Origin: Macrostomum hystrix
Lineage: Eukaryota; Animalia; Platyhelminthes
Reading direction: 5' to 3'
Assembly (NCBI GenBank): GCA_950097015.1
Contig: CATNEN010000032.1
Span: forward strand, 682,001 to 746,000
DNA length: 64,000 nucleotides
The position numbers and the translations under genes were made by a program. Shown here piece after piece: positions 1 through 64,000 of this stretch. The notes beneath the pieces were generated by a model. That model saw nothing but the letters and a program-made list of their open reading frames with translations, was not told where the DNA came from and made no database searches. Each line of letters starts with the position of its first letter. The first letter of the stretch is position 1.

Positions 1-420
1 CATCAGCATGGCTAAACTAGAGTTTGAATAATGGCTACACCAGAGTTTGAATCAAGGCTAAACCAGAGTCTGAATCATGGCTAAACCAGAGTTTGAATCA
101 TGGCTAAACCAGACTTTGAATCATAGCCAACCAGAGTTTGAATCTTGGCTAAACCAGAGTTTCAATCATGGCTAACCCAGCGTTTGAATCATGGCTAAAC
201 CAGAGTTTGAATCATGGCAAAAACCGAGTTTCAATCATGGCTAACCCAGCGTTTGAATCATGGCTAAACCAGAGTTTGAATCTTGGCTAAACCAGAGTTT
301 GAATCATAGCCAACCAGAGTCTGAATCATGGCAAAACGAGAGTTTGAATCATAGCCCACCAGGGTTTAAAACATGGCGAAACCTGAGTTTGAATCTTGGC
401 TAACCCAGCGTTTGAAAAAT
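1..420. repeat. Degenerate ~23-bp minisatellite (ggctaaaccagagtttgaatcat)n
   Basis: Unit visibly reiterated from the window start to ~420 with point variants. Confidence 0.9.
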
Positions 421-424
421 CAAC

Positions 425-585
425 GTCAACTGGGGAGTCATCATCAAAATGGGGATCATGGTGAACTGGGGGATCTTTGTCAACTGGGGGATCATTGTCA
501 ACTGGGGGTTCATTGTCAACTGGGGGTTCATTGTCAACTGGGGGATCATTGTCAACTGGGGGATCATTGTCAACTGGGGGTTCAT
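425..585. repeat. 18-bp minisatellite (gtcaactgggggatcatt)n
   Basis: About 9 copies. It explains the periodic ORFs 373..606 and 400..585. Confidence 0.9.
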
Positions 586-1171
586 AGTAGCTTTAAAAAG
601 CTGTAAATTCAGCTTCTAAAAAGTCTATACTAGACGAATTAAAAGTATTTCTGCTCCCCGAAGGGGGGCAAATCTTGCTAGTCTTTACTAATTATTAACC
701 AAGTGTATAACTTTACGCATATGCATTTATCTAAGATAACTTTTTTGTCAGAGGCCAAAGGGAAAAATTCTAAATAATAAGGTTGGTTGTCTAACGATTT
801 AAAAATAAATAAGCTTTGACGAATATATACTTTTCGATACATGTCGGATTGTGGAGTTTTATATGATTTGTCAGGCAATTTGATATGCCTGGGCAAGCAT
901 TTTAGAACTTATGACAATTGAAAATTGCGGATTAATCTACAAAACATTTAGTTTCAGTAATGCAGATTTACATATTAAAGTTGTGATTAATAAGCCTATC
1001 TAAAGTGTTTTAATCAAACCGAGGCAGAGGGCAATAAGGCGCGTAAATACATTGATCATAATTTCTGTAGCTTACTAGTAGCGATGCCAGCTTAAAATTT
1101 TTAGGCCTGACCAAAAGGATGTATTTTCTAACCAAAAAATAGATTATAAGTCCATTTAGGATTTTGGGCAC

Positions 1172-1177
1172 AAAAAA
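1172..1177 (-). terminator. Pol III T6 terminator of the tRNA-Lys gene
   Basis: aaaaaa on + (TTTTTT on -), 3 nt downstream of the tRNA 3' end. Confidence 0.85.
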
Positions 1178-1180
1178 GTT

Positions 1181-1253
1181 CGCCCGATGTGGGGCTCGAA
1201 CCCACGACCCTGGGATTAAGAGTCCCATGCTCTACCGACTGAGCTAACCGGGC
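1181..1253 (-). tRNA. tRNA-Lys (anticodon CTT)
   Basis: Reverse complement reads GCCCGGTTAGCTCAGTCGGTAGAGCATGGGACTCTTAATCCCAGGGTCGTGGGTTCGAGCCCCACATCGGGCG: 73 nt, full cloverleaf, A and B boxes, anticodon loop CT-CTT-AA. Confidence 0.98.
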
Positions 1254-2022
1254 TTCAACATTTACAATGATTTTGCTACAATTTATTCAAATAACTGTGC
1301 AAGAAGTTTAAAAATTTAGCTTACCCTTACATGCTGGCTGCTGCCATCGCCAAGCTCCAAGCTCAAGTAATAGCCAGGACTTATAAATATAGGTAGAGGC
1401 GAGCTAAAAGAAAGTTCTAGTTGAGACTTGAGTACATCCCTTGTAAAGCAAGGCAGCGCGGAAAGAAAGCGGGGGTTGTTGAATGTATTTCATTCTCTCC
1501 TTCATCGAATGCACGCAAAAAATTACAGTATTGCACTTGATACATAAATATGGCCTCTCCAATCTCAAAGCACACTGTCAGTGCTTAAATTGCGCTGCGA
1601 CAGGTTAAATATAAGTAGGCACATGCGCAATCTAGTATATAGAATTCCCTCTCTATGGAAACCCTAGCTAGCTCGTTGCACACACTGTACAATACAAAAG
1701 CCTGCTTGCATTTTCACAATACAACACAATTATTAGCTTCGTCATTGCCTAAAGACGGAATGTTAGAAAAGCCTTGGGTTTTATGGGTTATGAATGAAAA
1801 TAATTATATAATGTATAATTCGGTCGCAGCATTCAGAGCTAAAACGCACTGATTTGATATCAAGTTTGATACAGAGCAAAAACATTCAAAGCACGTCTAG
1901 TTTATATCGCAAAAGGTAATAAAACTCAAACTTCAGCATGCGGTAACGCATTTACCACACAGATCACAAGATCCATTTTGATTACAGCGAGTCACAAAAA
2001 TTTAATTCAAAGTTTTTAAGCC

Positions 2023-3822
2023 ATGAAAAGCCAGTTAAATAAATCACAATTTGTCACTGCGTCCTTGATGCTGACTCTGCAGCTTTCAACGGCCCTATCA
2101 GCGACCACTGAGTTTCAGTGCCGAGACGCAGATGGCACGCCACTGGACTGGTTCGCGCTGCTCAAGCAGCCAGAGAGCTCAGAGTACGCATTTGTCAGCT
2201 CCAGCAATCCGAACTCGTGGACTCAGCCGGATGACTCAGACTTGACCAAAAGCGGTCCCGTGTTTGCCACCGTCAGCCAGGCGCTGTCCGGCTCGCCTGC
2301 TGCCGGCTCCGCCGACGTCCTTGCGGCATATAATGATGAGCCACCACCAGGGATCGATAAGTCATCATCGAGTCCATTGAGCAGCATCATCTCTGGCCAC
2401 ATGAAGGGCCTCGTAGCTCTGACGGCTGGTCGGCGAGGCTTCTGGTTGATCCACAGCGTTCCGAATTTCCCAGACATTAGCCTTGAGCATTTCAACTATG
2501 CAACCAAAGGCTTAAAGTACGGCCAGAGCTTTCTTTGCCTGACTGTCAACAGCTCGGCGGTGGCTGAAGACATCGGCAAGCAGCTGTTCGCCTCGCACCC
2601 CGATCTCTACAGCATCAGCGTGAGCGCCACCGCCGCCGCGACCTGGCCCAGCTGGGTCGACCTGAAGAAGAAAAAGACTCCACCGACAAGTCTGCTCAAC
2701 TCCACAGTCAGGTTGATGACTTCGGGCGGTCTCTCTGTACTCCATCTGGCCAAGTCTCCTCACCTGAAACAGGACCTGTATGCGTATCTGCTGGCTGATC
2801 AGCTGAACTCCAGCATCCAGGTGAGCGTGCATCCTTGCGTGCATCAAGTTTTTAAAAAATACTTTTGCGTGAGTGGCAACTATATTTCGTAAAGTTGTAA
2901 CAAAATTAATTACACGATTTGTTTTATAAAAGTTGATATATATGATCGACTAGGTGGTTAATTATTTGACTATTATGTCGGCAGGTGGAAACGTGGCAGC
3001 ACGGAGAGCGACTGTTGAACTCGACCTGCGGCAGGCGCTACAATGTCACAAAGGTGCTGCGGGTTCGCATCGGAAACAAGCAGCTGGCCGAGTTTCCATC
3101 AACCAGCGACCACTCGAAGTGGTGCGTAACAGTCGGAGCAGGCGGCTGGCCGCACGTGTGCATCGGCGACATGAACCGGGCGGAGACGCAGTTCCGGCGA
3201 GGCGGCGGCATCGCGTGCGTCGGCCTTCCAGCGCTGCACAGACTGTTCAAAGCGGCCGCGCTCAGTGACCAGGTAGTTTTAGTTGCACTTTTGGAACCTA
3301 CAAAATCTATTAAAACCTATGTCATTCTCAAGCAGAATTAACCTTTTAAGGTACAGAGGTGCAGTTTGTTTATCTCCCATTTCACTTTTTACCGATATTT
3401 GTCTTTTATTTGATTGGTTGATCTTAGAGAATATATATTCAACCTTCTTAGACACCTCAATCTATTTTAGATGACGTACAAAGAGGCAAGTTTCTATGCT
3501 AATTCCAATCCAATCAGCTTGCTTCGCTTATTTTGTATCATGTTCTTCTACTATTTAAGGAATATTTTGAGCATTAATTTGACTAAACCTTTCGCAGGCC
3601 TGCAACAGAGGGAACAGCGACTTTAAAGTGAGCAGCGTTTTCACTCAGCTGCTGCTGGTTTTTTACAACTGGGCCATTGTGGCAGTGCTGTGCGCTGCTG
3701 CCTGCACGATTCTCTTAGCGGACCTGCTCATCTGCCTGGTCCAGGCTCGAGCAAGGCGGCTTCAGAAGGGAGCGGTACGACCTTCCAGCACCTTCGGGGG
3801 CTGGGGATATCGGGTCCTGTGA
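2023..3822 (+). CDS. DNASE2: Deoxyribonuclease II family protein, paralogue A, with predicted C-terminal TM helix and GYRVL tail
   Basis: Exons 2023-2820, 2985-3272, 3598-3822, with GT-AG phase-0 introns that keep frame. Signal peptide, CRD..G.P.DWF..LK.P N-terminus, two HxK motifs (GHMKG, DHSKW), WLIHSVP.FP, YGQSFLC and CIGDMNR...Q.RRGGG are typical of DNase II. Confidence 0.92.
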
Positions 3823-4716
3823 CAGCTGACATTGTCTAGCTGTAATTACCGAATACAACCCCATGGAATTCTTTTAATATAGCTACGCGATACACAATGT
3901 ATAATTATGTAATCCATTTGGAATGTTAAGCTGTGGCGGCATTATAGCCAGTAGCCAGTACATACCGTAAACAATATAAAGAACTAGTTATTCGAGAATC
4001 AGTCGAGAACACGGCAAATATTTATCTTGTATATAAGCGGATCATTTCGTAGGATTTATTTCAAAACAGGTTGCTTGTATCATGCAGCCTCAAAAATATT
4101 TCTGGTTGGACGGGATAGGACATTGTATCGGACCCAGCGATCTAGATGTAATTGCCTGTACTTATGTTGTATGATTGCAGAATCAAATATCCAAGCTGAT
4201 ATCCAATCCATCGCTTTTAAAAAAATCTAAATACAAAGCCCTCCAATTACAAATATCTCGATATTTTTTTAACCATACTTTCCCTCAATTCATGAGTAGA
4301 GTTTCGCTTTGATACATGCTGCTTTATGGTGAAGTTTTTTACTAATTCATACATTCTTACAAGAATGATGGTGTGAGGAACTGGATGCAACTTTTGGAAT
4401 GCGCTTTGGATACTTCGCTTGTTGCATGGAAGCTGATAGCTGCGAGCGATAATCAGTGTCCTTTAAGTTACTGCCACTAAAACACGCTCGTACTAGTGCT
4501 TATACGTTAGCGCAGAAAAAACAGAAACTACTAACTCAAGGACCATCAGTAGTTACTTAGGCTCACTTAAATAGTCCTTGTATATGTATAGTAGTCTATT
4601 CAGATTTTATTGAATGGGCATTCTGTTGTTTCAGGGATTGTTGTGCAAAAATTCGAAACTGCTTCAGGCATCGGGGATGACCATATCAAGGATCTAGATT
4701 GAACTCACCGCTGATG

Positions 4717-5819
4717 GAATTCAGAGTGAGCTCTCGTTTCACGAACTCGGGGTAAGCTCTCGTATCATGAATTCGGAGTGAGCTCTCGTATCATGAATTC
4801 GGAGTGAGCTCTCGTATCATGAATTCGGAGTGAGCTCTCGCATCATGAATTCGGAGTGAGCTCTCGTATCATGAATTCGGAGTGAGCTCTCGTATCATGA
4901 ATTCGGAGTGAGCTCTCGTATCATGAATTCGGAGTGAGCTCTTGTTTGATTTACTCAGAGTGAGCTCTCGTTTCACGAACTCGGGGTAAGCTCTCGTATC
5001 ATGAATTCGGAGTGAGCTCTCGTATCATGAATTCGGAGTGAGCTCTCGTATCATGAATTCGGAGTGAGCTCTCGTATCATGAATTCGGAGTGAGCTCTTG
5101 TTTGATTTACTCAGAGTGAGCTCTCGTTTCACGAACTCGGGGTAAGCTCTCGTATCATGAATTCGGTGTGAGCTCTTGTATCATGAATTCGGAGTGAGCT
5201 CTTGTATCATGAATTCGGAGTGAGCTCTTGTATCATGAATTCGGAGTGAGCTCTCGTATCATGAATTCGGAGTGAGCTCTCGTATCATGAATTCGGAGTG
5301 AGCTCTCGTATCATGAATTCGGAGTGAGCTCTCGTATCATGAATTCGGAGTGAGCTCTCGTATCATGAATTCGGAGTGAGCTCTCGTTTGACTTACTCAG
5401 AGTGAGCTCTCGTATGAATTCGGAGTGAGCTCTCGTATGAATTCGGAGTGAGCTCTCGTATGAATTCGGAGTGAGCTCTCGTATGAATTCGGAGTGAGCT
5501 CTCGTATGAATTCGGAGTGAGCTCTCGTTTGACTTACTCAGAGTGAGCTCTCGTATGAATTCGGAGTGAGCTCTCGTATGAATTCGGAGTGAGCTCTCGT
5601 ATGAATTCGGAGTGAGCTCTCGTATGAATTCGGAGTGAGCTCTCGTATGAATTCGGAGTGAGCTCTCGTATGAATTCGGAGTGAGCTCTCGTATGAATTC
5701 GGAGTGAGCTCTCGTATCATGAATTCGGAGTGAGCTTTCGTATCATGATTTCGGAGTGAGCTCTCGTTTGACTTACTCAGAGTGAGCTCTCGTATCATGA
5801 ATTCAGTGTAAGCTCTCGT
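4717..5819. repeat. 26/23-bp minisatellite (ggagtgagctctcgtat[cat]gaattc)n
   Basis: More than 40 units; the 26-bp form switches to a 23-bp form after ~5400; periodic gtttgatttactcag variant units. Confidence 0.95.
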
Positions 5820-5959
5820 CTCGAGAAATAAGAGTTCACAATACCTACAGTTAATAACGGATAGTTGCCCAGGATTTGCCCTGGATCTAAGAATAAATCT
5901 GAAGGCAGACTTTCGAAAGCAGTCGAAGATGAATACGATTTAAATTTTTTACTGCCTTC

Positions 5960-8200
5960 TGAAGTCACCAACGACGCAGCTGTTCACTTAGACGGGTCAG
6001 GCCAGCGTGGCGAAAGAGAGCCGCGTTACTGATTCGCTCTTCGCTGGTCTTGAGGGTGGCGAGCGGCGGTGTGTACTGCGTTTATATGCTGTTCGAGCGA
6101 GTCCGTCAGCGTCCCGGTCTCGGTGTTGTACAGCAGGACGGTCTCAACAACCGCCTGGAACAGCGCCGCCCTCTGGCGATCAGGTAGGGCCTCGGACTGC
6201 AGGATCGCCCTCACAGAACGAAAGGCAGCCCAAGCAAGCGCCCGGCGACGCTGCAGATCTTCGCGGACGTCTATTACCAGACCACCGGGGTAGACGAACA
6301 ACTGAAAGCGCGGAAGCTCCGTCGCCTGGCCGTCAGCACCTCGGCAGAATATTTTTATCGATGTCGCCTCGATGTCGCCCTGCACGCAGAGCACGACGGT
6401 CTTCCCCGTATTGAACACCAGGCCGACGCTTTACTAGCTGGCGCTGGGCGGCCTTTACGGTTGAGGACAGCCGGGCGAGGTGATCGGCGAAGCCACGCAC
6501 GCTGAGCCGTCTTTCCGCTTGACGTCCACCCACGCGTCGGTGCAGAACGAAACCATCTTCGTCGTCGGTAAGCAGAGCATTATGAAGCACCCAGTCAAGC
6601 ACAAGGATGAACAGGAACGGCGCTAGCGTGTCCCCTTGGAGCACCGCGGAGGATGCATCTAAGGAGTTTGACAGGCCGTCCGACATCATCGCAGCTGCTC
6701 GATCGTAGCACAGTACAACGCCATGATGGCGGAGATCAGCTGCTCTGGCACATGATACGCACGGAGCACATGTAGGAGCGCAGCCCTCGCTACCGAGTCA
6801 ACGCCTTCATGAATTCAATAAAGACGACAAGCAGATCCAACTGGCGCGTACGCGCCTCCTCGATGATGCGGCGAATCTGCGTCGCTGTGCCGCGGTGGGG
6901 CCCAAACCCCTTCTGCTCATCCAGCACGGGTTACAACCGCGATAGCAGCATCCGCTTGAACGAATTCACGGCGCAGGATTGCAGATTTCTACGTGCTGGC
7001 TACCACACAGTGAATGCCCAGCGCCTCGAGGGCGGCTCGTCCGGACCCAGTGCTTTGCCGCTCGGTGTCTTCTGGGCGAGCATCACTACATCGGCAATGG
7101 TGACTGGCGCCACACTGAAGCTCTCCTGCTGCCGCTGCAGATCGACTGTCGCCAGAGCCTTCAGCTCGCGAGTAGGTTGCCTGCTCAGACGGAGCCTCTC
7201 CGCTTCTCCCTCGCTTGCTGAATCGCGAGGTACGAGCGCGGCGGCTCGTACTGCGGCACTCACGTCCACGTACTCAGCGCCTCCACGCTTGCCGCCGAGC
7301 GCAGTGATGAAAGCCCTAGCAAATCAGCGGTGCGTCCCGGCGTCTTTGAGGGCGCGGTAGTAACACCGCGGTGACCGCTTCGGCGGACGGTAGAGCGAAT
7401 CGCGTCGTTCGAGGTCGCAGACGAGGAGCTGATGACCGGACTGCAGAGCCAGCGACGTGATGGCGCGGCAGTTGAAAATTGCAGTTCCAGTTCTCGGAAG
7501 CACACGAGCACGTGGTCTAGCTGTGCCAGCCTCCTCGTAGCAAACCGGCCGCGCGCATTCCGCTGCCTCCGCTTGCAGCCCACGAAAGTCGCAAGCCTGC
7601 TGGGTGGCTTGCGGAAGCGGGTGTTGGCCGATATCCTGCCGCTCCTGGTAGTCTTCTAGCGCTTGAGTGTTACCGTTCTCGTGGGGCGTCACAAACAGGG
7701 ACCGCTCGGACCTGCGTGGAATTGCGTTTAGGTCTCTGAGGACGACCATTGTGTCGCGCTGCGCCGTTTCCTCCATGCGCACAGACAGCTGCTCGAAGAA
7801 GTTCTGAGCCCCATCCGGGAGGGTGGCAGGGGGTGCGACAACACAGAACAGGCGAGCTTTCCGGCCGCGAAGCTGGACGTCTACCGGAAGGATCCGGGGG
7901 GACTCGGCTCTGATAGACACCTCTTGACTCCTGAAGTGCGATGGCGTCACAGCTGAGGTCGAGCGCTAGCTTCGCCAGCAACCCTATCCACCAGGCGGCC
8001 TTGAGAGTGCAACAGCTCAGCGTCCGGACTCGAAGTGTGCGCTGTGGTAGAGCTGGGGCTCAGTGTAGGTGAGTCTCACGGCGCCACCCGGAATACTCAG
8101 ATGGACTGGCTTGGCAGCAGTGAAGCGCGGTTCACCGTCTTGACGATGAGGAGGTCGCGGCATCTATCTGCTCCGGGGTGCAAAAGATAAAGACTGCAAA
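5960..8200 (-). mobile_element. Decayed non-LTR retrotransposon (APE endonuclease + RT), RTE-like
   Basis: Frameshifted fragments: endonuclease (VVLRDLNA ~ GDLNA, ENG), RT motif VLQGDTLAPFLFILVLDWVL, degenerate FADHL for YADD, and C-terminal VETVLLYN.ET.T. Clade and ends are approximate. Confidence 0.8.
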
Positions 8201-8523
8201 TAGATTTAGACAGTGCTTTTGTGAGCTTCAGTGAATGCACACTCGCAGTATACGACCTACACTTCAAACGTGACAGTCTTGTTACATCTTTGAAACATTC
8301 GAGAATTCAAATTGTGCAAGCAGTCATTGTCGCAATTTGCGTGAAACTGCGAAATTAAAGGCTGTACAAACAGATCAAATCTCTAAAATTCAACAGCCCA
8401 CATCGGCCGGCTCGCTAGCCCAGTGCAGTCCTTGGTATGTGTGAATTTAATTGCAAGGCTGCTACAATTCTCTGTAGGTTGATAAGAAGGATACACACAT
8501 AAGCAAAGCCAGCCGCTTGTGAC

Positions 8524-8531
8524 TATAAAAA
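8524..8531 (+). promoter_or_regulatory. Candidate TATA box of DNase II paralogue B
   Basis: tataaaaa ~130 bp upstream of the ATG at 8656. Motif match only. Confidence 0.35.
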
Positions 8532-8655
8532 TAGCCTAGCGTAGAGCAGCGAAAATTAGTAACTGGCACATGAAACTGAAGCGTTTCAAGTCAACAGCTG
8601 CCAGCTCAACCATCCCATCCAATCCAGGCTGTCAAGAAGTGCAGCGCTTGAAATT

Positions 8656-10336
8656 ATGAGAACCCCGACGATGCCATTGTTCATCTCTCTGTTATTGCTG
8701 CTGACTCTGCAGCTTTCATCGGCCCTATCAGCGACCACTGAGTTTCAGTGCCGAGACGCAGATGGTACGCCACTGGACTGGTTCGCGCTGCTCAAGCAGC
8801 CAGAGAGCTCAGAGTACGCATTTGTCAGCTCCAGCAATCCGAACTCGTGGACTCAGCCGGATGACTCAGACTTGACCAAAAGCGGTCCCGTGTTTGCCAC
8901 CGTCAGCCAGGCGCTGTCCGGCTCGCCTGCTGCCGGCTCCGCCGACGTCCTTGCGGCATATAATGATGAGCCACCACCAGGGATCGATAAGTCATCATCG
9001 AGTCCATTGAGCAGCATCATCTCTGGCCACATGAAGGGCCTCGTAGCTCTGACGGCTGGTCGGCGAGGCTTCTGGTTGATCCACAGCGTTCCGAAGTTCC
9101 CAGACATTAGCCTTGAGCATTTCAACTATGCAACCAAAGGCTTAAAGTACGGCCAGAGCTTTCTTTGCCTGACTGTCAACAGCTCGGCGGTGGCTGAAGA
9201 CATCGGCAAGCAGCTGTTCGCCTCGCACCCCGATCTCTACAGCATCAGCGTGAGCGCCACCGCCACCGCGACCTGGCCCAGCTGGGTCGACCTGAAGAAG
9301 AAAAAGACTCCACCGACAAGTCTGCTCAACTCCACAGTCAGGTTGATGACTTCGGGCGGTCTCTCTGTACTCCATCTGGCCAAGTCTCCTCACCTGAAAC
9401 AGGACCTGTATGCGTATCTGCTGGCTGATCAGCTGAACTCCAGCATCCAGGTGAGCGTGCATCCTTGCGTGCATCAAGTTTTTAAAAAATACTTTTGCGT
9501 GAGTGGCAACTATATTTCGTAAAGTTGTAACAAAATTAATTACACGATTTGTTTTATAAAAGTTGATATATATGATCGACTAGGTGGTTAATTATTTGAC
9601 TATTATGTCGGCAGGTGGAAACGTGGCAGCACGGAGAGCGACTGTTGAACTCGACCTGCGGCAGGCGCTACAATGTCACAAAGGTGCTGCGGGTTCGCAT
9701 CGGAAACAAGCAGCTGGCCGAGTTTCCATCAACCAGCGACCACTCGAAGTGGTGCGTAACAGTCGGAGCAGGCGGCCGGCCGCACGTGTGCATCGGCGAC
9801 ATGAACCGGGCGGAGACGCAGTTCCGGCGAGGCGGCGGCATCGCGTGCGTCGGCCTTCCAGCGCTGCACAGACTGTTCAAAGCGGCCGCGCTCAGCGACC
9901 AGGTAGTTTCAGTTGCACTTTTGGAACCTACATGCGCTGCACAACACACTAAACAAATGGATTCGTTCAGTCTATCTTTTTATCAAATTGAAAGCCCTAA
10001 TGTCTGAATGTGTTTTGCATTATTCTAACCGTGACGCACTAGTCCTGTAATTTACCTGGACCTCTCTTTAACTTGACCTAACTTAAGCTAGTACATCTTA
10101 TGAAACCATATTCGCAGGCTTGCAACAGAGCCACCTATGGCTGCCGACTACAAACTCAGGAACTACTGGCGGTCCTGTACAACTGGGTAATGGTGGCGGC
10201 GGTTTGCGCTGTAGTCTGCACCCTGGTGTCCGTGGGCCTGCTTCTGTGGCTGTCGCTGGCTCGAGTTAAGCGGCTTCGGCGCGGTGCGCTGCAACCTTCA
10301 TGTGGTAGAAGGAGTCAGGGATATCGTTTCCTTTGA
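8656..10336 (+). CDS. DNASE2: Deoxyribonuclease II family protein, paralogue B, with predicted C-terminal TM helix and GYRFL tail
   Basis: Exons 8656-9450, 9615-9902, 10118-10336. Same intron positions and phases and same catalytic motifs as paralogue A, with a different signal peptide and a diverged exon 3. Confidence 0.92.
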
Positions 10337-11341
10337 AGGCTGACATGAAGGCGGAACACCCGGTCTGATGCACTATCTGATCACAAAAATGGATTGTGAA
10401 AGCGACCCATAGGAATATGCTGCATGGTTAAGATAATTTTGTACAAATTTAATTGAAATTTTTCACACGCATCCTTAATTTCGCACTGTTACTAAATGTT
10501 TACTCTGCGTGCCTGTCAGTCAGTCATTCGGATTCCGGAACCGTTTTTGATACAGTTCGCTGTTTTGATACAGTTTTGATACAGTTTGATACATCAAACA
10601 TACAATGTTTGATGATGAAATTCACCTGGAAAATGCGCAATTTCTCGTATAATTGTCGATAAATGTTCTAATCTACTCGTGAGCCGCAGCATGCTCGTCT
10701 GATTAACATTTATGACGTAACTTTTACTCTCGTTGAATCTTGCTAAATGAATCAAATATACACAGGGAGTCAGCCGATTCTGATATATCAAAATGCAGAA
10801 AGCTTTGATAAATTCATTTTATGATGCTACAACTGCAGAGCAGTCATACGTGTCACCACTTTCACATCTAAACACTGACGTAAGCCCACGTGAATCTGAT
10901 AATATTGATAGCTGTTCGCAGCGGCGCGAGTAAACATAGACCCATGCTTATCAGACTGGAAGAGCTGCAAACAGCCGGAAATCAGGTTCCAATGAGACCT
11001 GCCTGCGATGCCAAGAATTTTCGTTAGATTAGTATATCGATGCGATATAAACAATGGACTGACTGGCACAAACACAGGAAATTAATAGGGAACTTTCAAT
11101 AGTTTCAGTTCTACAAAGCGGTGAAGTTGTATTGTGTATAATTACATTGTTGCAGCAAGTCGTTTGAATCATCGAAAGTGTAATCGAAATAGACTAGGTA
11201 GATGAATAGCCTATTTCAGCCTCCTAAATAGCTCATAGAATTCAATACGGGCAAGTCGTTCACCAAAATAATTAATGACTAGCTCCGAAATGATTGGATA
11301 ATTAAAAGCCTTTGCCTCTCGCAGAATGGCCACCTGTCCTA

Positions 11342-11770
11342 GAGAATCCACTGTCCCTCCCCAGCCTCAGGACTTTCAGCTATCGAATCCACTGTCCCTC
11401 CCCCAGCCTCAGGACTTTCAGCTAGCGAATCCACTGTCCCTCCCCCAGCCTCAGTACTTTCAGCAAGCGAATCCACTGTCCCTCCCCAGCCTCAGTACTT
11501 TCAGCTAGCGAATCCACTGTCCCTCCACAGCCTCAGGACTTTCAGCTAGCGAATCCACTGTCCCTCCCCAGCCTCAGTACTTTCAGCTAGCGAATCCACT
11601 GTCCCTCCCCCAGCCTCAGGACTTTCAGCTAGCGAATCCACTGTCCCTCCACAGCCTCAGGACTTTCAGCTAGCGAATCCACTGTCCCTCCCCAGCCTCA
11701 GTACTTTCCGCTAGCGAATCCACTGTCCCTCCCCAGCCTCAGTACTTTCCGCTAGCGAATCCACTGTCCA
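11342..11770. repeat. 42-bp minisatellite (gaatccactgtccctcccccagcctcaggactttcagctagc)n
   Basis: About 10 copies visible. Confidence 0.92.
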
Positions 11771-12397
11771 TCTCCATCAGTGCGTTCAGTTATATGGCAG
11801 TCTTCTTTGTACCCAATATCTCAATTCTCATGGATAAGAAACCCTTCCAGAAGCAAGGTTTAGAATTTAGAGAGAAATAATTTCAAAGGAAGCAGCGGTG
11901 ATACAACGGCATAGTTTACATTCATACTGAATCAATAGCAAAAGGAGAAAAATTTTACAATCAGAAAACGCCAAATGTGCTTTTGCAATTTGTCTATATT
12001 TAGTTATCCAAAAAGACAACAGAAGTTGAACTTTATTACTCACGAATCAGCGCCATCTGCTAGTAACTAGACAAACAGAAAGTGAGTAAACTGATACAAT
12101 GACACGAATTGTTGTTTAACCAAATATAGAATTTCATACTCGTAAAACTGATAAGCTCAAAGCTTATGCAGCTAGAATAGATTTTTAGACCGGTCTTATA
12201 CAGCAATTGTGATTTACATGACGCATGAAATGGGTATTCCTTATTACTATTTCTACTACTCACGGTGACCAGTTGCACCAGTAGTACTTAAAGCATTCAG
12301 TCTGTCTAACCTCCGCCACAAACTTGAAGCTGCAATCCCTGCATCCACTCGGGTAGTTTTTATGCTTTCCAAACTCGGCTTAGCAAATCTGTCCGAG

Positions 12398-14198
12398 TCA
12401 CTTTCTGTTAGCCGACAGTCGCACCTTCTTCAACGGCTTGACTGAGCCGCTGCCGCCTCCGTCTTGCCCGGAGCCGGGGGCACTCGACGCTGTGGTATTG
12501 GCAGCCGCGGCGGCTTCCCTCTGCGCCAGGGCCTTGGTTCGCTCGGCTTCGACCCGCTCCTCAACCTGGCGCCTGGCCAGCTGGGTGGCGGAGTGCCGCG
12601 CCTCAGCTGTCTCCATCTCGGCGCAGACCAGGCCGAGCGACTGCCGGCAGGCCTCTGACCAGGCCTCCAGCGCCTCCATCAGGTGGGGCAGCTCCTCCGG
12701 TGGTACATCGCGACCCATGCAGCTGTACACCTGCAGATTGATTCACAACAGCCATTCAAAAATAGCCCTGCCTCGCCCCTGGGCCTCACTGCAGCCTGAA
12801 ACTGAGCCTCATTACAGCCTGAAACTGAGCTTCACTGCAGCCTGAAACTGAGCCTCATTACAGCCTGAAACTGAGCCTCATTACAGCCTGAAACTGAGCT
12901 TCACTGCAGCCTGAAACTGAGCCTCATTACAGCCTGAAACTGGGCCTCACTGCAGCCTGAAACTGAGCATCATTACAGCCTGAAACTGGGCCTCACTGCA
13001 GCCTGAAACTGAGCCTCATTACAGCCTGAAACTGAGCTTCACTGCAGCCTGAAACTGAGCCTCATTACAGCCTGAAACTGAGCCTCATTACAGCCTGAAA
13101 CTGAGCTTCACTGCAGCCTGAAACTGAGCCTCATTACAGCCTGAAACTGGGCCTCACTGCAGCCTGAAACTGAGCATCATTACAGCCTGAAACTGGGCCT
13201 CACTGCAGCCTGAAACTGAGCATCATTACAGCCTGAAACTGGGCCTCACTGCAGCCTGAAACTGAGCCTCATTACAGCCTGAAACTGAGCTTCACTGCAG
13301 CCTGAAACTGAGCCTCATTACAGCCTGAAACTGAGCCTCATTACAGCCTGAAACTGAGCTTCACTGCAGCCTGAAACTGAGCCTCATTACAGCCTGAAAC
13401 TGAGCCTCACTGCAGCCTGAAACTGAGATCATTACAGCCTGAAACTGGGCCTCACTGCAGCCTGAAACTGGGCCTCATTACAGCCTGAAACTGGGCCTCA
13501 CTGCAGCCTGAAACTGAGCATCATTACAGCCTGAAACTGGGCCTCACTGCAGCCTGAAACTGAGCATCATTACAGCCTGAAACTGGGCCTCACTGCAGCC
13601 TGAAACTGAGCATCATTACAGCCTGAAACTGGGCCTCACTGCAGCCTGAAACTGAGCATCATTACAGCCTGAAACTGGGCCTCACTGCAGCCTGAAACTG
13701 AGCATCATTACAGCCTGAAACTGGGCCTCACTGCAGCCTGAAACTGAGCATCATTACAGCCTGAAACTGGGCCTCACTGCAGCCTGAAACTGAGCATCAT
13801 TACAGCCTGAAACTGGGCCTCACTGCAGCCTGAAACGGCTTCACAACGGTTGCTGAGTTGCAATACCTGCAGGCTTTGGTCGCGCTGATCCAGCTTGCCC
13901 TGCAGCAGGCCCATGGTAATCATCTCAGCTAGCAGAGACTCCAGCTCGGGCACATTGTCCAAACCCAGGCTGACAAGTAGGCTAGTGTAGGCCAGGCAGC
14001 GCTGGGTGCGGGCTGCCTGGACCACGCTGAGGCGGCGCAGCTTGCGCAGCTGGCGCGGACTGAGCGTGGCGCCGGCCGAAGCGAAATCGGCGTAGGTGCC
14101 GTAGGCGAACAGGCGGAGCAGCTGGTGAGCGGCGGGCGCCTCCGACTCCAGGCAGGCCAGCCTGTGATCGCTGAGCAGCTCGCCGAATACGTGAACCT
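12398..14198 (-). CDS. COPS7: COP9 signalosome subunit 7 (PCI domain), 5'-incomplete
   Basis: Exons 14198-13867 and 12730-12398 joined by a phase-0 GT-AG intron. VHVFGELL, LLRLFAYGTYADF, KLRRLSVV, GKLDQRDQSLQV|YSCMGRDV and L.AWSEAC match CSN7. The exon for the first ~35 aa was not found. Confidence 0.88.
12781..13836. repeat. 23-bp minisatellite filling the CSN7 intron (gcctgaaactg[a/g]gcctca[t/c]t[a/g]ca)n
   Basis: About 46 units, two alternating variants. Confidence 0.95.
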
Positions 14199-15750
14199 CT
14201 GCATTGCACCGGAAGGGAATTCCAACAGTTAGATAAGAAAGCGAATTATTTAATCATCAAGGTAAAAACTTTGAGATTATGAAGGACTTCAACGAAAAAA
14301 ATGTTTAGGATAAGAGCGGATTGGACAAAATTTTATAGCTTAACAGTAGAAGGACCACGGGGGTATTACAGATACCCACATTTATAGTTTTTCTGTATCT
14401 CCAAAAATATTCGACCAATCGACATGAAGATTCTCAAACCATTTCCGCTCTATTTATTTAATGAAGCAACTTGCAGAATCACAAAACATTGGCATCGCTG
14501 AGATTTTGATTCCCGTCGGGTGTCTGGTGGCAAAAACCACAAATATAGGCATAATTTTTCTGCGCACAGAATTTCATCATGTAACCATGCTGGCTATTAT
14601 TGTTTACTATTATTTATTATTATTGATCCATATGACGGACTTTCACGAAAATCGGTCATTCAGCTTGGGAGCCATCGTGAAGTAGGCAGTGGGTATTTGA
14701 AAATTAGCATGGTCTTTCACTGTTAATTTGCAAGATCAAAACTAATAGAACTAGATTAAGATTGCACATCAATACAACGATACTGACAATCTATTACATT
14801 TAAATAGGCAAACAAATTAAGTACAGCAATAGTGAAGTGCATGGACTTGCAGCTGTCAGATTTTTTATCAACTTTGCTGAACATTATGTCTAATTGCTTG
14901 CAGAAATAATTTTGCTATTTTTCCAAAAGGAAAGTTCTTGGCCAAGTTATTAAGACTGTTAAGAAGGATGGGTGGTCTCAATGTGCTAGGAATGTGGGCC
15001 TTACTGGTAAATTGAAACATAATTGATAATATTATCTGCCAATGCCAATGCACACAGCCCTACTGCATTAAATTATTCTTCTGACTTCATAGTTCATGGA
15101 TCTGCTGTAAATTTCCCTCCCTTTATATGTTTTTATGGATCCATCTTTGCAATGGATGACTAGCAACAAGCAACCAAGATTCAATTATTCTATTGAATCT
15201 CAGACTGTTCTATATAGTATTATCTTTAATTAAAATCTTAAAAAATTAAAAAAACTTTTCTATAAAAAAAGCTGCTTGGGGCCTAATATTTTTACATACA
15301 TTTTATCATATAGGAGAGCATAATCAAATTATTAAATATTTACCCCTAAATTAGGCTCATAAGCTTTCTCCTCAAAAGCACATCAGTACTGAACCACAAA
15401 AGCATCAAGGTAACACATATATAGCTGGTCTGTTCATTCATATTTTAAAAGATTATGAACAGATACTTTAAAATCAGAATCAATTTAAATCAGGTTTCAT
15501 CCTTGTTTAATATGTAAGTGAGAATTTTTTGTTGAAATGAAATACAGCACCTTGTTTTCTGTTGTTTACTTCTTTTGGTCCTGTACATCTAGCTAGTGAA
15601 ATCAAATATAAGTGCCACCAAGGATAGACATATGACATGCATGTGACATGTGCTATTTTCCATTTCATTTTAGCCATCATCCTCTAGTGAAACCTTCCAA
15701 TAGCTATATTTTGGAATATTGGTATATCTAGAGATGACACACTGGGCCAT

Positions 15751-16330
15751 GGGCCAGGATTGAATTCTTGTATTTCTTAAGTCAAATGGAATTATGCGAT
15801 TTTTTATGGCGCGCAAAATATTTTTTATTGGTCACATTTTTTTGGTACTTGGCACATCGCAAAATTTGGTAAAAACAAGTTTTTTATCACGTATAGCAAT
15901 AAAGTTTAAAAACGTGAAGCAAAATTCCACAACTACATGTAATAGTGTAATGTGTATGTTCATCTAAAAAAGTAATCAATAAGACAATAACAAAAATGCA
16001 TTCTAAGAAAATGTAGTGATTAGAATTTTTATCCAAATACGTATGTTAGAGAATGTTACAAGTTTCTACTTTTTATAGAATTTTTTCGAATTTTACTTTT
16101 GTGCCTTATTTAGTTTTTACTTTTTATTCTTTTTTACTTCGTAATCTTAGCTAGTAGGATTATCTTTTGAAAAATCCAATATCTCAAGCGCACTTTTGCA
16201 TATATTAAGAATTAGCAATTTGTCTGAAATTCTGCAATGCATTTTTCCAGATTTTTTGATGCAAAATCACATTTTTTTGCGCAATTGCATAACACATTGT
16301 GATTTTTCTGCAAGAATTCCATCCAGGGCC
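15751..16330. mobile_element. Non-autonomous DNA transposon (MITE), GG termini, AT TSD (ISL2EU/Harbinger-like)
   Basis: Left gggccaggattgaattcttg versus reverse complement of right end ggccctggatggaattcttg (17/20). AT flanks both ends. Confidence 0.55.
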
Positions 16331-16476
16331 ATGGGGATTGACTAGTCCACATTGCTTGACAACCTTATCCAGTATTGTGACTTACTGAACATAAGCAATG
16401 ATTCACATGGGCCTTCTAACAGCCAGGTGTGGGTTGACAACACCAACAGTAATAGATGAAGTGCTGAGGACTGAGC

Positions 16477-17810
16477 GGCAATGTTGAGGTTTCCTTTGCG
16501 ATATTATTTTTCAAATGGATTTGAATTTGCGCATCCACAGAGATGTTTAATATGACGTGGCAAGTGCCATAGAATGAAGCTGACATGGCTGAGTGAGCTT
16601 TTAGTATATAAGGGAGGGACGTATTTTTTTCAGCCTGTATCTACTTTTTAAGCGATTAAGAATATTTTTGACTGCATACAGATAATGGCTGATCGACCTG
16701 TGGCACCATCATGGATAATGCCACCAGCTCAACTTAGGAATTCTACAGAGCTATTGGATCTGATGATGTCTGACTTTACCATTCGCGATATGGTGACAGC
16801 AACCCAGGACACCTGGAGCTGCATCCAGTGGCTGACAAGATACCACCTCCTAGCCAACTTGGCAACCTGCGGTCGCTGTGCCATCGACATGCATTTACAG
16901 CGTGGTCAAGGCAATGACTGGATGGATGGCTATGCCTGGGACTGCCACCAATGCCGCCACCAACATTCAATCTGGAAGGGATCCTTCTTTGAAGGTTCAC
17001 ACCTTCCTCTGGCTAAGATTGTCAAAATTACGTACTACTGGGCCCTGCAACACAAAACACGTGATGCCATGCAGCAATGCAATATTGGCAGCAATGCGAT
17101 CGTTGACTGGCACCAGTTTCTCAGACATTTGCCAGCAGTACCTTGTGGATCATCCAATTCAGCTTGGCAGATCGGGTATTGATGTAGAGATCAATGAGTC
17201 AAAGTTCATGCACCGCAAGTACCACTGGGGTGCCTGGCGCGGTGCCATTGGGTCCTTGGGATGGTCGAGCGTCAGACAAAGAAGTGCATGATGGTAATTG
17301 TTGCAGACCGGTCCGCTGCTACCCTGATGCCAATCATCCAGTGGCATGTCCTACCTGGCAGCCGCATCCTCACAGATGGCTGGCTTGTATACACTGGCCT
17401 GGCAAACCATGCTGTTGTCAATCATCGGCTGCACTTTGTTGACCCACAGGACAGTACAGTGCACACAAACACCATTGAGGGGACCTGGGCCCATGCAAAG
17501 GCGAAGTTCAGGTCCATGCACAGAACCTCGGCCGGACTCTTCGAAAGCCACCTAGAGGAATTTATCTGGCGCCACCTGTACCCGGCCAATGCTTTTGGAG
17601 CTGTACTGTACTGGGTGTCACACTACTACCCGCTGTGACTTCTCTGTGTCTGTCTCTGTCTCTGTGAACTAAAACTGCCCTGAACTGTTTATCGTTATCG
17701 TTGTTTATCATTGTTTATCGTTGATATTATGTCATATTAATCATCTCCGTGGATATGCAAATTCAAATCCATTTGAAAAATAATATCGCAAAGGAAACCT
17801 CAACATTGCC
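16477..17810 (+). mobile_element. Merlin (IS1595/ISXO2-like DDE) DNA transposon, 1334 bp
   Basis: ~80-bp TIRs starting GGCAATGTTGAGGTTTCC. 8-bp TSD gactgagc/aactgagc (1 mismatch). Internal transposase. Confidence 0.93.
16685..17638 (+). pseudogene. Merlin transposase with two frameshifts
   Basis: CxxC zinc motifs, SI..GSFF..S.L, VEINESKF (catalytic D read as N), GMVER, I.TDGW..Y, VNH..HFVDP...VHTNTIEGTW, FESHLEEF spread over three frames. Confidence 0.9.
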
Positions 17811-20339
17811 AACTGAGCCTATAGCATGCAGTATTCAATAATCTGTAGTGTGCCTTAAGCCTATATATAGTCTGTCTGCCTACATGTAGCCCATTCAGGC
17901 ACCTGCAGTATATGGTTCACAGAAACAGTATAATTGCCAATTGCAGGCACATTACTGCCCAAATCTACAAGCAAAATGACTGCAGGCTGACAGTCACTAT
18001 TGCCATTGGCCAATAACCCTTGAGGCTAATAAAAAATTGCTATAAAAGAGTGCAGGAGGGTAGGCAAGCAATAGCACATTCCACTGTATGATCTGAGTAC
18101 TGTTTGCAAGAAACATTGAAATGTCTTCCACAGTATTGTTGCTATTGCTGATATCCACATAAACATTGTTATCATTAAGGCTCACTATTGAAGAGAAAGG
18201 CTAAGATAGGGATGATAGGGTACAGGAGAAAGCCCGTTTTTGTTATAGCATAGACCACATTATTAAAAAAGATTTTTTTCTGATGGTTACATGATTGACA
18301 AAAATAGGCCTACAGAATCAAGCCAACTTTTAAATGAAAACCCATTAATTACAAGTCAATAATTAGATTTTCAAAGTAAATGAACAGTAATATTTCTACA
18401 TTTTTAGGTTTATGTGGATCAATTATTTAAAGTAAGAGAAAAATGTCAATAGAACATGAATATTTCAAGACAATATGAATCTATCGATATAGATTTCTAT
18501 AATGACTGCAGAATACATACCTTCATCTGCTGTTACATCATTAATCAAATTAACTTTGTCTTGTATACTGACAGCATGATCAAGCTTTTTAACATAGTCA
18601 TCAATAGACATCATTAAACTAATTTAAATTGCGATTCTTCAAATAGCAAGTAAACAGCAATGAAATCCGGACAATCAGGGGCCTTGGGGCCAACAATATA
18701 ATATGATTTGGAATGATGATAAGGTGTTGTAAAGAGCTAGAACTACGCGATTACAGTTCAGAAATTCTAGTTGAGGCTATCTCCTCTCCAGCCAAATTGA
18801 AAAAGTGCTTAAAATGCCGTTACTATAAAAAATAATACACGAAACCTTCAGTGTATGATGGAGAGTATGTGCGTGCTTGAGGGTTTTTTCAACACGACGG
18901 CGCTAGTCCAAGTTTAAAATCACATTCCAAGAAAGCACATTGTAGTGTCCGAATTACAAGTTCGTTATCAATATCGGAAACAACTTAGACTTTAAGAGAG
19001 GAAACTGAGGTGTTGAGCAGTAGCTTAAATGTTTCTTAATTTTATAGCGAGAAATTCAAGAACACAGGACCAGCAGCCATTAGCTAAGATAAACAAATTC
19101 TTTAGACAGTACGAAATTGCCCATGCGCTGTAGTTATTCATACAAATCTTTGTTTTCGTTGTAAATTTGCCTTTTAAGTTTTTGGCTTTTAGCTGGCATG
19201 CATATCTCTTTTATGAGATTAAAACGAAAATTAGACAGCAGAATAACCGCAGAAAGCTAGCAGCCGCTGCAGAGTAAAAATTTGGAAACTGCTGACTTGT
19301 TTCCTTGTGTGATTAATAAGAGGCTGTTTAAGTACAGCAGCACGTGAGTGTGCTACATAAGGTTTGCTGGACTTGTTGACGCGTTTTTACGAGCACATAG
19401 TCGTAGGGCTACTTGCTGCGAACATTTGCTGAATGCACGAATGCACGAGATAGCACTCTGCTCGTTTTCCCATGCGCTACAAAAGACTGCAGTTTTTACT
19501 AAATTTTATTAAACAGCTGGAATATCACAATGGGTCAATGATATGGACAGGTCGCAGTTGGTCTGTTGGTCAAACAAATGAAAAAAGAAGAAGACAGAAG
19601 TCCGTATAAAGAAATTATTTTCAGAAAATAAGCATAGCCAAGCAGAGAAAACAATTTGCTAACTTTTTGTTCATTTTATTTCTGAATAGATGAATACAAA
19701 AAGTAAACGGACAATTCTTATTGAACTTGCACTAATGCACTTCAAACAAAAATCGGTAATTCTGCATCAGTGAAGCTAGTCATTCACATTTTATTTTGTC
19801 ACGTGACAGCCTTTAGAAAAATACATATTATAGATAAACAAACTAGCTTAGAATGTAGCTAAATATAGTAATCTAATAAGAAAATACAGCTAAAACTAGA
19901 AAGATGTAAGGCAATTTTTTAATCAATTCTTTTAACCTGATCGAAGCCAAAAGCGTCTACGAAAAACAAGCGATTTACTAGCTCTGATCAAAAGGTCGCG
20001 GCCAAGAAGTACAAGAGAGATTAGATTCGCACTAGGCTTGCTGGTAACCAATCAGATAAAGCCTGTTATTAATCGCACAAGGAAACCTATATGGCGATGC
20101 TATTTGTTCGCGTGTCAATGGCGGTTTCACCGGCTTATAAACTATCAAAAAACATAGCGCAAGCAATGATAATGTAAGTATTTATAGCAAGATAAAATTA
20201 CACTGCAAGGTACGAGTGATAAATAAAATTAGAAAGCGTCGACAAAAGTCACCACAATATTTGAGGCGCCTTTGTTGTACTCGTAATTCGTAAATTGTGC
20301 ATTATTATTCAACTGACTAATCTAGAACTTCCAAGATCA

Positions 20340-21050
20340 GTACACTAACTGGCACACTTTTTTATAAACACAGTTGAGAATATGTTTTAGGACCCAAAAC
20401 TGCGCGCGAATAAATAACAGATTGGAAGGAATGTTGCACAAGGGAACAACAGTGACAGGCTTACTAACCGTTTGAATGCCTGCCGGTGAGTTAATCCAAA
20501 TCTAAGGCCGGTAGATGATAACAATCGTTTAAAAAACCTCAGATTTGTAGGAAGGAAAAACATAGTTAGTAATGAAGTATGCATATAATTTATTTTACTA
20601 TACACAGCATTATCTATAAGGCAACAGCTTTTAAAGGCTAGAAGCGAGGAAAACAACTCAGGTGGGAATTTCTTTGCACAGGTTGACAACTCAAATAAGA
20701 TAATTAGTTGCAAGTCATTAAAAAACGATTAGGAATTAGTGAAATGTGTATTAATGCACTCCGAGTTATGATTAGCACACGTAACGGGACGGCCGGCTTG
20801 AATGCATGCACCCGAATCCCTAGTATAGTAGAATTGCCAAGTAGATTTTCGAATAGAAAACTCTATGATATAAGGTAATAAGAAAGTTGATCCGTTAACA
20901 GCAGGAAGTCGACGGAGGTACTTCAAATATCCACTGCCTATTTCAGTCTTTCTACTGTCGAGCTGTTCTCTGTTATGCCATTCGAGAAATCGATCAATCA
21001 GGGATTAGTCGACTAGAAAAATCTAGCAAAAAGAGATTTATAGCAACAGA
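20340..21050 (+). mobile_element. Possible very old hAT transposase remnant
   Basis: Fragments resembling the hAT dimerisation domain (SLSTVELFS ~ SxSxERLFS, VNPNLR ~ LDPRFK) among stops. Weak. Confidence 0.3.
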
Positions 21051-21128
21051 AGATCCCAGACAGTACGAACACACCAACCGGCCTTCCAAAAACTGTCGCC
21101 CCCGCTGAAGCAAACAGTAAATTAGCAG

Positions 21129-24100
21129 CTAGAGCTGCAGCTGCAGCAGGAACATCTTCAGCTCTTTGCCTGTCTGGCCAGCTTTGGATAGAGTGTCAGG
21201 GGAGGCCAGGGCGGTGCTAATCTGCACCAGGCAGTCGTAGCACACCTGGCAGCGCTGGGCGCGGTCCTCGCGGCTGAGGTCCACACCGGGGGATAGGCCG
21301 CGGGCCGACAGGGTGTTCTTGATCAGGGAGGAGAACTGCCTCAGGACCAGCAGGGCAGCGGTGGCGCCAGTCTCCACATAGCTCGGATATTTGCTGCCGA
21401 ACAGTTCCCGGATGGCCGGCAGGAGCGCGGCGGACAGGTCCAGGGTCCATAGCGACTGGTTGGCGGTGAGCACATTCAGCAGGTCTATGAGTACAGCTGA
21501 GTCTTGAATTAGCAGTGCGCAGTCGACTGCAGTCTTGACGGTGTCCGCGGACCACATTGACCGGACTCGGCGCAGATGGCGCTCCCTGGCGCCGATGACG
21601 GACATGAAGGACTGGTGCGGGTGACGGAACTTCGCGATCAGCTCCTCGTCAGACTCCGTTGGCGTCGGCTGCTGGTCGCGACGTCCGACTGGCTCCGGCT
21701 TCTGGCAATGCGAAGAGTTTGATTATGTGGCCTGTGGATATGTAAGATAGAGACAGTGGAAGTCACGACATCCACCCTCTTTATGCTCAAGGACGTGAAT
21801 TGTCTCCATTACGCTGAGATGCAAACTCCCAACCTCCTGGTTAGAAGTCCCAGGCAAGAAGCTCCATTGTAGGGTAAACTGCATAAAAGAGAATACGATA
21901 AACATGCTGATATTTTACTGGCCACTTCAATTCCTAGTATTGAAATTCATGCATATTTTTTGTTTTATTGTTTTACTGCTCTTTAATCTTTTAATAGCAC
22001 ATTCATCAGATAATATATCTAAACAGTTTTCTATTTAACTTGTAAGCCTAATGACTTATTGTTACTGATTACTGGCGAAATAGTGTCATACATTACATCA
22101 CCAGATATCCATTAGCGTAGAATAAGTGGACTGAAAGCAAATGGGTCATTGTTATTACAGACTGTGGGTGCAAACTGTGCAAGTGCAGGTTGAGTTAGGT
22201 TTATTGATAGTTTGTGGTTTGATTTGATTTGGAGTCACAGACACCGCTCACCGGTAGGAAGTCAGACACCGAGACGGCCACGGCAGCCGCGGCGCCGCCG
22301 TTGTTGCGCGGCGTCGGAGCGACCGCGGCGGTGGCGGCTGCGCCTTCGGGGCGTCGTTCGCGATCTCTAGTTGGCGGCGGAAGTTGCTGCTGCTGCTGTT
22401 GCGGCTGCCGCGACTCTGGCTGGTGAGGTGGAGAGGCAGGAGCTGCACGCCGCTGCTGCTGCTGCTGGTGATCGCCTGTTAGGCAGTGAGAAAGCAGCTT
22501 GATTTATATTTTCTTCTAAAAGCGCAAGTGTATTTGTATTGTAAAAATTGTTCAGTTAGATGAAGCACTAACCATCAGATGAGCCTGTGGGACTGTCTTT
22601 CGTAGGCGGAGTGAATGGCTTAGCTGCGGCGGCGGCCGCGGCGGCTGCGGGCGCATGCTGGGACGACCGTGATGCCGGAGGCGACGGCGATCGGCGAAGG
22701 GTGCGCTTCGGAGCGAAGATGTCCCTGTAAGCCTCCGGATCCAGGATCTGGGCATCGCCCGGCCCGCCAGACTCGTCATCGATGGACGATGCGTTGCACA
22801 GCCCTCCTCCCGCGCCACCACCGCCTGCACCCGACTTCTTTGACGTTTTGGTCTTGGGCACCAGGCCGGAGTCCGGCTGGTTGAACGACTTCCGGCCGGA
22901 GGTGGTGGTCGGCCGGTCCCTATCCGGCGGCGACATGGCGGCGGCGCCGGCTGCGGCAGCGCCTAGCTGAGGCGGCACCGACGGCGCAACGAATGGGGCG
23001 CAGGATTTGACGTCGACGACGTAGGTCACTACACTGCTGTGAGCGTAGCCGGCACCTGACGGTTAAAAAACTCTTATTAATTAACTTCTGCATCGGATAT
23101 TTTGAATACTGCAGGCAACTATATAGTGAGACAAACGCTACAGCTGACCTCATAAACCCAACAGCAAACCTGATAAACTCAACAGCAAACCTGATAAACT
23201 CAACAGCAAACCTGATAAACTCAACAGCATTCCTGATAAACCCAACAGCTAACCTGATAAACCCAACAGCTAACCTGATAAACCCAACAGCTAACCTGAT
23301 AAACCACCCTACAGCTAGCCCCATAAGTCAAACAGCTAAACCCATAAAGCCTACAGCTAAACCCATAAACTCTACAGCTAAACCCATAAACTCTACAGCT
23401 AAACCCATAAACTCTACAGCTAAACCCATAAACCCTACAACTAAACCCATAAAATCCACAGCTAACCTCGTAATAAACACTACAGTCGGCAGGTAACTGT
23501 CAAGTTCGTCTGATAAGCCCTAAGTCTAACCAAAGAAACGCAAAATTTTAACCCGATAAATCATGAAGCACACTGATCTGGATTCAATAAATCCAGAAGC
23601 CGATCTACTTGATCGTAGCGGGCTCGTCAGCTCATTGTTACTCACCAATCAGCTGGTTATGCCGGGCTGACACCACCAAGTCGCCCAGGGTGAGCCGGCC
23701 CCAGCCGACTGGCACCGTCTCGAGCAGGCCCGTCGGCTCCACGTTGATGATCTTGAGAGTGTCGCCGCAGGAGGCGTAGACCGAATTGCCGTCAGGATTA
23801 AAGGCCAGACGTCTAGGCGGGGTCGGCATGTCCGAGTCCAGGGTAGATCCAATTAGCTGGAATAGCTCCAGGTCCAGGAAGCGAACAGTCTTGTCCTGGA
23901 AGGCGGCCGCCATCAGCAGTACGCTGGGATGAAAGCTCAGGTCTGTGGCACCGGCGCCTAAATCGGCGAACTCGGCTTGAATCTTGCCGGCTTCGAGGTC
24001 CCAGATCTGGGAATGGGGTTGGCGATAATAACACGCTTTCGTGCTCAAAATGCATCACTTAAATAAGCAGCGCTCACCTTTATAACGGAGTCCTGGCCGG

Positions 24101-25757
24101 CAGTGACAATCCAGCGACCGTCAGGCGAGAATTTAACGCAGGTCAGGGGCTCGGTGTGACCCTTGTAGGTGTAGATGCAGCCCTTGCGCCTGATGTCCCA
24201 CAGCTAGAGAGAAAAAAGTGGAAAACTATTTTCACTATAAAAATAAGCATTTGCTAGCTAAATAACTACAAATGTGTCAGACACCCAATATAGGTAGACT
24301 TTTGCTAATGCTAATATTAAGCTTTCTAGCTTTGTGATTCAGTTTAAAATCCACAAACTTGTAGTTGCGCTAATCTCGAGCTCTTATCCGCTAATCTGCC
24401 AAACTCTAGCTCTAGACCTGCCAATCTCTAGCTCTAGACCTGCCAATCTCTAGCTCTAGACCTGCCAATCTCTAGCTCTAGACCTGCCAATCTCTAGCTC
24501 TAGACCTGCCAATCTCTAGCTCTAGACCTGCCAATCTCTAGCTCTAGACCTGCCAATCTCTAGCTCTAGACCTGCCAATCTCTAGCTCTAGACCTGCCAA
24601 TCTCTAGCTCTAGACCTGCCAATCTCTAGCTCTAGACCTGCCAATCTCTAGCTCTAGACCTGCCAATCTCTAGCTCTAGACCTGCCAATCTCTAGCTCTA
24701 GACCTGCCAATCTCTAGCTCTAGACCTGCCAATCTCTAGCTCTAGACCTGCCAATCTCTAGCTCTAGACCTGCCAATCTCTAGCTCTAGACCTGCCAATC
24801 TCTAGCTCTAGACCTGCCAATCTCTAGCTCTAGACCTGCCAATCTCTAGCTCTAGACCTGCCAATCTCTAGCTCTAGACCTGCCAATCTCTAGCTCTAGA
24901 CCTGCCAATCTCTAGCTCTAGACCTGCCAATCTCTAGCTCTAGACCTGCCAATCTCTAGCTCTAGACCTGCCAATCTCTAGCTCTAGACCTGCCAATCTC
25001 TAGCTCTAGACCTGCCAATCTCTAGCTCTAGACCTGCCAATCTCTAGCTCTAGACCTGCCAATCTCTAGCTCTAGACCTGCCAATCTCTAGCTCTAGACC
25101 TGCCAATCTCTAGCTCTAGACCTGCCAATCTCTAGCTCTAGACCTGCCAATCTCTAGCTCTAGGTCTGCCAATCTCTAGCTCTAGACCTGCCAATCTCTA
25201 GCTCTAAATCCACTAATCTCTAACTCTAAATCCACTAATCTCTAACTCTAAATCCACTAATCTCTAACTCTAAATCCACTAATCTCTAACTCTAAATCCA
25301 CTAATCTCTAACTCTAAATTAGAGATCTATAATCTCTAGCTATAGATCTGCGAATTTTCAGCTCTAGAAGCACTACTAGATTAAACCTGCTAGATTAGAC
25401 CTACTTTAGCACTGCCATCCGCGCATCCAGAGACAGCGAAGTCTCCGAAGGGATGCAGATCCAGACAGCTGACGGCAGCCTTGTGACCGGACAGAGAGCG
25501 CATCAGTTTAGCCTCATTTAAATCCCAGATTTTGATGACGCCAGACAGTGAACCGGCCGCCAGCTTGTCCTCCTTTGCATTGAATCTCAGCGACTCAACT
25601 GAAGCAGTGTGGCCAGCTAGGCTCATGATGCAGGAGGTGCGGCCGACTACCCAGAGCTTCACCATCTTGTCATCGCCACCAGTGGCCAAGATGGAGCCAG
25701 TGAGCTGGCCGAGGCTCAGGCAGGTGACAGAGCCGGGTGTGTGAGCCACGCATTCAG
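21129..25757 (-). CDS. KATNB1: Katanin p80 WD40 subunit B1, first coding exon not located
   Basis: Exons 25757-25405, 24203-24078, 24006-23646, 23055-22573, 22475-22252, 21701-21129; all GT-AG with compatible phases. WD40s ([38 protein letters not shown]), SDFLP motif and con80 domain ([27 protein letters not shown]). Confidence 0.95.
23150..23465. repeat. 21-bp intronic minisatellite (ctgataaactcaacagcaaac / cccataaactctacagctaaa)
   Basis: Drifting unit inside a KATNB1 intron. It explains ORF 22920..23324. Confidence 0.85.
24404..25320. repeat. 22-bp intronic minisatellite (tctagctctagacctgccaatc)n grading into (tctaactctaaatccactaatc)n
   Basis: About 36 near-perfect units followed by ~5 variant units. 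Confidence 0.95.
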
Positions 25758-25778
25758 CTGGTGGGTTGGTTTAGGTTT

Positions 25779-27331
25779 GGTTGGTCTAGACAACCCGTGT
25801 CTTAACAGTGCATCAGGACAGGTAAATTTTTAACCTTAATAGTGACTTGTTCATCTGCTAAGCTGTAACTAATTATGATATAATAGCAAAATTTTGCAGC
25901 ATTAATATTAAATACTGATTCTTGGCCAGTATTAAAGAATAAATTTTCAAATTCATAGGCTTTTGTAATTACTAACACTTGGTATAGCAAAGCTAAAACA
26001 GAAGAGTTTCCTTGATACCTTGATACCTTGGCTACCTTATTTTAGTTTTCTTTATAAGATTTGATTAAAGTTTTTGAATATATGGTCACAAATAAAATAA
26101 ATCATGTTAAACTAGTTCATCATATTTTTGTCAAGACTTGATGCACAGTTCACAGTGCAGAAAAGCAGATTTGTAAAGAGGTTATATATTGTTGGATGGC
26201 ACTTTCTTAACTATGGCTCTAAAGCAGAGTGGCTGTTAACAAAAATAGGTTTAGAAAGAAAAAAGTAAAATACTTGTCACCAAACTGTGTCTCCCTGTCA
26301 CAAAAAACCTATGAATTTGAACATTTATTCTTTAATACTTGCCAAGACTGCAAAAATTATTTAAAAAGAATGCTAATAAATTTTTGCTCTTCTATCATAG
26401 TTTTTTACAACTTAGCAGATAAACAAGTCACTATTAAGGTTAAAAATTTGGCAGAGCTTATTCCCACAGTCCTGTGCCGATAATTTCAATTTTATCCACA
26501 TGGATCCGTGACAATAATTTCCTGCTTATCCTCAGGGCAGCTTGTATGAATAGGTCTACAACTAAGAAAATTGTCCAGCAAAAGCATTGGGACACTGTTT
26601 TAACTCTCAAGAATTTAACGCCTAAGTCCGAAGGACACACAATTGTAACGATTCACAGAGGAAAGCGAAGAACTAGTTAACATGCTTTTGTTGAGTTTCT
26701 GAAACCTTATTTTTGTACAGTAACAAGTCAGTAGTATCATTTGCGCTTGTGCATCATATCATATTTATACTTTTACTTTGGCGCACAGGCGCACATTTCA
26801 AGCGCCTGTGCAATACAAATGTTTTAACTGTTGTAACAGTTAAAAATGTTGTACAAATGTCAGCGCGATTCTACATGCAATTGTTAGCAACGTTACATAT
26901 TATTCGAAATTAATGATTATTCAAAATCTAATGTGTGCATTGCTCGTAATTAAAAGAGGCCCTACTACAGGTAACTGCAGGTTCTGGAAAACATGTATGA
27001 CCAGTTGTATATAGTACATGAAAATTGCTACACAGTTCCTGTAAAATACGTGCTTTAAGTTCTTAAAGTTATCAAAAAAACAAGCTGCTGTGTGGACAGG
27101 CAGAGAATTATCGGCACAGATCCATGTGGATAAAATTGAAATTAACGGCACGGCATATATAAAGAGTTGTAGACCAATTCATACAAGCTGCCATGTGGAT
27201 AAGCAGAAATTATCGGCACAGATCCATGTGGATAAAATTGAAAATATTGGCACGGGACCCTGGGAATAAGCACTTCCTAAAAATTTACCTGTCCTGATGC
27301 ACTGGTTAGACATTAGTTGTCTAGACCAACC
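25779..27331. mobile_element. Foldback-type non-autonomous element with long imperfect inverted repeats
   Basis: ggttggtctagacaac...cagtgcatcaggacaggtaaatttt at 25779-25830 mirrored at 27278-27331. Arms continue as 26450-26575 versus 27105-27275. No clear TSD. Confidence 0.65.
25834..26439. mobile_element. piggyBac-like MITE (606 bp)
   Basis: TTAA|ccttaatagtgactt...aagtcactattaagg|TTAA, with inverted similarity extending >100 bp. Confidence 0.75.
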
Positions 27332-28189
27332 AACCAACTTACAATCATATGCTTCATTATATTATGCCATAAAAATAGATATTTTGCCTAAGACCTAATT
27401 ATAAGCCACCCTTCTATTGGAATATCTGCAAAAATTGTGTAGACACACAACAGAGATGTTCTCAAATGTGTGACAAGCCCTGTAAGTTTTACCAAAGTAA
27501 AAGTAACAAAGAATTGCAAACAGAAAATAGTGAAAAATGTCAATGTGATCCTCAATGCACAACAAGTACAACAGGCTTGTTGAAAAATGTGATGGACAGT
27601 TGTCTTTAAGAAAGCAATATATTCCAATAATATAGCATAAATGCAACTAAATTAAATGCAACTTCTAGTACTTGTAGCTCAAAATAATTTTTAATATATA
27701 CAATTAGGCATAGACATACATTTAAAATAAGCAAAGAATTATTATGTGTCATAAATACTTACTAAGCTTCCAACATTTTTTTGCTTCAGTCATCTTTTCA
27801 TTTAATGTGGGATACCTTCAGTTTCAAATGTTTGGCTTGGTTCAGAACGGACAAAAAATGCAAGGATAAATGACGAACGTAAACCGATTACAGTTTCGAT
27901 AAATTATATGAGATTATAGACAATAACCTTCTTATTCTCCTAAATATATAATAAATAACAGAATAAATGTATTGTTCCAGTATAGTACGATAAAAATTGC
28001 AGAGGTATATATTTTTTTCTAAGAAAATAGTTGCTACTCAAAATGACTCACAAAAACCAAACGTTATAAGAAGTTTTTATATGTAAAAACGTTGCTTGCG
28101 AAAAAGTTTAGTATAAGCAGTAATACTAATTAGTTGATAAGAAAAAAATATTCATTTAATTATGGTTTTACTAATGAAAAGGAGTCAGT

Positions 28190-28870
28190 GGGCAGGCTGC
28201 TTCTAATGTGCCTTCTAACACCCGTGTTGACAGAGATAGGGTCTAAGAAACGGTAATCGAACATGCGCGACGGTCTGCTAATAGGCAACTGCGACCGTCG
28301 CGCATCTTCGATGTAGCCTAAGAGTCGTCGACACGGCTGTTTCTAATGTCCTCTCGTTGTGCCTTCAAAGGTTAGCGACTTCTCTTCTTCTTGCGCTTAG
28401 GTTACCTTAGGATTCTAAGATGCGTGTGGCTAGGAGTATGCGGCTTAACATCGGGAGCAAGCAGATGCCCCGGTAGTTGTTCAAGTTTTTACGATCTCTT
28501 GTAGAGGTTTATTGCTTCTCGCTACCTTCCAACTTCCAGGCTTTGTGGTTAAACAGGTAGCGGATGTGTTCCAGCAGTAAGATCTTAACCTCTTCTGGTG
28601 CCACCTTCAAATACCGCAGGCGGAGCTCATCTTCCCCTGGGCTTTTGTCCTTCATTCCTCGGATGGTTTTGTCTATTTCCGAGTCTGTGGGTTCGCGTGT
28701 GAGCTAGGCACGGTCAGCAACTTTACGCGTGTAGCTGCTGGCTTCGTCTCGTCTCCTGGTTTCGGGATGCTGATTACATGATTGTGGAGCGCTGCATCTC
28801 CTGTTTCCGTGCGGTCCTTTTGCACCATGAATCATTCGATTTCTCCGTGGACTTTGGCTGCAGTTCAGAC
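28190..28870 (-). mobile_element. Non-LTR retrotransposon RT fragment (RTE-like)
   Basis: EPTDSEIDKTIRGMKDKSPGEDEL and NNYRGICLLPMLSRIL recognisable with stops and frameshifts. Confidence 0.7.
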
Positions 28871-28917
28871 TTATGCTTTTCCCCCTTTCACCGGGCAGTA
28901 CACGCTAATCTGCAGTA

Positions 28918-29287
28918 GTGTGGGTGTTCTACATCTGAGTGTGGGTGTTCTACATCTGAGTGTGGGTGTTCTACATCTGAGTGTGGGTGTTCTACATCTG
29001 AGTGTGGGTGTTCTACATCTGAGTGTGGGTGTTCTACATCTGAGTGTGGGTGTTCTACATCTGAGTGTGGGTGTTCTACATCTGAGTGTGGGTGTTCTAC
29101 ATCTGAGTGTGGGTGTTCTACATCTGAGTGTGGGTGTTCTACATCTGAGTGTGGGTGTTCTACATCTGAGTGTGGGTGTTCTACATCTGAGTGTGGGTGT
29201 TCTACATCTGAGTGTGGGTGTTCTACATCTGAGTGTGGGTGTTCTACATCTGAGTGTGGGTGTTCTACATCTGAGTGTTCTACATCT
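28918..29287. repeat. 21-bp minisatellite (gtgtgggtgttctacatctga)n
   Basis: About 17 perfect units. It explains ORFs 28782..29345 and 28871..29317. Confidence 0.95.
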
Positions 29288-29754
29288 TTTTGCCTGGAGG
29301 CTGGGCCTCCTGTCCACTGACCACCTCGTTAAAAAGCCAGTTTAAATAAGTTTAAGGCATTTTGATTTGTAACCTCGCTTTATTTCGTAATTATTTTTAC
29401 ACATTTACACTAGCCGTATGTCTTCTTCGTGACACAAACATTTTGTCACCTCGTGATTAGCGATTCTGTGATCAGAATCACCTTTGTTTTTTTCTAGTTG
29501 TTCCCTCAACCCCTCGCCTTGCAGTCTCAATCTTCGTGCCAATGCTGAACTTGTTTTCTGATGACCTTATTTAGTCACAATATAAAAATTTTGTTTCGTT
29601 CAAACGTTAATTTTCATTTTCGTACCTATTTAAACAGATCTGATCGTATATAACAGACTTTCCCTTTTCCTAGAATTCTTTGTTCCTTTCTTTTCGTATC
29701 TTCGTTTTTCTCTGCGCCACCCCCTTTTCGTAAACCTTTTAGATTTTTCCTTTT

Positions 29755-29895
29755 AAATCTATTGGCTGTTGCGTACCTAACGACCCTCAACCCAATCGCG
29801 CGTTAGTGGCTTTCGTACCCCACTGGCGCGTTGTGATTGGTTGGGTGGTCGACTGCTCTCTTAATGACCCCGCCATTTTCCCCCGCCGTTTTTTT
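29755..29895. promoter_or_regulatory. Candidate promoter: clustered CCAAT boxes plus YY1-like CCGCCATTTT
   Basis: attggctg (29761), cccaatc (29790), gattggtt (29835), ccgccatttt (29870) in a locally GC-rich island. Owner unknown. Confidence 0.35.
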
Positions 29896-32800
29896 CTACT
29901 AATTTACTTCACTCTTGCAAAAATGCAGTAAACGAAAACTTTTCGTTTCTTCTTTTTGCCAGAATTAAAATTCTGCGCACACGGCTACATTCGCGACCAC
30001 GCTATAGTTAAGTACACACTGTGAGAGATACAATTCAGACTACTGACAACAGTAGAAAAGCAAAGACTTAATGGCTGCAAAACTCTCACATAACACTAAA
30101 AAGTATCGCCATAAAAATGGCAAGGTTAAAAGAGACTTCTGTGCACACTAAGAGTGGTGGGAGAGGACGGCGTGTGGCTATGGCTGACTGACGAAGGCAA
30201 ACAAGCCAGAAACCGGTCTCGGTCTGCCAGCGCGAGGTTCGTTCCCCACTTTTAGTGTGTTACACACACCATGCAAAACGACGGCTACCTGGAGCTATGA
30301 TGAAGACGCGTCAGACGAGTCAATGAACCCGACGAATCCTCTATGTCAGAGTCCAATCCGTTTCTGACTGTGTCAACCGCCAGCACGAACCTCTTCCTAA
30401 TAGGCTGCGACTTCCTCACGGCGCACAACGTCTCAGTCTGTGACGTATCGGGACTTGGCCCAAAGTAACGAAGGCGAGGCTGTGTAGCGGTAGCACTTTT
30501 GTTTGACACGGTAGAACGATGTCGGTACAACACCGGCGATGATAGCTTCTAGTTTATTATTGATATGACTGTACTGATAGGGGTTCCGTTATCAGTCGGA
30601 CCGTAATGGCAGTATTGGGAGTGCACTAGACGGCTACGCAACAAAATGGGTAACTATAAATTTAGCAATATGACGAAGTAGCCAGGATATCAATGTATTG
30701 AGGCTGCCAGAGCTAGGCGAGAATCCAAATGGCGATGATACCGAACAATGAACCGAGGCGAGAGAAAGGGTGACGATACTACCGCGGCGATAAAGCGAAC
30801 TGTGGCGGTGGCGTGATCGAGTAGCTGCTGTACTTCTGGCTGATGAGATAACGAGACGAGAATTGGCGGAATAGAGATGGCAAAGTGACTTGCTACGACT
30901 ACAAAAACCACTAACCCCCACTAACCACTAACCACTGGCTGGGTAGCCAAACCAACCTAAACTGATAACGAGCGGGCGGGGGGCGCACAGCAGAGTCTTA
31001 ATTATCGGCACGCATAAAATATGCACAGCCCTCTCATTGGCTGGCACGGAAAAACACATTGACCTTACAGCCAGGCTCATAATTATTGATTAAATTGTAA
31101 ACACGTGTCCGGTCGCGTTACGCAATTTAAGATGAATTCGTACTCTAACGTTTACTAATAGTACCGCGTAACGAAAAGAAAAAAAGGCTTAAATTAAAAA
31201 AACGTGCTATTGTTAAAACCGCCTCGATCCCTCGGGGCCACCGACACCTGACAACGTCACACAGTCCATCTACAGGCAGGCTGCATCACCTTCAACAGTG
31301 CGGCGTCTCGATCCTGACTCGGAAGACTAAGGAGGCGGCCCAAACTGCTGGGTCGTATCAGCAGCATCCGTGGAACTGCAGCCATGAGAGCGCTGGATCG
31401 TCCCTGCCAGGCGAGCTGTGTCAGCCGAATGGACGCGATCGGGAGCGCCAGGGATCATCAGCGGTGCTAGGTCACAGTATCTGCTCGTTGGGCGTTGCGT
31501 TTCGAAACTCTCTGACAGCGGCAGGCGCCTAGCAGTTATCAAAATCGGCGAGAGGCCTGTCAGCATCCACGAGCAAGACATCCCCGGCAGCTGCTAACAC
31601 ACGATTAGGTGAGGGTCGTTAAACACGCAACAGCCAATCAGAATTAAGGGAAAATCAGGAAGGCTTTCGCAAAGGGGCCTTCCTTTTTTCATTTTAATTC
31701 CGACTGGGTTTTAAAGCTCCGATGAAGGCACGCAAAATATTATAGCTGCACTTAACATAAGATAGTGTATGATCATTACTCAAATGTAGCTATAGCCAAT
31801 GTACATTCTCACTTATTCCACATTTCGATCACTCCAGTTTCTCATAATGACTCTGCCCTTTCTTAACTCTTCACTGACTCTCTAATAGATGGAACACATG
31901 AACTTGTGTATAGCCCACAGTCCGAAAGGTGGCCTGTTCGGCGAAAATTTGAGTCTTAAATGGCGGTTTGCACACTTGACGTACATTCAAACATAAATCA
32001 AGTTGGCGTACAAACCAGCTTCGACCTGGCATGTAGACGTAAAGCATAGCTATCCTCTTGGCGTGTGCAAGCACCAAGTCGCGAGTGAACTTACGTGACT
32101 GTTCAATGAAATGAATAAGTCTTGCTTCAAAAAATGCGCCGGCACTTAAATAAATTATGATAATTACGTAAAACAAATATATGCTATATTTTTATAAAAA
32201 AAAATAGAAAAAAATTTCATGTTACCAAAACTTTTTTCTTTTTTAAAATTAATGTTACTAAAAATGTGATTTTTGCTTTTAAATTGGCATTTTTTATTTG
32301 CTTTCTTTCGTTTTGAACACGAAGATATAGTTGAACTTTTTAGCATTGATGCATTCGCTGAGATTATTATGTTATGTTTATTTGCCGACAAGTAACTGAG
32401 TGACGAAGCAGACGAACTAAGACGACAAACTTAACTGAGCGACTTGATCCCTGAGAACGCCCCCAGAAAAGACGTGCAAAAGTGTTTAAATTATCAGCAG
32501 CTTAAATATTAGCATAACAAAGTATTAACATTAAAATACAGAAGATGGTTTGAATAATAGGCGGACATACATTATAAATTATGATTTAGTTTAACAATCG
32601 CACTGTTTTTAGGGAAAGGGAAAATTTCATTACATTGTCTATCGGCTTACACTTGAGGCTTCATAGCAGTGAACTTTTTTGGGAGTTGGCTTACAGGAGA
32701 AGTTCTTGGCGTACAATAAAAAAGGAAATTTTAGTTCGGCGTACACCATGCCATGATCCGGACTATGGTCTATTGCAAATTATCATAGACATTTGTCTTC

Positions 32801-33384
32801 ATTCTAATAGGCCTAGCCAGTTGTCCTCGGTGAGTCTTGAATATTTCACATCCAAACTTTTCAGTTTCTCAAATCTCTGCACTCTTATCTCTTCACTGTC
32901 TCTCTTATGTTACACAATACACAAAAACTAGCATATAGTATATTTTGTTGGATTCCATGCATTTCGGTGACAGGGCTTTTCGGTACAGTGCATTTCGGTA
33001 CCAGTCAGTGCTTTTCGGTACCGCTGAATTATAGTAGTAGTTCTAGTGGTAGTAGTAGATATTTTGGCACAGGTAAACAATCTGCTAAGCCAAAATGATA
33101 CAATAATTTCGATTGATGCAATACTAGAAAAATGGAACGGTGCAAATGATAGTAGTGTCTCTAAAAATAAGCACAATGGGAACAAATAATGGGAGCTGAT
33201 CACGGAACAAAATTAGCTATTCCGTGAACATATTAACATTCTGAAACTTGATTTTGACATAAGGGATTTTTCATGCCCAGCTACTATAAGTAGAAGTTCC
33301 GGCGAATGAAATATGATAAATCTAGAGTCCACGTGGACTGAAGCGTACACTTTAAGCCCATCCCCACCCCCAGCCCATTCTTTA

Positions 33385-33513
33385 AGGCTCATTCACACCG
33401 CCATCAAACGAGCCATCAACTCGCACGCTTGATATACAAAGGGATGAAAAACTATGTACAAATCATACGAAATTTGTTGAAAACTGCCATTTGATGGCAG
33501 CGTGAATCGGCCT
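33385..33513. mobile_element. Harbinger/Tourist-like MITE (129 bp)
   Basis: TTA|aggctcattcacaccgccatcaaa...tttgatggcagcgtgaatcggcct|TTA. Confidence 0.75.
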
Positions 33514-33700
33514 TTAGTGGACATGAGCAAACATATACACAATGTATGTACTCTATGCAGCAATCATGACAATACACGCACATTGTCATGCATTTGACAG
33601 AGTATTGTACATGTAAATCTTTGCATCGAACTGTAAAACTGAATATATCGTTTTGAGTGCTGAGATGTGCATTTTATTTTAGTCGCTGTATTTTTTTGCA

Positions 33701-34965
33701 ATGGACAACTGTGTTGTCTGCCAAAAAGTAGTCCGTCATCGTCAAGAAGGATTGCAGTGCGATCATTGCGAACTATGGCAGCATCGAACATGCCAAAGTG
33801 GCGTGAGCCAAAAGCAGTACTGTCTGCTTAAACGTCGCGAAACCTTTGAGTACAGTTGCTCAGTTTGTCGCTTAAACACTCAGCAGCCAGCACTCCAGGA
33901 GCCTGTTGTCGAGCAGCCAGCACTCCAACAGCCTGTTGTCGAGCAACACATGGTACATCGATGGGACCTTTTCTGTTGTCAAGAAGCCATTCAAGCAGCT
34001 TTGGGGGATCCACGCGTTTCTGAGACCTGATGGCGAGACAGAGCAGGATGCGTCGAATGTGAAGCAGGTGCATGCCTGTTTTTAGTATTTTATTTTAATA
34101 TTCTAATCGTATCGTTACTACATGTATATTAATATACCGTACGTTTTCTGCAGGTGCCACTCGTTTTCGTTTTGATGTCCGGAAAAAAGTCGAAGGACTA
34201 CAGGGCAGTGCTGCAAGCCATTCGGAACCTATTGCCTGACACGGCGCATCCGTCCGTATTTGTCATGGACTTCGAAGCTGCTGCCTGGAAAGCAGCACGT
34301 CTCACGTTTCCTGACCTGCGAGTACATGGCTGTAGCTTTCACTGGACGCAAGCAGTCTTTCGCAAGATCCAAGCTCTTGGCTTGCAATCGGCATATTCTG
34401 AGGATGAAGCCATTCGCAAGCTCTGCCGAAAACTGATGGCATTGCACTATCTGCCCGCTTGCCACATGTCACAAATGCTTCAAGAACTGGAAGCCAGCAA
34501 TGTAAGACTATTAGTCAAAAATAATTTATGAGTTTTCAAAATAAGAAATGTATCCCCCACTTTTTCCTGCAGGTTGTGCAGACCGATTCCCGCTTGATCG
34601 CTGTCTGCGACTATATTCGCAGTACCTGGTTGTCAGCAGACAGTTTCTGGACTGCAGAAGACTTCAGCGTATTCGGCCGGGCCATTCGTTCCAACAATGA
34701 TGTCGAAGGGTACCACCGACGATTGAATGCCAAAGCTGGGCGCAGCACTCTACAGTTTTACGTTCTGCTAAAACTGCTCTCCTCTGAAGCGAGCACAATA
34801 CCAATGAATGCGCAGCTCGTCTCGAGGGGGGCCCTGCGACGCAAGAAGCGCGTTGCTTACTGCACAATGCAGGCTAACATACATAATGCCTGGGGACAGT
34901 TTTCTGAGGGCCTTCTGACTGTCAACCAGCTGCTGGCTACTTGCAGCCGCTTTGTCGGAAAATAA
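33701..34965 (+). pseudogene. PHD finger + MULE transposase C-terminal half
   Basis: C4-H-C3 PHD at 33701-33880. VKQ|VPLVFVLM, MDFEAAAW, GCSFHWTQAV, RSNNDVEGYHRRLN. Introns 34068-34153 and 34502-34572. The region with the first catalytic Asp is absent. Confidence 0.82.
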
Positions 34966-35959
34966 CTGATACACGTCTGGCGGTTGCCTGGATCTTCTTT
35001 AGTTCCAGATCTTGTCTGGATGTATTTTAGCAATGACTTTTACAGGTGCATCTATCCCAATCGTTTTATCGTTTTCTCTTTAGAACTTCGTTGATATTGC
35101 TAATCAACTTGACTTTGACGCGTACAACTTTGTGCAACTTTGTGCATGGACAATTGACAATTTAAGGCATTGAGTGTCGTTACTAAACAGGAAAATCTTG
35201 TAACTGTATATGTACTGGAACGTTGCAGTACATTGTATTTCAGCAATGTCTTTTTGTCGTTCTCGTTAAAATATTAAAATATTCTCGTTAAAATATACCG
35301 TTAAAATATGTATTCACACGAATACAAACAGGGGAGCTAGTATAGTCTTTACTCTTTAATGCTTGACTATTTAAGGCACCGTTCGAAAAGCAGGTACCGA
35401 AATGCACTGTACCGAAAATTAAGTCACCGAAAAGCACTGACTGGTACCGAAATGCACCGTTTTGCTTCTTGAATGCAGCTAAAACTTTTTTGAAAAAACA
35501 GAAACAATTCAAAAATACCTTTTTGTATGTTTCTGGTTGGAATCAAATAAATATAGTAGACTTAGTAGAACTCTGCTGTTCAACAAAATATTATATTACA
35601 TTAGGCCAAAAAGTAAATGCTTTCAAAAACTTTTTAAAGCTTGAAGTGCCAATACCACCAATGCAGCAACAGCTACATAGATCTTGCTTGTTGAGATGCT
35701 AGGTTACAGTTGTTCTATGACATTGTTGACCTGACTAAAAGTAGCGTAAGTGTTTCTTGCAATTGTTATGTTAAATTTATTGCTATTGAACTTGAAAAAA
35801 TGCTCGCATTTTTGAATTACTCTAAATAGGTAGTCTTTATTGTTCTACTGCTCTATCATTTCCCAAAATGTATATATCAGGCATTAAGGCATTTTTCTGG
35901 ATTTCCACCCTTAATTCTTTTTGTGCATTTTTGTGTACAGTATAATACTCTGATCCAGT

Positions 35960-36840
35960 AGATGATGACCCTAAAGCTGTTGTATTCCTCAATATAGCTC
36001 TCAAATAACAAGTTGGGTATGCTATGCATGTTGTGTAGGTAGTTCTTAGCAAGTGCCCAGGTGCCCTCAATCATATATGCCAAACACTCATACCTGAAAA
36101 TTAGGTCACAATTGGGAAAAACTAAGTTGTAATCAGGAGGAACTAAGGTGCAATCAGGGGAAATAAGTAGCATTTGGGAAGAAGTAAGTGCAATCAAGAC
36201 AAACTAAGTCACAGTTGGGAGGAACTAAGTCATAATTAGGAAGAACTATGTTGTAATCAGGGGAAATAAGTCACAATCAAGGGAACTAAGTGAAATTCAA
36301 GCCCACACAAGGCCTATATATAAGAGTGCACAAGAGTATGTGTACACATTAGTTTGCCAGACAGTACAGTATAGAGAGTTGTAGCCTACTGCCTACAGGG
36401 TACAGGTTTCAGTGCAGTTCAGTATTGCACATGCCCACCTTGTGTGCCAACCCCCCTTGTCCTTTAGTGTGTTGGCTGTGGTGGCATATTGGTAAGTCAC
36501 AAATCTGGACAAAAAGTAAGTTGCACTACACAGGTGAAATTTTTTAAGTTGGGCATGTATGCCCTCAATGGTGTTGGTGTGCACCATGTTGTCATTCGAG
36601 TCAATGAAATGCAGCCAATGGTTGGCAGGCCCAGTAATTAGTCAGCTCTAGAAGTTGTGCCAGAAAAAGATGCACACTGGCAAAGAATGAGCCTCTACAA
36701 ATAGAGTGCTGGTGCTGACACTGATGGCAGTCCCAGGAATAGACATCTACATAGTTGGGCATCTACCAACAGTGGAGCCGCATGTAAATGTTGCAACACT
36801 TGCCATAGTCTGGATCATGTTGGCTGCACACCAGAAGAAA
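35960..36840 (-). pseudogene. Second, heavily decayed Merlin transposase
   Basis: YSWDCHQCQHQHSICRGSFF (compare YAWDCHQCRHQHSIWKGSFF at 16.9 kb), HF.D...MVHTNTIEG, IEGTWALAK and LFESYIEEY. Centre deleted; a degenerate ~22-bp array at 36105-36300. Confidence 0.75.
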
Positions 36841-37169
36841 ATTTATGAAATAATTGTTTGCACACGAAGGATGCAGAGTTTTTCAAATTGCACACTAGTG
36901 CACACCAACATGGCATATCAGGTAGCGCCGATGAAGGGGCAGTGTGATAGAGAATGTAGCTGATTATCAACTACTTTGCTGATGTTGTATTGTGCAGCTC
37001 TCGGGTCAGAAAAAATGGCATCCAATGCCCTTGGATGCCGAGCGTCACTGTCACCAGAATAATAGGTTTTAGCAGCCTTGTCTAAAAATTTCTCGCAGGC
37101 CTGGCTGCCTATGGGGGGATCATCCACTTCAGCTTGGAGCAAAGCTGAAGGGTACAGTTGGATTGTCCT

Positions 37170-37787
37170 CCCTGCTGCTGCTGTTGTTGAGTGTGTGTAA
37201 CTTCGAACAAACGTTCCTAGCAACAGAGCCACTCGGGTTGACACCGCTGCAGAAACTGCTCTACCTTCCACTTGTCTCTGAGGCTCTCGCAACCATTGAA
37301 GCCTAAGTCAGCTCTAACGGCATCCCATCTCGGGCAGGCAAACCAGTGGTCTTTTGAGATCTTCGCCCCAGAAACTGCGCAATCTCTGCTGGGCTCCAGC
37401 TTCACCTTTTGGCGCCAGTAGTCAGCCTTCTTGCAGTGTCCGGTCCGGAGCTGCACCATCAGAACCTCGCAGCTCCGCGTCGTACTGCACTTCGTGATAG
37501 TGTCACAGTAGTGTTAAGCCTAGCGTTCTCTACTCTGAACAGTTGAAGGTTGTTAATGAAGTTCTTCATGCAACCCCAGTCTAACTGGGCAGAGCATTGG
37601 TCGAGTTGAGAGGCACGCTTCGCTTTCTCGTCTGCCTCCTCATTACTGGCGATCCCAACATGCCCTGGGATCCACTGAAGCCCCAGCCGGGACCACTCGC
37701 TGATTCGCCATAGCCTGCCGATGATAAGGAACAACCGCGTCGACGGGCTGGTCTTCTCGCTGCGGATCCTGAACAGTGCCGATTTAC
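37170..37787 (-). mobile_element. RNase H-bearing LINE (I/Ingi-like), 3' part
   Basis: KSALFRI...LQWIPGHVGIASNEEADEKAK, MVQLRTGHC, zinc-knuckle remnant DHWFACP, and a (caa/cag)n tail near 37170. Confidence 0.85.
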
Positions 37788-38608
37788 CCCGATGAAAATG
37801 TGACTGTGTCCTAGAATCGTAAATGAAGCGTTTGCGTCGCATTTGAATCGCTTTTGAAGCCTTTCGGAGTTGCAATGGAGGACTGGGGCGAAAGTAATTC
37901 TGTGTGATTCAAAACCGACGAGATGTCACGGTACACGTCGTAAAAGAAGCGTATTTGAAGCGCTTCTGAATCACTTTGAAGCGTTTTGCGGAAACGCGTC
38001 AAAAACGATTCACTTGACGCGTTTTAGCGGCGTTTCTGAATCGTTTTTCACTCACAGTTGAATCGTTTGAATAGGGCTGTCGCTGAAGTGTATCGGCCGG
38101 ATCTGACGCGCTTCGAAGCGCTTTTTGACTCGGAGTTGTAATTTTAGATTTTTTAAAACATATTTGAACAATTTCTGATTCCCTTCTGCTTCTCGGGGTC
38201 CTTATAGTACCATATTTTCGGAAATGAATAGTTACAAGAACTGTTCACACATGGAGTCGTTCAATCGGGGAAATCAAATTAAATGATCTGTGTCCCGGTA
38301 TCCATAAAAATGTAAGCCTGAATCAAAATAGTACGTTTGAAAGTGAAATATTTTTTCGTGACTTACGTTTCATTAGAATTGTCATTATTATTAATTAGAC
38401 TGTTTTAGTGAGCAATTAATCACTATGGCACTGTACTTTCATTTTATATTCAGCGGTACTTTTTTAATTCAGCAGGATAGCACGTCGAGTATATTATAGC
38501 CTTAACGGGCTTAACAATTTTAACAATTGACAAAAACTTAACAAAACTAACAAAAACGGAACAAATAGTAACGGGCTCAACAAATGGCCATGCCCATTAG
38601 TTCGCATC

Positions 38609-41479
38609 CTAATAATGAGCAGTCTCCTCGCCGGGCTCTCCATTCTGGTCAGACTGGTCGACTGCTGACTTTTTTGCACGGCGCCTCTGCTCACTGCGCA
38701 AGCGGCGGAATACTAGCTGAATATCCGCAGACGTCACTGCAGCTCCTGCGACGCGCACCAAGTACGACTGCACAACGTCCAGGACACTTGATGGCACTAG
38801 TTCGCGAGTGCCCTGGTTGCGAGTCCGGCCGGTCAATGATTTAGTCGCGATGTCTTCTTCCGAGAAAACTGCGCGCAGTATAGCCCGCACAAGCAGAAGC
38901 TGCGTGTGACTGGAACGCAACCTCTTATTCTCTTCTGTTGCGGACACCACCTCCGCGTAGCTTCTCGGCTTGACCTAGTGGAAGCAAGGAGGTGGACAAT
39001 TGTGCTGTGTGTTTGGAAGTGAACGTCAATTTTTCATCACCGTAATCATCAGGAAGAAAGAAACCTTGAATGGGTGCCCTGGAATCAGAGAGACCATATC
39101 GGGCATATCGGTCACGATACAGGCTGTGCCGCATGTGTCGGCATCAGCAGTTGCGGCAACATCGGCAACGGGCAGCGGGAATGCAGTAGCAGCAACGGAC
39201 ACAGTAGCCGCAGCTGAATGTGGCGCGTCCAATGGAATGCCCATCAGCTCAGCCAGCATTCCAGACGCAAAATCACCCGTGTCCGCGACTGTCTGTGCTG
39301 CTGGTGCATTGCTGCTGGCTGCATCTCTGATAGCATCAGCGAAATGGGCGATGCGAAGAAATTGCGCCCTGCATGCTGCCTTTGAACTGGAACTGTCATG
39401 CTGTACCTTAGTGATAGAAAGTGAAAAGGCTTGACTATACAGTCTTGACATTTCTAGCATTTGCGAGTAGATATTTGGGCCCCGTGCTGCTCACCTGGAC
39501 CAACTCCGCTTGTAGTTTATCCAGCTCCTTCTCCAGGCCCGAAATACGGAGACGCATTGCAGTGCTCTCCTGCTGCAACCTGGCGTTGGCTAAGTCCTTC
39601 GCGGCGCTATCCTCCTTGAGCCGCTGTTGCTCAACTTGCAAACCATGCATTGTGTGCTGCACACTCTGCAGCTCAGCGTCGCGCACGTGGCACTGCGTGC
39701 AGTCAAGCGACACTGAAAATGAGGGATTTGACGCATTGAACATTCGTTGCCGAACTCGTGCTTCCCGTTTAGTTGCTGTCCCCATAAGACAGTGCTGTAC
39801 ACATTGCTTCTTGGGGTCGGCTTCTTAGCCCATTGCAGTAAAACGTAATACCACTAGTGAAACCCGTTAGCTGGAGGTTACCCTAAGAAGCAGCAGCTGC
39901 TCGTTGCCCTGAAGTTTCCGGACTCAATGAATTGAAACACCCACATGAACCTACCAGTAGCTGCGGCAGCGCCTGTAAAGGTGTTCGCGGCAGCGGCACC
40001 GTATGCGGCGAGGTCAGCCGGAGTATTTTGCCGGAGTACGGGCGACTCTGCCTGAAAGTCTGTGAGGTAGGATGATTGCTCAGCCTTAGGATCTGAGAGG
40101 CTCGGCTTGTGACTTTGTGTCGATGAACTTGAACAGTCAATTGAGACGTACCTGTCCCGACTGGAATGGAAGCAGTAGCTGTGGTGGCAGCCTGCCTATT
40201 AGGAGCAGCGGCAGCAGCGCTAGCCCGCTTTCCAGCAGCGATGTCTGGGGCAGCCTGCTTATTAGCAGCAGCGGCAGCACCGGCAGCCCGCTTACTAGCA
40301 GCGGCGACAGAGGCAGCCTGCTTACTAGCAGCGGCGACAGAGGCAGCCTGCTTACTAGCAGCGGCGGAGGCGACGGACTTCGGGACGGTGGATGCGGCAG
40401 CAGCTTGGGGATCCCGATGTAGTCGTACGGGCGACTCTGCCTGAAAGTCTGTGAGGTAGGATGATTGCTCAGCCTTAGGATCTGAGAGGCTCGGCTTGTG
40501 ACTTTGTGTCGATGAACTTGAACAGTCAATTGAGACGTACCTGTCCCGACTGGAATGGAAGCAGTAGCTGTGGTGGCAGCCTGCCTATTAGGAGCAGCGG
40601 CAGCAGCGCTAGCCCGCTTTCCAGCAGCGATGTCTGGGGCAGCCTGCTTATTAGCAGCAGCGGCAGCACCGGCAGCCCGCTTACTAGCAGCGGCGACAGA
40701 GGCAGCCTGCTTACTAGCATCGGCGACAGAGGCAGCCTGCTTACTAGCAGCGGCGACAGAGGCAGCCTGCTTATTAGCAGCGGCGACAGAGGCAACCTGC
40801 TTACTAGCAGCGGCGACAGAGGCAACCTGCTTACTAGCAGCGGCGACAGAGGCAGCCTGCTTATTAGCAGCGGCGGAGGCGACGGACTTCGGGACGGTGG
40901 ATGCGGCAGCAGCTTGGGGATCCCGATGTAGTCGTACGGGCGACTCTGCATGAAAGTCTGTGAGGTAGGATGATTGCTCAGCCTTAGGATCTGAGAGGCT
41001 CGGCTTGTGACTTTGTGTCAATGAACTTGAGCAGTCAATTGAGACTTACATGCCCCGACTGGAATGGCTGGCATGGATGCAGCGGTGTGACGCTTGGGGA
41101 TGGTTGTGGCCGGCTTTACGGCTGCCTGATTTATTGGCTCCTCAATAGTGGCTGGCTCAGCAGCTTGGGCACTTGCTGATGCAGTTGCGGAGCCATTCGA
41201 ACCACGTCTTGGCAGCTTTGAAGGTGGTTTCAGGCGTGACACGCTACTGTGTGGCAAGTTCTTAGGTCGGTGACCCCGCGCCTTCAGGTGTACCGCCCCG
41301 GAGCAGCCGTCACACAAATACTTAGAGCTAATGGGGCACTTGGAACAGCAAATCGCCGCGACCTTGTCGCAGCGACCGCATCGAAATGCAACTGTTAGCT
41401 GTGCTGCTGGGCGCACTGGGATGGCACCGGTGTTGTCCGCAATGTGACTGGGACTGTGCATATACCTACGCTTTGGCAT
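38609..41479 (-). CDS. CACTA accessory protein: B-box-like Zn finger, Ala-rich repeats, coiled coil, BEN-like domain
   Basis: CxxC-x7-CxxC-x7-CxxC-x3-H-x5-H at ~41380-41270. Coiled coil at 39700-39470. LVRAILRAVFSEEDIATKSLTG...IQLVFRRLRSEQRRR at 38609-38950 resembles BEN. Exon joins only partly resolved. Confidence 0.6.
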
Positions 41480-41874
41480 GCTTCTGTAGGTATGATTGGA
41501 GGGACGTAGCTGACATGTATGTGGGTGTTCTGATTTACGTTTTTACAAAACAGAATGAGAAAGAAGTACAACGCGCAACAAAGTAAATTTCTTGAATCAA
41601 CGCATTCTTAATTGCAACGCATGTAATTAAGGTCGGACATATTTTCTTATTTGCCTTCGCGTTAATGAATCATGAATCATGAATCATCCATCTTAAATTC
41701 AGCGTGTGTGGTGCGAATTTTAGCGGATTGGGGAGTTTAAATGCTTCAACGTCGGGGATCGGGAGGTCGGGGAGGTCTAGGTACACGAGAAGCAGTCACT
41801 GTAGTCACTGCAGAAGCAGTCGATCTATTTCCTACAATAATGGATTCTTTAATGTCAACATGAGTTCAGCTTTG

Positions 41875-44531
41875 TTACGAGTGTGATATCTGGGGATGAG
41901 GCATGAGGGCAATGTGACTGTCCGTTACAGCGCAAGTGCCCAATATCTGCGCAGCGCGTAGATAAACGTCCGCGCTGTCCGGCAAGTCATCGAAAGGATG
42001 ACATGCCAGTCGGCGAACATGGCTGTAGCTGCAGCCTGCCTGGTCAGGGTCTGCAATTCCCGACAACAAAAACAGTGGCTGCATTGGTGGATCCGCCAGT
42101 GGCAGCGGTCGGACGCGGATGCTGATAGTAATGTCGTCTTCAGCTCGTCGAATTTCTTGTACACGGCCAAAAAAAAGCTCTCCGATCGTATGGAAAGCCG
42201 CTACGAAGCAGGAGAGCGTCCGACGAAGTCGCAGCCTTGCCGTGTAGGCCTCGACGTGAAAGCCGTTGGCCAACAATGCTCGCTGGAAGCGTCCGGGCCT
42301 GTAGCGCAAGGGTCGGGACAGCCTAACAGCAGCAATGCACTTGTCTGCTTCCTGCTGCGCAGTCACACCGGCCAGTGTCAGAGACGCCTGTGTCTCTCGA
42401 CACGCCACCTCCACGGCCAGCACTTTGCACAGCTCTGGTGCCAGATTCCGCCGGCCATGCAACTTGGTCAGCAGCCGTCCATGCTGAGACTCGAATAGGC
42501 CGGTAGACAACCTGTGCACTGGTCCGTACAGGTCGGCGTATGTGTGCATATGCCTGGTGACCTATTGTTGGTCAATATCGTGAAGTGCGGTACGATTGAT
42601 AGGAGGCTAAGCGTATTTCTCGAATTCCATCACTGTACTATCGAGACAGACTCACGTGGTGCACATTGTACGTGAGGCCCCGTCTAGAGTACAGCGGCTC
42701 CATCTGATGAGCGAAATGGCGCAGGCTTATGTGCGCCCGCTGCACCTCATGTAGTGGCGCATTCTCCAACGTTAACCAAAAAAAGGCGGATGAAAGCAGC
42801 AGGAAGTGCTGCGCGTACATCTCCGGAAGAACGTCAGAAAAGACTAAGGGCCCATACAACATGAGCCAGGCCTCCAGTTCGTGACCCCTGAAATGCCCAA
42901 GGTCGCGTAGCGTCCTCGGTGGCCGCTGAATGGCTCCTCTGGGCACACGAATGGTGGCCGTCAGCGCGTCAATAAGCGGAATAGAGTTTCGCAGTACGGG
43001 CGACGCTGTAGAGCAAAAGTTGAATAAGAATGGAATAACTGGTTAGTAAGTCCTAAACTGTCTAAGCAAGTATGTTACACAGGCAAATAAAAACTGACAT
43101 GCGTTACTATCCGGCCGCTTCATGCCAAACAGCTGTAACAGAATCCACTTTACAGGGCCCTCGCACAGCTGGTGCAGATAGCAAGGTGGTGTGGCTGTCA
43201 TGAAATTGTGGAGTATGATTCTATCATAGTATATATAGTGACACTCCTAGTAGAATACACTACTTGCAAACCCAACGAAAAAATGTGTTACTAGCGCACC
43301 CAGGACGTAGTTGAATCCAACGAGTTCGTTCAGGGCAGACACAAACTTGACGCCCAGGCTGCCTCCGGACATTGCTAAGTGCACAGTGTCATGGAGAGTG
43401 CGGTATTCCGGCTGCTCGCAGCCATACTCAGCAGCCAAGGCCAAATCCTCGGCAGCCACATCCGGCGAAAATATGCGGGCCTGCCCATGTCCAGAAGGAA
43501 CAGACCTGGCATAGCATTTGTCACAGCCGTGGACTGCATTGAAGCGCATTATGCCCATGGTCCCATGGAAGAATTAGTCGTAAAATGTCGCTTACAGGAA
43601 AGGCGTCGATGCAAAGTGTGTAGGATAAGTCCTGCCTGGCATCGAGACAGATCCTCTGCTTAAACTGCTCGTATCCCTTCGAAGTGAATAAACTGAGTAC
43701 TCCAGGCTCGGCCTGATGGTCCACCGGGAAGGTAACCCGCTGAAGCAGGCCATCCGCCTCAACGAGCAGTCGCAGCTGCTTCGCCACGTCAGCCTTCCAA
43801 TATGTGCAGCGACTCTCGGTGGACAGCGCAGCTGTACAATTACCACAGACAGCGTCTCTTTCTTCAACCGTGGACAGACAGCCAGCACAGAAGTGCGTCC
43901 TCCTGCCAGGGCGCCGATCCACACTCAGTGCACAGTGTAAACTATGTGGAGATACAGGAATGGACGCACCTGTGGGCAATGTGTCCTCAATTAAGCGCAG
44001 CACATCGCGAACGACTGCACCCGTCAGACCGTGTCGCATCACCAGCTGCTGCATCGCCACAGCGAAACTCCCATGCGTATGGCGACTTCCAGGACAGACG
44101 GGTTCCAGTAACCTAGCGTCCACATATGGCTCATCGTCGTCCGAGACACTACTACTGCTGCTGCTACTAGGCGGGGTAAAAAATGCGGCAGCATCAGTAT
44201 CATCGCCAGCCTCATCCTTAACATCAACCTCAGCCTCAGTCTCAGCCTCAATCTCAGCCTCATGCCATTCGCTGTCATCATCAAGATCCGTTGACATTGA
44301 TGGACCTGCCCCGGCTGCCGGCTGAGCTGCAGCTGTCAGTTGACGCTCCTGACGCATGCGGTCGCGCCTCCTTTTTTGCCGAAGAGCATCGCCTCGGCGA
44401 AGCCTCCCAGTCGGGTCGGAATCGGCCAATGCACGCTCGCGCCGCCTGTACTCCTTCCTATGGAGTTGACGTGCCTGACGAATGTCCAACTGAAACGTCA
44501 GTTTAAACAAATACTGCGTGTACGGTGCCAC
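41875..44531 (-). pseudogene. EnSpm/CACTA (Transposase_21-type) transposase, spliced, apparently internally deleted
   Basis: HFCAGC...VCGNC, LSYTLCIDAFP, RFNAVHGCDKC, QRPPRTL...FRGHELEAWL, LTYNVH, YGPVHRLSTGLFES in successive exons. Confidence 0.8.
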
Positions 44532-44756
44532 ATATGACTAAGTTTTGTTATGCGCAATTCCATATATATTTTTCAGCTTGATGTGATTTATTCCTACCAT
44601 TTCATTCATACTCTTGTCAGCGCTGCTGTGTCTTTAGACTACTAATAAAATGAGTATGCTACGAAGAACAAGTATCTTAACATATTAACATTCCCAGTGG
44701 CAAAGACAATTTGGAAGTAGCTGGTAACTTCTATGGCTACCTCAGGCAGTAGAAAA

Positions 44757-44990
44757 ATGAGATTAAATAAGATTAAATAAGATTAAATAAGATTAAATAA
44801 GATTAAATAAGACTTAATAAGATTTAATAAGATTAAATAGGACTTAATAAGATTTAATAAGATTAAATAAGACTTAATAAGACTTAATAAGATTTAATAA
44901 GATTTAATAAGATTTAATAAGATTAAATAAGACTTAATAAGACTTAATAAGATTTAATAAGATTTAATAAGATTTAATAAGATTAAGATT
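44757..44990. repeat. 10-bp microsatellite (ataagattaa/ataagactta/ataagattta)n inside the CACTA element
   Basis: About 23 units. Confidence 0.92.
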
Positions 44991-47557
44991 ATTATAGAAC
45001 TTGGCAAGACTTTCTACTTCTTTAATTAAAGAAGTAAAATAAAGTGTGACGTAAAAAACGAAAGCTGGTGTATAGTGCAGAATAGTGTCATAGGATTTAG
45101 GACATCGGATATCATTTCTACATTTAAGTTGGTAACTGCTGTAATGATCTGATAAGTTTCAACATTTTATTATGTGAACTCCATCGTAAAATTTAATGTG
45201 ATTTTAATTAATTTGAGTTTTGAATTTACTCTATCATTTTTACCCACCATATGCTAAATATGAGCTAGTCAGAACGCAATACAATAATAATATTATTATT
45301 ATGCATTAGCCATTCAATGTTAGCATCAGTACCCTGTCTGCTAAAGGTGAACTTTATAATAAACACTTTCATCAGCCTATTTATTCATATTAATTGTATG
45401 CAGAATTCAATTTCACTTAACAAATGAAGCCAGTTTACATTGCAATATACAGTGCAGTAATGCTGCAGAATTTTATACACTTGAAATATTGCAATGTTGA
45501 AATGAGTTTCAGCATATTTTTGTGAACTCAGTTGTACAGTTTTTTATACGATTTTAATTACTTTTTTCATTTACTTTCTTCACCCTCTATGGCAAAATGA
45601 GTTTTGCAGAAAAAATAGAGTAATATTATTGTCATGCACCACCATTCAGTATCAGTACCATTATCATTATCAGAATTATCAGTATAGTATCAATATTAGA
45701 TCAGTTATCATAAAGCACCCTTTCTTCTAAAAGGTGAAATATAAAATGAATTTCATAGGCCTATTTATAAGTTGTATGCTGAATTCCAGTTCACCTGATA
45801 AAGTAAGTTTACATTACAATTCAGTACAGTAGTACAACCAAAAATAGTTCAAACCAAAAATAGTCTTTTAACTAGAACACTAACCAAGTCTCTGTAATTT
45901 TTGTCATAATTAATGCTTTAAAGAAAGAGTAGTAATCACTACACAGTTAAGAGTGCCACCGCTAAAAGAACATTGCACTTAATTGCAATTTTGGATTTTA
46001 CGATCTCCAAAAACCGCACGAAAGCACAAGTATATTCAAATCGATAAATTTTATAAACGCGATTTAATTATGAATAAGCTAGACTCTGAAGCAGTTAAAT
46101 ATATTATTTATTCATACAGCCCGTAGCAATGTAATTCTATCTAGCCGGTTATTTAAAAAAATATTTTTTTAAATGCATGCAGTCCGGATTTTACTTACCT
46201 GCTTCGCTTGCATTTCATTGTTGTCTCGGCGAAGAATACTTAGAGCAAGTCTGAAATTGCTAACTCTGCTTCTCTAAATAAAAGCAGAAATATTTCGCGC
46301 AAATAAAGCCCACTTTGTACCGGCCCCTGAACGGAAGGATAGTGTTGTACGATTGCGTTGCTTTTTCTCATAGGACAACTAGTGCTGTTAGATTCAACAG
46401 ACATTTAGAGATAAGCATGAAACGGCACAATTTCATGTAAATTTAGTTATCATTTAATCTGACATTGAACAGACATCCTTTTCTTGACACGTCTCGTTGT
46501 GACACCCACTTACAACCAGTCGTGCTTGCAGCAAATTTGTAAAATAAATTAACAAGGTGGATTTTTTATAACAGTACGCGCGTGCTTAAAGTCATCCAAA
46601 CTAGGCAAAAATTTGGTGTCAAATAGGCTTAAATTGATATTCTGGAAACTTATTTATTAATAAGAAGTTAAATGGGTGCAGATATTCTCGCACTGTAATT
46701 TTAAAGTCGCAGCAGTTTCAATTGCCCCACGGCGTCCGAACTGCGGCATGAACGCTAGTCATAAAAAACGTGGCACTATGACACTAAAAATACTTTACTT
46801 TGCCTACAACTGAGAGCTCATTGTAAAAAGAACAAGCACAAAAATAGAGTCAGCGTCACGAGTCAAGTTCAAAGTCCGCCCGTCAGACTAAGTCGTCAAT
46901 TCGCCACATTTGATCATAGTTACGAGCATACAGTGGAATTCTGTAGAAGTAAGGAAACATTGCACACAGTTTCCCAGGTCCAATATGCTCCATCGCAACA
47001 TGGTCGCCTCTTCATGCTGTTTGGTGGCTCTGAAATACAAATGGGGGTGGTTCTTTGAGACAAAATTGTCGTTGAGACAACTATTTCAAAGTTAGGTTAG
47101 TTGAGGATAGATAATGAAGATGCATAGCATTTTGTAGTCTGTATTTTTAATAAGTCACTTCGGCTGGGGTTGGGCCTGTCTAAATTAGCATGGATAAATA
47201 GTTTGTAACTGAGGTGAAATTGAGTTAGAGCTTATTAATTACAATAGCAGATTTAAATGAAATGTCAAGTGTCGGGTAGGAATCCGACATAAATACTGTG
47301 CAGCAGGAAGAATACTTGAATTCGTTCTAACACGTTGCAGAAACTGTGTGAAAAACTTGAAACGCATCAGATACGCTTCAGAAACGATTCTAGCCATCCG
47401 AAAATGTTGTGCGACTCACTCACCCACCCTTGAATCGTTTTAGAATCACTAGAATCGTTTCTGAGTCACTAGACGCGCATTTGAATCACTTGACGCGCAT
47501 TTGAATCACATAAAACGATTCAAATGCGACTCTTGTCACGGTAACGTTTTCATCGGG

Positions 47558-49545
47558 TACTATCAGAGCAGATCAGGTCGCTGGTAGGCCGCATTTCCTT
47601 GATCACATCCAGGGCTAGGTCGATGGCTCTTTCTCCGGCAACCAGCGAGTTGCACAGACTGCCAGACGCCTGCCAGATCTTGCCTCCATGCTGGTCGTGG
47701 CCACACAAGCCGCGCCTCCGTTCCGCTGGCCCTGGCCGACGGATCCGTCTGTGAAAATGACCAGGTCGACTGGACCCCAGGCCATGATACTGCTCGGCTT
47801 CCTCGGCCAACTGGAGGCTGCCCTTCTTTCCGCCGTCAACAAGCTCCGTGGCAATGTTGTTGCCGTCCAGGTGGAGGCGCCGCCAAGGCGGGTGTCTCCG
47901 CGGCAGAGCGGTTCCCTGTCACCGCTGGAAATTTCCAGACATGGGGCCCGGGCTTGTTCTCTCCAGCCTTTATTTGCCGTAAGTCTCCTCGGAGCGTGCA
48001 GTTCACTGTAGCTCTTCAGGGGGTCATCTGCCGGTGCTCGGATGACCTTGTTCCAGGCGATCATAGCGCGCTTTTTGGCCTGCGTCCTTATGGGTTCGAT
48101 TCCCGTCTCCAGGTAGATCGCCTGCACGGGAGTGGACCGCTCCAGCCCGGCCGCCGACCGGAGGCACTCGTGTTGGGCCCGTTCAAGCTGCTCGAGGCTC
48201 GATCTAGACAGCCACGGGAGCCAGGCAGGGGCGCAATACCAGACGCAGCTCTCCACAATGCTCCGGTACACTTGCAGAAGGTCCTCAGTGCGCCAACCCC
48301 AACTGGTGCTGCACAGGGCGCGGATCACCCGAGTCTGCATCAATCTAAGAACTTGTTCATCTGTACTGCGGCCTCTGGAATCCTGCCTGCCAGCTTTTGT
48401 CGATCTTGTTTTCTTCTAACCAGAAATAAAGACGATTAGCGACCATGCGTTCCATCAACTTAGCGCAAACCGGGGTGAGGCTAATCGGCCTGTAAGAGTC
48501 CCTTTGCTTGGGGCCTTACCTGCCTGGATCGGCACGATCTCCGCTTTCTTCCAAATGCCTGGGCATTCATGCTGCGCCCAGGACCGGTTGAAAATACTCA
48601 GCCACCGCTCGGCGCATTTATCCGGCAAGTTCTTTATGAAACGGACCTCAATGCCATCAGCTCCGAACTCCGGCTTCTCGCTGTACTCCCGAAGCCTTCT
48701 GGCCACTTCCACCCGAACGCCCCGGTCTTCCTTCTCGATTTTGAGAGTGGTATTTTGTGCGTACAGGTCAACAAAGGTCGCGACTTTCTCATGGTCCGAC
48801 CTAGCTTCACGACCCTCTTTGACAATGATTTTATTCGGGATGTTGTCCTTCTTGACCGCATGAAGCGCTTTGATCGTGCGCCAGGTGCTCTTGCCTTCGT
48901 CCCCCTCCCTGAGGCTGTTGACATGGTCCTTCCAGAAGGCCAGCCGCTTCTCTTTGATGCACTCCGCGAGGGCGGAATTAGCTTGGTTCCATTTAGTGCG
49001 GCTCTCTGCGCTGGACCTATCCTCCGCGTCTCTTCTGCCCTTGATCTCAGCCAGCTCGGCATCCCAGAACGGCATGTTGCGTTTGGAGACCCTCTTCATT
49101 GGGACGCATTCCCGAGCTGCCTTCAGCATGGCATCATTGAGGCCCTTGATCTCCTGGGCCAGAGGGCCGTATGGGACGGCGGCAACGGCTTTCTCGCACC
49201 TCTCCGCAAAGTTCGTCCAGTCCGCCTTTTTCCAAGCCCAGGTAAGGCGGCGGCGGCACTCCATGACCTCCCTACGCGACTCCAGGGTGATGACGATTGG
49301 GTGGTGGTCGGAGCTGAGCCCTCGGACGATCTCCCATTTGCATTGCATGCTGAATTCGGATGCGGCCAGGGAGATGTCAGGCGCACTGCCCGCACCAGTC
49401 CTCCAATCAGTCCTGGTGGCTAGCCCATCGTTCAGGATCTCGTAGCCAAATTCGTCAGTCCAGTCTAACAGCTCTGACCAGCTTGCAGTCCATCTTGCAC
49501 TGGTCTTCTGTGGCGCCCCACGTGGTGTCGTGAAGGTTGGAATTA
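47558..49545 (-). mobile_element. RNase H-bearing LINE (I/Ingi-like), 5' part
   Basis: APE (NLHDTTWG, PDISLA, SDHHPI), WKKADW, WKKAEIVPI, YRPISLT, RNase H start IFTDGSV...GGAAC...ICSDS. RT core (QGS/YADD) missing at ~48340. 5'-truncated. Confidence 0.88.
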
Positions 49546-50551
49546 CCTGTTACAGGTTTCGCTGAATTTTCCAGGGCTAAAAATTAGTCACATTTTGACC
49601 ATTTCGCCATTTTTGGACCTAGTTCGAGAAACGTCAAAAAACGGAAAATGCACTAAAATCAATTGAGACATTAAAATAACTAAATTTTGAGGGTTTGATA
49701 ATCATTTTTGTGTTAAATGCACCAATAATTTATAATTGATTCAGCTAATTACACACTTATCACATTTCTATTGCACTGTAACACATAAACGCGAAATTCT
49801 ATGCAATTTATATATATATTTAGCGGCATACTGGACATCAATCAATATGTGATCTGATAGCCATCACATCTTATTTCCAAAGTAAACAAACAGAATTAAC
49901 ATGTACAATATTTTTCACATATAATTATTACAAGCATGGTTATAAATTGTAAGCGAAGGCAAAAATCGCAGTCATGAATGCATGCTACTTTTCTACGAGT
50001 ATTTACTACATACGCTATAAATGGAAACAATTGTGCCGGGTAAACAACAACTCAAACTGTTTGATTCACTATTTTATATAGCTTTATTGCCAAAGTCGAA
50101 TTAGCTGTGCTTAATTGTCAAAAAAGCAATCCCACGCTGTACTGCCTGCCGTGCAGCTGAACTCAAGCTGTTCTGCAGTCTGAAAGCTGAACCCACATTT
50201 CTCAGCATTCTAGAAGCTAAAATCACCCTGCTGGTGATGCATCAAAGTAGACTTATTTGTATAATTCAATTAACAAATTCTAGTTATCAGACATGCCTTA
50301 ATTACTACTTTTAATGTACATTACTTTAGGTAGATTCTGTCCTAGGATATCCTGTAAAATTTAGCCTGGAACATTTAGCTGATTGTGCAAATAGCTAACC
50401 TTTTTTAAAGTTCAGATGAAGTGTGCTAGCCAGCTGCACGGCAAAATATGTAAAAATAAATCCAGCACAAACTTTTAGAATGCAAAAAACAGCTTCTCAT
50501 TTTTATGTACTGTGTTAAACTGACATAAAGAAGCAAGAACCCACGCTAATG

Positions 50552-50760
50552 AAATGTCTGGAAGCTGAAGGCACACTGCTGCACTGTCTGGAAGCTGAAG
50601 GCACACTGGTGCACTGTCTGGAAGCTGAAGGCACACTGCTGCACTGTCTGGAAGCTAATGGCACACTGCTGCACTGTCTGGAAGCTGAAGGCACACTGCT
50701 GCACTTTCTGGAAACTGAATCCACACCGATGAACTATCCGGAGGCTGAATCCACTATTAA
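50552..50760. repeat. 30-bp minisatellite (tgtctggaagctgaaggcacactgctgcac)n
   Basis: 5-6 copies. Confidence 0.9.
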
Positions 50761-51764
50761 CTATTGTGTCTGGAACCAGGCTTCTAACTTATGCCGAAGT
50801 AGAACCTTTCATTTGCCAAGTTTTATTTTCACGCTTCGTTGCTTCAGGCCTCAGTGTGAAACCGTAAATCATGTGTATATATCTTACATTTAAACTGCAA
50901 ATTTTAGCGGATTCTGCAATTTTTAGCTTGTCAAAAATTCGACTGCAACTTTTGGCGGAATCTGTGACTTTTAGCCAGCAAGCAAACTTCAGACTGTAAC
51001 TTTTAGTGAATTCTGTACATCTCAGCTGACTACATCTCAGCAGATTACATATCTGCATCAAAGTAGCGAGTGTAAAATAATTCAGACGAGTATAACAACA
51101 TCTTTTGGTTGTCAATTAGAAAATATATATTAAAAAAACTGGCAGCACATTGCTAAAATACAGGCAGCAAAAATATGACCAAGTTTAAAAACAGCTTTTA
51201 CAACCTTATGCGCGAGAGCCCTGATCCAAGGATGATCCATGTACAGCTGGATCGCAAGTCTAAGTAAATTATTAACTAAGTAATTAATAATTATATATAA
51301 TTAATATTATTTGATAATTATATAAATTAATTATATATAAACTGCGTAAATGACCAAGCTCGCAAACTTTTATATAACTCGTTGGGAGCTGGAGGCTGCG
51401 GCTCCCAATTGTCTGGGAGCCGTCTGGGATGTTAAATTCAAATTTCTCCCTCTTTCCTTGCTTTACTCCTTCTGATGGTGCAAAGATCTAAATTTAGCCC
51501 ATGCACATCTGTGCCGCAGTGGCAAGGTCAAAAATGACATCTATGGCAGACCATAAGGCGATCTAGTTGTACATATATTATCCTTGCTCTGACCAGGCAT
51601 AAAGCACGGAAAAAACGGATAAACTGTGAAGCGCACTTATGATGCGGTTAAAAATTACCTTTCTTTTCTTTTCGCGCTCGAAAGCAAAATTTTTGTCACA
51701 AGAAAATGCGATTTTGCCTTTGTAACAACTAGCCAATATTAAAACTGTGATGTGGAGTGTGCTA

Positions 51765-52378
51765 CGGGAATCGAGTAAGAATGTGAACCAGCAAAATTTT
51801 TCGAATTTTTAGCAATTAATAATCGCGACCCAACTAGCAGCTGGCCGCAAAACAAGATCATTAATCTTAGGACCGGGTTTGGGGCGGCGGTGAATTAAGT
51901 AGCCGACGAATCCCCTCTCCCTGGATCTGTTCTAGACCCCGTAGGAATGACTGATCGCGGGCCATAACTTTATTGTATGAGCTAGTTTAGGTCATAATTC
52001 CCCTCCAAACCGCGATCAGATATCGGAAATCACTCAGGCATCTCAAGTGATAAATAATTCTTCATGTCCCCACTTCTTTAGTGTAGTCCGAGCCCAGCTC
52101 GATTATATGACCTTTCCCCTTTAGATACATGTAATGTCACTGTAGGCAGGTCGGCGCCTGCGCTTCCCATTGTCCTGGCGGAGTAACAATTATTGGCCGA
52201 CTGCTGGCGGCTGCTCGTAAAGGAGCATCTGTCGTTTCTCGCCGCCGGTTCATTGGGTAATCGGGGTGGCCATCGCCGCTTCGATTCCTCGATGACAGGC
52301 CGGCGTGGATGTGGGTTATTTTGATGAATGCCGAGGTTTGGCGTGCTGCAGGACTATTTAAGCAAGCGCGCTGCGCTT
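51765..52378. repeat. Dispersed structured repeat, copy 1
   Basis: Colinear with 62710-63325, with long identical blocks and conserved self-complementary segments. Confidence 0.85.
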
Positions 52379-52739
52379 AGTACCACCTTTCTAGACCCCT
52401 GTAGCGCGAATTCAGGAATCCCCTTTGAGGCGTGTCTTGATCCATTCTGGGGTTCTCACCCCAGTCTAAAACGGAAGTTGCAGAATGCCCTATTTTCGGC
52501 TTGTCTAGATCTGCGTGATAAACTAGGAGCTGTGTACTCCGGGGACCCAAGTTCCCAAACGCCTGCGGTGGCAACGTAGGCGCATTGGGTGGTGGCGCTA
52601 CCCTAGATCATCTATCCGCTTTGCCGATAGCCTTTCCGCAGTTCTCTGGCAAGAGCCTAGACCAGTTCGACCACCGCTACCGAAGCTAGGAGTCAGTTGC
52701 GTACTGCACTACTGACGACAGTAGGCTACCCAGGCCCTG

Positions 52740-55621
52740 CAACCGCGTAGCCAGAAATTTTCTTCGGGGGGATAGGCCGCCCCAAGGGAGGGAAAAAGAA
52801 ATTCTAAATCTTGAAGTATTGCATGGTCTGTTGCTGAAAAATGCCATCGCCCATCAATATTCAAATATCGTGTATTTTAAAATCACGAAGTGGCCAGTGG
52901 GGTGCTATCGATTTCCCCTCATAGAATATTGGTTATAATGCACTTGTTATTAGTATTTCTTTAGCAAATCAAAATAAGGAAGCACACAACTATAAATAAT
53001 AATCATGAAATGCAGCTGGAAACGCAGATGGGGAAAGAGTTTAAGGAATCTTGCAGAGAGGGGAGGGGAAGAGAAGGGAAAGGGGGAAGGCGCCTTCAAC
53101 AAGTTCAATGGGACAGTTCCATTATCTTGACGTTAAATTAGACGCAGTCGCGTGTCAAATCTGCGGCAATACTCTGCGATCACATCCTCGTAATCTAGCT
53201 TAATATCTTTGTGCACGGCGAGCATTGCCTGACCATTCAGCCTTCCTTCCGTCATCGTCGATCGCATGTAATTCTTAAGACGACGCAAGAGACTGAAGCT
53301 TCTTTCCGCTGTGCAGGTTGTCACCGGAGTGGCAAAAAATGTTGAGTAGCTTAGAGACATTTGGCCACACGGAGGCATTGCATCGCCGAATCGCCTTATC
53401 AATAGTCATTGCAGCTCGATCAGCTGGTGATATATCACGGCAAAACTCACGCCAGCCTTCAAATTCTGCCTCGAATGCTGCCCGGCTGTCCAGAAATGCG
53501 CAATATTTCCTCATAAGCTTCGCCAGCAGCCACTATCGAGTCTTCTTCGAGGCAATGAGCCGGTAGCAGCTTCGCCATCCGCATCGCGATCTTGGATGAT
53601 TTTGAGAAGCGCTCGCGAATCTCTCGGATAACTAGATCAAGGGTTGGGTACCACATGTTTATCTTGTAGACATCACGGGTATCTTTCCCCGGTGCGTTAC
53701 TTTTGTGCTGGCTGCGGCTGGATGATCTTGCACGATACTTGTCGGGTACGTTCTCGCCGTCATGGTGCTTCTTATGCAGCTCCTCAGCAGCGTTAAATAC
53801 CTCATTGAATTTAACATCCTCGGCGTCACTGCGCCAAGCCACCAGTCGACGGAGAACTCGATCAGCTTCCTCACTCGCCGTGACTAGATCCATCGCTGTC
53901 GACTGTGAAGGAAAAAATAAAAAATAACAGATATTTTTGACAAGTTTAAGTAAAATACTGAGTAATCAATTTGCTAGAAATTGATCACTCTGCCTGCAGC
54001 AGGCAGATTGCGGCAGCATCTTGCTCTTTGAGATCGATAAAGCCCAAGAAGCGCTCTTCAACGCAATTATCTGTCACAAAACGGATATTCACAGAAAGTT
54101 GTTCGACTCGTGAAACATCGCTAGTTCCATCCACGATAATTGCATAGAATGAGTTAACTGGCGAATGATCTGGCGCGTAATCATTGCCTTGATGCAATCG
54201 ATAATCCTGTTCTGCACAGTCGGAGACAAGCCTGTCGAGTTCAAAGGACTATTGCGCAGTAAGTCGGCTAATTTTTTGTCCTTTACAGCATCTCTTAGAA
54301 GCAACGCGCGAAGATTACCTTGCGAGAAGTCAACTGATTCGATAGCCTCTGGCACTTAAAGCCGTCCTGGCGCTTCTCTATGACCGCGAAGGGCTTGATT
54401 GGTGCGCCCGAGATATTCAGTGGCACTTATCACTGCTTTAAAAATGTAGCGGCGCTCCTGCAAAGCTGCATCAGCTGCTGTACTCAGCTGCGCCTGCGCT
54501 GAGACGTCACCTGTAGACGACTGCTTTTGCACTTGACTGAAAGAGTCGCAGGCTTGACTATGGTAAAGCGACAAGCGATGCTTGTTGTAAATTTCCAGTA
54601 TTTTTTTTAATTCGTCACAGGAATTGTCACCAGCCGACCTAAATCTTGGTTGTTACGGTTACCGCAGCCTTTATCCGGAGCAAATAGAACGCAAGGCAGA
54701 CAGAATACCCCCTTTCTTTTAGGTGAGTATACGAAGCAGCTATTCTTACCGCTGATGTGATGGTGAAGCAGCTTGTAATTTTGCTTTTTCCCAACTGAGT
54801 GTGGAAGCTGGTAGTCAGGGCCTACCTTCAGCGTGTCCTTCATAAAGCGCAGACGGTCTTCAGCTGTCAACCTTCCATCAATGTGCATCTGCACAGCATC
54901 CACGATATCTAACCTTGCAGCTGAATCCGAAGGTGGAGGAATAGCTACTGCATCTGCTTAGTTGCTTTGTAGTCCAGAATCAGCCTCCACAGTGCTTGCA
55001 GAAATTGAAATATCAATGTCATCGGCTTCATTCGACGGAGACGGAGTCACAGCTTGCCGCTGTAGCTGAAAGAAGCGATCAAGCTTCTGCTGTTTTGCGA
55101 GAGGCGGTCCAGGCGAATCCATAGTTTCGTTGCAGTTTGTTACAAACTGTTACAAAACAGCAGTTTGTGCGCCGAAACCGAAAGTCAAGCCCTTCGGTTG
55201 ACCGAAAATCTCTCCCTGCCCCGCTTTCTATCGGCTATTTTCAGCCCTGGCTCTCCCTTTCAGACACGCCTGTTCCAATGTGCACACTGGCCACTGCCTA
55301 AGTGCCTATCCCCCTGTCCCCTGACCTCCAACCCTTATTTGTTGCCCTTCCCCTCTCCTCTCGTCCTGGGGCCTGGGGGTTGAGCTCCAATGTACATTAC
55401 ATTGTACATTAGGCCCTTCATTCCTGTCCCCGATAGTGATAGTGAGCCTAGCCTACACACCACACCACCCCACTATTCATTACAACACACACCCAATGCT
55501 AAATTACTTTCACAGGTGACATCTACAATCTACATCATATACTAGAAAAACGGACTTCAAAAAAATTTTTGCCGGCTGTTCGGGGGGATACATCCCCCCA
55601 TCCCCCCTCCCTACGCCACTG
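52740..55621 (-). mobile_element. hAT DNA transposon, 2882 bp
   Basis: Perfect 8-bp TSD AGGCCCTG (52732-52739 and 55622-55629). Termini caaccgcgtagcc / ctacgccactg with G/C-rich subterminal runs. Confidence 0.93.
53133..55122 (-). pseudogene. hAT transposase (ZMYM1/THAP12-like: TTF zinc finger, DUF4371, dimerisation domain)
   Basis: GVFCLPCVLFA, ALRGHRE, GNLRALL, SPTVQNRII, FYAIIVDGTSDVSRVEQLS, EERFLGF, TCTAERSFS.LRRLKNYMRSTM. Several frameshifts and a central deletion. Confidence 0.88.
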
Positions 55622-57116
55622 AGGCCCTGTCTTGTCCGATTCCGGGCAATCCGACGCCCCGTTAGACTTTTCGCCGGTTTCGAGCATAGCTTGGGGTAGG
55701 CACGGCAGTCATGCCTGTGGCCTATGGGACGAGTGGGACTGGCCAGCCTGAGGCCAATAGGACCACTCCCTGCATCCATCGAACCTCCTCGTCTCCTCTT
55801 TCCTCCCCACCCTCTCTCCGCGGCATCTCGCGAGTAGCCAGGCAGATAGCCATTCGACTCTATCGCCATCTCCAAGCTCCCACCTTTCACGAGGGCAGGT
55901 CAGTGGCTTGCAAAACTCCCTAACCATTTTAACTGGACAAACAGTTTTTTCCATGAAAAAAACAGACAAAAACATGGGAGCGAAACTTGCACAAAGATGC
56001 GGACGGCCTATTCCGGGTAAGTAAAATAACAAAAACAAATGACAGAACCTTATTTTTTTAGTTTAGAAATAATAATGCCACGCCGTGACAAAGTGAAAAT
56101 CAAGGATAGATGAAGTTCATGCGAAAAAGCGACGGTTAGGCCACGGGACCATGGATGAACTAATGTGTCACTCTCATTGGCTGGGAACTTCAGCGCAGTC
56201 AAAGTGAAAATCCCATGTACCTATGCCTTCTTCCTGCCAGTTCAGAAGAGTGAAAATATTTTCCAATCGTCAAACCACCGTGAATGCCAGGATGTGAGCC
56301 GTGCTGGTGCAGCACAGCTGGTGTGCTATGCAGCCAGAAGCTGCTAAAATCTGTCTAATTTCGAAATGTCAAAATCTTTTTTCATTGTATTATGGCAAAA
56401 AGTCATGAAACTATCTATTATCGACACATTCATCAAATAGACAATTTCTTTCTTGGTGTTTACTAAGCAGTAAATGGCTAAGACAGCCAGCAAAACATGT
56501 TACAACAAGACGACAATAAAAGGAAGTTGATAAATTCGGTTCCAGCACCATAATAAATCACAACCAACAAAAATATAAACAAACTACCGCTGCAAGCTTT
56601 TACATTTGACTATACATACGACCTGAAGGTAGTCACCTAAGTTTTATAATAATAAAGTCATTTTGGTCTGCATTGTTCTCATATACAATGCACGCGGCAC
56701 ACTCTAACCCACCCACCTGCTACAGGCTAAGTCTAAGCTTTGGTGCTCCCTCAGCGACGCAGTTTAACCATCCTGGGAGGCTAAATGCGCAGAAAATAAG
56801 CATTCCTAAATATTGATACAATTTGCGGTCAGAACCCTTTCTATGGCATTTTTGGAAAGTACACGTATATTGCACATATTGCACATTAACGTATCTACAT
56901 GATGTGATCTTACCGACTGATGGTCTGGCAATCAGGCTGCTAAAACCAAAAATGTAAGTACTTGTAAGTAGGCGTTTATATGACGACTTCATAACAGTTT
57001 TAAAACAGTTTTTTCTTTTTCACTTGAATTTATAAAACGGTTCAAATACAATCCATTAACGCACTACGACCGAGAGGATCATTTCCACTAAGAGTACCAG
57101 ACAAAGAGGCGGTCAT

Positions 57117-59180
57117 TTATTGAGACGGCTTCGCACGCTTTGCATGCTCCGATGCACGGGCGGGCGACGGCTTCACACGCTTTGCGGCTTGCGACGCACG
57201 GGAGGCCGACGCCTTCGCACGCTTTGCAGGCTCCGATGCACAGGAGGGCGACAGCTTCGCACGTTTTGCAGGCTCCGATGCACGGGAGGGCGACGGCTTC
57301 GCACGCTTTGCAGGCTCCGATGCACGGGAGGGCGACAGCTTCGCACGTTTTGCAGGCTCCGATGCACGGGAGGGCGACGGCTTCGCACGCTTTGCAGGCT
57401 CCGATGCACGGGAGGGCGACAGCTTCGCACGTTTTGCAGGCTCCGATGCACGGGAGGGCGACGGCTTCGCACGCTTTGCAGGCTCCGATGCACGGGAGGG
57501 CGACGGCTTCACACGCTTTGCAGGCTCTGATGCACGGGAGGGTGACGACATTGCATACTGCACCAGATGTGTCACAGAGGGTAACAATTCAGCTCCGTCC
57601 TGCCGTCCCAATGGTGTATTCGACGCCTCTGCTTCATTTTCTGAAGTCGGGATGCTCTGCGTGACGCTCATGACTGTTAATGCGCCAGCGAAGGACAGTT
57701 CGTGAGACGTCGCCTGATATGACTGTCGAGCGACGGCTGGCTTATGTGCTAACCGAATGCTGAGCGCTTCTTGTTGCTCAGGTGTCAGGTAGAGTTTGGC
57801 TTTAGTTTCGATGAATTTTCGGTAATCCGTATGCCGCAATCCGGCTGGCAGCCCGGCATTGTTTCGAGCATCGGACCACACCGCGCTGAATCCTCCAGAG
57901 CCGCTTGTGTTTCGGGGGAACGGAAACAGTGTGTCCGTCGTGGCCAGGTATGCCGCTCTGTGGTTGCCGTATTTAATAAGTAGTTCTTTGAAGGAAATGT
58001 CGATCCGAACGCGAACTTCGCCGTAAATGTGGCTAGTCTTGTGCTTAAGCACCAACAATTCAAAATTTACATTCTGTTCAATGTCTCGCTTCCAGTTCAG
58101 AAACTCTTGAATCGTAACGTTCGTTGGCACATCAGGCTGGTTGGCGTTGCCATGGCCGAAGCTCACGTGCAGGGCTAAACATAAAGGAACGATCGGGGCT
58201 TCGATGTCTGCATTTTTTGCTTCAGCGAGTGTCGAATCCATGTAAGAAAATAGTGCCCGCACTTCTTCGTCTTTCAGAAGGTTTGTATCTAGTTTCTTAC
58301 GCAGCAGACTGTCGTTCTGTCGCTTAACTTTACGATAACTTTTTACCCATGCACCGCATTGCGCAACAAACGAAGTCAGATGCGCCGTGGTACCACGTTC
58401 CTCAAGCAATGAGTAATGGGTAGTTGCGAGAAGCGTACCAAAATTGGCGAGCCCATGTATAAGCGTCTTTGTGCCGCTCGGCGCACGTCCTGTTTCCGAT
58501 TAAAAAAAACTCTGAAATAGAAGGACGAGTGTCTTCTCTGATTACATCGAGCGGCTCCGTGATTCCAACGCCGACCAGCACCTTCTGAACACCTAGGCGA
58601 TTAGCTCTTGAGGTTGACCTTGCCATGTCACCACCGCCGAACCCGTTGAGGGGCTTTTCAAACTGATCCAGAACGAAATCAATTCGCTCATTTGTTCCCC
58701 CGTTCTTTCTGGATCACCCGAAGCGCCGACTCTAAGCGTGGGACAGAGAGCCTAATGTCACGTTCCTCAGGCGTCATTTTGTGAATTCCAACCATATGGC
58801 TGCCTAAATTCTTTTTTTTTCAGCAGGAGCCCACAGATAGGGCACGGAGCTTTTGCGGGATCAATTACTGGATTCTTTTTTAACAACTCGGTTTGAGTAA
58901 AAATCTTGATTTCTTTAATATAAAGCTGTGAATGACCTTCGTTTTGCAGTTGAATGGACAGAGATACGTTTTGCCCCTAATCTTTTAAACAGTTGGACTG
59001 AGAACTTCGATGTTCACACTTTCAATTTGCCTTGCTCTACCGTTTTCCTCAATCACAGTCACAATCACAGTATCGGGTAAACCCAGAGCCGGTTCGTCAG
59101 CATCGGAGCCGAAAACGACGGTTCTGACGTGAACGAGTTGTCCGTCAATGAGGCACATCAGCGTTGCCCCTGAACTAGGA
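57117..59180 (-). pseudogene. Tyrosine recombinase with N-terminal C2H2-like zinc fingers and C-terminal basic repeats
   Basis: ORF 58409-57117 has VLKHKT, LFP, RHTDYRK, LAHK...RQSY. Upstream shifted frames give YLCPFNC, PCPICG...NLGSHMVGIH and FEKPLNGFGGG. Confidence 0.75.
57125..57540 (-). repeat. 33-bp coding tandem repeat (SPSRASEPAK[R]AK-type, 11 aa) at the recombinase C-terminus
   Basis: About 11-12 in-frame units. Confidence 0.9.
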
Positions 59181-59329
59181 TAAAAATGACGGTGCTCGTG
59201 TTTTCGGAGACTACATTAGGAGGGCAATCTGCATCAGGTACGACAATGTTCCCAACCAATCCGGAAGTACTCTCGATGGTCGCCGAGTATTCTACTCCCT
59301 TAATGTACCCGAAAAAGCTATCAATATCA

Positions 59330-59580
59330 ACAGCTGCATCGTCGGGGCAGTCAGCAGCAGGCATCGTTGCAGCTTCGGCGGAGCAACCAGCAACCTTCGC
59401 AGCAACATCGTCGGGGCAGTCAGCAGCAGACATCGTTGCAGCTTCGGCGGAGCAACCAGCAACCTTCGCAGCAACATCGTCGGGGCAGTCAGCAGCAGAC
59501 ATCGTTGCAGCTTCGGCGGAGCAACCAGCAACCTTCGCAGCAACATCGTCGGGGCAGTCAGCAGCAAATATCGTTGCACC
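59330..59580. repeat. 69-bp tandem repeat (23-aa AADCPDDVAAKVAGCSAEAATMS on -)
   Basis: About 3.5 near-identical copies; coding status uncertain. Confidence 0.8.
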
Positions 59581-60419
59581 TTCGGCCGTGAATGACCTTG
59601 CTGGAATGTTGTGTCGTCTGAAATAAATTATATAGCATTTAAAAAGTGTCATCATTTAATCTACTGGATGACGTTTTCAAATTCATTTCTTTCTGTAAGG
59701 TGGTACTTTTCTATGCAAGCATTAACTGTATTTTTTATCCTGTTACATTCAGACACCGAATGGAAATTTAGCTGTTTACTAAATCTGTGATTTTAAGCCT
59801 GTAAAATGTCTAAAACTGTAATATTCAGTCATCAATAACATTCATACATTTCAAATGCACATTATAAGCAGAATTGGGTTGAGCAAATAAATAAAAAAGA
59901 TAAACTTACAAATTTTGCAATTGTCCCAGTCCATGATTTATTGCCGTCCATAAAAACAACTCTACTACCTCCTTTCAAATCGTTTGTTTGTTTATCAATG
60001 GACTTAAGCTCATTAAGTAGTCCATCAGAGATGTCATCCCAACTGACCAAGACTTGTACACAAGACAGCAAAGTCCGACATATTGCATTCTCTGGGATAT
60101 TTTTTCCAGCTTCTCTGTTTGCCCTTGTCTATAGACATTAGTAGTGTAGTTGACTAATTAATAGACTATTGCTATCTTAAAATTGTCACAAATAGTTGAA
60201 TGATTAAAAAAAAAATATCGGAATATTTTGTCTAAAATAATAGTAAGGCATTGTAGGCAGTTGCATAGGCAATTTTAGTTTACACTTATTTTCTTACCAC
60301 ATTATTTACATTCCTAGTCATATAACTATTTTTGATTATAATATATAATTTTCTTGCAAAATGAAATGATTGAGTCACAATTAAAACCAAAATTAATGAC
60401 TTGATATTAAGCCTTCCAT

Positions 60420-61412
60420 CCCAGTGTGACGGCACCCGTTGGATCAACGTTGGTGCCCGCCGTTGGGTCACCGTTGAATGTGTCCCGAGGGAAATCCGTT
60501 GTATCGACATTGGTCTCCAACGAGCATTTCTCCTCATTTTATACGGTTTAACAACGGCAAAGTTTCTCTTAAAATGTGGATGTCGTAGCTGCATATTATT
60601 TTCCAATTGCCTCCCAGAGGTATCATTATGCCCGAATGTATAAAAATGATAAACGCGGACAAAAAATTTTAGAGGTTCCTTTCTGTTGCACAATCGGGCT
60701 TGCTCTAGCTTTCACGAGCGTGAATTAGACTTTTAAATATAATTAAAATATATTTCGGTACGAAATAGGCATACTTTTAACTCACCAACATCACTTGGAA
60801 ATTTTTTGTATCTGAACTATCATCATAAAGTACCAATACCATGAATAAAAGTACAGCTACTGTAGTTTTATTTTCTGGACTTTTCCAAATCTTGTATGGA
60901 TGTAGCTTTGGGAGCTATGGTTTTGCAATCTGTTATAAACATTGATGGTCTGCCACTCTATAATAGCTCCATTTTATTTTGTTGGCCAATTTTGATGACA
61001 TTTTCTGGTGTTTTTCGTCCTCTTCCTATTGCAGTTTCCTATTAGTTTTTCCTATAGAAAAATGTAGAGAAAGTATTCAAATTACCATAGCGCTGAACAA
61101 AATAAAACAAATGTATAGCAGGATGTAAACATTGTAAGTAGTAAAGCAATAGCGTACGTCAAGCACCTTTGCAGTTTCAGTATCATTCATCACTGTCACT
61201 AGATATAAATGCGACTACACGCGAGTCCCCGCGAGCCTTTTTCTTCTTCGGCGGCGCGGCCGCAGTGGAAAGCTAACTTTCCGGAGCTTCGGCTTGATTT
61301 GCCTTAGTTCGGCTGCGTCTGTCTTTGCCCAGCTTCAGTGCGGCAATTACGCCCAGCTCAATGTCTCTGTCACTTGGTCGCTCATTGGGTGGATAGAGAG
61401 CATGCGTGGAAC
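60420..61412 (-). mobile_element. End of a second EnSpm-like element with last exon of an accessory gene
   Basis: CCCAGTGTG terminus at 60420 followed by cgttgg/caacg subterminal repeats. Exon 61412-61273 (ctgcag acceptor) reads DRDIELGVIAALKLGKDRRSR*, like BEN/DUF4806 C-termini. Confidence 0.5.
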
Positions 61413-62709
61413 CTGCAGGCGATTTGATAGGGAGGAACTTTGTAACATCTAAAAGTTTAACCCAATGTAGGTCATATAAGCTAAAATAGAACTAAACGGG
61501 GTAGTATCTTGATAGTTACACAAAAATGATTAAGTATAAAATCCTAGCATGCAATTGCAATACTCATACACGTATAATTTAATAATTTAATAAAGCCTAT
61601 GCGGCGCAGAGTGCTGCTAGCATCGTCACTCTTACAGGTAAGAAGCCTGTCGCCCTGCAATCGTTTAGCAGCAAAAACTAACATAAGTCTGATTAATGTC
61701 AGACACGAGGCTTATATATATAATTATTTAAGAAATCGAGATGGCTGTAATAATATACATTTTAACAATTTTCGGGACAGAAGTGAAGTCTATTTTATTT
61801 TTTTAATATATATTTTTTAGTCGTTACAGCCATTAGAAGAAATCTTAAACAAGAACAAATATTCACTTTGACTAAAATCAAGTCATGAAAGGGAATTTAA
61901 ATTCGCGGCACATTACTAAATCGATTTTTTCTTTACATTATATGGTAAAGCCCGAGTGCTGACTAATTCAAACTCACTTTTGTAGGACTGAGCTGGCTGA
62001 AGACTAAATAAACTTCACTTATGTCCAAAAATGTTAAAATGTATAATCACTACTATCGAGTCTCTTCATTGAGACGATTTGTCAGCGTGTGAAGTAAATG
62101 TCGTGCATCTGCTGAGTCTACCCAGCTATAATTGGGTATCGGTTTTTAGCTGGATAATAATTGAGAAGGCCAGCTTTCTGCAACTTCCGTATAACAAAAA
62201 ATTCTGCTTTTAGCAGGTAAGGGCATTTAGGGGTGGCGTGGCGTTCGTTGAGATGGCTGCCAATATTCGCAGTCTACCACTGTTATTATTCTTGGTGTAA
62301 TAAAACTACATAAAAAGAAAGGCAACTTACTAGGTTTAAGGCCAGCGATGGATCCCGGGCATAATTTGTGTATTCTGTCCAGGTCGAAACAACAGAACCC
62401 TCTTGTGCCACGTCTCAAATTGTAGTGCTAGAGGTCGGTACGCTTGCCTGTGCTCTCATCAGTTCCGCGACGGCCGCCAGGCATGCCGATGTTCTTCGCA
62501 CATTGTACAGGCCAAGGTAGCATAGGCCGAGAGGGGACATGAGATCAACCCCCAGTCTAGCTTCCATTCTTGATTTGAGTGAAGCGAGACCTGCTAAGCC
62601 CTCAGGAAAGTTTAATGACGATGTATCGGCCAAAGAAGAAAGCGCAATGGGCGAGTGTGAGGCAGTGCCTGGCAATCCTGGATTTGTGGACAGCGGGTCC
62701 CGAACTCTG

Positions 62710-63325
62710 CTGCGGGAATCGAGCGGGAATGTGAGCCAGCGGAATTTTTCCAATTTTTAGTAGCCAAATAATCGCGACCCACATAGCAGCTGGCCGCAGA
62801 CCACAATCATTAATCTTAGGGCCGGGCTTGGGGCGGAGGTGAATTAAGTAGCCGCCGATTCCCCTTGCCTCGGATCTGTCTAGTCTCCTGTAGAAGTGAC
62901 TGATCGCGGCCATAGCAATACTGTATGGACTAGTTTAGGTCATAATTCCCCTCCAAACCGCGATCAGATTGTAGGGATCACTCATGCGTCTAGAGTGAGC
63001 ATTAATTCTTCATGTCCCCTTTTCTTTACTGTAACCCGAGCCGAAGCTCGATTATGACCTTTCCCCCTTTAGATACATGTAACGACACTATAGGCAGGTC
63101 GGCGCCTGCGCTTCCCATATCCCGGCGGGATCACAATCATTGGCCGACTGCCGGCAGACGCTCCTAGTGGGGCATCTGGCGATTCTCGCCGCCGCTTCGG
63201 TGGGCAATTGGGGTGGCATAATGCCGACCCGATTCCTCGCTGACAGGCTGGCGAGCATGTGGGTTGCTTTGATGAATGCGGGGTTGACGGAGCTGCAGGA
63301 CTATTTAAGAAAGCGCGCTGCGCTG
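62710..63325. repeat. Dispersed structured repeat, copy 2
   Basis: Homologous to 51765-52378. Confidence 0.85.
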
Positions 63326-64000
63326 CCCCTAGGACAACCTTCCTCCCTTTCAACCTTTTTCCCTGGCTTCCACAAGCCTCCCTGCGAACCTCCCTTTGGA
63401 CCTTCTTCCCCTGTCCGGTCCCGGAACTCGGTTCGTGGACTCTCCCCCTTCTAGTCTAGCACTTAGCCCCTGAGCCTAAAGGCTCCAGAGCATAACTACA
63501 GGTAAATACCTGTTAGATCCCGCAAGCATAAGCCACCTCCTTGGGTGAGCTCCAATTGAGCATCGAGCTCCTTGCAGCCTGGCCCCTTGCCAGCTGTGTT
63601 TAGCAACTCCCTGTCTCGTTCCCCCTTTTATTTGCCCATCCCTGCGAGAGCGACGGCCTGCAGCAAAGTCAGCCAGCATCAGATAAGTAACCCGCGCAGC
63701 GGACACTAATTGTTATCCCTAAGGGATTTATTATTTAGCTAGTGGGGCAATCTGGGCAAGGGCGGTGTTTTAGCCTAATAAACTATTCATTACCAATATG
63801 CCAAACCTTAATAATTAGGCCAATTTAATAACAACCAAACCTTTTTATCATGCTATTCTCTTCTCTTTATTTTATCGTTAGACAGCCTTCAATCATGAGT
63901 GGCTAACTCATTAGGGGGTGGGCTCTGGTGATGCCTAGCTGAAAGCTGCGGCAGGAGGACAACTGTGAGCGCGCATGAGAGTAATAAGGAGCTAGGGATT

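What the first reader, a model, noticed from the sequence alone, without database searches (positions are those of the whole stretch)
2023..10336. Tandem DNase II genes predicted to be type I membrane proteins with LAMP-type GYxx-hydrophobic lysosomal tails
Seen: after the catalytic exons (...LSDQ), both paralogues have a phase-0 GT donor (3273; 9903) and a matching ttcgcAG acceptor (3597; 10117). These lead into an exon encoding ACNR, a ~25-30-aa hydrophobic stretch, a basic cluster (RARR / RVKRLRR) and a stop right after GYRVL or GYRFL. Exon 3 is otherwise strongly diverged, yet the helix, the positive-inside residues and the terminal GY-x-x-L are kept, which points to selection. Established: C-terminal GYxx-hydrophobic motifs are the AP-adaptor lysosomal signals of LAMP1/LAMP2/CD63, and the characterised DNase II enzymes I know (mammalian DNASE2/2B, C. 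elegans NUC-1, starfish plancitoxin) are soluble. Inference: a membrane-tethered, adaptor-sorted acid DNase, that is a mannose-6-phosphate-independent route for lysosomal or phagosomal DNA clearance. An ORF-only annotation would miss it.
Basis: partly seen in the sequence, partly recalled or inferred. Interest (0 to 1): 0.86.

Follow-up and report, generated by a model that had tools for sequence, protein, structure and literature searches.

The report
Membrane-anchored DNase II gene pair
A Macrostomum flatworm carries two neighbouring, expressed genes for the acid DNA-degrading enzyme DNase II that, unlike the studied soluble forms, end in a membrane anchor and a short tail with a tyrosine sorting motif; this is a modestly new build of a known enzyme whose cellular destination has not been tested.

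Summary
Both genes have three exons: A at 2023-2820, 2985-3272 and 3598-3822; B at 8656-9450, 9615-9902 and 10118-10336. Intron-free contigs from three public runs carry both exon 2-exon 3 junctions. Exon 3 is not optional, because its second codon is a cysteine conserved in 162 of 175 DNase II proteins. It then encodes a 31-33-residue hydrophobic helix, a basic cluster and a tail ending Y-R-[V/F]-L-stop.

The M. lignano orthologue, already a public gene model, has the same two phase-0 introns and ends YRIL. Exons 1-2 look "undiverged" only because a 1,238-bp gene-conversion tract homogenised them. Exon 3 dates from an old duplication, and both copies kept the anchor and motif.

A type I membrane topology is well supported. 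Lysosomal sorting is only inferred. The flatworm's own LAMP ends GYQSV. In the DNases, however, the tyrosine lies 20-23 residues from the membrane, against 8-10 in LAMPs, and that spacing argues against a strictly LAMP-type signal. Hallmarks of the mannose-6-phosphate pathway are present in the genome.

Predicted TM-anchored DNase II also occurs in a few protists, apparently independently, and I found no paper on it. Verdict: a real, new variant of a known kind, of moderate interest.

The parts
2023..2820 (+). Paralogue A exon 1. It encodes a signal peptide (about codons 1-24/27, nt 2023-2103) and the first DNase II half-domain with the catalytic H126/K128.
   Evidence: Pfam PF03265 E 3e-44. 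H and K are invariant in 174-175 of 175 relatives. Contigs cover it.
2821..2984 (+). Paralogue A intron 1: 164 nt, phase 0, GT..AG. It is 100% identical to B's intron 1.
   Evidence: The joint 2820->2985 is seen in runs X3, X4 and X5. Identity.
2985..3272 (+). Paralogue A exon 2: the second DNase II half-domain with H309/K311.
   Evidence: Pfam E 2e-23, profile positions 233-320 of 326; residue conservation.
3273..3597 (+). Paralogue A intron 2: 325 nt, phase 0, GTAGTT...TTCGCAG.
   Evidence: The joint 3272->3598 is seen in runs X3, X4 and X5, with zero contig depth over 3306-3527.
3598..3822 (+). Paralogue A exon 3. Parts: the family-conserved Cys364 (nt 3601-3603), a linker, the hydrophobic helix (nt 3649-3741), a 26-aa basic cytosolic tail (nt 3742-3819) ending YRVL (nt 3808-3819), and the stop (3820-3822).
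   Evidence: Contigs run from exon 2 through this exon into at least 280 nt of 3'UTR.
8656..9450 (+). Paralogue B exon 1, with a stronger signal peptide at nt 8656-8733.
   Evidence: Pfam E 4e-44. B-specific 5' letters appear as loose ends at 2065 in X3-X5. KD values.
9615..9902 (+). Paralogue B exon 2.
   Evidence: Pfam E 1.9e-23; 99.3% identical to A's exon 2.
9903..10117 (+). Paralogue B intron 2: 215 nt, phase 0, GTAGTT...TTCGCAG.
   Evidence: Contigs of X3, X4, X5 and X1 go from the end of exon 2 straight into the letters at 10119 onward. One X5 contig instead reads into this intron, so it is unspliced.
10118..10336 (+). Paralogue B exon 3. Parts: the conserved Cys, the hydrophobic helix (nt 10163-10261), a 24-aa basic tail (nt 10262-10333) ending YRFL (nt 10322-10333), and the stop (10334-10336).
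2065..3302 (+). Gene-conversion tract shared with 8695-9932: 8 differences in 1238 bp, ungapped. The flanks on both sides cannot be aligned.

Best explanation
Each gene encodes a catalytically intact acid DNase II built as a type I membrane protein. It has an N-terminal signal peptide, a glycosylatable luminal DNase II domain, a 10-15-residue linker, and one long transmembrane helix. A 23-26-residue basic cytosolic tail follows, and its last four residues are Y-R-[V/F/I]-L.

Shown here: the gene model, its expression, the conservation of the anchor and tail, and the hydrophobic helix.

Inferred: the terminal YxxPhi motif is read by the mu subunits of clathrin adaptors. The enzyme would then be pulled from the TGN and/or the cell surface into endosomes, lysosomes or phagosomes, probably in digestive phagocytes. 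There the luminal domain degrades DNA at acid pH, either while still tethered or after being clipped off. The latter is what happens to lysosomal acid phosphatase and PLD3.

The invariant Y-N-W and A-x-x-C-A-x-x-C face of the helix suggests helix-helix pairing. That would fit an enzyme that works as a dimer (dimerisation is recalled from the Burkholderia structure, not tested here).
For: - Splicing and expression. Joints 2820->2985 and 3272->3598 appear in three runs. The exon 2 -> B exon 3 continuation appears in four runs. Depth over both introns is zero. The run assemblies hold 39-48 Mb against a 220-Mb genome, so they behave as transcriptomes.
- Exon 3 completes the fold. Its Cys is conserved in 162 of 175 relatives, and the Pfam profile ends at that Cys in the orthologue.
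- Catalytic H/K pairs are intact.
- There are five N-x-S/T sequons, all in the luminal domain.
- The KD19 maximum is 2.67-3.16 in the C-terminal segment, and there is no other internal segment at or above 1.6.
- AlphaFold2 on the orthologue gives mean pLDDT 90.5, a single helix at 357-403 and a disordered end.
- The same three-exon structure and a YRIL end are found in M. lignano.
- Exon 3 nucleotide identity between A and B is 61%, against 43-48% for the flanking intron and UTR. dN/dS is 0.44-0.61, with invariant C, YNW, A..CA..C and Y-R-x-L-stop.
- The worm's own LAMP homologue ends GYQSV, and AP mu genes, including a near-identical AP-2 mu, are present. The signal type and its readers therefore exist in this species.
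Against: - There is no localisation, binding or activity data.
- The Tyr sits 20-23 residues from the membrane, which is not the LAMP spacing. In LAMP1, five extra residues diverted the protein into plasma membrane-endosome recycling (PMC2199866).
- YxxPhi motifs are degenerate and not predictive on their own (PMC2133128).
- Only three related tails are available. Three invariant columns among the last four has a chance probability of about 0.03-0.05 at the tail's overall rate of invariant columns (my estimate).
- No dedicated signal-peptide or TM predictor was available. Topology rests on hydropathy, the positive-inside rule, the sequons and AlphaFold.
- The runs are not on record as RNA.
Confidence: 0.6

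Rival explanations
1. It is a surface or gut-facing ecto-DNase. The protein would live mainly at the plasma membrane of gastrodermal or epidermal cells, and the distal YxxPhi would act as an endocytic, recycling or basolateral signal. DNA would then be digested at the cell surface and in early phagosomes rather than in mature lysosomes.
For: The Tyr is 20-23 residues from the membrane, which is the spacing typical of endocytic signals (my own knowledge). [quoted passage not shown] Virtually all YxxPhi signals mediate internalisation. A membrane-bound DNase of another family, DNaseX, acts at nascent phagocytic cups (PMC13649258).
Against: DNase II enzymes have acid pH optima (established knowledge). 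The motif is at the extreme C-terminus and follows Gly in A and B, features associated with lysosomal signals (my own knowledge). Nothing is known about expression site or localisation.
Confidence: 0.2
2. The anchor belongs only to a precursor. It would serve solely for delivery, and the luminal domain would be cut off in the linker after the conserved Cys. The working enzyme would then be an ordinary soluble lysosomal DNase II, as with lysosomal acid phosphatase and PLD3.
For: There is a low-confidence, poorly conserved 10-15-residue linker between the domain and the helix. There are precedents. PLD3 is made as a TM protein and processed to a soluble domain (PMC12684396). For acid phosphatase, only titles were seen here, in the reference list.
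Against: Seven invariant residues lie on one face of the TM helix. That is more conservation than a disposable anchor needs. No cleavage site can be recognised.
Confidence: 0.3
3. The terminal residues are not an adaptor signal. The conserved hydrophobic C-terminal pair (VL/FL/IL) could be a COPII ER-export signal, or the conservation could be chance. The TM protein's destination would then be set by other features.
For: Only three related sequences were available, and the statistical support is marginal. Di-hydrophobic C-terminal ER-export motifs exist (my own knowledge).
Against: Tyr and Arg at -4 and -3 are invariant while most of the tail has changed. The position of the stop is kept in all three tails.
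Confidence: 0.1
4. It is a gene-model artefact. Exon 3 would be a separate or non-coding feature, and the real proteins would end by read-through in intron 2.
For: One X5 contig reads from exon 2 into B's intron 2.
Against: Spliced contigs are seen in three to four runs and none enters A's intron 2. The family-conserved Cys is encoded by exon 3. The orthologue has an identical structure.
Confidence: 0.02

Closest known systems
Soluble lysosomal DNase II: Pfam PF03265; human DNASE2/DNASE2B, C. elegans NUC-1/CRN-6/CRN-7, and Burkholderia DNase II (PDB 5I3E/5UNB)
   Same: The full DNase II domain is present, with both H-x-K catalytic motifs and the conserved cysteines. The only solved relative found by sequence is 5I3E/5UNB, at E 5e-26. 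A signal peptide and sequons are also present.
   Different: After the last conserved Cys the flatworm proteins continue for about 70 residues into a TM helix and a cytosolic tail. Only about 6 of the 178 relatives examined have a TM helix plus tail.
Macrostomum lignano Mlig011103 gene models (PAA94095.1, PAA85566.1; UniProt A0A1I8GCS4 / A0A1I8G2N6)
   Same: This is the orthologue. It is 64% identical over exon 1, has identical intron positions and phases, and has a TM helix plus a tail ending YRIL.
   Different: It is a single gene at the locus seen, not a tandem pair. Lys rather than Gly precedes the Tyr. It is annotated only as 'hypothetical protein' or 'Deoxyribonuclease II', and I found no paper that mentions it.
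Lysosomal acid phosphatase (ACP2/LAP)
   Same: It works in the same way. LAP is a luminal acid hydrolase made as a type I membrane protein, carried to lysosomes by a Tyr-based tail signal independently of mannose-6-phosphate, and then clipped to a soluble form. This is from my own knowledge; only the titles were seen. Its signal, as I recall it, is G-Y-R-H-V, close to the G-Y-R-V/F-L found here.
   Different: The catalytic fold is unrelated (histidine acid phosphatase). The LAP Tyr is near the membrane and is not at the C-terminus (recalled, not checked here).
LAMP1/LAMP2, and this flatworm's own LAMP homologue (L011)
   Same: Both are type I proteins with a basic anchor after the TM helix and G-Y-x-x-Phi as the last residues. 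The worm's LAMP ends GYQSV.
   Different: The LAMP tail is 11-13 residues long with the Tyr at position 8-10. The DNase tails are 23-26 residues long with the Tyr at position 20-23. In LAMP1, spacing decides lysosomal delivery. LAMPs are not enzymes.
PLD3/PLD4 lysosomal exonucleases
   Same: They belong to the same PLD superfamily, are lysosomal nucleases, and are made as single-pass membrane proteins processed to a soluble luminal domain (PMC12684396).
   Different: They have type II topology with an N-terminal anchor. They are sorted by ubiquitin/ESCRT into intraluminal vesicles rather than by YxxPhi. They are exonucleases from a different family.
Predicted TM-anchored DNase II of protists: Hemimastix kukwesjijk EP00696_P008087, one further EukProt protein, and two JGI proteins
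   Same: Each has a complete PF03265 domain followed by one C-terminal TM helix and a cytosolic tail.
   Different: The tails are unrelated and lack a terminal YxxPhi. On a FastTree tree built from the domain alone they do not group with Macrostomum, and at least four changes of state are forced. This points to independent gains or repeated losses.

Membership tests
DNase II (Pfam PF03265) | Profile match above the curated cut-off over the whole domain | tested here: met
   Exon 1 scores 151.8 bits and exon 2 scores 83.4 bits against a cut-off of 23. The orthologue matches profile positions 1-326 of 326, with the last positions lying in exon 3.
DNase II (Pfam PF03265) | Two catalytic H-x-K motifs | tested here: met
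   H126/K128 and H309/K311 of A align to columns that are H or K in 173-175 of 175 relatives.
DNase II (Pfam PF03265) | Conserved cysteines, including the C-terminal one | tested here: met
   C33, C172, C281, C325 and C344 are conserved, as is C364, which is encoded by exon 3. These columns are Cys in 159-175 of 175 relatives.
DNase II (Pfam PF03265) | Entry into the secretory pathway through a signal peptide | tested here: inconclusive
   There is a hydrophobic N-terminus; the best 10-residue KD mean is 1.99 in A and 2.86 in B. The domain starts right after it, and there are five luminal sequons. No dedicated predictor was available.
DNase II (Pfam PF03265) | Cation-independent endonuclease activity at acid pH | not testable with these tools
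   This needs an enzyme assay.
Tyrosine-sorted lysosomal type I membrane proteins (LAMP/LAP type; a functional class) | A single C-terminal TM helix with positive residues on the cytosolic side | tested here: met
   KD19 is 2.67-3.16. The basic clusters ARARR, RVKRLRR and KLRSR follow the helix. AlphaFold predicts a single helix at 357-403 in the orthologue.
Tyrosine-sorted lysosomal type I membrane proteins (LAMP/LAP type; a functional class) | YxxPhi at the extreme C-terminus | tested here: met
   The tails end YRVL, YRFL and YRIL, each directly followed by the stop.
Tyrosine-sorted lysosomal type I membrane proteins (LAMP/LAP type; a functional class) | Glycine before the tyrosine | tested here: inconclusive
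   Gly is present in A and B, but M. lignano has Lys.
Tyrosine-sorted lysosomal type I membrane proteins (LAMP/LAP type; a functional class) | Tyrosine about 6-10 residues from the membrane | tested here: not met
   The Tyr is at tail position 23 in A, 21 in B and 20 in M. lignano (counted). The worm's own LAMP has it at position 10. The importance of spacing is shown in PMC2199866.
Tyrosine-sorted lysosomal type I membrane proteins (LAMP/LAP type; a functional class) | Tyr-dependent binding to AP mu subunits and lysosomal localisation | not testable with these tools
   A complete mu homology domain of this genome is split over exons and has no reference, so no complex job was sent.

The most novel reading that the evidence does not exclude
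Macrostomid flatworms deliver their main acid DNase to phagolysosomes as a dimerising, membrane-tethered enzyme sorted by a C-terminal YxxPhi signal. This would be a receptor-free route kept for a long time in two paralogues, even though the mannose-6-phosphate machinery is present. Membrane anchoring of DNase II would also have arisen independently several times in eukaryotes, which would imply a recurrent advantage to holding the nuclease on the phagosomal membrane.
Probability: 0.4. Interest if true: 0.6.

Novelty: new variant of a known kind. Interest (0 to 1): 0.45.

Why it matters
In the systems studied so far, DNase II is the main lysosomal DNase of phagocytes (PMC12684396), and to my knowledge all studied forms are soluble luminal enzymes. 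A naturally membrane-anchored version with a short, mutable sorting tail would be a second example, after acid phosphatase, of a soluble-type lysosomal hydrolase delivered as a type I membrane protein.

M. lignano is transgenic-ready (PMC5730564, seen), so the idea can be tested directly. The finding also bears on how animals that digest intracellularly route nucleases to phagosomes. It flags a small, unremarked set of TM-anchored DNase II proteins in protists.

The finding remains a domain-architecture variant of a well-known enzyme. No function has been shown, and it does not open a long-standing question.

Tried and rejected
- **More tails.** I searched the 5.8-billion-protein collection with the M. 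lignano tail region and with a three-tail alignment. Only the query itself came back, or nothing. No further Macrostomum tails could be added, so conservation rests on three sequences.
- **Literature.** I searched for TM or membrane-bound DNase II, for flatworm DNase II and for Mlig011103. Nothing on this architecture turned up. A planarian paper reports four DNase II isoforms without mentioning anchors. The acid phosphatase papers PMC552098 and PMC402045 are not held, so the LAP details come from memory.
- **The "no M6P pathway" idea.** I checked whether the worm might lack the M6P pathway, which would explain the anchor. This is rejected as stated. Stealth_CR2 and Man-6-P_recep matches are present. 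The absence of a CIMR match is uninformative, because the controls were silent.
- **Third copy.** I asked whether the third DNase II copy, on contig C2, hides a spliced TM exon. There is no GT donor at the homologous site and no suitable downstream ORF within 1.5 kb.
- **Intergenic ORFs.** The retroelement-like ORFs between the paralogues gave no Pfam hits at E <= 0.01.
- **Complex prediction.** No job was sent. A complete mu homology domain has no single reference, and Swiss-Prot references are limited to microbes.
- **Contig depth.** The depths of the A and B exon 3 contigs roughly add up to the depth of the shared exons. The tool warns that contig depth cannot rank parts of a gene, so I do not rely on this.

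Full report
**What is in the sequence**

The window holds two head-to-tail DNase II genes on the + strand. Building the spliced CDSs gives two gene models.
- Paralogue A has exons at 2023-2820, 2985-3272 and 3598-3822. The CDS is 1311 nt and encodes 436 aa.
- Paralogue B has exons at 8656-9450, 9615-9902 and 10118-10336. The CDS is 1302 nt and encodes 433 aa.

All four introns are phase 0 with GT..AG ends. The two second-intron acceptors share TTCGCAG. Exons 1 and 2 match Pfam DNase_II PF03265 at E 3e-44 and 2e-23. Exon 3 matches no family.

**Is exon 3 real?**

Three independent lines say yes.

The first is transcript evidence. One sequencing-run search found four runs of one study (organism C, 2020) that hold about 63% of the words of 2000-3900, and a 2024 run of another study (X1) that holds 26%. 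I laid the contigs of X3, X4, X5 and X1 on 1900-4100.
- Contigs cover the exons and both UTRs.
- Depth over both introns is zero.
- Two joints with GT..AG ends appear in all three organism-C runs: 2820->2985 and 3272->3598, after the tool's cut shift of +3.
- In X3, X4, X5 and X1, other contigs run to 3272/3273 and then continue with the first letters of B's exon 3, from 10119 on. B's junction 9902->10118 is therefore seen as well.
- B-specific 5' letters appear as loose ends at 2065, so both genes are expressed.
- One X5 contig reads into B's intron 2. This is unspliced RNA or a minor isoform.

The runs are not on record as RNA. Their whole assemblies hold 39-48 Mb against a 220-Mb genome and lack introns, so they behave as transcriptomes.

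The second line is fold completion. In an alignment of 175 DNase II proteins, the second codon of exon 3 (Cys364 in A) falls in a column that is Cys in 162 sequences. In the orthologue, the Pfam profile runs to its last position exactly there. A protein that ended by read-through in intron 2 would lack a family-conserved cysteine.

The third line is the orthologue. The nearest protein in 5.8 billion is M. lignano DNase II, at 64% identity over exon 1. Its accessions are UniProt A0A1I8GCS4/A0A1I8G2N6 and GenBank PAA94095.1 and PAA85566.1, locus Mlig011103. Mapping it on its contig gives three exons with phase-0 introns at the same two positions...IQ|VE... and ...DQ|PC.... Nothing in the collection matches at about 100%, so the window's genome is an unannotated Macrostomum relative.

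**What exon 3 encodes**

After the conserved Cys comes a 10-15-residue variable linker. It is followed by a hydrophobic stretch of 31 residues in A and 33 in B and M. lignano. Its Kyte-Doolittle 19-residue means are 2.67, 2.69 and 3.16, against the usual threshold of 1.6. It is the only such segment apart from the signal peptide.

Next come a basic cluster and a tail of 23-26 residues that ends YRVL, YRFL or YRIL, directly followed by the stop.

AlphaFold2 on the orthologue, using a 76-sequence alignment, gives mean pLDDT 90.5. It predicts a confident DNase II domain, a low-confidence linker at 347-356, one continuous helix at 357-403 and a disordered end that holds the motif.

Both catalytic H-x-K pairs are intact. 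Five N-x-S/T sequons all lie in the DNase domain. Signal peptide, luminal sequons, a single helix and positive charges after it together make a type I topology the straightforward reading. No dedicated predictor was available.

**Divergence and selection**

From 2065 to 3302 (B: 8695-9932) the two genes differ at 8 of 1238 ungapped positions, including a 100% identical intron 1. Both borders are sharp, and beyond them nothing aligns. This is a recent gene-conversion tract laid over an old duplication.

Outside the tract, exon 3 is 61% identical in nucleotides, against 43-48% for intron 2 and the flanks. The tails are 38-43% identical in protein among A, B and M. lignano. Synonymous divergence is near saturation (dS 0.9-1.3) and dN/dS is 0.44-0.61.

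Seventeen columns are invariant:
- the Cys;
- L-L and Y-N-W at the luminal end of the helix;
- A..CA..C in its middle, which gives small-xxx-small spacing on one helical face;
- L-L, an Ala and a Ser;
- Y, R and L of the terminal motif.

Both old paralogues and the sister species therefore kept the anchor, the charge cluster, the tail length and the terminal motif. With only three related tails, the statistical weight for the motif alone is modest, roughly p 0.03-0.05 by my estimate.

**How it most likely works**

The gene model, its expression, the membrane-anchor architecture and the conserved terminal YxxPhi are shown.

The next step is inferred. The tail would be read by adaptor mu subunits, and the enzyme would be carried to endosomes, lysosomes or phagosomes, where DNase II chemistry works.

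Two checks within the genome support the plausibility of this inference. The worm's own LAMP homologue ends ...GRRRHSSGGGYQSV, so a terminal GYxxPhi is in use in this species. Several mu-homology genes are also present, including an AP-2 mu whose N-terminal exon I recognise, from memory of the human sequence, as almost identical to it.

Against a strict "LAMP-type" reading, the Tyr is 20-23 residues from the membrane rather than 8-10. In LAMP1, deleting one residue or adding five nearly abolished lysosomal targeting and trapped the protein in recycling between the plasma membrane and endosomes (PMC2199866). Virtually all YxxPhi signals drive internalisation, only some additionally drive lysosomal targeting, and the motif alone is not predictive (PMC2133128).

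The route may therefore go through the cell surface, and a surface or early-phagosome role is a live rival. A membrane-bound DNase of a different family acting at phagocytic cups has just been described (PMC13649258).

Whether the enzyme stays tethered or is clipped off is open. PLD3 is clipped (PMC12684396), and so is acid phosphatase by my recollection. The conserved helix face argues for a working TM helix, perhaps a dimer interface.

The "M6P-independent" framing is not forced by the genome. A Stealth_CR2 (GNPTAB-like) locus and several Man-6-P_recep matches are present.

**Comparison with what is known**

By family these are DNase II proteins, and every sequence-testable criterion is met. 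By architecture they are unusual.
- Of 178 relatives examined (the best 150 of 2,258 representative hits, plus earlier hits), six have a C-terminal TM helix with a cytosolic tail. They are the M. lignano orthologue, Hemimastix kukwesjijk, one other EukProt protist, two JGI proteins and one doubtful Logan protein.
- On a domain-only FastTree tree, the Macrostomum trio is one clade. The protist TM forms are scattered among soluble forms, and at least four changes of state are forced. This is a rough tree, but it speaks for repeated gain or loss.
- The genome has one further DNase II, on contig C2. It is intronless, has a roughly 110-residue N-terminal extension, and has no terminal Cys and no anchor.
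- The only solved relative found by sequence is the Burkholderia enzyme 5I3E/5UNB.
- I found no paper that discusses a membrane-anchored DNase II.

The closest functional analogue is lysosomal acid phosphatase. The closest relative in superfamily terms with an anchor is PLD3/PLD4, which is type II and sorted by ESCRT.

**Verdict**

The type I membrane reading is well supported, at about 0.85. Adaptor-mediated endolysosomal delivery is a reasonable but untested inference, at about 0.6 for the whole statement.

The "LAMP-type" and "M6P-independent" labels go beyond the evidence. The architecture already sits, unremarked, in public M. lignano gene models.

I rate the finding as a new variant of a known kind, with interest 0.45.

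Noticed in passing
window 2065-3302 and 8695-9932: There is a sharp-edged gene-conversion tract between the two paralogues. It has 8 differences in 1238 ungapped bases and intron 1 is identical. The signal-peptide start, intron 2 and exon 3 lie outside it and cannot be aligned or are only 61% identical.
   Followed up: yes
L001:1162-2400 (G000:C2:175166-176404): This is the third DNase II gene of the genome. It is an intronless 412-aa ORF with a signal peptide, a Ser/Gln-rich N-terminal extension of about 110 aa and both H-x-K motifs. It ends ...ALPPLN without the family's terminal Cys and without a TM anchor. Its expression was not checked.
   Followed up: partly
L011:1206-1472 (-) (G000:C7, LAMP homologue): The last exon of the flatworm's LAMP homologue closely resembles the vertebrate LAMP1 TM region as I recall it. 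It ends in a 13-residue tail with GYQSV at the C-terminus. The canonical LAMP signal is therefore conserved in Macrostomum.
   Followed up: partly
exon 3 helices: window 3649-3741 and 10163-10261: Seven residues inside the TM helix are invariant among A, B and M. lignano. They are Y-N-W near the luminal end and A-x-x-C-A-x-x-C in the middle, with small-xxx-small spacing on one face. This is more conservation than a plain anchor needs and may mark a dimerisation or partner-binding face.
   Followed up: no
window 4717-5819; 6026-7950 (-): Between the two genes lie a 26-bp tandem array of about 44 copies at 90% match and a run of minus-strand ORFs that look like a decayed non-LTR retroelement. 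Pfam found nothing in those ORFs at E <= 0.01.
   Followed up: partly
window 1865-1874 and 10546-10584: The 10-mer TTTGATACAG occurs only four times in 64 kb, against 0.18 expected. One copy lies 158 bp upstream of A's ATG, and three lie in tandem about 210-250 bp downstream of B's stop. The motif thus brackets the gene pair. Its meaning is unknown.
   Followed up: partly
window 3833 (3'UTR of A): Contigs of runs X4 and X5 carry a 25-nt insertion after 3833 that the window and X3 lack. This is a 3'UTR length polymorphism among samples.
   Followed up: no
proteins P0020, P0036, P0032, P0013 (Caenorhabditis CRN-7-like DNase II): Several Caenorhabditis DNase II proteins end in a roughly 20-residue hydrophobic stretch with no cytosolic tail after it. 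This looks like a GPI signal or a tail-less anchor and, as far as I know, has not been discussed.
   Followed up: no
window 7-416, 425-585, 11339-11776: There are further tandem arrays: a 23-bp unit x18, an 18-bp unit x9 and a 41-bp unit x10.6. They flank the region.
   Followed up: no
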